A stretch of 64,000 bases of DNA from an uncultured Clostridiaceae bacterium (GCA_964371585.1 CAYJMD010000003.1:14631-78630); one strand, 5' to 3'. Shown: positions 1 to 64,000, numbered from the stretch's first letter. The notes: generated from the letters alone by a model not told the origin. Numbers and translations: made by a program.

Positions 1-6731: not shown

Positions 6732-8222
6732 CTAAGGCATACATATGTATGCAGTATTATCTTCAAATACAATTTCAATATTATCTAAATCTTCATTATC
6801 AAAATATTTACTATATACTTCTTTACTATCCATATCAGGTTTTTCTTCATATTCTTTAAGTAATGAATATATAGGGTTAAAATATTCCAACACCTCATCA
6901 AGAACTGAATCATTATAACTCGATACATAATGAATTACAGTTTGCTTCGAAATATAATTATCATCAACTATAATTTTAATATATTCGATATTAATATTCA
7001 TATCCTGCTCATATATTTCTATTTCATTTTTTATATAATTACTTTCCTCTTTATTAAACACATTTACACTGTAATCTAAATAATATGTATAAAATAATAT
7101 TAAAATTTCTACAACTACAATTATACTACCAATTAAAATTAAACGTTTACTCTTCATATCAATAGTAATAATTAAATAAATGTATATCATAGCTGGAATC
7201 ATTCCCAGAGTAAATGCCATCCTATTTGATAAAAGCCCAATATTTATAACACCAAACGCCCCAGTAAATATAAGAGCAACTGCAGATATTACGCAAATAT
7301 TATATATGAACTTTTTAAGTATAATATCACTCTCTCCATTTTTAGTAATATTTAAATATACTAAAATAGTAGATACAATTATATATGGAGATACTGTAAT
7401 TAACAAGACACCTATTGTATCAATAAGTTTTATAATTAGTGGTACAATTTCACTTAACTCTATATATCTATCTAATATTTCAAAACCAAGTAGAGGCATA
7501 ATTAAACTTACTATAAACGAAACAATTAAAGCTAATATATAAAAAAGACATGTATTCATTACTAATTTAAATGTATACTTTAAACTATCTTTAATACTAA
7601 ACTCATTCTTATCATTAATCCTATTTAAACTATCAAAAAATATTACTAAAACTGGTAGCATAGCTATAAATGTTTGATATGTTAATACAGAAAATATCAT
7701 TAAAATAGCTACAATAATATTTCTACCCTTAACATTATTAACATATACAATTGCAGCAATAAGAACAAGTAACATTGCTGCCATCATATTTATATTTTCA
7801 AGATATACTAAATTATCTGCTACATATCTATTTAAAAATAATGCTATAACTCCTAAAACAAGTCCATACTTTTTAATAGTACTTTCTTTTTGTGAAAGTA
7901 AATTATTATGTAGTAATCTTTTTTTCACTTCATTATAAAACAAGTACATAGCAATAACAAACAGTACTCCTGTAAGTATAACAAATATTCTATACAAAGT
8001 CATATACTCTAAATTTAAAGGTACTATAATTTCATACATTAAACCTTGGATTATCCTGTTATTTGGATATGCAAGTTCATCTTTAAACTCTTCCAACCCA
8101 TGTTTTTCAATACTATATCCATCGGCAGAATATACCCCAAATAAATATGGGGTACATACTACTATTACAGCTATAATAAACATGATTAACACTTTAAAAT
8201 CCATCTTAGTATTTATCTTCAT
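6732..8222 (-). CDS. large polytopic membrane protein with C-terminal soluble domain, function unknown
   Basis: 496 aa with many hydrophobic segments over the first ~370 aa. Start overlaps the pgi stop by 17 nt (GAGG SD). Confidence 0.6.
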   Translation of the reverse strand: MKINTKMDFKVLIMFIIAVIVVCTPYLFGVYSADGYSIEKHGLEEFKDELAYPNNRIIQGLMYEIIVPLNLEYMTLYRIFVILTGVLFVIAMYLFYNEVKKRLLHNNLLSQKESTIKKYGLVLGVIALFLNRYVADNLVYLENINMMAAMLLVLIAAIVYVNNVKGRNIIVAILMIFSVLTYQTFIAMLPVLVIFFDSLNRINDKNEFSIKDSLKYTFKLVMNTCLFYILALIVSFIVSLIMPLLGFEILDRYIELSEIVPLIIKLIDTIGVLLITVSPYIIVSTILVYLNITKNGESDIILKKFIYNICVISAVALIFTGAFGVINIGLLSNRMAFTLGMIPAMIYIYLIITIDMKSKRLILIGSIIVVVEILILFYTYYLDYSVNVFNKEESNYIKNEIEIYEQDMNINIEYIKIIVDDNYISKQTVIHYVSSYNDSVLDEVLEYFNPIYSLLKEYEEKPDMDSKEVYSKYFDNEDLDNIEIVFEDNTAYICMP

Positions 8223-9519
8223 TAAGTAACCTCATCATGTTGTTTTTATATTCTTCTACTCCTGGTTGATTAAATGGATTAACTCCTAAAATATATGCAC
8301 TCATAGCGCAAGCTTTTTCAAAAAAGTATATAAGTGATCCTACATTATATGCATCTAGCTCTTCTATATTAATCACCATACATGGCACATTACCATCTAT
8401 ATGAGCTTTAAGTGTTCCTAAAAAAGCTTTATTATTAATATCAGCTATACTTGTATTAGATAAGTAGTTAAGTCCATCTTCATTTATTTCTGTAAATGGA
8501 AGATTTATTAAACTTCTATCTTTCTTAATATTAATAATAGTTTCAAAAAAGTTTCTTTTACCATCTTGCATTAATTGTCCCATTGAATGTAAATCAGTAG
8601 TTAAACTAACAGATGCTGGAAAAATACCTTTACCATCTTTTCCTTCACTTTCACCAAATAATTGTTTATACCATTCTAAAAACATAGTCATACTTGGTTC
8701 ATATGAAGCCATAACCTCAATATCTTTACCTTTATTATGTAAAAGATTTCTAAATATTGCATATCTATAACAGTCATTTGTTTCCATATTATTTTCATTG
8801 TATACATATTGCGCAAATATTGCTCCATCTAGTATATCTCGTATATCAATACCTGCAACAGCCATAGGTAAAAGTCCTACAGGTGTTAGCACTGAATATC
8901 TTCCACCAACATTTCTTGGAATATCAAAAGTTACATAGTCATTCTTGCTTGCTATTTGCTTTAAAATACCGTCTCTAGAATCTGTTGTAACATATATTCT
9001 TTTACTTGCTTTTTCTCTTCCATATTTTTTTTCTAATAATATTTTAAGAGTTCTAAATGCAATAGCTGGCTCTAAAGTTCTTCCAGATTTAGATATAACA
9101 TTTATAGCAAAATCTTTGTCTGTTAAATATTCAATTAAATCTCTTAAATATTTACCACTCATATTGTTTCCAGCAAATAATATCTGTGGAGTTTTTCTAT
9201 CTGCTCTACTTTGAAGATTAGAAAACGAATTACTAAGCATATCTATAACAGCTTTAGCTCCAAGATATGATCCACCTATTCCTATAACAACAAAAACATC
9301 ACACTCTCTACCAATAACTTCTGCTGATTGCATAATTCTTTGTACTTCTTCATCTTTTATTTCGTTTGGATAATTAAACCAGCCAAGCATTTCACTACCA
9401 AGTCCTGTTTTTTTAGTAATAGCTTCATGTGCTAAACTTGCTTTTTCTTTTACACTCTCAAATTCTTCTTCTGTTATAAATGAACTTAATCCCTCAAAAT
9501 CCATTGAAATCTTATTCAT
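8206..9519 (-). CDS. pgi: glucose-6-phosphate isomerase
   Basis: GIGGSYLGAKAV and FGESEGKDGKGIFP motifs; 437 aa. Confidence 0.95.
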   Translation of the reverse strand: MNKISMDFEGLSSFITEEEFESVKEKASLAHEAITKKTGLGSEMLGWFNYPNEIKDEEVQRIMQSAEVIGRECDVFVVIGIGGSYLGAKAVIDMLSNSFSNLQSRADRKTPQILFAGNNMSGKYLRDLIEYLTDKDFAINVISKSGRTLEPAIAFRTLKILLEKKYGREKASKRIYVTTDSRDGILKQIASKNDYVTFDIPRNVGGRYSVLTPVGLLPMAVAGIDIRDILDGAIFAQYVYNENNMETNDCYRYAIFRNLLHNKGKDIEVMASYEPSMTMFLEWYKQLFGESEGKDGKGIFPASVSLTTDLHSMGQLMQDGKRNFFETIINIKKDRSLINLPFTEINEDGLNYLSNTSIADINNKAFLGTLKAHIDGNVPCMVINIEELDAYNVGSLIYFFEKACAMSAYILGVNPFNQPGVEEYKNNMMRLLNEDKY

Positions 9520-9616
9520 TATTATCCCCCCTCATTTTTAAATAAATTATATCATATATCTTTTTCGTTTTCAACACATATTTTTACTAATACTATTATC
9601 TAAAAATGTACTATAT

Positions 9617-11002
9617 TTAATCTAAATATATAAGGTTAAGTAGATTGCTAAAACATCTCATTGCATATTCTACTTCCTGAAATGTATTACCTGTTGCTCC
9701 ACATTCAAGGAGTAATGAATATTTATTCATATCTTGATTATATGTAGAGTCCCTTATTATCATAGGTCTAAATAATCCTGGATATATCTCTTCAGCTAAA
9801 AGTTGTATTTTTGTTGCTAAAGCTATATTGTTATTTGCATAAGGATTCATATTACTACTTGTTCCAATTCCAACAACAAACATAAGCTGTGCTACCTCTA
9901 CATCTCCTATTTTTACTTTTGGAGCAAAATTTAAATCTGCACTTGCATCTCTATGTACATCTATTATTGTTGAAAAACCTGAATGTGACTTTATTGCATT
10001 TTCAATTGTAATCCTACTTCTAGAATATGAACTGTTATATGTTGCATAATCATGTGGTGTTGTATCATGAATAACTTTAATATTATTTTCAAGTAAGTTT
10101 TCTTCAAGCATTTTTCCTGTTTTAAGTACATTATAGTTTGCATCTTGGCTTCTATATGTACCACTATATCCAAATGAATACCCTTCACTATTTGTATAAG
10201 ACTCTGATGTATGAGTACTATATAGCAATATCTTATCATTACTTTTAGCAAAATTTATTGTAGAAGCAAGACAAGTTTTAAAATCAATTTCTGTATAATG
10301 AGATGAATAATTATTAATTACTATATCTCCTATATTAATTTGTACTCTATTTGAAAGTACACTACTTGTTATAGGGATATCATTTGAATTATTAAATACT
10401 GTAACTCCAGACTCTTTAAGAGCTAAGCTATCTATATACTGCATATCAATATCAATACTCGCATCAAATATGATATTTGACGTATTTAGATCAGTATTAT
10501 CTGCTACATCTAAACTAGTAATTTCTTTTTCATTGAATACAGGATAGATATTCTTTATCATTGCATAATCAAAATCAACTACTTGCTGCTGATGTATGTT
10601 TGTAGCTAAATTTAATATTTTAACATCTATATTAAAATAACTAAAAATATTTACACATACAATGAGTGAAATAGTAAATATTATATAACTTTTTATATTA
10701 ATACTAAATAATTGTTTAAATACATCTACATTAAAACTGTTACTTGTTTTAGGCATATATATTTCTTTAAATTTAGTTAATTTTTCTTTAATACTAATTT
10801 TAGATTTTTTTAGTATATCTTGTCTACTAATAAAGCAATCTTTTTTTATATTATCTTTTTGAAAAACATTAAGCTTCGATACATTATTATCTGTTTTACT
10901 TAGCTTTAGTTTTAAACGACTTTTCTTATTTAAGTTTTCTATATCTTTAATTACATTATTTCTTTGTTTACTTCTATCAAAAAAAACAGTTGTAACTTTC
11001 AT
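9617..11002 (-). CDS. spoIIP: stage II sporulation protein P
   Basis: LLYSTHTSESY, IDVHRDA and LLECGATGNT motifs after an N-terminal TM segment. Confidence 0.85.
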   Translation of the reverse strand: MKVTTVFFDRSKQRNNVIKDIENLNKKSRLKLKLSKTDNNVSKLNVFQKDNIKKDCFISRQDILKKSKISIKEKLTKFKEIYMPKTSNSFNVDVFKQLFSINIKSYIIFTISLIVCVNIFSYFNIDVKILNLATNIHQQQVVDFDYAMIKNIYPVFNEKEITSLDVADNTDLNTSNIIFDASIDIDMQYIDSLALKESGVTVFNNSNDIPITSSVLSNRVQINIGDIVINNYSSHYTEIDFKTCLASTINFAKSNDKILLYSTHTSESYTNSEGYSFGYSGTYRSQDANYNVLKTGKMLEENLLENNIKVIHDTTPHDYATYNSSYSRSRITIENAIKSHSGFSTIIDVHRDASADLNFAPKVKIGDVEVAQLMFVVGIGTSSNMNPYANNNIALATKIQLLAEEIYPGLFRPMIIRDSTYNQDMNKYSLLLECGATGNTFQEVEYAMRCFSNLLNLIYLD

Positions 11003-11058
11003 GAAACACCTCTTTAGTTCATGTATATTACAACTGTTATATATTTATACCTTAAATA

Positions 11059-11475
11059 CTAATCAAGTAAACAATTTAAATCTTTACCATACTTGTCCAT
11101 CATGACAATAAGTTTTTCTTTTAAATCTATTACTTCTTTTTTCATATCTAATAATTTTTCTTTTTCCATTTCTATTAAATGTTCAATTCTTTCTCTTTCA
11201 GCTTCAGCTTCTATTCTAGCAACCTCAATTATCTTTTTAGATTGTTCTTCGGCAGTAATAAGAGCATTTGCCACCTTTTCTTGTCTTTCTAAATAATCAA
11301 TTTCATATCTTTCAAGTTTCTTTTTAACTATAGTAAGTTCGTTAGATAATCTACTTGAATCAGCTTTTTCTGCTCCAATTTTACTTTCATATTCAGCAAC
11401 AAGTCCTTTGATATATTCTTCAACATCTTCCTTGTTGTATCCAAACATTTCAGACGAAAACTTTTTATCCTCCAT
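11059..11475 (-). CDS. DivIVA-domain protein
   Basis: FGYNKEDVEEYI N-terminal DivIVA motif, then coiled-coil sequence. Confidence 0.75.
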   Translation of the reverse strand: MEDKKFSSEMFGYNKEDVEEYIKGLVAEYESKIGAEKADSSRLSNELTIVKKKLERYEIDYLERQEKVANALITAEEQSKKIIEVARIEAEAERERIEHLIEMEKEKLLDMKKEVIDLKEKLIVMMDKYGKDLNCLLD

Positions 11476-11558
11476 TTTGTACTACCTCCTTAAAGTTTGA
11501 TTATATTGTACAATATTTTATTACAAATTTCAAGTACATATTATTAATTATTTATAAA

Positions 11559-12158
11559 TTAGTACATTGTTATTATAATAGGAAATAGTATCTGCTCTAT
11601 TACACCAGTAAGTATAAGGATTGGAAATATTATTAAAAAATAACACATGTACACTATAAATTGTTTTAACTTTTTTGTTATAGCTATTTTTTCTATAATA
11701 AAATAATTAAATTCTATTGTTTTAACACCTAAAAACATTATACTCGGTATAAGCAATAAGTTAGGAATAATTACAATTAATAATATTGCAAGTAATCCTT
11801 TATCAAAACCAAGTATGCTTAAATACACACTTACTAAAATACCTAAAGCGTATCCTTTACAAAAATATATACCAAATAACAATATTGGTGATATTATCAT
11901 TAAAGATGATACCAAAAAAAATAAATATAATATTAAAATATTGAAAAAAGTATTGCTTAAAATAGGAATACTATCTATTCCTTCCGTAGATGCAATATTT
12001 AAAGTATCACTAAAAGAATTAATAAACTCATTTAAACTAATTTCATTTATATAATTAAAAGAAAGTATTCCTGTAGCAAGTCCTAGTAATACAAAGAACA
12101 TAAATACTTTTATACTCTGTTTGTTATCTTTAATAAAATTTATAATATATTTTTTCAT
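11559..12158 (-). CDS. spoIIM: stage II sporulation protein M-like membrane protein
   Basis: 199 aa with about 5 TM helices, in sporulation gene context. The family call is by size and topology only. Confidence 0.55.
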   Translation of the reverse strand: MKKYIINFIKDNKQSIKVFMFFVLLGLATGILSFNYINEISLNEFINSFSDTLNIASTEGIDSIPILSNTFFNILILYLFFLVSSLMIISPILLFGIYFCKGYALGILVSVYLSILGFDKGLLAILLIVIIPNLLLIPSIMFLGVKTIEFNYFIIEKIAITKKLKQFIVYMCYFLIIFPILILTGVIEQILFPIIITMY

Positions 12159-12238
12159 ATGTAATCACCTATAAGCAATATATGCTTAATTTAAGTTTAA
12201 ATTACATTAAATTTATTAGTCGACAAATGTTATATTTT

Positions 12239-12685
12239 TTATACATTATTATTCTTTATTGCCATAACAGCAAGTTCATCACATCTGTTATTGTATTCAT
12301 TATCACTATGACCTTTAACTTTAATAAATGTTATATCATGTATACTCATATGTTTTAATAACTCTTCCCATAATTCAATATTCTTAACTTTTTTCTTATC
12401 TGACTTTATCCAGTTATTTTTTTTCCAATTAACAAGCCATTTTTTTTCCACTGCATTTACCACATATGCACTATCACTATATATGTTAACTTTACAAGGA
12501 TATTTTAAAAGTTCTAACCCTTTTAAGACAGCCATTATTTCCATTTGATTGTTAGTAGTATCTTTATAAAAACCACTTATTTCTTTTTTTATATCTCCAT
12601 GCATAAGTATTGCACCATATCCACCTGGACCAGGATTACCACTACATGCTCCATCTGTATATATTTCTACTTTAGTTTTGTTCAT
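12239..12685 (-). CDS. rnhA: ribonuclease HI
   Basis: [35 protein letters not shown] and [14 protein letters not shown] motifs. Confidence 0.95.
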
Positions 12686-12804
12686 TGTATATCCTCCTTA
12701 AAACTTGAAAATTCAAGTATATTATGTTAAACTATTATATGTATTTGATTATATCATAATATTTATAATAGTCAAATTTAAAATATTAGAAAGAAGGTAG
12801 AATT

Positions 12805-14001
12805 TTGAAAGTTATTGGAATTATAGCAGAATACAATCCCATGCATAATGGTCATATCCATCAAATAAGGTTAGCAAAAGAAAAATATAGTGCTTCACAT
12901 GTAATTGTTATTATGTCTGGATCATTTACTCAAAACGGTAATATTTCATTACTTGATAAATATACTAAAGCATCAATATGTATAAAAAATGGTGCTGATT
13001 TAATTATAGAATTACCTACTATATATGCAACATCTTCTAGTGAAAATTTTGCCTATGGAGCGGTATCATTACTTAACAGTTTAAATATTGTAGATGAAAT
13101 ATTATTTGGAGCTGAGTGTAAAGATGTACAAATATTGGAAAATATTGCAAAAAAGTTGATAGATAACGAAAAACAAATAATTTCAGATATAGATTTAGAA
13201 GAAAAAAAATCAACATTTGCTAAAAACAGATCAGAAGTTCTAAAAAACTATTTAACTGCTGAAGAATATTTAGAAATATCTAAACCTAATAATATTTTAG
13301 GTATTGAATATATAAAAAACATAATAAAGTTAAACAGTAACATTAAATTTAATTCTATATCTAGAATAGATAATATTTCTAGTACTAAGATACGTGAAGC
13401 ACTTAAAAATAATGATTATACATATATTAAAGAAAATAGTGCTACAGATGTATATGAATATTTATCTAATATAGATATTTCAAAATTGTATACAGATAAT
13501 AATTATTTGAATAAATTATATATGCTTATAAGATATAAAATCATAACAACTTCTTTAGAAGACTTAAAAAACATATATGAAGTTGCTGAAGGATTAGAAA
13601 ATAAATTAAAAAAGGAAATAGTAAACTCTGCATCATATGAAGAATTCATTAGTAATATGAAATCTAAAAGATATACACTTGCTAGAATAAAAAGAATTCT
13701 TATTAATGTATTACTTGGCATAACAAAAGATTTTTACGATGATAATATTATTTTACCCAGTTATGCTCATATATTAAAATTTAGTGATGAAGGAGCTAAA
13801 ATTATATCCAATATTTCTAAAGCATCAAATACTATTTTAATCACTTCATATAAAGAAAACATGTTAAATAAAGTATTAAGTGATAATCTAGAAAAAAACA
13901 AAATAATTAATATGGTTGATTTAGATATACTTGCAACTAATATTCGTAGTACTATATTTAACTCAGACTTAAATATAGATTATACAAACCAAATAAAATA
14001 A
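12805..14001 (+). CDS. tmcAL: tRNA(Met) cytidine acetate ligase (YlbM/UPF0348 family nucleotidyltransferase)
   Basis: TTG start; IIAEYNPMHNGHIHQI N-terminal motif; 398 aa. Confidence 0.85.
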   Translation: MKVIGIIAEYNPMHNGHIHQIRLAKEKYSASHVIVIMSGSFTQNGNISLLDKYTKASICIKNGADLIIELPTIYATSSSENFAYGAVSLLNSLNIVDEILFGAECKDVQILENIAKKLIDNEKQIISDIDLEEKKSTFAKNRSEVLKNYLTAEEYLEISKPNNILGIEYIKNIIKLNSNIKFNSISRIDNISSTKIREALKNNDYTYIKENSATDVYEYLSNIDISKLYTDNNYLNKLYMLIRYKIITTSLEDLKNIYEVAEGLENKLKKEIVNSASYEEFISNMKSKRYTLARIKRILINVLLGITKDFYDDNIILPSYAHILKFSDEGAKIISNISKASNTILITSYKENMLNKVLSDNLEKNKIINMVDLDILATNIRSTIFNSDLNIDYTNQIK

Positions 14002-14005
14002 ATAA

Positions 14006-14042
14006 AAACTCAAATATCTGATATATTCAAATATTTGAGTTT
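14006..14042. terminator. bidirectional hairpin terminator
   Basis: AAACTCAAATAT-N13-ATATTTGAGTTT, between convergent genes. Confidence 0.75.
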
Positions 14043-14046
14043 TAAA

Positions 14047-14691
14047 TTAACCTATTTTTTCTAATGTAGAGATAAAGTATAAAATATTTTTAAACTCTTC
14101 CTCTGTTTTCAAAAATTCACAAACTAAGTAGTCGCCATCCACATTTTCCTCGGTTTTAAAATGATTTTTAGATATTTTAAGCATTATAATATCTTCTAAA
14201 AACATTATTACTATTTTCTTTTCATAAGTAAAAGTTTTATTTTTTTGAAATTTTTCCATATCATTTACTATAGTTGCAACATCCGAAAATGTAACATCTT
14301 TAAATTTTACTACTACATCTTCACCTAATAAAAAAAGTAAGTATATTACCACATTTTGAATTTCACACATGTTTATTAATGTGTTAAAAGTACTTTCAAA
14401 GTTTGCTGTAAATAATTTTTTTCTTATCTTATTTGACAGGGTATTTTTTTTATACTTTTTTATAAGTTCATTCCGTATTATAGTAGATGCATATGGCGGA
14501 AACTCTCCTTTTTTACTATCATAATAAATAGCTGCTTTTTTTAAATACTCAAGTGCAAGTTCAAGCAGTTGCCCTCTTTCTGAAATTTTACAATCAAATT
14601 CATTTACAATAGTTTTTAAAATCCAAGAATTATTTTTAACTAATTTGTTAATTTCTGCATCAGTTTTTTTAAATCCTTTTCTCTCAATCAT
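14047..14691 (-). CDS. protein with sigma-70 region-2-like N-terminal domain and unrecognised C-terminal half
   Basis: AGGAGG SD. LLELALEYLKKAAIYYDSKKGEFPPYASTIIRNELIKKYKK resembles sigma region 2. No region-4 HTH is recognisable in residues 90-214. Confidence 0.45.
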   Translation of the reverse strand: MIERKGFKKTDAEINKLVKNNSWILKTIVNEFDCKISERGQLLELALEYLKKAAIYYDSKKGEFPPYASTIIRNELIKKYKKNTLSNKIRKKLFTANFESTFNTLINMCEIQNVVIYLLFLLGEDVVVKFKDVTFSDVATIVNDMEKFQKNKTFTYEKKIVIMFLEDIIMLKISKNHFKTEENVDGDYLVCEFLKTEEEFKNILYFISTLEKIG

Positions 14692-14739
14692 AACTACCTC
14701 CTAATTATATTTGGTTTTAGTTTTATTTTTACCTATTAC

Positions 14740-14767
14740 ATTATATCATAAATATTTTTTTTGTCAA
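14740..14767 (-). promoter_or_regulatory. near-consensus sigma-A promoter
   Basis: Minus strand reads TTGACA-16 nt-TATAAT with a TGa extended -10. Confidence 0.7.
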
Positions 14768-14807
14768 CCTAACAGACTAATATCACTATTAACATTAGTA
14801 TATAAAA

Positions 14808-14836
14808 ATAGAGTACACTACTAAAGTATACTCTAT
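14808..14836 (-). terminator. hairpin terminator overlapping the stop of the RHH gene
   Basis: ATAGAGTA-N13-TACTCTAT, flanked by A/T runs. Confidence 0.55.
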
Positions 14837-15201
14837 TTTTTTATATTTTCATCTTCTATTGCATTATATATTGCAATATTAATAAGTCTAGTCATTGATA
14901 TTTTATATTTTTCTTTTAATTTTTCAAGTTTAGTTATATATGATTTAGGGATCAGATATGTTCTATCTATTCTATTTTCTTTATATTTTGTTGTATATAA
15001 TTTTACATTTTCAGTTTCAATAAGTTCTTTTATCGCTATAGTTACTAATTTATTTATAGAAACATCATATATATTATCTGATAAAAATTTTAATTTATCA
15101 TACATAACATCATCTACAGAAAATGTTTTTCTAATTATTTCATTTTCGCCTGATACTTTTTTAACTTCATTTTTTCTAGGTAATTTGCTAAAAGTTAACA
15201 T
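14833..15201 (-). CDS. tandem ribbon-helix-helix (CopG/Arc-like) protein
   Basis: AGAGGTG SD. Two homologous halves: RKTFSVDDVMYDKLKFLSDNIYDVSINKLVTIAIKELIETENVK and RTYLIPKSYITKLEKLKEKYKISMTRLINIAIYNAIEDENIK. Confidence 0.55.
   Translation of the reverse strand: MLTFSKLPRKNEVKKVSGENEIIRKTFSVDDVMYDKLKFLSDNIYDVSINKLVTIAIKELIETENVKLYTTKYKENRIDRTYLIPKSYITKLEKLKEKYKISMTRLINIAIYNAIEDENIKK
14836..15132 (-). repeat. internal duplication encoding the two RHH-like halves
   Basis: Halves at about 14995-15132 and 14836-14970; the alignment is read from the translated sequence. Confidence 0.6.
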
Positions 15202-15259
15202 ATTTCTACACCTCTTGAATTATTATATCATTTTTAGCAAGTATTTGTAACAACACTTT

Positions 15260-15282
15260 AAGTAACATATTTTAAGTTACTT
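15260..15282. promoter_or_regulatory. inverted repeat between divergent promoters (candidate operator)
   Basis: AAGTAAC-N9-GTTACTT lies between the minus-strand -35 (15245-15250) and the plus-strand -35 (15285-15290). Confidence 0.4.
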
Positions 15283-15284
15283 TG

Positions 15285-15313
15285 TTGACTTTAAATATAT
15301 TATGTGTTAAAAT
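15285..15313 (+). promoter_or_regulatory. sigma-A type promoter
   Basis: TTGACT-17 nt-TAAAAT with a TGt extended -10. Confidence 0.6.
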
Positions 15314-15339
15314 ATACACAAAGATAGATGAGGTGTTTT

Positions 15340-15738
15340 ATGAATATACCAAATAAAATAAAAGATTTTTTAAGTACTAGTGCTGAAAAAAACAACAGTA
15401 TTATACTAGTTACTAGTTTAGACAAAATAATATTTAATTCAGTAGAAAACTCAAAAGAAGATTCTACATTATTACCTAAAAATATACAAGAACTTTTCAA
15501 AACAATGATTTCTTCAAATGAAGTTGTTAAAGTATTTAATACATATAAGTATCCTGTTTTAAAAGATGATATGGAAATAAAAAATGAAGTAATAATGCTT
15601 ATCTTAAATAATAATGAAGTAATAGGATCACTAATTGTACTAAATCATACACTTGATTTTGAAGTATCAAACTTTGCTTTTACTTCTACTATTTTAAATA
15701 CTTTGAAAACAGTACTTAAAAAAACTCAAACCGACTAA
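15340..15738 (+). CDS. hypothetical protein
   Basis: 132 aa from ATG 15340 (GAGGTG SD). No family recognised. Confidence 0.55.
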   Translation: MNIPNKIKDFLSTSAEKNNSIILVTSLDKIIFNSVENSKEDSTLLPKNIQELFKTMISSNEVVKVFNTYKYPVLKDDMEIKNEVIMLILNNNEVIGSLIVLNHTLDFEVSNFAFTSTILNTLKTVLKKTQTD

Positions 15739-15776
15739 TAATAAAGTACCATACATTAATGTGTATGGTACTTTAT

Positions 15777-17861
15777 TTACATTCCTATATTCTTAAGCTG
15801 CTCTCCATATTCTTTAAATAGTGTTTGTTTAAGATTACTATATTCTTTTTTAGCTAAAGTTGAATCTTCATCAAATATATCCTTTGATGCATCTGTTGCC
15901 ATTTTTAAAACTTCCATATCTTTTAATAAATCTGCAAGTTTAAATTCTGGTAGTCCACTTTGTCTTATTCCAAAAAAATCTCCAGGTCCTCTAAGTTCTA
16001 AATCTTTACTTGCTATTTCAAATCCATTGTTACTTGTTTCCATTATTTTAAGTCTCTCTTTTACTTTAGCTGATTTAACAGAACTTTTAAGTACACAATA
16101 TGATTCGTATTTACCTCTACCTACTCTTCCTCTTAATTGATGAAGTGCTGCAAGTCCAAATCTCTCTGCATTTTCTATAATCATAAGTGATGCATTAGGA
16201 ACATTCACTCCTACCTCTATTACTGTTGTTGAAATAAGTATGTCAATTTCTCCATCTTTATATCTATTCATTATTTCATCTTTTTCTTTATTTTTCATTT
16301 TACCATGAATATATGCAATATTAAATTTATTTAATGTACTATTTTTATACTCTTCATATATTTTAGTAACAGATTTTAAATTTTCATCTGGATTTTCCTC
16401 TGACTCTTCTACTAAAGGACATACAATATATACTTGTCTTCCACTTTCTATTTCTTTAGATATAAATGAATTTATTCTCTCTTCATATGATTTATCTACA
16501 GCAAATGTTTTAATGAATTTTCTACCGGGTGGTAGTTCATCTATTATTGATATGTCTAAGTCTCCATATAGCATAAGTCCTAATGTTCTAGGAATAGGAG
16601 TTGCACTCATTACAAGTGATTCAACATCTACTTTTTTATTTACAAGTTTCATACGTTGCTTAACTCCAAATCTATGTTGTTCATCTGTTATTACAAGTGC
16701 TAAATTATTAAATTCAATATTATCTTCTATTAATGAGTGTGTACCAAATATTATATTTATATTACCTGTTACTAAATCTGTTATTATATTTTCTTTTTGC
16801 TTTTTTGTTGTAGTTGATGTTATTATAGCACATTTATATCCAAGTTTATCAAAATATGGTTTAAGTTCTAAATAGTGCTGAGTTGCAAGTATTGTTGTTG
16901 GAGCCATCATTGCAGCTTGATAACCATTTTTTACAGCTATATATATACTGGCAGCTGCTACTATTGTTTTACCACTACCAACATCTCCTTGAATCATTCT
17001 GTTCATAAGATGTTTTGAAGACATATCATCTTTTATCTCTCTTACAACTCTCTTTTGCGCATTTGTCAGACTAAAAGGTATAAGGTTTAAAAACTCTTCT
17101 ATATCGATATCTTTAAATTGAGTTCTTTTAATAACCTTAACATCATTATTTTTAATAATTTTAAGTGCACATATAAGTTTAAATAACTCATCAAAAATAA
17201 GTCTTTTTCTAGCTATAGCTACTTCTTTAAAATCCTTTGGCATATGTATTTTATTATTTGCAAACTCTAGTGAACACAGATTATACTTTTTTAATATTTC
17301 TGAAGGTAGTATCTCATATTTACTTTCATCAATAGTTTCCTCTAATAACTCAATAGTATTTGTTATTAGATTAAACATGTATTTTTGAGTAAGGCCTTTT
17401 GTAAGAGGATATATTGGATATACTCCCATTATTTTGAGTAGTTCAAATTTATTATATATCTGCGGTGATTCTACCTTTGCCTTAGTTCCTACTAATATTA
17501 CTTTACCAAAAAATACATATTCAACATTTTGTTTTAAAGATTCTTTTAAGAAAGGTTGATTAAAAAATACTAGTTCTACAAATCCAGTTCCATCTGAAAA
17601 AATAGCTTTTGTAACACTAAATTTACCTTTACGCATTATCTTTAAAGTATTTGGAACCATCATACCTGTAAAAAGTATACTTTCACCATTTGTAAATTCA
17701 GCTATTTTCCTAAGCTGTGTTCTATCTTCATATACTCTTGGATAATATGTAATTAAATCTTTAACAGTAAAAATTCCTACAGCATTTAATATTTTACTTT
17801 TAGCTGGACCTACACCTTTTATATATTCTATACTACTATTTAATGTAATTATATTTGCCAT
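15777..17861 (-). CDS. recG: ATP-dependent DNA helicase RecG
   Basis: GDVGSGKT Walker A, DEQHRFG and QLRGRVGRG motifs; 694 aa. Confidence 0.95.
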   Translation of the reverse strand: MANIITLNSSIEYIKGVGPAKSKILNAVGIFTVKDLITYYPRVYEDRTQLRKIAEFTNGESILFTGMMVPNTLKIMRKGKFSVTKAIFSDGTGFVELVFFNQPFLKESLKQNVEYVFFGKVILVGTKAKVESPQIYNKFELLKIMGVYPIYPLTKGLTQKYMFNLITNTIELLEETIDESKYEILPSEILKKYNLCSLEFANNKIHMPKDFKEVAIARKRLIFDELFKLICALKIIKNNDVKVIKRTQFKDIDIEEFLNLIPFSLTNAQKRVVREIKDDMSSKHLMNRMIQGDVGSGKTIVAAASIYIAVKNGYQAAMMAPTTILATQHYLELKPYFDKLGYKCAIITSTTTKKQKENIITDLVTGNINIIFGTHSLIEDNIEFNNLALVITDEQHRFGVKQRMKLVNKKVDVESLVMSATPIPRTLGLMLYGDLDISIIDELPPGRKFIKTFAVDKSYEERINSFISKEIESGRQVYIVCPLVEESEENPDENLKSVTKIYEEYKNSTLNKFNIAYIHGKMKNKEKDEIMNRYKDGEIDILISTTVIEVGVNVPNASLMIIENAERFGLAALHQLRGRVGRGKYESYCVLKSSVKSAKVKERLKIMETSNNGFEIASKDLELRGPGDFFGIRQSGLPEFKLADLLKDMEVLKMATDASKDIFDEDSTLAKKEYSNLKQTLFKEYGEQLKNIGM

Positions 17862-17918
17862 TTTTTCACCTCGTATATTCTATTATATCACTTTATTTAT
17901 CTCTCTTCAAGTAAATAT

Positions 17919-17963
17919 ATTTTAGATATTTATTTTTCTTTTTTAATACAATTTTAGATATTT
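17919..17963. repeat. 13-bp direct repeat ATTTTAGATATTT x2 upstream of the PadR promoter
   Basis: Copies at 17919-17931 and 17951-17963. Confidence 0.5.
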
Positions 17964-17975
17964 TTATTAAAACCA

Positions 17976-18004
17976 TTGACAAGTTATATTATTTTTTGTA
18001 TAAT
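17976..18004 (+). promoter_or_regulatory. consensus sigma-A promoter for the PadR operon
   Basis: TTGACA-17 nt-TATAAT, an exact consensus match. Confidence 0.75.
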
Positions 18005-18055
18005 ACTATTCATAGAATAATATAATTTTAAAAATAATATAAAGGAGGATTTATT

Positions 18056-18379
18056 ATGACATTTAATGTAGCAGCAAAACTTTTAGATGCTTGCATACTC
18101 GGAGTTGTTGCATCAGGTGATACTTATGGTTATGATTTAACATCAAAAATAGGTGATAAATTAAACATTTCCGAATCAGCTCTCTACCCTGTTCTTAGAC
18201 GTCTTTCAAAAGAAGGACTACTTACTACATATGATAAACCAATAGACGGAAGAAATAGAAAATACTATAGTATTACAAATGAAGGAAAACTAAAACTTAA
18301 TTTTTTTAAAGAAGAATGGAATAATTATAAAGATACCATTGATTCTATGTTTATGAAAGGAGAAAAATATAATGACTAA
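18056..18379 (+). CDS. PadR-family transcriptional regulator
   Basis: YGYDL..LYPVLRRLSKEGLL winged-helix motif. Confidence 0.9.
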   Translation: MTFNVAAKLLDACILGVVASGDTYGYDLTSKIGDKLNISESALYPVLRRLSKEGLLTTYDKPIDGRNRKYYSITNEGKLKLNFFKEEWNNYKDTIDSMFMKGEKYND

Positions 18380-18911
18380 ATCTGAATTTTTTAATATCTT
18401 AGAAAATAACATTAAATACTTACCAAAAGAAGAAAAAGATAGTGCACTTGAATTTTACCATGAATACTTTAATGAAGCCGAAAGTGAGGAAATTGCTCTA
18501 AAAAAACTTGAGCATCCTAAAGATATATCAAGAAACTTAATACTTGAATTTGGAGAAAAAAAACCTAAATCAATCTCACCTATTTTACTTGCACTTCTTA
18601 TAATTTCAAGTCCAATATCTCTACCACTAGCATTTGCATTAATAACAGTAGCAGGTGCAATTATATTTAGTATTTTTGTAGTATTTATAAGTTTAATATT
18701 TACTTTTATACTTCTATTTGGAGTATCACTTATATGTCTTATACCTGCATTCATTTACAATATTCCGACAGGTCTTATCTTTTTAGGACTTTCATTTATA
18801 AGTATATTCTTATTTGGAACTACTGTTATTATACTTGATAAATTTATCATAGGAATAAATAAATTAGCATTAAAATTTGTAAAGGAGAAAAATAATAATG
18901 AAAAAAAATAA
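18372..18911 (+). CDS. DUF1700-like membrane protein
   Basis: N-terminal soluble helix region plus C-terminal TM helices. Canonical partner of PadR; overlaps both neighbouring genes. Confidence 0.7.
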   Translation: MTKSEFFNILENNIKYLPKEEKDSALEFYHEYFNEAESEEIALKKLEHPKDISRNLILEFGEKKPKSISPILLALLIISSPISLPLAFALITVAGAIIFSIFVVFISLIFTFILLFGVSLICLIPAFIYNIPTGLIFLGLSFISIFLFGTTVIILDKFIIGINKLALKFVKEKNNNEKK

Positions 18912-19644
18912 ATTTTTAATTTTATTATCATTTTTGATAATAGGTATAATACTAGTAGTTATAGGTATCCAGCTCGGAGGAAGTATCTCAGCTTCTTTTC
19001 ACGATTTTAATATCACTTTCAATAATAGAAATAAATTAGATACACCTATTACTGAAGCATTTACTAATATTAAACATATAAATATATCTTCTACATCTCC
19101 ACTTAATATTGATATATTAAAGGGTGATGAGTTTAAAGTAGTATATGATGATCCATATCTAGAAATTAATCAAAATGTTATAGATGAAGTAAACGCTTTA
19201 CATTTAGTTTCTAACGGATCGGATAATCATTTTATATTTGGAATAAATACAAATACAGCATATGATATTACAATATATATTCCAGATGATTTAGAATCTT
19301 TAATAATAAACTCTGCACTAGTAGACATAGATATTTCAAACATAAATGTTTCAGATTTAAATATAGATGTAGATTTAGGTAATATAATAGTTAATTCTAT
19401 AATAACAGATACAATAACTGCAACATCAGATTTAGGAAATTTTGAATTTTCTAATATAACATCAAATGGGACAACACTTACTTCTAATTTAGGTAATATA
19501 ATAATTAAGTTTTCTACTTTAGGAGATTTAACTACAACATCCGATCTTGGAAATATTGAAGTTTTAAATAATAAGTTCAAATCATTTAATCACAGTGTAA
19601 GCTTGGGAAATATAGTAAATTTAAATAATGAAATAATAGAATAA
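18898..19644 (+). CDS. DUF4097-like beta-repeat protein with N-terminal TM anchor
   Basis: Repeated SDLGNI/NLGNII beta-strand motifs. Third gene of the usual PadR/DUF1700/DUF4097 trio. Confidence 0.7.
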   Translation: MKKNKFLILLSFLIIGIILVVIGIQLGGSISASFHDFNITFNNRNKLDTPITEAFTNIKHINISSTSPLNIDILKGDEFKVVYDDPYLEINQNVIDEVNALHLVSNGSDNHFIFGINTNTAYDITIYIPDDLESLIINSALVDIDISNINVSDLNIDVDLGNIIVNSIITDTITATSDLGNFEFSNITSNGTTLTSNLGNIIIKFSTLGDLTTTSDLGNIEVLNNKFKSFNHSVSLGNIVNLNNEIIE

Positions 19645-19647
19645 AGA

Positions 19648-19688
19648 AATAAAGATAAGTAAATTTAATACTGTTACTTATCTTTATT
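19648..19688. terminator. bidirectional hairpin terminator
   Basis: AATAAAGATAAGTA-N13-TACTTATCTTTATT, a perfect 14-bp stem. Confidence 0.8.
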
Positions 19689-19694
19689 ATATTT

Positions 19695-20837
19695 TTAATT
19701 ACTAATCAATTTATTGAATTCTTTATTTTTAGTTTTATTCTTATTTTTAATCTTATTTACATATATTAATCTGATTAATATAATCATATGTATACTAATA
19801 GCTACTGATCCAATTATAACGGGTAGTAATGTTATATTAAACTCAGTTGATGTTGTTATATTAGGAAAAATATTTAATGCTATCAATGTTATTATAATTG
19901 GTAATAAATATGTAAGCATAAGCTTATTTAGTTTAGCCTCTTTATATGAATAAAAGTTTTTAAATGCATAATAACTACATATAAGTACTCCTATAAACAT
20001 CATTACTATAAAATATATGGATACAATATTTTCTACTCTTTCTATTATACCCAGCATTTTAATTTCTTTAAGAATAACATATTCTGGATATTTAAGTATA
20101 GAAACTATATCATAACCTAAAGTAGTTAATGTAGTAAAAAACATTGTAATGAGACCTAAATTAGATAATATATATGTTATTATTATATTTTTACTTATTT
20201 TTTCTCTATTTTCTAACTCTTTAGGAGATACACATAGTAATATAAATAACACTACTGAATTTAATACTGTATACATTATTACAGAATATATATCCCTTTC
20301 GAGTGATGCAGTAAACATTGGTAGTAAATTATCTAGTTTTATCTTATCTAATAATCCAAATATAACAAATATAAACAGTGCAACTGCAGGATACATTAAT
20401 ATTTGTGAAGTTTTAGATATTGTATTAATACCTTTTGAAAGCGCATATATTAAAGGTACTACTAATAATACACCTATATAATATTTATCTATTAACACTA
20501 AATAATTTAAATTTAAGAATGTTATCAAATTGTATAGTATGATTACAGCTATAAAAAGTGCAAGTATACTTAATATAAAATTAAAAACATTTCCAATAAT
20601 ATTTCCAAATATTTTTTTATTTAAGCTAAATATATTTAGATCTTCACTATTTTTAAATATATATAAATATATGACAAGAGGTATAAAACCTAGTATAAAT
20701 CCAGCTATTGCACATATAACAGTTTCTCTTATAGAATATTGAAACATATTGTATAATCCTGTACCTAAAAATAAACTGTTCATTAAAAAATATGCTAAAC
20801 TGCACAATGCTACATTACTTATTTTTTGCCTTACCAT
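19695..20837 (-). CDS. spore germination protein, GerAB/GerKB-type permease subunit
   Basis: 380 aa, about 10 TM helices, last gene of the ger operon. Confidence 0.8.
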   Translation of the reverse strand: MVRQKISNVALCSLAYFLMNSLFLGTGLYNMFQYSIRETVICAIAGFILGFIPLVIYLYIFKNSEDLNIFSLNKKIFGNIIGNVFNFILSILALFIAVIILYNLITFLNLNYLVLIDKYYIGVLLVVPLIYALSKGINTISKTSQILMYPAVALFIFVIFGLLDKIKLDNLLPMFTASLERDIYSVIMYTVLNSVVLFILLCVSPKELENREKISKNIIITYILSNLGLITMFFTTLTTLGYDIVSILKYPEYVILKEIKMLGIIERVENIVSIYFIVMMFIGVLICSYYAFKNFYSYKEAKLNKLMLTYLLPIIITLIALNIFPNITTSTEFNITLLPVIIGSVAISIHMIILIRLIYVNKIKNKNKTKNKEFNKLISN

Positions 20838-22012
20838 TTTTTTAGAACACCACCTTCTTCTTCTAAACTACTTATAACATTTATATTAAATTTAATATTT
20901 TTAAAATACTCCTCATAGAATATATCTTTAATAGCTATATACTCATTATAATAATTCTTGTAAAACATATCTCTCACTCCTAAGACATCTGTTTCATATA
21001 CATTAAACATATTATAAAAAAATGATTCTATATATTTTTTTATAATTTCATTAATCTCATTTTCTACAGTTGATATATCCTCATTGGTATCTAATTCTAA
21101 CATTGGATCTTTTTCAGTTATCAGTATTTTTGTTTCTAATTTTATATCTAAACTAAAACTACCATTTTCATATTTAGGATCTATTTTAGACATACTAGAT
21201 AAAAGTTCAAATGATATTTTTTTATCATTAATGGTGCTAGAATAAACTGTTTTTCCAATATCATTTTTAAGTAAGTTTAATGTTTTAGAATCTTCAGCTG
21301 AAAGATATCCTTTAAATTCATCTTTATTAAAATATGCTATATCACTAAGTAGTAACCTTGCTTCAGTTTCAGAATTTTCTAAATTTTCTTTTTTTTCAGC
21401 CTCTTCTAGCTGACCTTCTATCTCACAAGAAGCCATTAAAAGTTCTAAATTTTCATTAAGTATTTCTGTCATTGACGTAAGGAATGTAGATTTGACGGTT
21501 GTTCCTACATATTTAAGATTTGCATCAATACTCTCAGATAAGTTCTTAGTTGAATTATTCTCAATAGGTGTAAGTATTTTCAGTACATCTTGTGCAGTAC
21601 TACCTTCTTTTACTACAAGCATTAGTCCATTTATACTTGTTTCATTATCTCTCATAAAAAAATCTACGCATTCATGTATATCATTTTTAGCTACATCTTC
21701 AGATATGACAACCATATTCATGTGAGCTATATATAATTTTTTAGGTGATTGCTCTATTATATTTCTAAGACCTTCTTGTATTGTACTTGCATTTTGATAA
21801 TATACTGTGACATCAGAAGAGGTTGCTCCACTTTTTGTTCCTGATGATTCTTTTTTTGAATTAACTATTTGCGCAGACATTAGATATGTTCCATCTTCAT
21901 TTTTATCAATACTTATAGCAGATACAATAGCTAAATCTTGAAGTTCTCTATAATTATCAAGACCACCAAAAACAATCATAGCTATAAGTATGATAAGTAT
22001 TTTTATTTTCAT
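20831..22012 (-). CDS. spore germination protein, Ger(x)C-type subunit
   Basis: 393 aa. N-terminal hydrophobic segment, then RELQDLAIVSAISIDK, typical of GerC proteins. There is no Cys at the usual lipobox position. Confidence 0.8.
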   Translation of the reverse strand: MKIKILIILIAMIVFGGLDNYRELQDLAIVSAISIDKNEDGTYLMSAQIVNSKKESSGTKSGATSSDVTVYYQNASTIQEGLRNIIEQSPKKLYIAHMNMVVISEDVAKNDIHECVDFFMRDNETSINGLMLVVKEGSTAQDVLKILTPIENNSTKNLSESIDANLKYVGTTVKSTFLTSMTEILNENLELLMASCEIEGQLEEAEKKENLENSETEARLLLSDIAYFNKDEFKGYLSAEDSKTLNLLKNDIGKTVYSSTINDKKISFELLSSMSKIDPKYENGSFSLDIKLETKILITEKDPMLELDTNEDISTVENEINEIIKKYIESFFYNMFNVYETDVLGVRDMFYKNYYNEYIAIKDIFYEEYFKNIKFNINVISSLEEEGGVLKKW

Positions 22013-23595
22013 AAGCTGTTCTCCTTTTTCATTCTAAATAGATTTTTAGTAAGCAATGAATTTCTTCTTTTATGTTTAGTTATTTTTTTTCTATTTAGCG
22101 TATCTGTAACTAGTTCTTCCATGTTTAAAGGTGCAAATGGATACATATATGGTACTTTATAACTATTAACGCTAACAAGTTTTATTACAAGAAGTATACT
22201 TGCTACAACAATCCCTACTATTCCGGATGTTGCCGCAAATATAAGTAAAATTAATCTCCATCTTCTAAGTGCATTTATAAAATTAATATCTGTAAAAATA
22301 ATACCCGATATTACAGTTATTGCAACAACTATTATCATAACAGGTGATACAATTCCCGCATTAACTGCAGCCTCACCAAGAATTAAAGCTCCAACTATTG
22401 ATAAAGTGCTACCTGCCATTGAAGGGGCTCTAAAGTCACCTTCTCTTAAAACTTCAAAACCAATAATCATAATTAGTGCTTCTATTATTGCTGGAGCAGG
22501 AACTGAATCTCTTTGAACAGCAAAAGATATGAGAAGATCTGTTGGAAGAGCTTCTTGATTAAAAGTAGTCAGTGCTATATAAATGGCTGGAGCAAATAAA
22601 GATATAAAAAATGCTAAATACCTTATTAGTCTAATAAACATTGAAGCATTACTTTTTTCATAATAATCATCCATTTGTTTAAAAAAATCTGCTAAAAATA
22701 TTGGAAGAACAATTGCAAACGGTGAATTTTCAACTATAAGTACTGCTCTGCCTTGTAATAGATAATTACAGACAAGATCTGGTCTTTCCGTACTTATAAT
22801 AGTTGGAAATACTGTTTTATCTGAACTTTCTGTAAAAAATTCAGATAATGTATTACTATCTAAAATACTATCTATATTAATTTTATCTATATCTGATTGT
22901 AATTTTTTTATTAAATCTTTATTGCAAATATCATCAACATATAATATTCCAACTTTTGTTTTTGTTCTTCTCCCCACTAAACTTTCTTCAAGTCTAAGTC
23001 CTGGCTCTTTAATACGTCTTCTTATTAAACCTATATTCATACTATAGTTTTCATTAAAAGCATCTTTAGGTCCTTTTAAAGTACGCTCATTTGTAGGCTC
23101 AGAAATAGCTCTATTTAAAAAAGCTCTTGTTTCTAGTGCTATAATACCATCATCTAAAACTATAATTGCAAATCCAGAATATATGTAATGGAATATATCA
23201 TCTTTATCATAGTTAAATTTTACTGCTTTAGAAAAATAAATTTGACTCATAAACATGTCTAGTAATTCTAAATCATAATTGTTTTCATTTGTTTTAGCTA
23301 ATTTATTTATCTTATTTCTTTTTATAATTTTAATATTTGAATTATTGTTATTATTATCAATATTATCTTTAATTTCTTCTACATTTTTTATTTTTATATA
23401 ATCATTCAAAATATTATTTATACTCTTAATTACAAAATTAGAGATAAACTCTGAATTACAAACATGTTCATTATATAATACATTAACACTATAATTTTTA
23501 ACACTTATAGTTCTATACATCATATCTGGCGAATCTGCTGTTTTATCTTTTATATATTTTACAACTTTTTCTTTACTTAAATTTTTTAAATCCAT
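22009..23595 (-). CDS. spore germination protein, GerAA/GerKA-type subunit
   Basis: ATG 23595 after a GAGG SD. FPTIISTERPD and GRAVLIVENSPFAIVLP motifs, C-terminal TM helices. Confidence 0.9.
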   Translation of the reverse strand: MDLKNLSKEKVVKYIKDKTADSPDMMYRTISVKNYSVNVLYNEHVCNSEFISNFVIKSINNILNDYIKIKNVEEIKDNIDNNNNNSNIKIIKRNKINKLAKTNENNYDLELLDMFMSQIYFSKAVKFNYDKDDIFHYIYSGFAIIVLDDGIIALETRAFLNRAISEPTNERTLKGPKDAFNENYSMNIGLIRRRIKEPGLRLEESLVGRRTKTKVGILYVDDICNKDLIKKLQSDIDKINIDSILDSNTLSEFFTESSDKTVFPTIISTERPDLVCNYLLQGRAVLIVENSPFAIVLPIFLADFFKQMDDYYEKSNASMFIRLIRYLAFFISLFAPAIYIALTTFNQEALPTDLLISFAVQRDSVPAPAIIEALIMIIGFEVLREGDFRAPSMAGSTLSIVGALILGEAAVNAGIVSPVMIIVVAITVISGIIFTDINFINALRRWRLILLIFAATSGIVGIVVASILLVIKLVSVNSYKVPYMYPFAPLNMEELVTDTLNRKKITKHKRRNSLLTKNLFRMKKENSL

Positions 23596-23673
23596 AATAT
23601 ACCTCACATATATTATGGATTTAATAACTATTTTTATACGATTATAATATTGATTTCAATAATAAATATTGTA

Positions 23674-25017
23674 CTATATTTGATTTAATGTTACTCCAGT
23701 GTAGTAATGATATAAAATATCTGAATATGAATATCCTTCCTTTGCAGCTTCATTTGCTCCATATTGACTCATTCCAACTCCATGTCCATATCCTCTTGTA
23801 GTAATTTTAAATCCTGTTTCTGTTTTTGCAATAGTAAAGTCTGTTGATCTAAGAGAAAGTTTAGTTCTAAGAGTAACTCCTGAAAATATAGTATCACCTA
23901 TCTTAATACTATCAACTCTATTACTTACTGTATATGAAATAAGTTCAATATTTGTATCATAATTTATATTCATACCAAGTTTACTAGATAATGTAGAATA
24001 ACTTATATCTACTGTTTTTTCATAACCTGATACATTTTTATCCCAGTTACTACTAACACTTTGTAAATATGATACATCATTACCCCAAACATATTTTGGA
24101 AGTTCTGTCATCCCATTACTTGTAGAATGGTATAGTGCATCTATATACCCTCCATTATATTTTAGAACAAGTCCTTTTGTATCATATACTGCATCTTTTA
24201 TTTTATTATAGTATGTATCATATGAAGATCCCCATATAGCTCTTAATTGACTTTCATTTTTATATACTTGATGTGTTGTAGAATTAAGTAGAGTTATACC
24301 ACTTGACGTCTTTTTCATAGCAAAAGTTCTAGCAGCAATGGCTTGTGACTTTAAGGCTTCACTGTGAAATGATGCAGGCATTTCAGCAGCTACTACTCCT
24401 ATTATGTACTCTTCTAAATTCATAGTCACAATTGTTCCATTTGTATTTAATCTTATTTGTATATCTGTAGGTACTGGTTTAATAGTTTCTTCATTCGGTG
24501 TTTCTTCAACCTCAGGAATATAGTTATTATTACCATTACTAGTATTACTATTGTTTCCACTATTATTAGTATTATTATTTGAAGTATCATTAGGAATGTT
24601 TTGCTGATTTGAAGAAGTACTATTACTATTACTATTATTACTAGTATTATCAGTTATATTTTCATTTTGTTGTAAATTTTCATTCTCTTTATCAGACAAC
24701 TTTTCCTCATCATTGGAACTAATATTGAAATCTTTACTGCTTTCTATGTTAATCGTACTGTTATCCACTTTACTTGCAAATTCTTCATTTATTCCAAAGA
24801 ACATAGCAAAACTCATACTTCCAATTAATACACCATTGATTACTAAAACACCTACATCTCCCTTTTTCAAATTTTTAGTTACATAGCTTTTCAGTTTGGT
24901 AATAAATGTTTTGTCTTCTTTATTATCATTTAAAAATTCTTTTGCAAATTCGCTATCGTCTATAACTTCAACATATACATATATATTATTATTTATAATT
25001 TTATGATTTATTATCAT
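23674..25017 (-). CDS. spoIID: stage II sporulation protein D (SpoIID/LytB domain)
   Basis: Start moved to ATG 25017 (GGTGAG SD). TM segment, N/S-rich linker, then EEYIIGVVAAEMPASFHSEALKSQAIAARTF and GHGVGMSQYGA. Confidence 0.9.
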   Translation of the reverse strand: MIINHKIINNNIYVYVEVIDDSEFAKEFLNDNKEDKTFITKLKSYVTKNLKKGDVGVLVINGVLIGSMSFAMFFGINEEFASKVDNSTINIESSKDFNISSNDEEKLSDKENENLQQNENITDNTSNNSNSNSTSSNQQNIPNDTSNNNTNNSGNNSNTSNGNNNYIPEVEETPNEETIKPVPTDIQIRLNTNGTIVTMNLEEYIIGVVAAEMPASFHSEALKSQAIAARTFAMKKTSSGITLLNSTTHQVYKNESQLRAIWGSSYDTYYNKIKDAVYDTKGLVLKYNGGYIDALYHSTSNGMTELPKYVWGNDVSYLQSVSSNWDKNVSGYEKTVDISYSTLSSKLGMNINYDTNIELISYTVSNRVDSIKIGDTIFSGVTLRTKLSLRSTDFTIAKTETGFKITTRGYGHGVGMSQYGANEAAKEGYSYSDILYHYYTGVTLNQI

Positions 25018-25353
25018 ATACTCACCTGTTATATTATTTACATTAGTATTTACAATATACAAACATATACATATTCGACAAATATATTTAATACTTTTTA
25101 TATTTAAACACTTTTCAATGTCGTAATTTAAAATCATTTGTTATATTTTAACAGATATTTAATTTTTAATTGTATTTAAACTTATTTTTTATTATACTTT
25201 TACTATCCTCATTCATTGAGGAATGTATTATATACTGTTATTATAACTATTTATTTTTATATTCTAAAGTTTTTTATTTATATGTTAGTTTTTTCTAAAT
25301 TATTTTTTAGGTATATTTTACAATGTATTTTTTTCTAAAAGGAAGTGTTTTTA

Positions 25354-25731
25354 TTGTCTACATATTTTTCAAATGAATACCAAGAAAAGTTTTTAATAAG
25401 AAAAAAAATAAGGAAGTTTTCTTATTATACTTTAAAGCTATATTCTAGTATAACTCGTTATTATTTAAAAGAGAAAATATATACGTATTATACTAATGAA
25501 CCTTATTTAGTCAACTTTAAAACATCTACTTTTATTTGTCAATCTTGTAATAGTTTTAAAATTATACCAACTCATTTATTAGAATCTTTAAGTAATTTAA
25601 ATACAAATATTTCCTCTAAACATAAAACCCAAATACCATGTTTTAATTGTAATAATCAGATGTATGAGTTTCCATATTTACTTAAAGAAGACTATGAAGA
25701 GTTGTATAATATACATGAATTTTACGAGTAA
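25354..25731 (+). CDS. hypothetical zinc-ribbon protein
   Basis: TTG start 8 nt after an AAGGAAG SD. CQSC..(38 aa)..CFNC cysteine pairs; a hairpin follows the stop. Confidence 0.4.
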   Translation: MSTYFSNEYQEKFLIRKKIRKFSYYTLKLYSSITRYYLKEKIYTYYTNEPYLVNFKTSTFICQSCNSFKIIPTHLLESLSNLNTNISSKHKTQIPCFNCNNQMYEFPYLLKEDYEELYNIHEFYE

Positions 25732-25750
25732 TATTTAGTTATAATAATAA

Positions 25751-25797
25751 AAATCTAGCTTTAGTTTAAACACATAGTTTAACTTAAAGTTAGATTT
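25751..25797. terminator. imperfect bidirectional hairpin
   Basis: AAATCTAGCTTTAGTT..AACTTAAAGTTAGATTT, between convergent genes. Confidence 0.45.
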
Positions 25798-25804
25798 TAT
25801 TTAT

Positions 25805-26731
25805 TTAATTATTTTTATTTAAATAATTTTCTTTTATCTTTTTATATCTATTTTTAGTAAATGGACAGGCAGCTATACATATTCCGCACCCATAATGAGA
25901 AAAACCACTATTACATTTTTCATTTGATATACATTCAACATGTCCGTTACTATCTGTTTTAGCTTCTTCATAAATAGCTTCATATGGACATTTTTTTATG
26001 CACTGCTTACAATTACTGCAAAATTCGTAACCAAAACTAAAATCTTCATCATTTTGTAAGAATTCATCTAAATTTTTAATACTAGTATATACTATACTTA
26101 ATCTATTACAAGCTCCACTATGAGGAGTAATTAACATTCCATGTTTACCAATATATCCTAGATTTGCTTTAAATCCTGCTTTTGTATAGTCAACACTTCC
26201 TCCTAAACTATGATTTGGTACTGCTCCAAACCCTATATTTCTTAAAAATTCTGTAACTTTTAAACAAGCTACTCCGGTATCACCATATACTTCCATAACT
26301 TCTAACATACAGTCCATATTAGGAAGTTTATTTATATTAAAAACTTCACTTTTCATTCTTTTAGACATAACAATTATATTTCTATATGGGATACTTTGTC
26401 CTTTAAAGATTTCTGTCTCTTCGAAAGTAGCTACTCCCCATGAGTTCATACCTAATTCATTTATAATATAATCATTTAACAAATCAAACTTTTCTTTAGT
26501 TATTTTAGTTAAATACTCCTTATTAATATCATGTAGTCTAATTATTTTAGGTGTATTACATAAACTCTTAAGCGTATGTGATATTCTTCTTTTGTTTTTG
26601 AGCATTTTAGTTATATCTTTAAATTTAAATTTTCTCTTTGGAAAAAATCCTTTAGCTTTAGATTTATCGTTTGAATGTATGTTAGATATCTTATTTATTT
26701 CATTATCTTGATATTTTGTAATAAACTCCAC
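25805..26731 (-). CDS. QueG/reductive-dehalogenase-family 4Fe-4S protein
   Basis: Two ferredoxin-type clusters, CSNCKQCIKKCP and CGICIAACP, after an AGFKANLGYIGKHGMLITP region. Confidence 0.55.
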   Translation of the reverse strand: MEFITKYQDNEINKISNIHSNDKSKAKGFFPKRKFKFKDITKMLKNKRRISHTLKSLCNTPKIIRLHDINKEYLTKITKEKFDLLNDYIINELGMNSWGVATFEETEIFKGQSIPYRNIIVMSKRMKSEVFNINKLPNMDCMLEVMEVYGDTGVACLKVTEFLRNIGFGAVPNHSLGGSVDYTKAGFKANLGYIGKHGMLITPHSGACNRLSIVYTSIKNLDEFLQNDEDFSFGYEFCSNCKQCIKKCPYEAIYEEAKTDSNGHVECISNEKCNSGFSHYGCGICIAACPFTKNRYKKIKENYLNKNN

Positions 26732-26841
26732 ATTATCACCTCTGACTAAATTATATATTATTTTATTATTTTATGCATTAATAAAAAAGTCTAATTTTAT
26801 TACATCACAAAATCAAACTTTATTTATTATAGTATATTATT

Positions 26842-28206
26842 TTAACTATTAACTAAATTTTTAAAATCTTGACCTCTATGTTCAAAATTTTTATACATAT
26901 CAAAAGATGCACTAGCTGGAGACATTACTACTTTATCATTTGTTTTAGCAAAACTTCTGGCCTCTTTAACAGCTTCTTCCATAGTAGTTACATTTATTAT
27001 TTTAACTTTATTTGAAGTATCATATTTTATAACTGAATCTTCAATTTTACTAGCAGTAGCTCCAAGTAATATTAATACTTTAACAGTCTGTACTATATAT
27101 TTACCTATCTCTTCATATGATATATTTTTATCATATCCTCCTGCTATTAATATTATATCTTCATTAAAAGATTTAAGTCCTGCTATTGTTCTAGCTGGAG
27201 ATGAAGCTATAGAATCATTATACCAATTAATACCATCAGTAGTTTTAACAAGTTCCATTCTATGCTCAACACCTGAAAATGTAGTTATAACATTTACAAT
27301 GTCTTTTATTTTAACCAAATCAAATACTACTGAAATAGCTGCTAGTATATTTGCAACATTGTGAATACCGACAAGTTTTATATCATTTCTATCACATATA
27401 TATTTATTATTGTAATATAATTTATCATCTTTTAAGTATGCTCCATTTTCTATTTCTTGTTCTAAACTAAAGTATTTAATATCTTTTTTATCTTTTATCA
27501 AAGAAACATATGACTCTGTTTCTTTATCATCTAAATTAAATACTACTTTAGAGTTAGGACTAAACATAAATATACTTGCTTTAGCTTGTTTATATTCATC
27601 ATAGTTTGTATGATAATCCAAATGATTTTCTGAAACATTAGTTATAAGTGATATACTTGGACTTTCTTTTAAAGTCATTAGCTGAAAACTACTAAGTTCT
27701 AATACTACTAAATCATTACTTTTTATATCCTCTAGTCTACTAAATAATGGTGTTCCTATATTTCCACCTGTATGTACATTATATCCGGATTCTGTTAATA
27801 TTTCAGATATTATAGTTGTTGTTGTTGTTTTACCATCACTACCAGTTATACCAATGACTTTTGCTTCACTTAATTTTATTACCTCTTCTATTTCAGATGT
27901 TAATATACATCCAGATTCAAGTGCTTTTTTAAATTCTGGTAAGAAAGGTTTTATACCTGGGGATCTAAATATATACTCAAATTTTTCTAAACTGCTTAAA
28001 TATTCTTCACCTAATTTTAAATTTACATTTAAGTTTATTAACTTATTTTTTATATCTTCTGATAAATCTATATTTTTATCACATGCTGTTATGTTTGCTC
28101 CATATTTTGAAAGTGTTTCAATAAGAGGAATGTTACTAATACCAATTCCAAGTACCGCCACTTCTTTATTATTAATCTCTTCTTTAAATCTATCTAATTT
28201 TGTCAT
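26842..28206 (-). CDS. murD: UDP-N-acetylmuramoylalanine--D-glutamate ligase
   Basis: GITGSDGKTTTT P-loop; 454 aa Mur ligase layout. Confidence 0.9.
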   Translation of the reverse strand: MTKLDRFKEEINNKEVAVLGIGISNIPLIETLSKYGANITACDKNIDLSEDIKNKLINLNVNLKLGEEYLSSLEKFEYIFRSPGIKPFLPEFKKALESGCILTSEIEEVIKLSEAKVIGITGSDGKTTTTTIISEILTESGYNVHTGGNIGTPLFSRLEDIKSNDLVVLELSSFQLMTLKESPSISLITNVSENHLDYHTNYDEYKQAKASIFMFSPNSKVVFNLDDKETESYVSLIKDKKDIKYFSLEQEIENGAYLKDDKLYYNNKYICDRNDIKLVGIHNVANILAAISVVFDLVKIKDIVNVITTFSGVEHRMELVKTTDGINWYNDSIASSPARTIAGLKSFNEDIILIAGGYDKNISYEEIGKYIVQTVKVLILLGATASKIEDSVIKYDTSNKVKIINVTTMEEAVKEARSFAKTNDKVVMSPASASFDMYKNFEHRGQDFKNLVNS

Positions 28207-28252
28207 ATTTTATTCACCTACTATATTATATTACACTTTCTATATAATTGCA

Positions 28253-28289
28253 AATAGATAGTAGACATATGATATATCTACTATCTATT
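28253..28289 (-). terminator. hairpin terminator after the DUF1540 gene
   Basis: AATAGATAGTAGA-N11-TCTACTATCTATT, a perfect 13-bp stem. Confidence 0.7.
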
Positions 28290-28314
28290 TAACACTACAA
28301 GAAAACTAATTAAA

Positions 28315-28521
28315 CTATATTTGCTGTTTTCCAGCTAGATGTTCTCTTGTATTTAAATCACCTGAAAAAATATACATTGAACATGCAGTTTCATCTTCAG
28401 GAGTTCTAGGACTTTTAGAATTACATGGACATACTTGTATTTTATCCAATCTACAACTACAATCTTCTAAACAGTTATGCATGCAATCTGTAACATTACA
28501 ATCAATTCTTTGATTACTCAT
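28315..28521 (-). CDS. DUF1540-type cysteine-rich small protein
   Basis: 68 aa with CNVTDCMHN..C..C..C..C pattern. Confidence 0.7.
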   Translation of the reverse strand: MSNQRIDCNVTDCMHNCLEDCSCRLDKIQVCPCNSKSPRTPEDETACSMYIFSGDLNTREHLAGKQQI

Positions 28522-28608
28522 AATATCATCTCCCGTAAATATTATGATTTATTTTTAAAAATTTATACTATTATAATATTTGATTTATTTTTAGTTTCAC
28601 TATTTTAC

Positions 28609-30219
28609 TCAATTTTTATTATTTAATGACTTTATTGAATCTCTTAATTTTCTATGATATGTAATTACAAATCTATGTACTTCATCTTGAACAAATGTTA
28701 AGAAATTAAGTGTAGATTTTTCTTTTAATATAATTTCATTTCCTAAATCATTAATAATTCCTCTTGTCTTATGTTTATCATTTTTAATCATACCATAAAC
28801 TTTTATATCTACATCAGCTTCTTTAACCGCTCTTAGTGCTGCATTTACTTGATTTTTACCACCATCAATTAATATAACTTCTGGATATTCCCATTCTATA
28901 TGTTTAAGTCTTCTTGATAATACTTCATAAATACATTTCGGATCATCTTGAGTATATGTAGATTTTATTTTAAATTTTCTATATAGTTTTTTATTTAATT
29001 TACCATTATCTACTCTAATCATTGCACCAACTATATATTCGTTTTTTAAATTTGAAATATCGTATGATTCTATACTTTGTACATCAAATCCAATTATTTC
29101 TTTTAATTCTTGAAGTTTATCTTCTTTTTCTTCTGTTATATTTATCTTAATATTATTTTCAGCCATCTCTATTAGTTTTAACTTCTCACCTATTTTAGGA
29201 ACTACTACTTCTGAGTTTATTAATAACTCATCAAGTAGCTGCTTTTCATTATCTGCTAATTTTATATATATTTTTTTAGGTATATCTTCTATTTTAGTAT
29301 AATACTGACTTATACATGATAGTAGTATATCATTTAAATCAAGTTTATCTACATCTGAAACTTTAAAATTATCATGGAACGCTATCTTATATCCTCTAAT
29401 CTTAAATATATTAATATGTAATGTATTTTCATTTAAAATATATCCAATTACATCTGTAGAAATTTCGTTTAAATTATCCATACTCTGTTTAGTATTTATT
29501 TTAATTATATCTTCTAAACGTTTTTTAAGAGTATTTGCTTTTTCAAATTCTAAACTTTCAATGCATTTGTCTATCTCACTTTTAATAATATTTTCAATCT
29601 CTTTTGTTTTTCCATTCAAAAACATTATTATCTGGCTTATCATTTCTTTATATTGCTCTTTATTTATATCATTTTTACAGGGTCCAAGACATCTTCCTAT
29701 ATGATAATACAAACACGTATCTACTTTTGTTTTGGATAAATTATGTTTGCATCTTTTAACAGGAAATAGTTCTTTAATCATACTAAGAACTTCACGTATA
29801 CTGTGAACTGAAGTATATGGTCCAAAATACATAGCTTTATCATTTGATTTTTTTCTTGTAATATACATAGTTGGATATTCATCATTAATAGTTACTTTTA
29901 AATATGGATATGACTTATCATCTCGTAACATTACATTAAATTTAGGATTTAAACTTTTAATATAGTTACACTCAAGAAGAAGTGCTTCTACTTCATTTCT
30001 TGTTACTATATATTCAATATTATGTACTAAAGTAGTCATTTTAATTATTCTTTCTGATTTTACAGTTTTATTAAAATAACTACTAACTCTATTTCTAAGT
30101 ACTATAGCTTTACCTACATATATTACTTTATTATCTATATCTTTCATCATATATATACCTGGTTCTTTAGGTATATTTTTAATTATTTCTTTTATTTTAA
30201 TTATTCTTTTATCTTCCAT
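28609..30219 (-). CDS. uvrC: excinuclease ABC subunit C, lacking the C-terminal (HhH)2 domain
   Basis: GIY-YIG N-terminus (PGIYMMKD..VIYVGKA). Ends 12 aa after DEVHRFVITYHRKLR. Start set at MEDKR (30219); this is uncertain because no SD is visible. Confidence 0.85.
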   Translation of the reverse strand: MEDKRIIKIKEIIKNIPKEPGIYMMKDIDNKVIYVGKAIVLRNRVSSYFNKTVKSERIIKMTTLVHNIEYIVTRNEVEALLLECNYIKSLNPKFNVMLRDDKSYPYLKVTINDEYPTMYITRKKSNDKAMYFGPYTSVHSIREVLSMIKELFPVKRCKHNLSKTKVDTCLYYHIGRCLGPCKNDINKEQYKEMISQIIMFLNGKTKEIENIIKSEIDKCIESLEFEKANTLKKRLEDIIKINTKQSMDNLNEISTDVIGYILNENTLHINIFKIRGYKIAFHDNFKVSDVDKLDLNDILLSCISQYYTKIEDIPKKIYIKLADNEKQLLDELLINSEVVVPKIGEKLKLIEMAENNIKINITEEKEDKLQELKEIIGFDVQSIESYDISNLKNEYIVGAMIRVDNGKLNKKLYRKFKIKSTYTQDDPKCIYEVLSRRLKHIEWEYPEVILIDGGKNQVNAALRAVKEADVDIKVYGMIKNDKHKTRGIINDLGNEIILKEKSTLNFLTFVQDEVHRFVITYHRKLRDSIKSLNNKN

Positions 30220-30255
30220 GGTATAAGTATAGCATAACATTTGAAGTTTTGTCAA

Positions 30256-31126
30256 CTAAATAGCAAATGCTTCTTTTATTTTATCAATATTGTTTTTAGT
30301 AACCATATATCCAATATTTGCTGCATAACTCGCTTTAGAACATTCAAGAAGTGATACATTTCCCATTTTAATATTTACTATATAGTCTGACATATCAAAT
30401 TGTCTATAGTCTGATTCATGTCCCATAATATCAAAAGATTTTAAAGTAACATCAACAATATTAAAATTACACATTTCAGCTTTTTTGGAATCATCAAAAG
30501 ATATTGTTATGACTTTAGTAGCTCCCATATCTTTTAATACCTTAACTGGAGTATTCATTCTTACTCCTCCATCTATCAAATATTTTCCATTTAAATACTT
30601 CGGTTCAAATACACAAGGTAAACTACTACTAGCTCTTACAATACTAGCTATATCTCCGTACATATTCATAACAAACACTCTCATCATAATATTCTTCATT
30701 TCTTATTTTTGTATTTAAAAAATATACAAGCTGTCCTGTTTTTATATCAACTGCTGGAATTGCTAGTGGCTTTTTTATATCTGAAATATCTTTTACTTTC
30801 TTTCTTAAACTAAATTCTCTAATAATGCTTTCCAAATTTTTACCCCTAGCTAAGCCTTTTAACTTTATTTTACCAGTAAATGCCATACCAAGTATTTTAA
30901 AAGGTATCATCTTATCAAAATCAGTTATGTTGCTACAATAATTTTTAAACATATATAACATTTGCATTGGAGTATATCCCATTGCATACATACTTGCTAC
31001 TATACTACCGCTACTACATCCTGATATATAATCAATTTGTATTCCAGATTCTTCTAAAGCTTTTATAACACCAATATGAGCTGCCCCTTTTACTCCTCCA
31101 CCAGATAAGCAAAGTCCTATTCTCAT
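30256..31126 (-). pseudogene. patatin-like phospholipase split by a 1-nt frameshift
   Basis: ORF 31126-30644 carries GGGVKGAAHIG and GCSSG. ORF 30699-30256 (+1 frame) carries YGDIASIVRASSSLP and DGG. The frames overlap at 30644-30699. Confidence 0.7.
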
Positions 31127-31189
31127 TATATTTCCCTCCTTTATACTATTTTATGTTCTAGCTAATATTTATGTTATACATATTAAAAA

Positions 31190-31221
31190 AATAGCCAATA
31201 ACATTAAAGTTATTGACTATT
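31190..31221 (-). terminator. rho-independent terminator after the LRR surface protein gene
   Basis: AATAGCCAATAAC-N6-GTTATTGACTATT (one mismatch), with a T-run on the minus strand. Confidence 0.7.
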
Positions 31222-31237
31222 TTAATTATATCATTAT

Positions 31238-32836
31238 TTATTCAACAATTATTTTTGAATATACAGGAAAACCTGAAAGTTTATCAGCACTTGCCTGATC
31301 TGCAACATATAATCCATCTGCTAGGATACATCTTGCAAATGTATCTTCAAAATTACTTACTTTTGTAAGATCAAATGATCTTAAATTTAAGTCTCTAAGA
31401 CTTATACAATCTTCAAATGTAGATTTTAAACTTGTTACTTTAGATATATCAAATGATTTAACATCTAAATATTCTAAAGCTGTACACCCACTGAACATAC
31501 CTTCCATGTTTGTTAAACTATCTGTATTAAATTTAGATAAATCAAGTTGTATAATATCTTGACAATCTGCAAACATTTCTGTCATATCTGTTACTTTTGA
31601 AGTATTTAACATACTTACATCTATAGTTTCTAAACTATTAGTATTAGCAAACATTCTACTCATGTCTGTTACTTTTTCTGTATTAAAAGAACTAAGATCT
31701 AAAGTTTTTAATTTTGACATATTTTCAAACATTCCTGACATATCAGTTACGTTCATGGTAGTTAAATTTGTAACATCTAAAGTTGTAATACCTTGAACAC
31801 CTTTAAACATATCAGACATATCTGTTACGTTTAATGTATCAAAACTAGTTATATCCAGTTGTTTTAAACTACTACAACCACTAAACATTTCTTTCATGCT
31901 AGTTACATATTTAGTATCAAATTTTGATAAATCAAGTTCTGTTAATGAATAACAATCTTTAAACATTGCATCCATTTCTGCAGCTTTACTTGTATCTATA
32001 GCACTTAAGTCTATAGTAGTAAGTGAATTACAACCACTAAACATCATTGACATTTTATATGTTTCAGATGTATTGAAATTGTTTAACTGAATTTCTTTAA
32101 CATTTTTGAAATCTTTAAATATGCCTATATTGCTAGCTGTTTCTCCTAACACTTCTGGTGCTAGTATAACATATCTAGATTCAACATGTAATGTATTTTC
32201 ACTGTCTATCCAACCAACGATTGGTTTTGAAGAATCTTTAGCTAAATCATATTTAACTGATGCTGTTTCGTATCCTTCTGAAATACCTTTATTAAATACT
32301 ATTTTTGTTACATTTTTATCAACTTTAGAGTTGAAATCTTGTGCTGAAATCATTTCACTAAATATGATTGAATTACCAGCTTTTTCATAATCTGTTATAG
32401 CTTCACTAGCCCATAACTTTTCATTTTCAATATTACCAACATATGCAAGTTTACCATCAACTATATTTAGTTTTTCTGCAAATATTGCATCATCTTTTAA
32501 ATCTGGGAATAACTCTTGTATTCCATTTCCTATAACTACACCATTATATACTGTATTATGCATATCTGCATCTAATAGTTTTTCATCATAATCTTCACTT
32601 ATTGCATTACTTGTTGCAATGTAATCAGCAAGTTCTGATAAATAAAGTGTAAGACCAACTTTAAACTGACCTTCATCACTTAAAGCATTGTTACTATTAT
32701 TGTTAAGTGAATTCATTAATATTACTGCACCAACAATGAAAGTAAGTAATGCTAAAACTATTATAACAATGATAGTTATAGATACTACTGACATGTTTCT
32801 AGAACATCCCTTAGTAGCTTTACCCTCTTTTTTCAT
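31238..32836 (-). CDS. BspA/DUF285-type leucine-rich-repeat surface protein with N-terminal TM anchor
   Basis: ATG 32836 after a GGAGG SD. About ten 25-aa repeats of the form L.LS.F.TS.VTDM..MF..C.SL. Confidence 0.8.
   Translation of the reverse strand: MKKEGKATKGCSRNMSVVSITIIVIIVLALLTFIVGAVILMNSLNNNSNNALSDEGQFKVGLTLYLSELADYIATSNAISEDYDEKLLDADMHNTVYNGVVIGNGIQELFPDLKDDAIFAEKLNIVDGKLAYVGNIENEKLWASEAITDYEKAGNSIIFSEMISAQDFNSKVDKNVTKIVFNKGISEGYETASVKYDLAKDSSKPIVGWIDSENTLHVESRYVILAPEVLGETASNIGIFKDFKNVKEIQLNNFNTSETYKMSMMFSGCNSLTTIDLSAIDTSKAAEMDAMFKDCYSLTELDLSKFDTKYVTSMKEMFSGCSSLKQLDITSFDTLNVTDMSDMFKGVQGITTLDVTNLTTMNVTDMSGMFENMSKLKTLDLSSFNTEKVTDMSRMFANTNSLETIDVSMLNTSKVTDMTEMFADCQDIIQLDLSKFNTDSLTNMEGMFSGCTALEYLDVKSFDISKVTSLKSTFEDCISLRDLNLRSFDLTKVSNFEDTFARCILADGLYVADQASADKLSGFPVYSKIIVE
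31328..32131 (-). repeat. ~75-nt coding tandem repeats (LRR units)
   Basis: Repeats read from the translation, residues ~241-508 of the track ORF. Confidence 0.75.
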
Positions 32837-32932
32837 AAAATATACCTCCAACTTCTTATAACAAAATTATTATATCACAAAGATTTTTTTTTTACAACAA
32901 ATTTTTTTAAATTAAATTTCATTTTAACAATT

Positions 32933-32949
32933 TGTAATATAAGTGTAAT
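32933..32949 (+). promoter_or_regulatory. TGTAAT-N5-TGTAAT direct repeat (WalR-consensus-like box), copy 3
   Basis: TGTAATATAAGTGTAAT lies upstream of the LRR surface protein gene. It could be a chance match. Confidence 0.25.
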
Positions 32950-32960
32950 ATTATATAAAA

Positions 32961-32991
32961 AATCACAATACAAGTAGTTTGTATTGTGATT
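32961..32991 (-). terminator. rho-independent terminator after sbp
   Basis: AATCACAATACAA-N5-TTGTATTGTGATT, with a T-run on the minus strand. Confidence 0.75.
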
Positions 32992-32997
32992 TGTTTA

Positions 32998-33357
32998 CTA
33001 AACTTTTTTATGGACTTTTTCTTCAATTTTGTCTATATATATTCTTCTTATTGTTGAGAAATTATTAAGCATCCTTGAGCTAAATACTATAACTGCTGCA
33101 AGATAAGTATCAACATCTAGTTCTTCTCCTATAAATACAAGTATCATAGATATAATTGCATTACCAAAAAATCCAGATATAAATACTTTTAAACTAAATT
33201 TTTTATCTGTATTAGCAGCATATGCTCCAAACACAGAGTCTAAACAAGCTAAAATTGCTACAGCTACATATTTAGAATACATATATGGAATTTCAAAATT
33301 CATTCCTGTAAGTATACCAAGTAGTATACTTATTACTATAATTATTATTCCTACCAT
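32998..33357 (-). CDS. sbp: small basic protein (DUF1290, Sbp-like)
   Basis: 119 aa membrane protein with a LACLDSVFGAYAA motif, downstream of a DUF881 gene as in Bacillus ylxW-sbp. Confidence 0.7.
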   Translation of the reverse strand: MVGIIIIVISILLGILTGMNFEIPYMYSKYVAVAILACLDSVFGAYAANTDKKFSLKVFISGFFGNAIISMILVFIGEELDVDTYLAAVIVFSSRMLNNFSTIRRIYIDKIEEKVHKKV

Positions 33358-33369
33358 ACTGCACCTTCC

Positions 33370-34206
33370 TTACTCATTTATAATCGTAGAATTTTCAATG
33401 TTTAATATACCACTGAATTTGGGTACATAAACTTCATCTTCACGTCTTACTTCAACTTGAACTCCAATACTTTTTAATAAATCTGCTACACCATTTTTTA
33501 TATTGATTGCACTTTCTAAATACTGTGCATTACCTATTGCATGTATTACAAAAGGTGCTGCTATTGTTTGGTAATTTATTTGAATTATTGGTCCTACACA
33601 TCTAATTGCTGACATTGAAGTTATTCTTTGACCATTTACACTTATAGCTTCTGCTCCTGCTGCTTTTAGCTCATTTACAACAGTTAATATATCGCTATCA
33701 TGTACAATTGAATCTGATCTAAGTTCTGGCTCTAAAGCTTTATCTCCATCATCTAAAGTAATTATTATACCTGGGCCAGTAAGATCTGTTGTTCCAGAAT
33801 AAATACTAAGTTTCTTTATCTCTTCTTCCATAGATGCAATAAGCTCAGAATTAGTTGTAGTATTTGATTTATACTCTGTTACTATTTTTTCACTCTGCTC
33901 GTACTTAAGTTCTAAATCATCATATAGTCTTTGAAGAGTAACTAAATCATCAATAAGCTCTGTTTCTCTTTTATCCTGAGTAAACTCAGTTGTTATATTA
34001 ACTGTTTTAACTTGTGCAGTAAGCATAAGTGCTAGTATAAAAATAGGAATAGCTATAAATAAATATGGAATAACCGAATGTTTCTTTATAAATCCTTTTA
34101 TGCTAAATTTTTCTGTTTCTTCTTTCAAACTTATCACCATCTCTTTATCATTACTATTATACATCAATATTTGATTAAAATCAAACATAATATCTATTTT
34201 TATCAC
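33370..34206 (-). CDS. DUF881-family division-associated protein
   Basis: TM segment, then TGPGIIITLDDG and VVNELKAAGAEAISVNGQRI motifs. The exact start is uncertain. Confidence 0.75.
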   Translation of the reverse strand: MIKIDIMFDFNQILMYNSNDKEMVISLKEETEKFSIKGFIKKHSVIPYLFIAIPIFILALMLTAQVKTVNITTEFTQDKRETELIDDLVTLQRLYDDLELKYEQSEKIVTEYKSNTTTNSELIASMEEEIKKLSIYSGTTDLTGPGIIITLDDGDKALEPELRSDSIVHDSDILTVVNELKAAGAEAISVNGQRITSMSAIRCVGPIIQINYQTIAAPFVIHAIGNAQYLESAINIKNGVADLLKSIGVQVEVRREDEVYVPKFSGILNIENSTIINE

Positions 34207-34275
34207 CTTATATTAATCATATATTTAAATATATATATTATTGTGATATAATATGTATATATTTTGGAGGTAATT

Positions 34276-34815
34276 ATGAAAAAAAATATATTATACATTG
34301 CTATGTCACTTGATGGATATATAGCAAAATCTAATAATTCTGTTGAATTCCTATCTGGAGATTTCAGTGATCCAGAAAACATGGGAAGTTTTGAGTCATT
34401 TAATATGACAGTAGATACTGTAGTTTTAGGATATAATACATATCATGAAATAGTTACAAATCTATCAAAAGACGTTTGGCCATATGAAGATAAGCACACT
34501 TATGTACTTACAAGTAGAGACATTCCAAATACTAATAATATAACATTTATTAATACTGATGTTAAATCACTTGTTGATCTTATAAATAAAAACAACAATG
34601 ATGAAACAAAATCTATTTGGGTATGTGGAGGAGCTTATGTAGTAAATCAGTTTTTAGAAAATGACTTACTTGATGAAATAACAATTTCTGTTATTCCTAC
34701 AATTTTAGGAAATGGTATCAAACTATTTAACAATTCAGATATTGAAAAAAAACTCAAATTAAAATCTACAATGTCATATAATGGAATAGTTGATTTAACA
34801 TATATCAAAAGATAA
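34276..34815 (+). CDS. dihydrofolate reductase-family (RibD C-terminal domain) protein
   Basis: ATG 34276 after a GGAGG SD; ILYIAMSLDGYIA motif. Confidence 0.75.
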   Translation: MKKNILYIAMSLDGYIAKSNNSVEFLSGDFSDPENMGSFESFNMTVDTVVLGYNTYHEIVTNLSKDVWPYEDKHTYVLTSRDIPNTNNITFINTDVKSLVDLINKNNNDETKSIWVCGGAYVVNQFLENDLLDEITISVIPTILGNGIKLFNNSDIEKKLKLKSTMSYNGIVDLTYIKR

Positions 34816-34830
34816 AAAGGAGAATATTTT

Positions 34831-35097
34831 ATGCTTATATTATTTGGATTTTCAGTAATATTTTTAATACTATATATTATATATAATATCTTAGTTTTTA
34901 TAGGACTTATTGTTGCACTTACTCACTATTTAAAAAAGAAAAAAGAACCTTTTGCTCTAGTACTAATAAGTTTTCTTTTTATAGTTCTAATATTACTTAA
35001 TCTACATATGTTAGAGCAAGTGTTTTTAATTGATTATTTAGCGCTTTTACAAATTCCAATTGACTTTATAAATAACTTTATCACATATCTTTTTTGA
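34831..35097 (+). CDS. small hydrophobic membrane protein
   Basis: 88 aa with an AAGGAGA SD and three hydrophobic segments. Confidence 0.45.
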   Translation: MLILFGFSVIFLILYIIYNILVFIGLIVALTHYLKKKKEPFALVLISFLFIVLILLNLHMLEQVFLIDYLALLQIPIDFINNFITYLF

Positions 35098-35153
35098 TAT
35101 GTGATATTTTTATTAGTAATATTATTTTTTTCTATTGCATTTACTATAGTATA

Positions 35154-36173
35154 ATGAAAGTTGGTAATAATTTGAAAGTACTACTATATACAGAAAATCT
35201 TAAACTAATCAGAAAATCTGGACTTGGAAAAGCTATACATCATCAAAAAGAAGCTCTTAGATTAAGCAATGTTGAATACACAACTAACCCTAAAGATAAC
35301 TATGATATAGCTCATATAAATTTCTTTGGTATCAAAAGTTATATCTTAGCTAAAAAAGCTAAAAAACAAGGAAAAAAAATAGTGTATCATGCTCACAGTA
35401 CAAAAGAAGATTTAGAAAACTCATTTATTTTTTCTAATAGAATAGCTCCCTATTTTAAAATATGGATTGAAAAATGTTATTCTTTAGGTGACTGTATAAT
35501 AACTCCTACTCCCTATTCTAAAAAACTACTAGAAAGTTATAATATATCAAATAGAATTGAAGCAATTTCTAATGGAGTTGATCTAAATAAGTTTAAGAAA
35601 AATATAAATCACAAATCAAAGTTTAGAGAAAAATACAATATAGATGAAAATGATAAAGTTGTTATTGGAATTGGACTATATATAGAAAGAAAAGGAATTT
35701 TAGATTTTGTTCAGCTTGCCAAACGTTTACCTAATTATAAGTTTATATGGTTTGGATATAGTCCTCTTAATTTATCACCTAAAAAAATTCGTAATGCTGT
35801 AAATACAAAACTTCATAACCTTATATTTGCTGGATATGTAAAACAAGAAATGATAATAGAAGCAATGAATGGAGCAGATATTTATATATGCCCTACTTTT
35901 GAAGAAACAGAAGGTATTCCTGTTTTAGAAGCATGTGCATGTAAAATAAATACAATAGTACGAGACATACCTGTTTTTAATACTTGGCTTAAAGATAATG
36001 AAAATATTTATAAAGCTAAAGATATTAATGAATTTGAAGAAAAAATAAATTTATTATTGAATGGTAAATTACCTTCTCTTGTTGAAAAAGGATACATAAC
36101 TGCAAAGGAAAGGAATCTAAAACTAATAGGTAAACAATTACTAAATGTATATTCTGATGTATTAAAATTTTAA
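35154..36173 (+). CDS. GT4-family glycosyltransferase
   Basis: EETEGIPVLEACACK (E-x7-E region). The start is uncertain: ATG 35154 or TTG 35172, both with weak SD. Confidence 0.8.
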   Translation: MKVGNNLKVLLYTENLKLIRKSGLGKAIHHQKEALRLSNVEYTTNPKDNYDIAHINFFGIKSYILAKKAKKQGKKIVYHAHSTKEDLENSFIFSNRIAPYFKIWIEKCYSLGDCIITPTPYSKKLLESYNISNRIEAISNGVDLNKFKKNINHKSKFREKYNIDENDKVVIGIGLYIERKGILDFVQLAKRLPNYKFIWFGYSPLNLSPKKIRNAVNTKLHNLIFAGYVKQEMIIEAMNGADIYICPTFEETEGIPVLEACACKINTIVRDIPVFNTWLKDNENIYKAKDINEFEEKINLLLNGKLPSLVEKGYITAKERNLKLIGKQLLNVYSDVLKF

Positions 36174-36257
36174 TTTTATTTTATATTGACACTCATGATA
36201 TAATACATTACATAACTATATTACACCACTTTATAACTATTAAAGGAGAAATTGCAT

Positions 36258-36725
36258 ATGAGTAAAAAGAAAAAACAAAAAGTAAATAATAATAATAATA
36301 ATACACGGAAAAAATTAGATTTTAAAACACTTTATCATATTCTACATGATAAAACTAGTACTTCTGAAACTTTTAATGCTTCAAAAATAGACACTATAAT
36401 TAAAGAAGTTGATACGATAAATAATCCTTTTAGAGGTTATGATTGCGGACCTAAGGACTATGTTGAAACATGTTACTTATGTAGAAAATTCTATTATGAA
36501 ACAGAGCTATATAGTGTAGCCAAAAGACCTGTATGCTGGAATTGTTTAGACGCCAGTACTATGATTAATAGAATTCATGATGAGTTAAAACAAATTTATC
36601 CTAAAATGAGTAGCTATTATTTTTTAGAAACTTGTGCTTTATGTGGAGAAAGACACATATATCCAAATTTATACAACATTGCTGGTTATCCTGTATGTAA
36701 AAAATGTGTTGATAGATTTAAATAA
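36258..36725 (+). CDS. hypothetical protein with duplicated four-Cys zinc-ribbon unit
   Basis: ATG after an AAAGGAGA SD. CYLCRKFYYETELYSVAKRPVCWNC (36471-36545) and CALCGERHIYPNLYNIAGYPVCKKC (36633-36707). Confidence 0.6.
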   Translation: MSKKKKQKVNNNNNNTRKKLDFKTLYHILHDKTSTSETFNASKIDTIIKEVDTINNPFRGYDCGPKDYVETCYLCRKFYYETELYSVAKRPVCWNCLDASTMINRIHDELKQIYPKMSSYYFLETCALCGERHIYPNLYNIAGYPVCKKCVDRFK

Positions 36726-36775
36726 AACATTATCTACAAAAGAAATAACTAAATTTATTACTATTTATTTTACTT

Positions 36776-36805
36776 AAACTTATAAACTAATTTGTTTATA
36801 AGTTT
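36776..36805 (+). terminator. rho-independent terminator
   Basis: AAACTTATAAAC-N6-GTTTATAAGTTT followed by TTTT. Confidence 0.8.
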
Positions 36806-36843
36806 TTTCTTTATCTATATGTAATTATTACTGTATAGTTTAA

Positions 36844-36872
36844 TTGAAAAACTACATAAAAAATGATATAAT
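36844..36872 (+). promoter_or_regulatory. sigma-A type promoter for uvrB
   Basis: TTGAAA-17 nt-TATAAT with a TGa extended -10. Confidence 0.7.
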
Positions 36873-36892
36873 TAAACAAAAAGGAGTTTAGA

Positions 36893-38842
36893 ATGTTTAA
36901 GATTCATAGTAAATATAAACCTAGTGGTGATCAGCCACAAGCAATTGAAAAATTAGTAAATGGAATTACTTCAGGTAATAAATTTCAAACATTACTTGGA
37001 GTTACTGGTAGTGGTAAAACATTTACAATGGCAAATATAATTGAAAAAGTAAATAGACCAACAATAATACTGGCTCATAATAAAACATTAGCAGGCCAGC
37101 TATACAGTGAATTTAAAGAACTATTTCCGGATAATAGTGTTGAATACTTTATAAGTTACTATGACTATTATCAACCAGAAGCATATATAGCTGCAACTGA
37201 TACATATATAGAAAAAGATAGTAGTATAAATGATGAAATCGATAAATTAAGACATAGTGCTACAGCAGCTCTTTTTGAAAGAAAAGATGTTATAATAATA
37301 GCTTCTGTTTCTGCTATTTACTCTCTTGGAGATCCAGAAGACTATACTTCTATGGTAATCTCTATTAGACCTTCTATGACAATGTCAAGAGAAGAATTTA
37401 TTAGAAGTTTAGTAGAGCTTCAATATGAAAGAAATGATATAGATTTTTCAAGAGGTAAATTCAGAGTTAAAGGTGATATTGTTGACGTATTCCCTGCTGG
37501 GACTTCAAGTGAAGTTTTAAGAATTGAATTTTTTGGAGATGAAATAGAAAAAATAAGTATTTTAGATAACATCACTTTTAAAACCAAATCTACTTCTAAA
37601 CATGAATTTATATACCCTAAATCTCATTATGTCTTTCAAAAAGATAAACTGGAAAAAACTATTAAACTTATCGAAAGTGATTTAGAAGATAGATTAAATG
37701 AACTTAAATCATTAAATAAAAATATTGAAGCATATAGATTAGAACAACGTACTAATTTTGACATTGAGATGCTTAGAGAAACTGGATTTTGTCAAGGTAT
37801 AGAAAATTATTCTGTATATATGTCTGGCAGAGAAAAAGGTTCTACTCCATATACATTATTTGACTATTTAGGTGATGAATTTTTAGTACTTATTGATGAA
37901 TCTCATGTTACAATCCCTCAAATAAGAGCCATGTATAATGGCGATAGAGCTCGTAAAGAATCTCTAGTAGAAAATGGATTTAGACTTCCTTCAGCTTTTG
38001 ATAATAGACCACTTAAATTTGAAGAATTTGAAAAGAAAATAGATAAAACTATTTTTGTATCTGCTACTCCTGGTGATTACGAGAATACTAATGCTACCAA
38101 TATTGCTGAACAAATAATTAGACCTACAGGACTAATTGATCCAACCATAATAGTTAAACCTCGAGATAATCAAATTGATGACTTACTTATAAATATTAAT
38201 GAAAGACTAGAAAAGAAAGAAAAAGTATTAGTTACTACTTTAACAAAAAAACAAGCTGAAGAACTTTCTAAATTCTTATCTAATAAAGGTATTAGAGTAA
38301 ACTACATGCATTCAGATATAAAAGCATTAGAAAGACTTGAAATAATCAAAAATTTAAGAGAAGATAAATTTGATGTACTTGTAGGTATCAATCTACTACG
38401 TGAAGGACTTGATATTCCTGAAGTTTCACTTGTTGCTATTTTAGATAGTGATAAAGAAGGTTTTTTAAGATCTGAACGTTCTTTAATACAAACTATTGGT
38501 AGAGCTGCAAGAAATATAAATGGAACAGTTATAATGTATGCAGATGAACTTACTCCTTCTATGGAAAAAGCTATAACTGAAACTAATAGAAGACGTGAAA
38601 TACAACTTAAATACAATAAAGATCATAATATTGTTCCTAAAACTATTGTTAAAGATATAAGGGAAAGTATTAAAGCTACATTTACTGAAAACGAAGTAAA
38701 TGAAATTGATATAAATAAAGAAGAATCTAAAGAGCAAACAATTGAAAGATTAACTGAAGAAATGATGATGTATGCTAAAAAATATGAATTTGAAAAAGCT
38801 GCTACATTACGTGATTTTATCAATGAATTAAAAGGATTATAA
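36893..38842 (+). CDS. uvrB: excinuclease ABC subunit B
   Basis: [10 protein letters not shown] Walker A, DESHVT, and a C-terminal UVR motif ([11 protein letters not shown]). Confidence 0.95.
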
Positions 38843-38892
38843 AATAATAATATAATAAATAATCCTAAAAATGTTATATAAAAAACAACTAA

Positions 38893-38919
38893 AAAGAAGT
38901 ACAATTTTGTACTTCTTTC
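38893..38919. terminator. bidirectional hairpin terminator
   Basis: AAAGAAGTACA-N5-TGTACTTCTTT, between uvrB and the convergent orphan operon. Confidence 0.8.
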
Positions 38920-38992
38920 TACTTTTAATGTTTTGTTCTTTAATTTTTACTATTTTCTACTTTTAATTTACAGTATTACTAATTTTAAAATT

Positions 38993-39205
38993 CTAACCGT
39001 GCATTGATTGTAAATGGAGCATAATAACTTCTAAAGTATCATCAGATATATCATCTTCATCTGCTGAAATAGAAAGTAAATATTCTGCTCCCATACTGTC
39101 TTCAGGAACTTCTTCAAAATAAGCTTGAGCAAGTTTTTGCAGTGATTCACAGTCTGTTTGTAAAATTTCGTTTAAGTAATCTTTTAAATCTCCAACGTCG
39201 TACAT
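38993..39205 (-). CDS. small acidic hypothetical protein
   Basis: 70 aa from ATG 39205 (AAGGAGA SD). D/E-rich, no TM. Confidence 0.5.
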   Translation of the reverse strand: MYDVGDLKDYLNEILQTDCESLQKLAQAYFEEVPEDSMGAEYLLSISADEDDISDDTLEVIMLHLQSMHG

Positions 39206-39262
39206 ATTAATGTCTCCTTTTAATTTATTATTTAGTGTTAACATAATAATTATAACATATTT

Positions 39263-39574
39263 TTATCTCATTTTCAAGTTTTTATATAGTTTTGAGTAGT
39301 TAAACATTATTATATCAATTTTTTCTTCTGTAACTTGCTCTTCATCATCTATTACATCTAAAATATTATTACATTCTATTTCATAAGTAGGATAATTTGT
39401 TTGTAATTTAAAAAGTAATATTCTTAGGTTATCAAATTTACTTACTTCTATATCATTTCTATTTAAATAATTATATATATTATTACTTATTAATGTATAG
39501 AAATAATGTAAGCACTCATTTGTATTGCCTTTTTTATATAAATCTATGATATGCTTTTTTTCTAGTTCATTCAT
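39263..39574 (-). CDS. hypothetical protein
   Basis: 103 aa, helical-looking, no family recognised. Confidence 0.5.
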   Translation of the reverse strand: MNELEKKHIIDLYKKGNTNECLHYFYTLISNNIYNYLNRNDIEVSKFDNLRILLFKLQTNYPTYEIECNNILDVIDDEEQVTEEKIDIIMFNYSKLYKNLKMR

Positions 39575-39588
39575 TATATTACTCCTTT

Positions 39589-41025
39589 CTATATAGTTAT
39601 TTCATTATTATCTACTATTGATCTAGTATAATTATAATTCTGATTTTTAGCTGTTTTATCTATAATTTGTTCTTCAGAATAATTCAGATTTTCAAGTTCT
39701 TCAAACAAATCAGGTTCTTTATTGTGTTTTAAATTACTTTCATTTAAAGCTTCATCGATGTATTTAAATCTTTGATATTTATCTTTATATGAATTTGATT
39801 TTATTTCGCTATCAAAATTAGATATAAAAGATAATTCTTTTAACATATTTTCTTGTGAATATGAAAGTCTATCCTCCTCATTCATAGAGTTTATTGTCCT
39901 TGTTAATACTTTTTTATCACCTTCAGTAAGTGGTCTTGTTAGTGGATATTCTATATGATTACATTCATATTTATAATTAAATATCTTATCTGCTTTAACA
40001 TTATTTTCAAATGGCAAATTACTTAATATATCTTTTAAATATTCCTCATTCATATGTACACTAACTGTATTTATATAATTATTCAATCTTATATTTACTA
40101 CACTATTATATTTAGCTGTTGTTTCATCTGATTCTAAGTATATTTTAGCTTCACTTCTAATACCTGAATTTAAAGTTTTAATATGTTCTTTTAATAATAT
40201 TTCAGTACTAGTACCTTTCATATGATACATTAAACTTTTATTACTTTCATAATCATATAACTGTGCAAATTCTTTCATATCTATATCTTTAAAATCAGGT
40301 TCATGTTCCTTAATTTTTTTGCTGAATTCATTTAAAATATCTTCTTTTTGTTTATCATTTAATTTAGTACTTTTATCATAATATTCACTTATATATGACC
40401 CCAAAGTCTTAGAATTATTTATATCACTTGCAGATTTAAGCATTTTTTCTACCCTTGAAATTGCTGCTTTAAATCTACTATCAGTCATACTTACATTACC
40501 TGCTATCTCTTCTCTTTTTGATATAGCTAAAGCTTGATAGACTTTAGAGGCAATATTACTGTATGTTATATTTTTAGTTAATAATTCTTCTAAAGTATTA
40601 TCTTCATTGTTACTGAATACTTCTTTAGAATCTTTTTGGTTACAATCAAGAGGTAGTCTCTTAGCTCCAATTTTATGATAGAAATCATTTTCTTTAGGAG
40701 CATATTTGTTATATTCATATATTAAATACTGATCAACACCAAGTGGAAGTAATAATTTTTCATATATATATTTCATATTTTGCGAGCATATTCTACCTAT
40801 CTTATCATTTAATCTATTTATTTCATCAAAACTATTATCTTCATTATTTTCATATTCAATATTTTTTTTACTTTCACATGACAGTAACTCTGAATATCCT
40901 CTTTTCATAGCTTTAGGTGTATAGACATGAACTTTAGACAATACTTTTGAATCTTTATTTGTCTCATATTTATCAAAATATCCTTTTATTTTACTTGCCA
41001 TAGAATTAATTTTACTATTATTCAT
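39589..41025 (-). CDS. hypothetical protein (478 aa, soluble, K/E/N-rich)
   Basis: AGGAGG SD. No TM, Walker or nuclease motif recognised by eye. Confidence 0.6.
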   Translation of the reverse strand: MNNSKINSMASKIKGYFDKYETNKDSKVLSKVHVYTPKAMKRGYSELLSCESKKNIEYENNEDNSFDEINRLNDKIGRICSQNMKYIYEKLLLPLGVDQYLIYEYNKYAPKENDFYHKIGAKRLPLDCNQKDSKEVFSNNEDNTLEELLTKNITYSNIASKVYQALAISKREEIAGNVSMTDSRFKAAISRVEKMLKSASDINNSKTLGSYISEYYDKSTKLNDKQKEDILNEFSKKIKEHEPDFKDIDMKEFAQLYDYESNKSLMYHMKGTSTEILLKEHIKTLNSGIRSEAKIYLESDETTAKYNSVVNIRLNNYINTVSVHMNEEYLKDILSNLPFENNVKADKIFNYKYECNHIEYPLTRPLTEGDKKVLTRTINSMNEEDRLSYSQENMLKELSFISNFDSEIKSNSYKDKYQRFKYIDEALNESNLKHNKEPDLFEELENLNYSEEQIIDKTAKNQNYNYTRSIVDNNEITI

Positions 41026-41075
41026 ATAGCCTCCTATATTTTATTTGTATTTTTCATAATATCATTTATATATCA

Positions 41076-41104
41076 ATTATATCACATATAATTTTTTTTG
41101 AAAA
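41076..41104 (-). promoter_or_regulatory. extended -10 promoter for the orphan three-gene operon
   Basis: Minus strand reads TTTTCA-17 nt-TATAAT with a TGa extension. Confidence 0.45.
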
Positions 41105-41106
41105 TA

Positions 41107-41162
41107 TTTTAATTAATTTTTAATTAATATTTTAATAAATTTTTAATTAACATTTTAATTAC
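41107..41162. repeat. five phased copies of TTTTAATTAA-like unit (11-12 bp period)
   Basis: TTTTAATTAA / TTTTTAATTAA / TATTTTAATAAA / TTTTTAATTAA / CATTTTAATTAC, read directly. Confidence 0.7.
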
Positions 41163-41186
41163 TTTGTTATAATTAAATCATAAAAA

Positions 41187-41217
41187 ATAGACTAGTAATA
41201 TATTATTACTAATCTAT
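41187..41217 (-). terminator. rho-independent terminator after eno
   Basis: ATAGACTAGTAATA-tat-TATTACTAATCTAT (one mismatch), with a T-run on the minus strand. Confidence 0.7.
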
Positions 41218-41255
41218 CTTATTTCTATTAATTTAATAACTTAATATTAAATTAA

Positions 41256-42572
<1,317 letters not shown>

Positions 42573-42619
42573 TTAATTTCCTCCTTAACAATCTTTATAT
42601 ATTATTTTAAAAATAATAA

Positions 42620-43486
42620 CTATAATTTTTTAACCTGAGCTTTTAAGTTTTTAGTAAATTTATCTTCTGCTCTTTCATATTTCTTATCCATTCTATACTC
42701 AGCTCTTTTGTTTTCAATATCAGCGTGTTTTTCACTGATTTTTTTTATATAATCATTTAATCTAGTTTCTCTTTTATACTCCGCAAATATTTCATCATGC
42801 TCATCTGGATCTTTTTCATAATGCTCTTCATAAACTTTATAAAGTTCATCATTTTTAATATCATACTGCTCTATTATTTCGTCATGCTCTTTTTTTATTT
42901 CATAACGATCAAGTACTGCATCAGTCATTGTTTTAATAAGTTTTCGTTGCTCGGACCAATCAAAATTAGGTATTTCATATCTTCTAACTGCAGACTGAGT
43001 AAGTCTATATGTTGCATGATAAAACACTGCTACAAATCTTTCTGGAGTTATTTGACCATCTACTAGTTTATCAAGTAGATCTTTAAATAACTTTTCTCTT
43101 TCAAGATTAATATATTTAATTGCATATGTAATATTTTTAACTTTATTTTTCTTTTTTAAATCTTCAGCTTTAAGTTGTTTTTTATTTTCTTTATCAATTT
43201 TGATATATTCATCTTCATTGATAAACGAGAAACCAACATGACCACATTTATCACATATTGCAGTATCTAAAGCTTCTTTTATTTGCTCTATATACATTTC
43301 ATGAATCTCTTCATTTGTTTTCATAACATTACTACACTTAGGATTATTACACTTATAATATAGTATTGCTTTTCTTGCAGGATCAATTTCCACATTTTCT
43401 TCTTCTGGATTTACAAGAAGATATGTTAGATATTCTGCTTCTGTACTAAAATCATCTCTAGTTTTTCTAGTATTTTCTTCAGACAT
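42620..43486 (-). CDS. hypothetical K/E-rich protein with zinc-ribbon-like CxxxxC..CxxC
   Basis: 288 aa, AGGTGA SD, 10 nt after the gpmI stop and 47 nt before the eno start. YYKCNNPKCSN..CDKCGH. Confidence 0.6.
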   Translation of the reverse strand: MSEENTRKTRDDFSTEAEYLTYLLVNPEEENVEIDPARKAILYYKCNNPKCSNVMKTNEEIHEMYIEQIKEALDTAICDKCGHVGFSFINEDEYIKIDKENKKQLKAEDLKKKNKVKNITYAIKYINLEREKLFKDLLDKLVDGQITPERFVAVFYHATYRLTQSAVRRYEIPNFDWSEQRKLIKTMTDAVLDRYEIKKEHDEIIEQYDIKNDELYKVYEEHYEKDPDEHDEIFAEYKRETRLNDYIKKISEKHADIENKRAEYRMDKKYERAEDKFTKNLKAQVKKL

Positions 43487-43496
43487 ATATATTCAC

Positions 43497-45038
43497 CTAC
43501 TTTATTTCTATTAAACTTGTTCCTGTCATTTCTGCAGGTTTATCAAGTCCCATTAGTGCAAGTATTGTTGGCGCAATATCACATAATGCTCCATCTACTA
43601 TTTTAGATATTCTATCTGATACTACAATTAATGGTACATCAAAAGTAGAATGAGATGTAATAACTTCACCAGTTTTAATATCTGTCATATACTCACAATT
43701 ACCATGATCTGCAGTTATAACTGCTTCTAATCCTAATTCTTCAACTTTTGAAATTACTTTTCCTACACAAGAATCTAAAACTTCAACAGCTTGAATAGCT
43801 TTTTCTAAATTACCAGTATGACCTACCATATCACCATTTGCATAGTTCATTACAATTAAATCATATTTATTTTCATCTAAAGCTTTTAAAACTTCTTCTG
43901 TAATTTCTAATGCAGACATTTCTGGTTTTAAATCATAAGTTGCAACTTTAGGTGATGGAATTAATATTCTTTCTTCACCATTATACTCATCTTCTTTTCC
44001 TCCATTAAAGAAAAATGTCACATGAGCATATTTTTCTGTTTCTGCAATTCTAAGCTGAGTCATTCCTTTAGAAGCAACATATTCTCCTAAAGTATTTGCA
44101 ATACTTTGAGGTTTATATGCAACTTTAACATTTGTTAATTTTTCATCATATGATGTCATAGTAACAAATACTAAATCTTTAGGTAAATTTACTCTTTCGA
44201 ATCCTTCATATTCATCATCAGTTAAAATATGAGTAAGTTCTCTTGCTCTATCTGGTCTAAAGTTGAAGAAAATACAAGAATCATTATCTGAAATTTTTGC
44301 AGTTTCTTTTTGTTCATCATTTACTATTATGATTGGTTTTACAAATTCATCAAACTCTTGTGATTCATATGAATTTTCTATAGCTTTTTGTACAGATTTA
44401 AATTTATTCCCCTCAGCATTAACCAGCATATCATATGCAAGTTTTAATCTGTCATATCTTTTATCTCTATCCATAGCATAATATCTACCAACAAGTGTAG
44501 CTATTTTACCAACTTCTAATTCATGAGTTTTATTTTCTAAATCTTTAAGAAAATCAATTGCACTACTTGGAGCAACATCTCTTCCATCTAAAAACGCATG
44601 TATATATACTTTTGATATATCATTATCTTTAGCAAGTTTTAATAGTGCATATAAATGGTCAATATGACTATGAACACCACCTGTTGAAACAAGTCCCATT
44701 AAATGAAGAGCACTATCATTTTTTTTAACATTTTTTATAGCTTTTAATAATTCTTCATTAGTATAAAAAGTTTCTTCACTAATTTCTTTTGTTATTCTTG
44801 TAAGTTCTTGATATATTACCCTACCAGCACCTATATTTGTATGCCCAACTTCTGAATTACCCATTTGTCCTTCAGGAAGTCCTACTGCCATACTACTTGT
44901 TTTAATTGTAGTATTTGGGTATTTAATACTTATCTTATCAATGTTTGGAGTTGAAGCTTGTTTAAAAGCATTTCCTACATCACTACTGTTTATTCCAACA
45001 CCATCTAATATCATAAGTAATTTTGTTTTTTTATTCAT
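43497..45038 (-). CDS. gpmI: 2,3-bisphosphoglycerate-independent phosphoglycerate mutase
   Basis: LMILDGVG, GNSEVGHTNIGAGR and ITADHGN motifs; 513 aa. Confidence 0.95.
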   Translation of the reverse strand: MNKKTKLLMILDGVGINSSDVGNAFKQASTPNIDKISIKYPNTTIKTSSMAVGLPEGQMGNSEVGHTNIGAGRVIYQELTRITKEISEETFYTNEELLKAIKNVKKNDSALHLMGLVSTGGVHSHIDHLYALLKLAKDNDISKVYIHAFLDGRDVAPSSAIDFLKDLENKTHELEVGKIATLVGRYYAMDRDKRYDRLKLAYDMLVNAEGNKFKSVQKAIENSYESQEFDEFVKPIIIVNDEQKETAKISDNDSCIFFNFRPDRARELTHILTDDEYEGFERVNLPKDLVFVTMTSYDEKLTNVKVAYKPQSIANTLGEYVASKGMTQLRIAETEKYAHVTFFFNGGKEDEYNGEERILIPSPKVATYDLKPEMSALEITEEVLKALDENKYDLIVMNYANGDMVGHTGNLEKAIQAVEVLDSCVGKVISKVEELGLEAVITADHGNCEYMTDIKTGEVITSHSTFDVPLIVVSDRISKIVDGALCDIAPTILALMGLDKPAEMTGTSLIEIK

Positions 45039-45098
45039 AAATTATCCTCATTTCTAATCATTTTCATCTATTATTTGGACTTACTTATTATATCACAC

Positions 45099-45848
45099 TT
45101 ATTCAAAGTTTACAACACCGATGAAATCATTTTTAATAGCTGCTCCACCTACTAAAGCACCATCAATATTAGGCATATTTAATATTTCAGCTGCATTTTT
45201 AGGATTAACACTTCCACCATATTGTATTCTTACTTTATCAGCAGTAATCTCATCATATATTTTAGCTACTTCTTCTCTAATATACTTACACATTTCTTCT
45301 GCTTGAGCACTTGTAGCTGTAACTCCAGTACCAATTGCCCAGATTGGTTCGTATGCGATAATAACAGAAGTTTGAACATCATTTTTTGATACTTCATTTA
45401 AACATTCAGTAACTTGCGTTTTTATAACCTCATATAATGATCCATCTTCTCTTTGGTTTAATGTTTCTCCAACACATAATATTGGTTTAATTCCTTTTTC
45501 TAATAGTTTTATAACTTTTTTATTAATTAAATCGTTAGTTTCTCCAAATATTTCTCTTCTTTCACTATGACCAACTATACAGTAATCACAACCAACAGCA
45601 TATAACATTGAAGGAGATGTTTCTCCAGTATATGCTCCTGCATTTTCACAATATACATTTTGAGCTCCAAGTGATATATTAGTACCTTGTAGTAAATCAA
45701 ATAATCTATCTAAACATGTTACATTTGGACATATAACTACATCTACTTCATTAGTATTTATACTACCTTTTATACTTTCTACAAAATCCTCAGCTTCATT
45801 TATAGTAAGGTTCATTTTATAATTTCCTGCTATTATTTTTTTTCTCAT
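45099..45848 (-). CDS. tpiA: triose-phosphate isomerase
   Basis: AGNYKMN, VGHSERR and AYEPIWAIGTG motifs. Confidence 0.95.
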   Translation of the reverse strand: MRKKIIAGNYKMNLTINEAEDFVESIKGSINTNEVDVVICPNVTCLDRLFDLLQGTNISLGAQNVYCENAGAYTGETSPSMLYAVGCDYCIVGHSERREIFGETNDLINKKVIKLLEKGIKPILCVGETLNQREDGSLYEVIKTQVTECLNEVSKNDVQTSVIIAYEPIWAIGTGVTATSAQAEEMCKYIREEVAKIYDEITADKVRIQYGGSVNPKNAAEILNMPNIDGALVGGAAIKNDFIGVVNFE

Positions 45849-45860
45849 AATTATTCTCCT

Positions 45861-46412
45861 TTAATTTAATATTACATAATTAGAAATTTTTGCAAATTCT
45901 GGCTCTATAGATTTAGATGCAAATTTAAATTTCAAGTTACCATTTTCATCTATACTATATGTACCATTATAATAATCATCTTTTACAACATCTAAATCTT
46001 CCCAACTAGATGAATTTAAAATATTTTCTACTTCTCTAGCAAGATTATTAAATGAGTTTAAATCTGTTGTAGTATTTTCCACCATATATATCGCTACTTT
46101 TGATTGAAGAGAATCTATATATTTTTCAAATTTTTCTTGTTCCCCAGATCTTGAATACAGTGCTAAAATTTCTTCTGAATAATCATCATGGTTAAGAGAA
46201 GCGACTCCATTTGTATTATTATTATCAAAGAAACTAATATTACTTATTAAATATATAGCTAGTCCTATAACTACTAAAAAAGCTATACTCTTCAGGATAA
46301 ATATTTTTTGTGGATAACCACTTCTATATTTTTTATCCAGTTCATTCAATTTTTTTCTTGCACTGGTAATATTTTCTTTTCTTACATTTTTTATATTATT
46401 ATTTTTATCCAT
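45861..46412 (-). CDS. hypothetical membrane-anchored protein
   Basis: 183 aa, AGAAGGA SD, 26 nt after the pgk stop and 12 nt before the tpiA start. Basic N-terminus, one TM helix, extracytoplasmic domain. Confidence 0.6.
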   Translation of the reverse strand: MDKNNNIKNVRKENITSARKKLNELDKKYRSGYPQKIFILKSIAFLVVIGLAIYLISNISFFDNNNTNGVASLNHDDYSEEILALYSRSGEQEKFEKYIDSLQSKVAIYMVENTTTDLNSFNNLAREVENILNSSSWEDLDVVKDDYYNGTYSIDENGNLKFKFASKSIEPEFAKISNYVILN

Positions 46413-46438
46413 ACTTTATCCTTCTCTATTAATACTTA

Positions 46439-47647
46439 CTACTCAGAAATATCTTCACTTAAAATTTCTTTTTCTTCTAAAGCATCTATTCCTGGAAGTA
46501 TTTTTCCTTCCATAAACTCAAGTGAAGCTCCTCCACCTGTAGATACATGATTCATTTTATCTTCAAGTTCAAATTTTTCTATAGCTGCAGCACTATCTCC
46601 GCCACCAATTATCGTTATAGCTTCTGTCTGTGCTAAAGCTTCAGCAATTTTTTTAGTACCATTACTAAATTTTTCTATTTCAAATACTCCAACTGGTCCG
46701 TTCCATACAACAGTTCCCGCTTTCATAATTATATCTGTATATAGTTTACAAGTTTCTTCTCCAATATCTACACCAGCTAAATCATCTGGAATATCTTTTG
46801 AAGGTACATTATGAACTAAAGCTATTTCAGATATTTCCTCAGCAGCAATGTTATCTATAGGTAGAAGGAAATTTACATTTCTATCACTAGCTTTTTTTAA
46901 TATTTCTAATGCAACTTCCATTTTATCATCTTCACATAAAGATTTACCAACTTTAAATCCCATAGCTTTGTAGAAAGTATATGACATAGCTCCACCTATC
47001 AATATAGTATCAACTTTTTCTATTAAAGTTGTAAGTACATCTATTTTACTAGAAATTTTAGCTCCACCTATTATTGCAACAAGTGGTCTTACTGGATTAT
47101 TAATTCCTTTATCTAAAGCTTCTATTTCTTTTTCAATTAAAAAACCACATACACTTGGTAAATATTTAGTTACACCATATGTTGAAGCATGAGCTCTATG
47201 AGCAGTTCCAAAAGCATCATTTACAAAAATTTTAAATGGTTTTGCAAGAGCTTTAGCAAACTCTTCGTCATTTGCTTCTTCCTCTTCATAATTTCTTAAA
47301 TTTTCTAAAAGTATTACATCTCCACTTTTCATATTGTTTACTGCTTCTTCTACTTTTTCACCAATACAATCATCAACAAATAGTACTTCTTTTTCTAGTA
47401 ATTCTGATAATCTTTCAGCTACTGGTCTTAAAGAAATATTTTTCCCTGTTTTACCAATATGTGAACAAAGTACTATTTTAGCACCTGCACTTATTAAATA
47501 ATTAATAGTTTTTAATGATTCAACTATTCTTTTATCACTTGTTATTGTTGTTTTTGTTTCTCTGTCAAGCGGAACATTAAAGTCACATCTAACAAGTACT
47601 TTTTTCCCACTTACACCTATATCTTTAACTGTTCTTTTATTTAGCAT
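46439..47647 (-). CDS. pgk: phosphoglycerate kinase
   Basis: RCDFNVPL, AHRAHAST and STGGGASLEF motifs. Confidence 0.95.
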   Translation of the reverse strand: MLNKRTVKDIGVSGKKVLVRCDFNVPLDRETKTTITSDKRIVESLKTINYLISAGAKIVLCSHIGKTGKNISLRPVAERLSELLEKEVLFVDDCIGEKVEEAVNNMKSGDVILLENLRNYEEEEANDEEFAKALAKPFKIFVNDAFGTAHRAHASTYGVTKYLPSVCGFLIEKEIEALDKGINNPVRPLVAIIGGAKISSKIDVLTTLIEKVDTILIGGAMSYTFYKAMGFKVGKSLCEDDKMEVALEILKKASDRNVNFLLPIDNIAAEEISEIALVHNVPSKDIPDDLAGVDIGEETCKLYTDIIMKAGTVVWNGPVGVFEIEKFSNGTKKIAEALAQTEAITIIGGGDSAAAIEKFELEDKMNHVSTGGGASLEFMEGKILPGIDALEEKEILSEDISE

Positions 47648-47717
47648 AATTCCTCCTAAAAATTATAGCAAAGCATAAAATTATCATCTTGTGCTTTGCT
47701 ACTTTTAACTATTTTTA

Positions 47718-48749
<1,032 letters not shown>

Positions 48750-48761
48750 TTATATACTGTT

Positions 48762-48790
48762 ATTTTACCTCAAAGCTAAATGCATTTCAA
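48762..48790 (-). promoter_or_regulatory. sigma-A type promoter for the gap operon
   Basis: Minus strand reads TTGAAA-17 nt-TAAAAT. Confidence 0.65.
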
Positions 48791-48863
48791 GCTTTAAATA
48801 GAATTTGTTTTATTTTTTACAAATATTGATAATTTTCTACATTTCTTTTAGCACTCTTAGCAA

Positions 48864-50195
48864 TTAATTAGTTTTTATATTATTTTTAGTTTTATTTTTA
48901 CTACTTTCGGAAGAAATTACACTTCCATATTTAACTAAATTAACATCATATTTTTTATTTAAATCATCTATTATACTTGATACTTTTTCTTGTTTAATTC
49001 TAACTTTATTTTTTATATCTTGTGTATTTATATTATGATTTTTAATATTATTATCTCTATTATTGTTAGCATATTTATTATCCATTTTTAACAAATCATT
49101 TTGATTCATATTAGGTAGATCCTCAAACATATTAACTTGAACCTCATCATTTTCATATACTAAATTATTAGCTGAAACAGTAAGCATTCTTACATTTCTT
49201 GATTTAATATAATTCTCTTTTAGTAATTCTTCTACTTTAATAATCATATCTGTATATAGATTAGTTTTAAGTATCTTTTTTTGCCTTGTAAAACTTATAA
49301 AATTATTGTCTTTTATTGTTATAGATATTACTGTACATTTAGCTTTTTTCTCTCTAAGCTCAGTTGCTACAATATTAGTTAAATCTCTTATTCTTTTAAG
49401 CTGATATTCTAAATCATTACTATCTTCTTTAAATGTTCTTCCATGACTTACACTTTTAACTAAATACTCATCTGTATATAACTTAACATTAGAACTATCC
49501 AGTCCATGTACCATATTATATAGACTATCACCATTTTTACCAAGTAGTTTTAGTAATTTGAATTTATCCATGTGAGCAATATCACCTATTTTTGTTATTC
49601 CTTTTTTATTTAAAAATATAGTTGTAGCTTTACCCACATACAGTAAATTATTTATGTCAAGAGGATATAATATTCTTTTATAATTTTTAAAATCAATCAC
49701 AGTTATTGCATCTGGCTTTTTCATATCACTACCCATTTTAGCAAAAGATTTAGTAAAACTAATTCCAATAGATATAGTGAGTCCTAATGTGTTTTTAACA
49801 TCTTCTTTAATTAAATTTGCAATATTAACACTACTTCCATATAACGCTAAACTTTCACTTACATCTAAAAAAGATTCATCAATACTCATAGGCTCAACTC
49901 TATTTGTATATTTAAGGTATACTTTATTTACTAATTCAGAATACTTTTTATACTCTGGATAATCACTACTAACAAGCACTAAATCTGGACATTTCTTTTT
50001 AGCACTATATATTGTTTCAGCTGTCACAACTCCATATTTTTTAGCTAAATTATTTTTAGCAAGTATAATTCCACTTCTTGTTTTAGGATCACCACAAACG
50101 GCCATCGGAACATTTTTTAAATTCTCATCCTTAAGAGATGCTACAGAAGCAAAAAAATTATTCAAATCACAATGAAGTATATTACTCTCTTTCAA
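48864..50195 (-). CDS. dinB: DNA polymerase IV (Y-family) with N-rich C-terminal tail
   Basis: Start moved to TTG 50195 (GGTGA SD 5 nt upstream), because the track 5' extension is a consensus promoter. ILHCDLNNFFASV and SIDESFLDV motifs. Confidence 0.9.
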   Translation of the reverse strand: MKESNILHCDLNNFFASVASLKDENLKNVPMAVCGDPKTRSGIILAKNNLAKKYGVVTAETIYSAKKKCPDLVLVSSDYPEYKKYSELVNKVYLKYTNRVEPMSIDESFLDVSESLALYGSSVNIANLIKEDVKNTLGLTISIGISFTKSFAKMGSDMKKPDAITVIDFKNYKRILYPLDINNLLYVGKATTIFLNKKGITKIGDIAHMDKFKLLKLLGKNGDSLYNMVHGLDSSNVKLYTDEYLVKSVSHGRTFKEDSNDLEYQLKRIRDLTNIVATELREKKAKCTVISITIKDNNFISFTRQKKILKTNLYTDMIIKVEELLKENYIKSRNVRMLTVSANNLVYENDEVQVNMFEDLPNMNQNDLLKMDNKYANNNRDNNIKNHNINTQDIKNKVRIKQEKVSSIIDDLNKKYDVNLVKYGSVISSESSKNKTKNNIKTN

Positions 50196-50211
50196 AACTA
50201 TCACCAAACTC

Positions 50212-50240
50212 ATTATACCAAACAATTGTTTTATAGTCAA
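50212..50240 (-). promoter_or_regulatory. consensus-like sigma-A promoter for dinB
   Basis: Minus strand reads TTGACT-17 nt-TATAAT. Confidence 0.7.
50220..50231. promoter_or_regulatory. 12-bp perfect palindrome AAACAATTGTTT in the dinB promoter spacer (candidate LexA-type operator)
   Basis: Read directly. The AAC-N4-GTT core matches the core of the Firmicute SOS box CGAAC-N4-GTTCG. Confidence 0.35.
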
Positions 50241-50334
50241 CTTTTATACTATTAATATACATTTTATCCATATATTTAAATTAGCTTATTAATTAGTTTT
50301 TAATTATATTATTTATGTTTATCATCATTTAAAG

Positions 50335-50363
50335 TTGAACATGTATTACTTAGATGGTATAAT
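50335..50363 (+). promoter_or_regulatory. sigma-A type promoter
   Basis: TTGAAC-17 nt-TATAAT with a TGg extended -10. Confidence 0.65.
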
Positions 50364-50420
50364 ATTGTTATAAATATTGTATAATATTTAAAATTAATTA
50401 ATTTTAAAGGAGACATTATC

Positions 50421-50732
50421 ATGAAAAAATTAGACATTTACGAACCAAACGACTTAACTATCAAAAACGTGATTACAACTATCAAAACTGAATTTGAAAA
50501 AGACTTTGAATTGCAAGGAATACGGTTTATAAAAAACATTACTGATAAACAGTGCTGGATTTATTGTATTTCAAGAGATGGACTACTTAGTAAAACTATA
50601 GAAAACTATATTATCGGACTTAATGGACAAATTAGCAAAAAGTATTCTTCAGTAACCTTACTTGGAACATATGATATATTCACTATTCCTATTAATCAAA
50701 ACAGACATTTAGAAGATTTTTTTAATAATTAA
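50421..50732 (+). CDS. hypothetical protein
   Basis: 103 aa, AAGGAGA SD, with its own promoter and terminator. Confidence 0.55.
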   Translation: MKKLDIYEPNDLTIKNVITTIKTEFEKDFELQGIRFIKNITDKQCWIYCISRDGLLSKTIENYIIGLNGQISKKYSSVTLLGTYDIFTIPINQNRHLEDFFNN

Positions 50733-50737
50733 ATATC

Positions 50738-50769
50738 AAAAAGCAGTATGAACTATTCATACTGCTTTT
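50738..50769. terminator. bidirectional hairpin terminator
   Basis: AAAAGCAGTATGA-N6-TCATACTGCTTTT, a perfect 13-bp stem. Confidence 0.8.
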
Positions 50770-50832
50770 ATTTTAATTAATAATTTACTTTACTTTTGTA
50801 TTCAATCAATGTACTTCTTTTATCACTAGTAA

Positions 50833-51402
50833 TTATGTTCTTATTTTCATAGCATATTCTACTTGATTTCCGTATGAATCATTGTTTGAATATACAGGTT
50901 CTAGTTCATATAATATATATATATTTCTATCATCTGGTAGGTTTGATATATCTAGTTTAAACTGATTATCAGAAATATTTATTGTTTCACTTAGCTTAGC
51001 ATTTAACTCCTCATCTATTAATGTTATATTAACATCTTTAAATTTAAAAGTTCTACTATTTTTTACTGCTTCGTCCTGTGTAATTAAATCTATATTACTA
51101 TCACAAACTACTAAATCTATTAATAATGTATTATCTATTTCAGTAAAAGGAATATCTTTAAGTTTTTCTTTTATTTGCATATAAATATCTTCTTCATTAA
51201 AATATGATATTGCTGCTACATTATTATCTGAATTATAATAATTCCAATCATAATCAATTAAATGAGCAGATATATTATCATTTATTTTTAGTATTTCCTT
51301 AATATCTACATTTCTCTGAGTATAAATAGCATTAATAGCTATTACGGAAATAATAACTCCAATTACTCCACCTATTAAAATTAAACTTATTCTACTTTTC
51401 AA
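50833..51402 (-). CDS. membrane-anchored hypothetical protein
   Basis: TTG 51402 lies 5 nt after an AGGTGA SD (the track GTG start is inside the SD). One N-terminal TM helix. Confidence 0.5.
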   Translation of the reverse strand: MKSRISLILIGGVIGVIISVIAINAIYTQRNVDIKEILKINDNISAHLIDYDWNYYNSDNNVAAISYFNEEDIYMQIKEKLKDIPFTEIDNTLLIDLVVCDSNIDLITQDEAVKNSRTFKFKDVNITLIDEELNAKLSETINISDNQFKLDISNLPDDRNIYILYELEPVYSNNDSYGNQVEYAMKIRT

Positions 51403-51440
51403 TATTATCACCTACCTTATAACACAAATATATACTAATA

Positions 51441-52919
51441 TTATTTTATATCAAGCATTCTTTTTGCTATTTTAAGATCGGATTCAAAGTATGTAAATAC
51501 ACCTTTAACTTTTTGGTAATCTTCCTCACCTTTAGCTAGTAATACAATAACATCACCTTTTTTTGAATTTTTTATTGCTTTTTCTACAGCTTCTGTTCTA
51601 TCTTCAACTATTTCATATTTAACTTTTTCAGGAATAAACTTAACAATATCTAAACAAATACTTTCAACAGTTTCAAATTGCGGATCTTCTGCTGTTAAAT
51701 AAACATAATCAGAGTTAGCACCTACAATTTCACCAAAATCTTGTCTTCTTTTATATGCTTTGTTTCCTGGACCACCGCCTAAAGATACTATTCTTCTATT
51801 TGGGTAATCCACTTTTATTGATTCATATAGTTTTGCAAATGAAAGTCTATTATGTGCATAATCTACAATCACTGTTATGCCATTTTTTTCAAATACATTC
51901 ATTCTTCCTCTTACTTCTGTAACAAGAAGTCCCTTTTTTATATCTTCATCTAAAATATTAAGTACTTTTGCCATAGTTATTGCTGCAACTGCATTTTCTA
52001 TATTAAATCTTCCTTGCATATTAATTTTAAATTCTTCCTTATAATTTATTTTATCATTAATTACTGTAAATGAAAAGCCTGTTTCTTCTTTTTTAATATT
52101 TTCATATCTATAATCTGCTTCTTTACCTTTACCGTAAGTAACATATGGTACATTTTCAGATATACAAGTTTCTTTTATTTTATTAAATTCATCCATATCT
52201 GAATTTAATACCATATCATCAACATTATTTATTAATTGTAATTTACAATTCAAATAATCTTCATAATCTGGATGCTCAGCATCACTTATATGATCTTCAG
52301 AAATATTTAAAAACATTCCATGTTTAAAATGTACTCCTAAAGCTCTATCTGTTTTATATGCTTGTGAAGTGACTTCCATAGTTAAGTATTTTAAATTATT
52401 TTGTTTAACTTCATAAAAGTACTTATGAAGCTCTAATGCTTCTGGCGTTGTTAAGTGAGCTTCTTCTTTTCTTTTACCTGTTATTATTTCAACTGTAGAT
52501 ATAACTGCACTATCTTTATTTATATGTCTATCTATTATATTTTTTAAAAAATATGTTACTGTAGTTTTACCTTTAGTACCTGTTATACCAATAGTTTCTA
52601 TATCATTATATGCATCTTTATAGAAAAGTTTAGCTACATATGCCATTGCTTTTCTTACATCTTTAACAATTATATAATTTACGTCATCTCTATACTTTTC
52701 TTCAGCAATATAGCAACTAGCACCGTTTTCTAAAGCTTTGTCTAAATATTCAGATTTATAATTTTTACCTTTACAAAAAAATAATGTATTACTATTTATA
52801 TCTCTAGAATCATATGATAGATACTTAATCATATCATCATTGTTAATGTTACACTCTAAAATCAAACACTTATCTTCAAGTAATTTTTCTATTTTTTCTA
52901 AACTAACTAAAAGTTCCAT
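51441..52919 (-). CDS. murE: UDP-N-acetylmuramoyl-L-alanyl-D-glutamate--diamino acid ligase (MurE)
   Basis: GITGTKGKTT P-loop. EDPQ (51689-51678) sits where meso-diaminopimelate (mDAP)-type enzymes have DNPR. Confidence 0.85.
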   Translation of the reverse strand: MELLVSLEKIEKLLEDKCLILECNINNDDMIKYLSYDSRDINSNTLFFCKGKNYKSEYLDKALENGASCYIAEEKYRDDVNYIIVKDVRKAMAYVAKLFYKDAYNDIETIGITGTKGKTTVTYFLKNIIDRHINKDSAVISTVEIITGKRKEEAHLTTPEALELHKYFYEVKQNNLKYLTMEVTSQAYKTDRALGVHFKHGMFLNISEDHISDAEHPDYEDYLNCKLQLINNVDDMVLNSDMDEFNKIKETCISENVPYVTYGKGKEADYRYENIKKEETGFSFTVINDKINYKEEFKINMQGRFNIENAVAAITMAKVLNILDEDIKKGLLVTEVRGRMNVFEKNGITVIVDYAHNRLSFAKLYESIKVDYPNRRIVSLGGGPGNKAYKRRQDFGEIVGANSDYVYLTAEDPQFETVESICLDIVKFIPEKVKYEIVEDRTEAVEKAIKNSKKGDVIVLLAKGEEDYQKVKGVFTYFESDLKIAKRMLDIK

Positions 52920-52967
52920 ACTATATCTCCTTTCAAATAATTAATTACATAGTCTAACCTAAATTAA

Positions 52968-53951
52968 CTAATTATTGTTTTTTTCTAATCTATTTTTTAA
53001 ATTATCTTTATTTAATCCTACTGCTAAGAAGTTGTATAATATTTCCCACGCAATAAAACTTGTTATACCACTTGCGTCTTGAATTGGATTTAGTTCAACT
53101 TGATCAAAAGCTACAACATTTATATCTTTCAGTCCTCTTAAAACATTAAGTACTTTCATTATTTTAAGACCATTGTATTTTGGTGTACCTACACCTTCAC
53201 TATATGCTGCTTCTAATGAGTCCATATCGAAAGTAACATATACTCCATCACAATCTTTAAATTTATCTTTTAATATAGTTAAAACTTCTTCTTCTAACAT
53301 GTTATTAAATTCATTTGAAGTGATTGTTGTTATATTATTATCTACTGCAAAATCATTCCACACTCTGTTTACTAATCCTCTAAGTCCTATAACAGCCATA
53401 TTATTTCCTTCTAAATGACCTTCTTTAATAAGATTGGAAAATTGATTACAATGAGATACTCTTGGCATAAATGGAATATCTGGTTCTGTATCATTATGTG
53501 CATCAAATTGTAATAACCCTAACTTTTTAAAGTTCCCGCCTTCTTTAACTCCTATAAATGATCCATAAGTTATTGAATGATCTCCACCTATTATAACTGG
53601 AAATGTTGATTTTACCATTTTAGAGGATACTCTTATTAATTCATTTAATGTTTCTTCTTGATTACCTTTATATACGTTTAAGTCTCCTAAATCGCATATA
53701 TTTAAATCATTTGTTTTTACTATTTTTCTATTATCATAGTCATAGCATTCCATTCCATCTATTCTTTTCCACATAGAATGTTCTCTAACTGCTCTTGGTG
53801 CATACTGCATTCCAAGTCTATATGTAGCTCCCATTTCACTTGGAACTCCAAGTACTGATACTTCGTAATTATTTACTTCACTTAGGCTTACATGTTCACT
53901 ACCTACAAAAGTAGCTATGCCGAAGTGTTTCATTTCTTCTGCTTGTTTCAA
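52968..53951 (-). CDS. agmatinase/ureohydrolase-family protein
   Basis: TTG start after an AAGGAGA SD. GGDHSITYG, DAHNDT and DMDSLE manganese-ligand motifs. Confidence 0.8.
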   Translation of the reverse strand: MKQAEEMKHFGIATFVGSEHVSLSEVNNYEVSVLGVPSEMGATYRLGMQYAPRAVREHSMWKRIDGMECYDYDNRKIVKTNDLNICDLGDLNVYKGNQEETLNELIRVSSKMVKSTFPVIIGGDHSITYGSFIGVKEGGNFKKLGLLQFDAHNDTEPDIPFMPRVSHCNQFSNLIKEGHLEGNNMAVIGLRGLVNRVWNDFAVDNNITTITSNEFNNMLEEEVLTILKDKFKDCDGVYVTFDMDSLEAAYSEGVGTPKYNGLKIMKVLNVLRGLKDINVVAFDQVELNPIQDASGITSFIAWEILYNFLAVGLNKDNLKNRLEKNNN

Positions 53952-53989
53952 ATTTTATTCTCCTTCTTATATTTTTAATATATAAAAAC

Positions 53990-54018
53990 ATTATATCATT
54001 TGTAGTTATTTTTTTCAA
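53990..54018 (-). promoter_or_regulatory. sigma-A type promoter for the ureohydrolase-murE operon
   Basis: Minus strand reads TTGAAA-17 nt-TATAAT with a TGa extended -10. Confidence 0.7.
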
Positions 54019-54078
54019 GCTATACTTGTAATATACTAAAAACTTAACAGTCATTATATATTTTTAAAATATATAAAA

Positions 54079-54109
54079 ACAGATATATAACATTATGTTA
54101 TATATCTGT
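54079..54109 (-). terminator. hairpin terminator after paralog P4
   Basis: 31-nt perfect palindrome ACAGATATATAACATTATGTTATATATCTGT. Confidence 0.7.
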
Positions 54110-54119
54110 CTAATATTAT

Positions 54120-55016
54120 TCATTTAATAATAGGGATTTCAAGTTCTATTTCAAGATTACAATTTTCATCAATCTCAACTGAAATAGTGCCAAAACCTTG
54201 AAATTGTAAAAATTCAATTATGATATTCACAAATTCATCATAAGATACAGTATTTAATTTATTAGAATCAACAGTAATACTAATATCTAAATTGGTATAC
54301 TCAAATCCTTGGATTATATGACTATATATCTTAGTGAATTGAGCAATAAATTCTTTTTTTATTGTAGCTAGTAATTTATTATTTAGCCAAAGTTGTAAAC
54401 CAATCTCATTTTGCAAATCAGCTCTTATTATGATATTTTTAGCTACATCATCTGGAGTTATAATATTAATAGGTATTCCAAGTTCATTTATAAAGTTTTT
54501 TAATTTAGTTATATCACTATTTAATATACTTCTAAATCTATTCCAAATTGCATAATCAATTTGAGTATATAAACTAATAATATCAATTATTAATGAAAAT
54601 TCTCCTATTTTATAATCACTTTCATCGATATGAGTTAAATTACTAAAATAATTTAGATATTCTTCTAGATAATTATTAAAAACTAAATCCAAACTATATA
54701 AATCCTTTTTATTTATTGTAATATTTAAAAGTTCTAACTTTTCAGCAATATTATCTATCAGTATAGACAATTCATTATCTAAATCATAACTTATTTCATT
54801 ATCATCTTCCTCTAATATTTCTTCAGTATCTTTATTGTCATTATCTAGATTTTTTTTAATTTTTTCATAATGAATAAATATTTTTTCAGAATTTAAGATG
54901 GTATGATTAATCATATTATCAATATTTATCACAGATAAAATTACATAGTCTATTTCCAATTTAATCATATTATTTGGAATGAATATTCTGTTTGAAGCAT
55001 ATATAGCTTTATCCAT
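54120..55016 (-). CDS. acidic hypothetical protein, paralog P4 of a four-gene array
   Basis: 298 aa. ATG lies 2 nt after the P3 stop, and the GAGGAGGAG codons of P3 serve as its SD. C-terminus YDEFVNIIIEFLQFQGFGTISVEIDE. Confidence 0.65.
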   Translation of the reverse strand: MDKAIYASNRIFIPNNMIKLEIDYVILSVINIDNMINHTILNSEKIFIHYEKIKKNLDNDNKDTEEILEEDDNEISYDLDNELSILIDNIAEKLELLNITINKKDLYSLDLVFNNYLEEYLNYFSNLTHIDESDYKIGEFSLIIDIISLYTQIDYAIWNRFRSILNSDITKLKNFINELGIPINIITPDDVAKNIIIRADLQNEIGLQLWLNNKLLATIKKEFIAQFTKIYSHIIQGFEYTNLDISITVDSNKLNTVSYDEFVNIIIEFLQFQGFGTISVEIDENCNLEIELEIPIIK

Positions 55017-55018
55017 AA

Positions 55019-55861
55019 TTACTCCTCCTCATTATAAGTGACATCAATTGTTTCTATTGTTATAATAAAATCGCTTTGTTCTTCGCTAAAACTTACTTTT
55101 TCAAATCCATGAAACTTAAAAAAATTTTTAATGTAAATAAGAAAATCTTCATCTAACATTTTAAACATATTCATATAATATGAATTAACCGATATCACAT
55201 ATGTTCTTGTAGTAAAACTTGCATTATCAAACTCTGCAATTTCAGAATACTTTTCAATTGATTTAATAATCAATATATTAATAAAACTTGGAAAAACTTC
55301 ATCTAGTAATTCCCATACATGTGAAGGAAATACAAGATCAATATTTTGAACTCTACAATTTATCATCATTTCATTAAAACTATTTTCAAGCATATCAAAT
55401 CCATACTTATCAGTAACATCTGAAAAATGAATATTACCTAACAAAAATTTACTAATCTCTTCTTTATAATCATCGATTAAAGTAATATGCAAGATTATAT
55501 ACTTAACATATATCATTCTAAAAAATTCCGATTGATTTATTAAATCATTACTAATATTTAATAATGACAACACTACATTTAACGCTTTATCCATTTCATA
55601 TATATTATTAATACTACTTCTATTTAAGTTTAGTTCTTCCTCTTTTTCATGTACAAGAGTAATAATAGAATTAAATATATATTCAAATTCGCACTTATCT
55701 GTAAATTCGCCTCCTTTAATTTCTAATTCTTCATTTTCTTCAACTATTTTATCTATAATTTCCCGAGTCATAAGTAGCTGAATAAGCATCGTTTCTAAAT
55801 AAAAATATATCATTTCTGATACGTAAAAAAGCGGTGGATAAATTTTAGCATTGTTACTCAT
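55019..55861 (-). CDS. acidic hypothetical protein, paralog P3
   Basis: Start moved to ATG 55861 (AGGAGG SD); the track extension to 55945 covers a promoter. C-terminus DEDFLIYIKNFFKFHGFEKVSFSEE. Confidence 0.65.
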   Translation of the reverse strand: MSNNAKIYPPLFYVSEMIYFYLETMLIQLLMTREIIDKIVEENEELEIKGGEFTDKCEFEYIFNSIITLVHEKEEELNLNRSSINNIYEMDKALNVVLSLLNISNDLINQSEFFRMIYVKYIILHITLIDDYKEEISKFLLGNIHFSDVTDKYGFDMLENSFNEMMINCRVQNIDLVFPSHVWELLDEVFPSFINILIIKSIEKYSEIAEFDNASFTTRTYVISVNSYYMNMFKMLDEDFLIYIKNFFKFHGFEKVSFSEEQSDFIITIETIDVTYNEEE

Positions 55862-55916
55862 AATTCCAAACCTCCTAAAATTAATTAATTTTATGTTATT
55901 ATTTATTGTTAATTGA

Positions 55917-55945
55917 ATTATATCATAGCAGTAGTATCTTATCAA
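55917..55945 (-). promoter_or_regulatory. sigma-A type promoter for P3-P4
   Basis: Minus strand reads TTGATA-17 nt-TATAAT with a TGa extended -10. Confidence 0.6.
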
Positions 55946-55963
55946 GTTATCTTAGTAACAAAA

Positions 55964-56001
55964 AACTTAAATATATAACAATTATGTTACATATTTAAGT
56001 T
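55964..56001 (-). terminator. long hairpin after paralog P2
   Basis: AACTTAAATATaTAACA-atta-TGTTAcATATTTAAGTT. Confidence 0.65.
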
Positions 56002-56006
56002 TAATT

Positions 56007-57002
56007 TTATAGTTCAAATATTATAAATACATCTAGTTTTATTTCATCTTCTTCTATACTAATACCAAAATTATTAAATCCTTCAAATTCAAGTAAAATT
56101 TTTAGATAATTAATAAACTCAGATTCACTTATTTTAATCTTGGATATATCTTCTTTTTCAAAAAAACATTTAACTTCAAAATTAATATCATCATTATCTA
56201 TATCACATTCATTTTCAATGTATAAATAAATAAGTTCTAATATCTCAATTAAAATATTTTCATAAAATAAAATTTCCATTTCGATTAATACAAGTTGATT
56301 CATATTTTCTTCTCTATCTAAGGTGATTTTAAAAAAATCATTAATGTTATAATCCAGTGTTACTCCAAAAAGATAGGTTAAATCATTTACTTTCATTCTA
56401 TTTAAAGAATTTTTTTTATAATATTTTTGAAATTCTGTAATAAACTTTTCACTGATATTGCTTGTAAGCTTTTCATAATAATTAGAAATACTATCTAATG
56501 CTTGAATAATTCTTGCTAAATCTTCTTCTTCCTCATCTGATATATCATAAAATTCATCACCAGTTGTATCATCTGATATCAAATCTAAAGATTCAATATA
56601 GTTAATAATACTAATAATAATTTTATGTAATTGCTTATCAAAAGTACTAATACATTTAATACTATCATAATCTATCGAAGAATAATAGTTAGGGGATAGT
56701 TTTTCTAAACTTTCATCAGACATTTCTAATAGTAATATAAGCTTATCAACTAAATCTGAAAAAGTTTTTTTTGTTAATGGATACTCCATATTATGTTCAT
56801 CTTGCTCTGAATTACTTCCTTCTGATATATTTTCATCCTCATCATCTTCAATAGAGCCTAATATATCAACCATTTTTTCATAACTATTATCTAACAATCT
56901 AATTGTTTTAACATAATTTGAAATTAATATCTTAACAAGTAACATCACAGGAATATCTTTTACATACCGAATATAGTTTGAAACAAGTATATTATTTCCC
57001 AT
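56007..57002 (-). CDS. acidic hypothetical protein, paralog P2
   Basis: 331 aa, GGAGG SD, 15 nt after the P1 stop. C-terminus SEFINYLKILLEFEGFNNFGISIEEDE. Confidence 0.65.
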   Translation of the reverse strand: MGNNILVSNYIRYVKDIPVMLLVKILISNYVKTIRLLDNSYEKMVDILGSIEDDEDENISEGSNSEQDEHNMEYPLTKKTFSDLVDKLILLLEMSDESLEKLSPNYYSSIDYDSIKCISTFDKQLHKIIISIINYIESLDLISDDTTGDEFYDISDEEEEDLARIIQALDSISNYYEKLTSNISEKFITEFQKYYKKNSLNRMKVNDLTYLFGVTLDYNINDFFKITLDREENMNQLVLIEMEILFYENILIEILELIYLYIENECDIDNDDINFEVKCFFEKEDISKIKISESEFINYLKILLEFEGFNNFGISIEEDEIKLDVFIIFEL

Positions 57003-57017
57003 AGTAATACCTCCATA

Positions 57018-57641
57018 TCAAATAATTTTTATTGTTATAAATATTTCACAATCTTTAGTATAAATAGCTTCTATTCTTAGCAAATTATATAATAAATATT
57101 CTTTAATGCACATTACAATATCATTAATATTGCTGCCTGTTTCATTTATAAGCCTGGTAACAGTATTTTCCGAAATCTTAAGTTTTACAGTTTTATTGTC
57201 TAGAGAAATATTCTCATCTTCAAAACATTTTTTAACTATTGCTTTAAAGAATTTACAAGATAAATATTCATATACAGCATATGGTATTTGCACTCTAGAA
57301 AAATTATCTCTAAACTTTTCTGTCACTTCTTGAATTTTTATTTTTTCTGGAGCTTTTATTGCTGCATATATACCGATCTCGTTAAATATAATATTAAGAA
57401 GCTTGTCTGTTTCTTTAACATTTAGTTTACTTGGATGAATTATAAGTTCTACAATTTGCTTTTTTAAATACTCAATATGTTCATCACAAGCATATTCATC
57501 ACTAGTTACAGGATTTTTATCACTATCTAAAACAATAATATTCTCATCATTTTTAATACTAGCTAACATGCTTAAAAACAGTTGTATTACAACACCTTTA
57601 GGTACTCCCTCGTTTATTTTGTTTGTCACTGAAAATTTCAT
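57018..57641 (-). CDS. hypothetical protein, divergent shorter paralog P1
   Basis: ATG 57641 lies 9 nt after an AAGGAG SD (the track ATG abuts the SD). C-terminus NDIVMCIKEYLLYNLLRIEAIYTKD. Confidence 0.55.
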   Translation of the reverse strand: MKFSVTNKINEGVPKGVVIQLFLSMLASIKNDENIIVLDSDKNPVTSDEYACDEHIEYLKKQIVELIIHPSKLNVKETDKLLNIIFNEIGIYAAIKAPEKIKIQEVTEKFRDNFSRVQIPYAVYEYLSCKFFKAIVKKCFEDENISLDNKTVKLKISENTVTRLINETGSNINDIVMCIKEYLLYNLLRIEAIYTKDCEIFITIKII

Positions 57642-57694
57642 TAGTAACATCTCCTTTTTTAATTATAAATTAGTTTTATATAAACTTCTACAGT

Positions 57695-57723
57695 ATTATA
57701 CCATACACGAATATATTTTACAA
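57695..57723 (-). promoter_or_regulatory. sigma-A type promoter for P1-P2
   Basis: Minus strand reads TTGTAA-17 nt-TATAAT with a TGg extended -10. Confidence 0.55.
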
Positions 57724-57746
57724 GACAAACAACAAAGATTACATAA

Positions 57747-64000: not shown

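Follow-up and report, generated by a model that had tools for sequence, protein, structure and literature searches.

A genome-specific islet of four orphan genes, three encoding acidic paralogs, in a variable chromosomal hotspot of an uncultured Clostridiaceae bacterium

Variable-cargo hotspots between conserved core genes are described for defence and accessory islands. Gut bacteria also carry orphan immunity arrays, in which tandem, fast-diverging cytoplasmic paralogs occur without a cognate toxin (10.1101/471110; PMC12247911). Acidic inhibitors that mimic DNA form another group, with sequences too divergent for recognition (PMC3902945); Ocr, for instance, has 116 aa per monomer (PMC3439906). 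We analysed a ~3.7-kb islet of four genes, P1 to P4, in a 64-kb window (the whole stretch of DNA under study). Like the acquired interbacterial defence clusters described in gut Bacteroidales (10.1101/471110; PMC12247911), the islet holds tandem, fast-diverging cytoplasmic paralogs, has no cognate toxin nearby and shows strain-specific presence in a gut bacterium. It differs from them in that P1–P4 matched no immunity family (Pfam, NCBIfam, PADLOC), only core genes lie nearby, typical immunity proteins are smaller, the host belongs to a Gram-positive-type lineage of Clostridia with no T6SS, T7SS or toxin context visible, mobile-element genes are lacking, and any protective function is putative. 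With the acidic DNA mimics T7 Ocr, ArdA, DMP19 and SAUGI (PMC3439906; PMC3384305; PMC3902945), P2–P4 share a pI of about 4, a soluble character, orphan sequences and, plausibly, an oligomeric state. However, they are two to three times larger and lie outside any mobile-element leading-region or early-phage context; there was no Pfam match (ArdA would be detectable), no PDB sequence match and no significant Foldseek match. The site itself resembles variable-cargo hotspots in its conserved, collinear flanks, its occupancy of about 0.5 to 5 kb by cargo that is unrelated from one genome to the next, and a zeta-toxin-like gene in one relative, but it has no integrase, tRNA or repeat boundary. In contrast to defence-island hotspots, most of the relatives' cargo encodes secreted or surface proteins, and the PADLOC matches to P1 and P2 were unreliable.

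To describe the array, ORF calling was combined with a comparison of coding and regulatory signals. The results confirmed the four consecutive minus-strand genes of the original prediction (Table 1), with the gaps it had given of 15 nt between P1 and P2 and 2 nt between P3 and P4, and the public NCBI annotation lists the same 207-, 331-, 280- and 298-aa products. At the composition of the islet, chance would put a stop roughly every 10 codons, and the probability of 207 codons without one is 1e-10. Frame-specific codon log-odds of P1–P4 were 0.24–0.31, against a reference of 0.40 ± 0.10, with the other frames below −1; for P1, the coding frame scored 0.255 and the remaining two about −1.3 and −1.8. 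An AAGGAG Shine-Dalgarno sequence upstream of P1 favoured the ATG at 57641 as its start, P2 has its own GGAGG upstream, and AGGAGG lies ahead of the P3 ATG at 55861, the promoter −10 falling inside a longer TTG-start ORF. As had been proposed, GAGGAGGAG, which codes for the EEE end of P3, forms the Shine-Dalgarno sequence upstream of P4 within the last P3 codons. The two pairs are bicistronic units, each with its own TG-extended −10 promoter and a related terminator hairpin, the P2 and P4 terminator cores aligning at 83% column identity. Apart from the host consensus, the two promoters had no element in common. Duplication between the operons at the DNA level was confined to the terminator cores, and no tRNA or Rfam element was present. 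The related terminators are consistent with duplication of a cassette. Codon usage, Shine-Dalgarno sites, promoters and terminators together give good support to P1–P4 as genuine, host-adapted coding genes.

Table 1. Features of the islet and its downstream edge (positions in the 64-kb window)
Feature	Position	Strand	Description
P1	57018..57641	(-)	207 aa, near-neutral orphan (pI 5.8), first gene of operon 1
P2	56007..57002	(-)	331 aa, very acidic orphan (net -43, pI 4.15), second gene of operon 1
P3	55019..55861	(-)	280 aa, acidic orphan (net -29, pI 4.38), first gene of operon 2
P4	54120..55016	(-)	298 aa, acidic orphan (net -27, pI 4.35), second gene of operon 2
P2 shared C-terminal module	56010..56219	(-)	last 70 aa; F-E-G-F at 56076-56087
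P3 shared C-terminal module	55022..55246	(-)	last 75 aa; F-H-G-F at 55103-55114
P4 shared C-terminal module	54123..54317	(-)	last 65 aa; F-Q-G-F at 54192-54203
Operon 1 promoter-like site	57695..57723	(-)	TTGTAA-17-TATAAT, TG upstream
Operon 2 promoter-like site	55917..55945	(-)	TTGATA-17-TATAAT, TG upstream
Intrinsic terminator after P2	55957..56002	(-)	18-bp AT-rich stem then T run; dG -18.1 kcal/mol, z -5.8
Intrinsic terminator after P4	54067..54111	(-)	core related to P2 terminator; dG -18.2 kcal/mol, z -4.8
Arginase-family gene promoter	53990..54018	(-)	conserved; marks downstream edge of variable hotspot

These signals bear on the possibility that P1–P4 are lineage-specific genes under weak constraint or without function, relics, expressed or silent, which drift with AT pressure and survive only through the tolerance of the hotspot for insertions. 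Such genes could well occur in a single genome and nowhere else among billions of proteins, have an extreme composition and a poor single-sequence structural model, and occupy a site that is nearly empty in a relative (L024), as was found here. Against this, all four ORFs, of 207–331 codons, are intact despite the high expected frequency of stops, as are the Shine-Dalgarno sites, the promoters and the strong terminators, and a C-terminal motif and module are conserved across otherwise highly diverged paralogs. We regard this explanation as unlikely.

Among the 58 ORFs in the window, P2, P3 and P4 encode the three most acidic proteins (pI 4.15–4.38). The amino-acid make-up of the islet proteins is extreme, with I, L, N, E and D dominating and G+A+P+R at 5–7%. 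A G+A+P+R content this low would also be expected of weakly constrained sequence drifting under AT pressure. As originally described, none of the four proteins contains a transmembrane helix (maximum KD(19) <= 1.66). The shared C-terminal F-x-G-F motif was found exactly once each in P2, P3 and P4, ending 22, 27 and 23 aa from the C-terminus, respectively; it was present at an equivalent position in 1 of 429 control proteins and at about 1e-3 per protein in shuffles. In the shuffled-sequence test set beforehand, the C-terminal similarity was above chance for P2 with P4 (Smith-Waterman z 8.1; 0 of 2000 shuffles as good) and for P2 with P3 (z 4.05, p 0.0015), and marginal for P3 with P4 (z 2.7, p 0.02). 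P2 and P4 were also reciprocal best matches among 3420 real six-frame ORFs. Outside the conserved motif and module, the paralogs are ~27% identical, and the hydrophobic N-terminal segment thought to be common to them gained no statistical support from Smith-Waterman shuffles. Leave-one-out searches with composition-corrected HMMs of two members, and with phmmer, did not retrieve the third, so the evidence for a three-member family is the positional motif together with the Smith-Waterman statistics, and HMMER contributes none.

This failure of the HMMs, together with a 339-aa protein in a relative whose tail was similar by eye and which proved to be a transglutaminase, is what would be seen if the C-terminal resemblance were chance or convergence of helix-hairpin tails in AT-rich proteins, leaving four unrelated orphans. 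The z score and reciprocal ranking of P2 and P4, the placement of F-x-G-F equally far from the C-terminus in three adjacent proteins, and the related terminators, which fit cassette duplication, make that reading very improbable. The comparisons instead give good support to P2, P3 and P4 as members of one three-member family of highly diverged paralogs. Each combines a fast-evolving, strongly acidic, mostly helical body with a conserved C-terminal module of ~60–100 aa that carries F-x-G-F and has a helix-strand-helix-strand-strand order, as predicted for P4; both assignments are well supported. Retention of the motif and module in proteins otherwise so dissimilar points to past purifying selection on the C-terminus.

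The original prediction had counted four acidic paralogs with this motif, which held for P2, P3 and P4 but not for P1. With a net charge of −2 and a pI of 5.8, P1 cannot be called acidic, and it contains no F-x-G-F. Compared with P2–P4, it gave p values of 0.12–0.75 in Smith-Waterman shuffles, ranked 9–446 of 3420 ORFs, and reached no significance by phmmer, HMM (E > 80) or hhalign (probability 0.09%). Judged by these comparisons, P1 is a different, non-acidic protein with no detectable paralogy with P2–P4. The best candidate for a P1 relative, a colinear 208-aa ORF at locus L004 (pairwise BLASTP E 0.003; Smith-Waterman z 3.1), was rejected as not significant after 140 comparisons.

To identify a known family or fold, P1–P4 were searched against sequence, profile and structure collections. 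No profile match reached a curated threshold, in agreement with the earlier view that no family is recognisable: the best Pfam-A match had an E-value of 0.008 and scored 16 bits, where the cut-off is 25.6, no NCBIfam match fell below 0.1, and the best PHROGs match (0.0016) was to a family of unknown function. The C-terminal modules alone matched no Pfam family common to at least two members. Word-indexed searches with P4, P2 and P1 across 5.8 billion proteins, as well as an exhaustive HMMER hmmsearch of 1.84 billion representatives with the P4/P2/P3 profile, recovered the queries only, and PDB sequence searches gave no match. By sequence comparison, P1–P4 are thus orphans, with nothing alike among billions of known proteins. 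AF2 on single-sequence P4 yielded an unusable model (pLDDT 36), and the last 109 aa of P4 with a three-paralog alignment reached a pLDDT of 61 overall and 65–74 across the module. Foldseek searches against PDB and BFVD, a check proposed at the outset, produced no significant match. The best of the non-significant matches were to uncharacterised phage proteins, and there was a weak match to the MinE topological-specificity domain (TMt 0.58, E 0.87).

PADLOC returned sub-threshold matches of P1 to AbiLii (E 0.006) and of P2 to PDC-S57 (E 4e-4) and SspC (E 5.5e-4), with scores of 15–18 bits, P2 matching two unrelated families over overlapping residues and no partner components being present. In a calibration with 10 shuffled and 4 reversed sequences and with 6 real but unrelated proteins, the matches were absent from the shuffled and reversed controls. 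Nevertheless, an unrelated membrane-anchored protein of the window scored better, with a presumably spurious match to BrxF (E 4e-6), so E-values in this range are untrustworthy for this proteome and the AbiLii, PDC-S57 and SspC identities were rejected. A Type II toxin-antitoxin system would fit a two-gene operon, but no member matched a toxin or antitoxin family, and the proteins are 207–331 aa long.

The same searches weigh on the proposal that P1–P4 are phage or mobile-element remnants or morons, namely anti-restriction or anti-defence DNA mimics whose acidic helical bodies imitate DNA and block nucleases of the host or of competitors. A pI of about 4.2–4.4, the most acidic in the window, is compatible with this, sequence searches are notorious for missing known mimics (PMC3902945; PMC3439906), the top Foldseek matches were to phage proteins, albeit without significance, and the GC content of the islet is slightly below that of its flanks. 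Yet tblastn of P1 and P2 against 50,697 phage records found no match, the P2/P3/P4 profile found no relative in 2.9 M viral contigs, there was no PHROG match, and the scanned neighbourhood contains no integrase, transposase or other mobile-element gene. Together with host-type codon usage and promoters, and a size two to three times that of Ocr, these results leave the proposal distinctly unlikely.

To place the islet in its genomic context, we gathered 32 related loci by MurE and the arginase-family protein. A Pfam scan of the neighbourhood gave core genes only, among them the cell-wall genes murE and femAB, consistent with the housekeeping flanks and the absence of a partner toxin or enzyme noted earlier, and the 64-kb window contains no gene for a toxin, a secretion system, a restriction enzyme or mobility. 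The gene order cysS-femAB-flavin reductase-DUF2383-[gap]-arginase-murE was kept in L001, L002, L004, L005 and L029. The DUF2383-to-arginase gap measured about 0.5 kb in L024, where the hotspot is nearly empty; that of L004 was about 1 kb, and L002 had as much as 5 kb. TGATATAAT and the −35 of the arginase promoter were kept in L001, L002, L004 and L005, and the sequence upstream was unrelated. The gap holds a Beta_propel protein, an RCC1-repeat protein, a Zeta_toxin (one relative) or prepilin-like proteins, mostly secreted or surface proteins and not the products of recognised defence genes. None of the hotspot ORFs of the related loci was a relative of P1–P4 by tblastn, phmmer, HMM or Smith-Waterman, and no integrase, tRNA or repeat was found at the hotspot boundaries. 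The survey of related genomes suggested originally thus revealed neighbours conserved in order and islet cargo without a counterpart in the loci examined; the site carries different cargo in each related genome of uncultured gut or rumen Clostridia that was examined. The array had been called system-like, and nothing shows a system: it is unique to this genome, at a site with unrelated cargo in each of the other related loci examined. The simplest description, which is well supported, is a genome-specific ORFan accessory islet in a hypervariable hotspot.

The flanking murE and FemAB genes, the prepilin-like proteins at the same site in relatives and the MinE match could also suggest cytoplasmic structural or scaffold proteins tied to the cell envelope or to pilin-like cargo, built as MinE-/SepF-type adaptors from an N-terminal hydrophobic helix, a linker and a small C-terminal alpha/beta dimerisation domain. 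However, every structural match was non-significant, Pfam gave no match to SepF, MinE, PilN, PilO or similar proteins, and the N-terminal similarity was not significant. Since cargo is unrelated from genome to genome, position at the site says little about function, and we give this explanation a slim chance.

Overall, an ORFan islet in a variable hotspot, combined with an acidic binder or inhibitor role, is our best explanation, held tentatively at a little under an even chance. An unsampled mobile source of the same base composition probably supplied the islet. The tight spacing within the pairs suggests co-production, and possibly pairing, of both products of each operon. The conserved C-terminal module would be a folding or docking element and the acidic body a specificity surface, and the likeliest role of the proteins would be that of cytoplasmic acidic binders or inhibitors, of immunity or decoy type, directed against basic proteins that bind nucleic acids, incoming toxins or nucleases for example. 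This role is plausible because orphan immunity arrays without a toxin and unrecognisable acidic DNA mimics are known; taken by itself, the immunity- or decoy-type role is a guess, and rather doubtful. No homologue turned up in the searches, P2–P4, at 280–331 aa, exceed typical immunity or DNA-mimic proteins, the window offers no toxin, restriction, secretion or mobility gene, composition-corrected HMMER does not link P2, P3 and P4, and the models are of low to moderate confidence (pLDDT 36 and 61), all of which count against it. A bolder version, in which P2–P4 are a truly new family from an uncultured low-GC gut Clostridia lineage, joining an F-x-G-F alpha/beta docking module to hyper-acidic helical bodies and working in obligate pairs from duplicated operons as large nucleic-acid-mimicking inhibitors (immunity, anti-restriction or anti-defence), is a long shot.

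Should the proteins prove to be functional inhibitors, the few acidic decoy and immunity proteins on record would be joined by a sequence-orphan family, and the islet would mark a hypervariable accessory-gene hotspot beside murE in a poorly known lineage of gut Clostridia. The main lesson is that current homology and fold detection misses many real genes of uncultured low-GC gut bacteria. A further one is that by-eye similarity of helix-hairpin tails needs statistics: P1, proposed as a paralog, and a look-alike from a relative both failed. The look-alike, the acidic transglutaminase-like protein of L009, comes from a locus where synteny was detectable on the arginase-murE side only and the upstream cargo consists of transglutaminase, LRR_5 and VanW proteins.

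P1-P4 make up an islet specific to this genome, with two bicistronic operons, P1-P2 (operon 1) and P3-P4 (operon 2), inserted in a lineage-wide hypervariable hotspot, the interval between a DUF2383 gene and an arginase-family gene. Besides one near-neutral orphan, the islet encodes three acidic paralogs that have diverged but keep a conserved module at the C-terminus. The coordinates given in the original prediction for the four consecutive minus-strand ORFs are exact, and the products are present in NCBI-derived protein entries, each as a singleton. Scored with a codon table from the window itself, their annotated frames reached 0.24-0.31 log2-odds per codon, compared to 0.40 +/- 0.10 for other window genes and < -1 for the remaining two frames. 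The window has 22-29% GC; with a stop codon expected once in about ten on the P1-P4 strand, the chance of a 207-codon open frame is ~1e-10. P1-P4 are real genes.

Both operons carry Shine-Dalgarno sites, promoters and terminators. In operon 1, an AAGGAG site points to the ATG at 57641 as the P1 start; P2 begins 15 nt after P1 with its own GGAGG and is followed by a perfect 18-bp hairpin with a T-run (dG -18.1 kcal/mol, z -5.8). In operon 2, an AGGAGG site precedes the P3 start at 55861, and 2 nt separate the P3 stop from the P4 start; GAGGAGGAG, which codes for the terminal EEE of P3, serves as the P4 ribosome-binding site, as predicted. A second hairpin terminator lies 3' of P4 (dG -18.2 kcal/mol, z -4.8), and the terminator cores share 83% identity when aligned. 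These spacings, promoters and terminators bear out the proposed organization as two coupled pairs, each with its own extended -10 promoter and a related hairpin. The host consensus, also found in the arginase-family gene promoter, is the sole element common to the P1 and P3 promoters, and no DNA-level repeats linking the operons were found apart from the terminator cores. The products of each operon would be co-produced and may pair.

Positions of features in the window and in related loci from other Clostridia (L numbers); gap, interval between the DUF2383 and arginase-family genes
Sequence	Feature	Position	Strand	Description
Window	P1	57018-57641	-	207 aa
Window	P2	56007-57002	-	331 aa
Window	P3	55019-55861	-	280 aa
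Window	P4	54120-55016	-	298 aa
Window	Promoter-like site upstream of P1	57723-57695	-	TG-extended -10, TTGTAA-17-TATAAT
Window	Promoter upstream of P3	55945-55917	-	TG-extended -10, TTGATA-17-TATAAT
Window	Acidic protein near murE	50833-51411	-	192 aa
Window	Arginase-murE(-femAB) linkage	51441-53951 and 59506-60546		
Window	Non-coding stretch upstream of cysS	61933-62327		~390 nt
Window	Gap	53952-57746		P1-P4 islet
L024	Gap	76-560		~480 bp, one tiny ORF
L004	Gap	8057-9027		~1 kb, 208-aa orphan
L004	Orphan ORF	8227-8853		208 aa
L001	Gap	6811-9043		618-aa Beta_propel protein
L002	Gap	3973-9043		~5 kb: RCC1-repeat protein, small protein, Beta_propel
L005	Gap	5795-9042		Beta_propel and Zeta_toxin-family protein
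L005	Zeta_toxin-family protein	7992-8855		PF06414, E 9e-25
L029	Gap	6999-10001		Two tandem prepilin-like paralogs
L029	Prepilin-like paralogs	7331-8545 and 8602-9816		404 aa each
L029	DUF2383 copies	5756-6181 and 6574-6999		

The predicted family of four acidic paralogs with a common C-terminal F-x-G-F motif held for P2, P3 and P4 and failed for P1. P2, P3 and P4 are the top three in acidity among the 58 window ORFs (net charge -43, -29 and -27, respectively; pI 4.15-4.38), and they rank near the bottom of the window in G+A+P+R content (5-7% vs a median of 13.8%), whereas P1 is near-neutral (net -2, pI 5.8). When the last 50 residues were compared by Smith-Waterman against 2000 composition-preserving shuffles, similarity exceeded the shuffled expectation for P2-P4 (z 8.1, p 0/2000), P2-P3 (z 4.05, p 0.0015) and, marginally, P3-P4 (z 2.7, p 0.02), while P1 showed no significant similarity with any partner (p 0.12-0.75). 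A real-sequence null was built from 3420 six-frame ORFs, drawn from 23 related loci as well as the window; against it, P2 and P4 were reciprocal best hits (score 72 vs 55-57 for the top unrelated ORF); P2-P3 ranked 3-4, P3-P4 9-11 and P1 9-446. P2, P3 and P4 each have a single F-x-G-F, whose end lies 22, 27 and 23 residues, respectively, from the C-terminus; P1 has none. In a control set of 429 proteins (144,653 residues) the motif was found 13 times, at the equivalent position in 1/429, and its frequency in shuffles was ~1e-3 per protein. The N-terminal segment said to be common to P2, P3 and P4 could not be upheld, as the resemblance was not significant, and their overall identity is ~27%. 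Composition-corrected HMMER (leave-one-out HMMs, phmmer) did not recover the omitted member, a result compatible with pure chance similarity; given the shuffles and the positional motif, chance is the less likely reading. We conclude that P2, P3 and P4 are distant paralogs with a common C-terminal module, with the failed HMMER linkage as a caveat. As judged also by hhalign of the P2/P3/P4 profile with P1 (probability 0.09%), P1 is no detectable member of this family.

The claim that the proteins belong to no recognisable family was strongly confirmed by profile, sequence and fold searches. Pfam, NCBIfam and PHROGs gave nothing near threshold for P1-P4; word-indexed searches with P4, P2 and P1 among 5.8 billion proteins and an exhaustive HMMER search of 1.84 billion cluster representatives with the three-paralog profile returned only the queries themselves. 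PDB sequences gave no match either. AF2 was unusable on P4 alone (pLDDT 36), and a model of the C-terminal 109 residues built on the three-paralog alignment had a mean pLDDT of 61 and a pTM of 0.53, with a predicted helix-strand-helix-strand-strand module (pLDDT 65-74). Foldseek found no significant PDB match for this model (best E 0.24, TM <= 0.4). Its BFVD matches, likewise non-significant (top E 0.014), had high rmsd and were to phage proteins that are uncharacterised, which would suit phage-derived DNA mimics; this origin is less likely, with no sequence match in viral contigs or phage records and no mobility genes near the islet within the 64-kb window. PADLOC hits were weak, namely AbiLii for P1 (E 0.006) and PDC-S57 (E 4e-4) and SspC (E 5.5e-4) for P2; shuffled and reversed controls gave no matches. 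An unrelated 192-aa acidic protein with an N-terminal membrane anchor, encoded just downstream of murE and without a Pfam family, matched BrxF over residues 44-117 (E 4e-6, 25 bits). This match was taken as spurious, since a membrane-anchored protein of such size is unlikely to be the BrxF ATPase; PADLOC E-values of such range were therefore distrusted for this proteome, and the AbiLii, PDC-S57 and SspC hits are regarded as unreliable.

MurE (<=68% identity to the window copy) and the arginase-family protein (<=79%) served to retrieve 32 loci, all of them from uncultured Clostridia of gut, rumen or other origin. The flanking housekeeping proteins are also singletons at 90% identity, and the lineage is therefore poorly sampled. 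L001, L002, L004, L005 and L029 share the gene order cysS-femAB-(DUF6512)-flavin reductase-DUF2383-[gap]-arginase-murE; the arginase promoter is kept in the first four, and homology ends just upstream of it. Throughout this Clostridia lineage the interval is a hypervariable hotspot of ~0.5 to 5 kb; its cargo is unrelated from locus to locus and consists mostly of Beta_propel (PF09826) and of proteins that are secreted or prepilin-like. Upstream of arginase, L025 and L028 (upstream flank incomplete) carry prepilin-like proteins of 903 and 751 aa, and L009, where synteny is detectable for the arginase-murE side only, carries VanW, transglutaminase and LRR_5 proteins. The prepilin-like cargo would fit envelope-associated scaffolds, a less likely reading of P1-P4. 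In tblastn, phmmer, HMM and Smith-Waterman comparisons, P1-P4 bore no resemblance to the cargo of relatives. The hotspot has no integrase, tRNA or flanking repeats that could be found, and there is no tRNA or Rfam family in window 1-64000, even with a relaxed threshold over 50000-64000. The L004 orphan shares the position, orientation and equal length of P1, directly after DUF2383, and is colinear with its C-terminal half (BLASTP 30% over 63 aa, pairwise E 0.003; Smith-Waterman over P1 residues 109-205, z 3.1, p 0.011). As the top of 140 comparisons this score is expected by chance and is not significant after multiple testing; the orphan may be a very diverged P1 orthologue.

Evidence of a coherent system, as the label "system-like" had implied, was not found. 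The conserved C-terminal module may serve in folding or docking, and the variable functional surface would be provided by the acidic helical body. Orphan immunity arrays occur in gut bacteria (10.1101/471110; PMC12247911), and the sequences of acidic DNA mimics are too divergent for recognition (PMC3902945; PMC3439906). By analogy with both, our best guess, a tentative one with the odds against it, is that P2-P4 are cytoplasmic acidic binders or inhibitors of basic nucleic-acid-binding proteins, of immunity or decoy type; none of the defining features of either class was found in P1-P4. The main rival, weakly constrained and possibly functionless lineage-specific genes, is consistent with the restriction to one genome and the low G+A+P+R content and sits less easily with the shared module and intact operon signals; we consider it unlikely. 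That the islet hides a truly new inhibitor family is quite improbable. In AT-rich lineages that are poorly sampled, variable hotspots commonly hold clusters of orphan genes, and the islet is therefore of modest interest.

Several further observations concern the flanks. A T-box leader might be expected upstream of cysS in a Firmicute; the non-coding stretch there has no Rfam match. In the window and in most of the related loci, murE is directly preceded by the arginase/ureohydrolase-family gene, and Oscillospiraceae-type loci (L012-L019) have a FemAB-family gene directly 3' of murE; speculatively, this conserved arginase-murE(-femAB) linkage might serve diamino acid (ornithine?) supply for the peptidoglycan stem peptide. 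The L005 Zeta_toxin-family gene lies immediately upstream of the arginase-family gene, with no obvious epsilon-type antitoxin gene adjoining it. In the metagenomic L029, the tandem paralogs have prepilin-like N-termini (KGISLIVLVITIIV...), and the DUF2383 gene is duplicated, the copies being 36% and 52% identical to the window copy.
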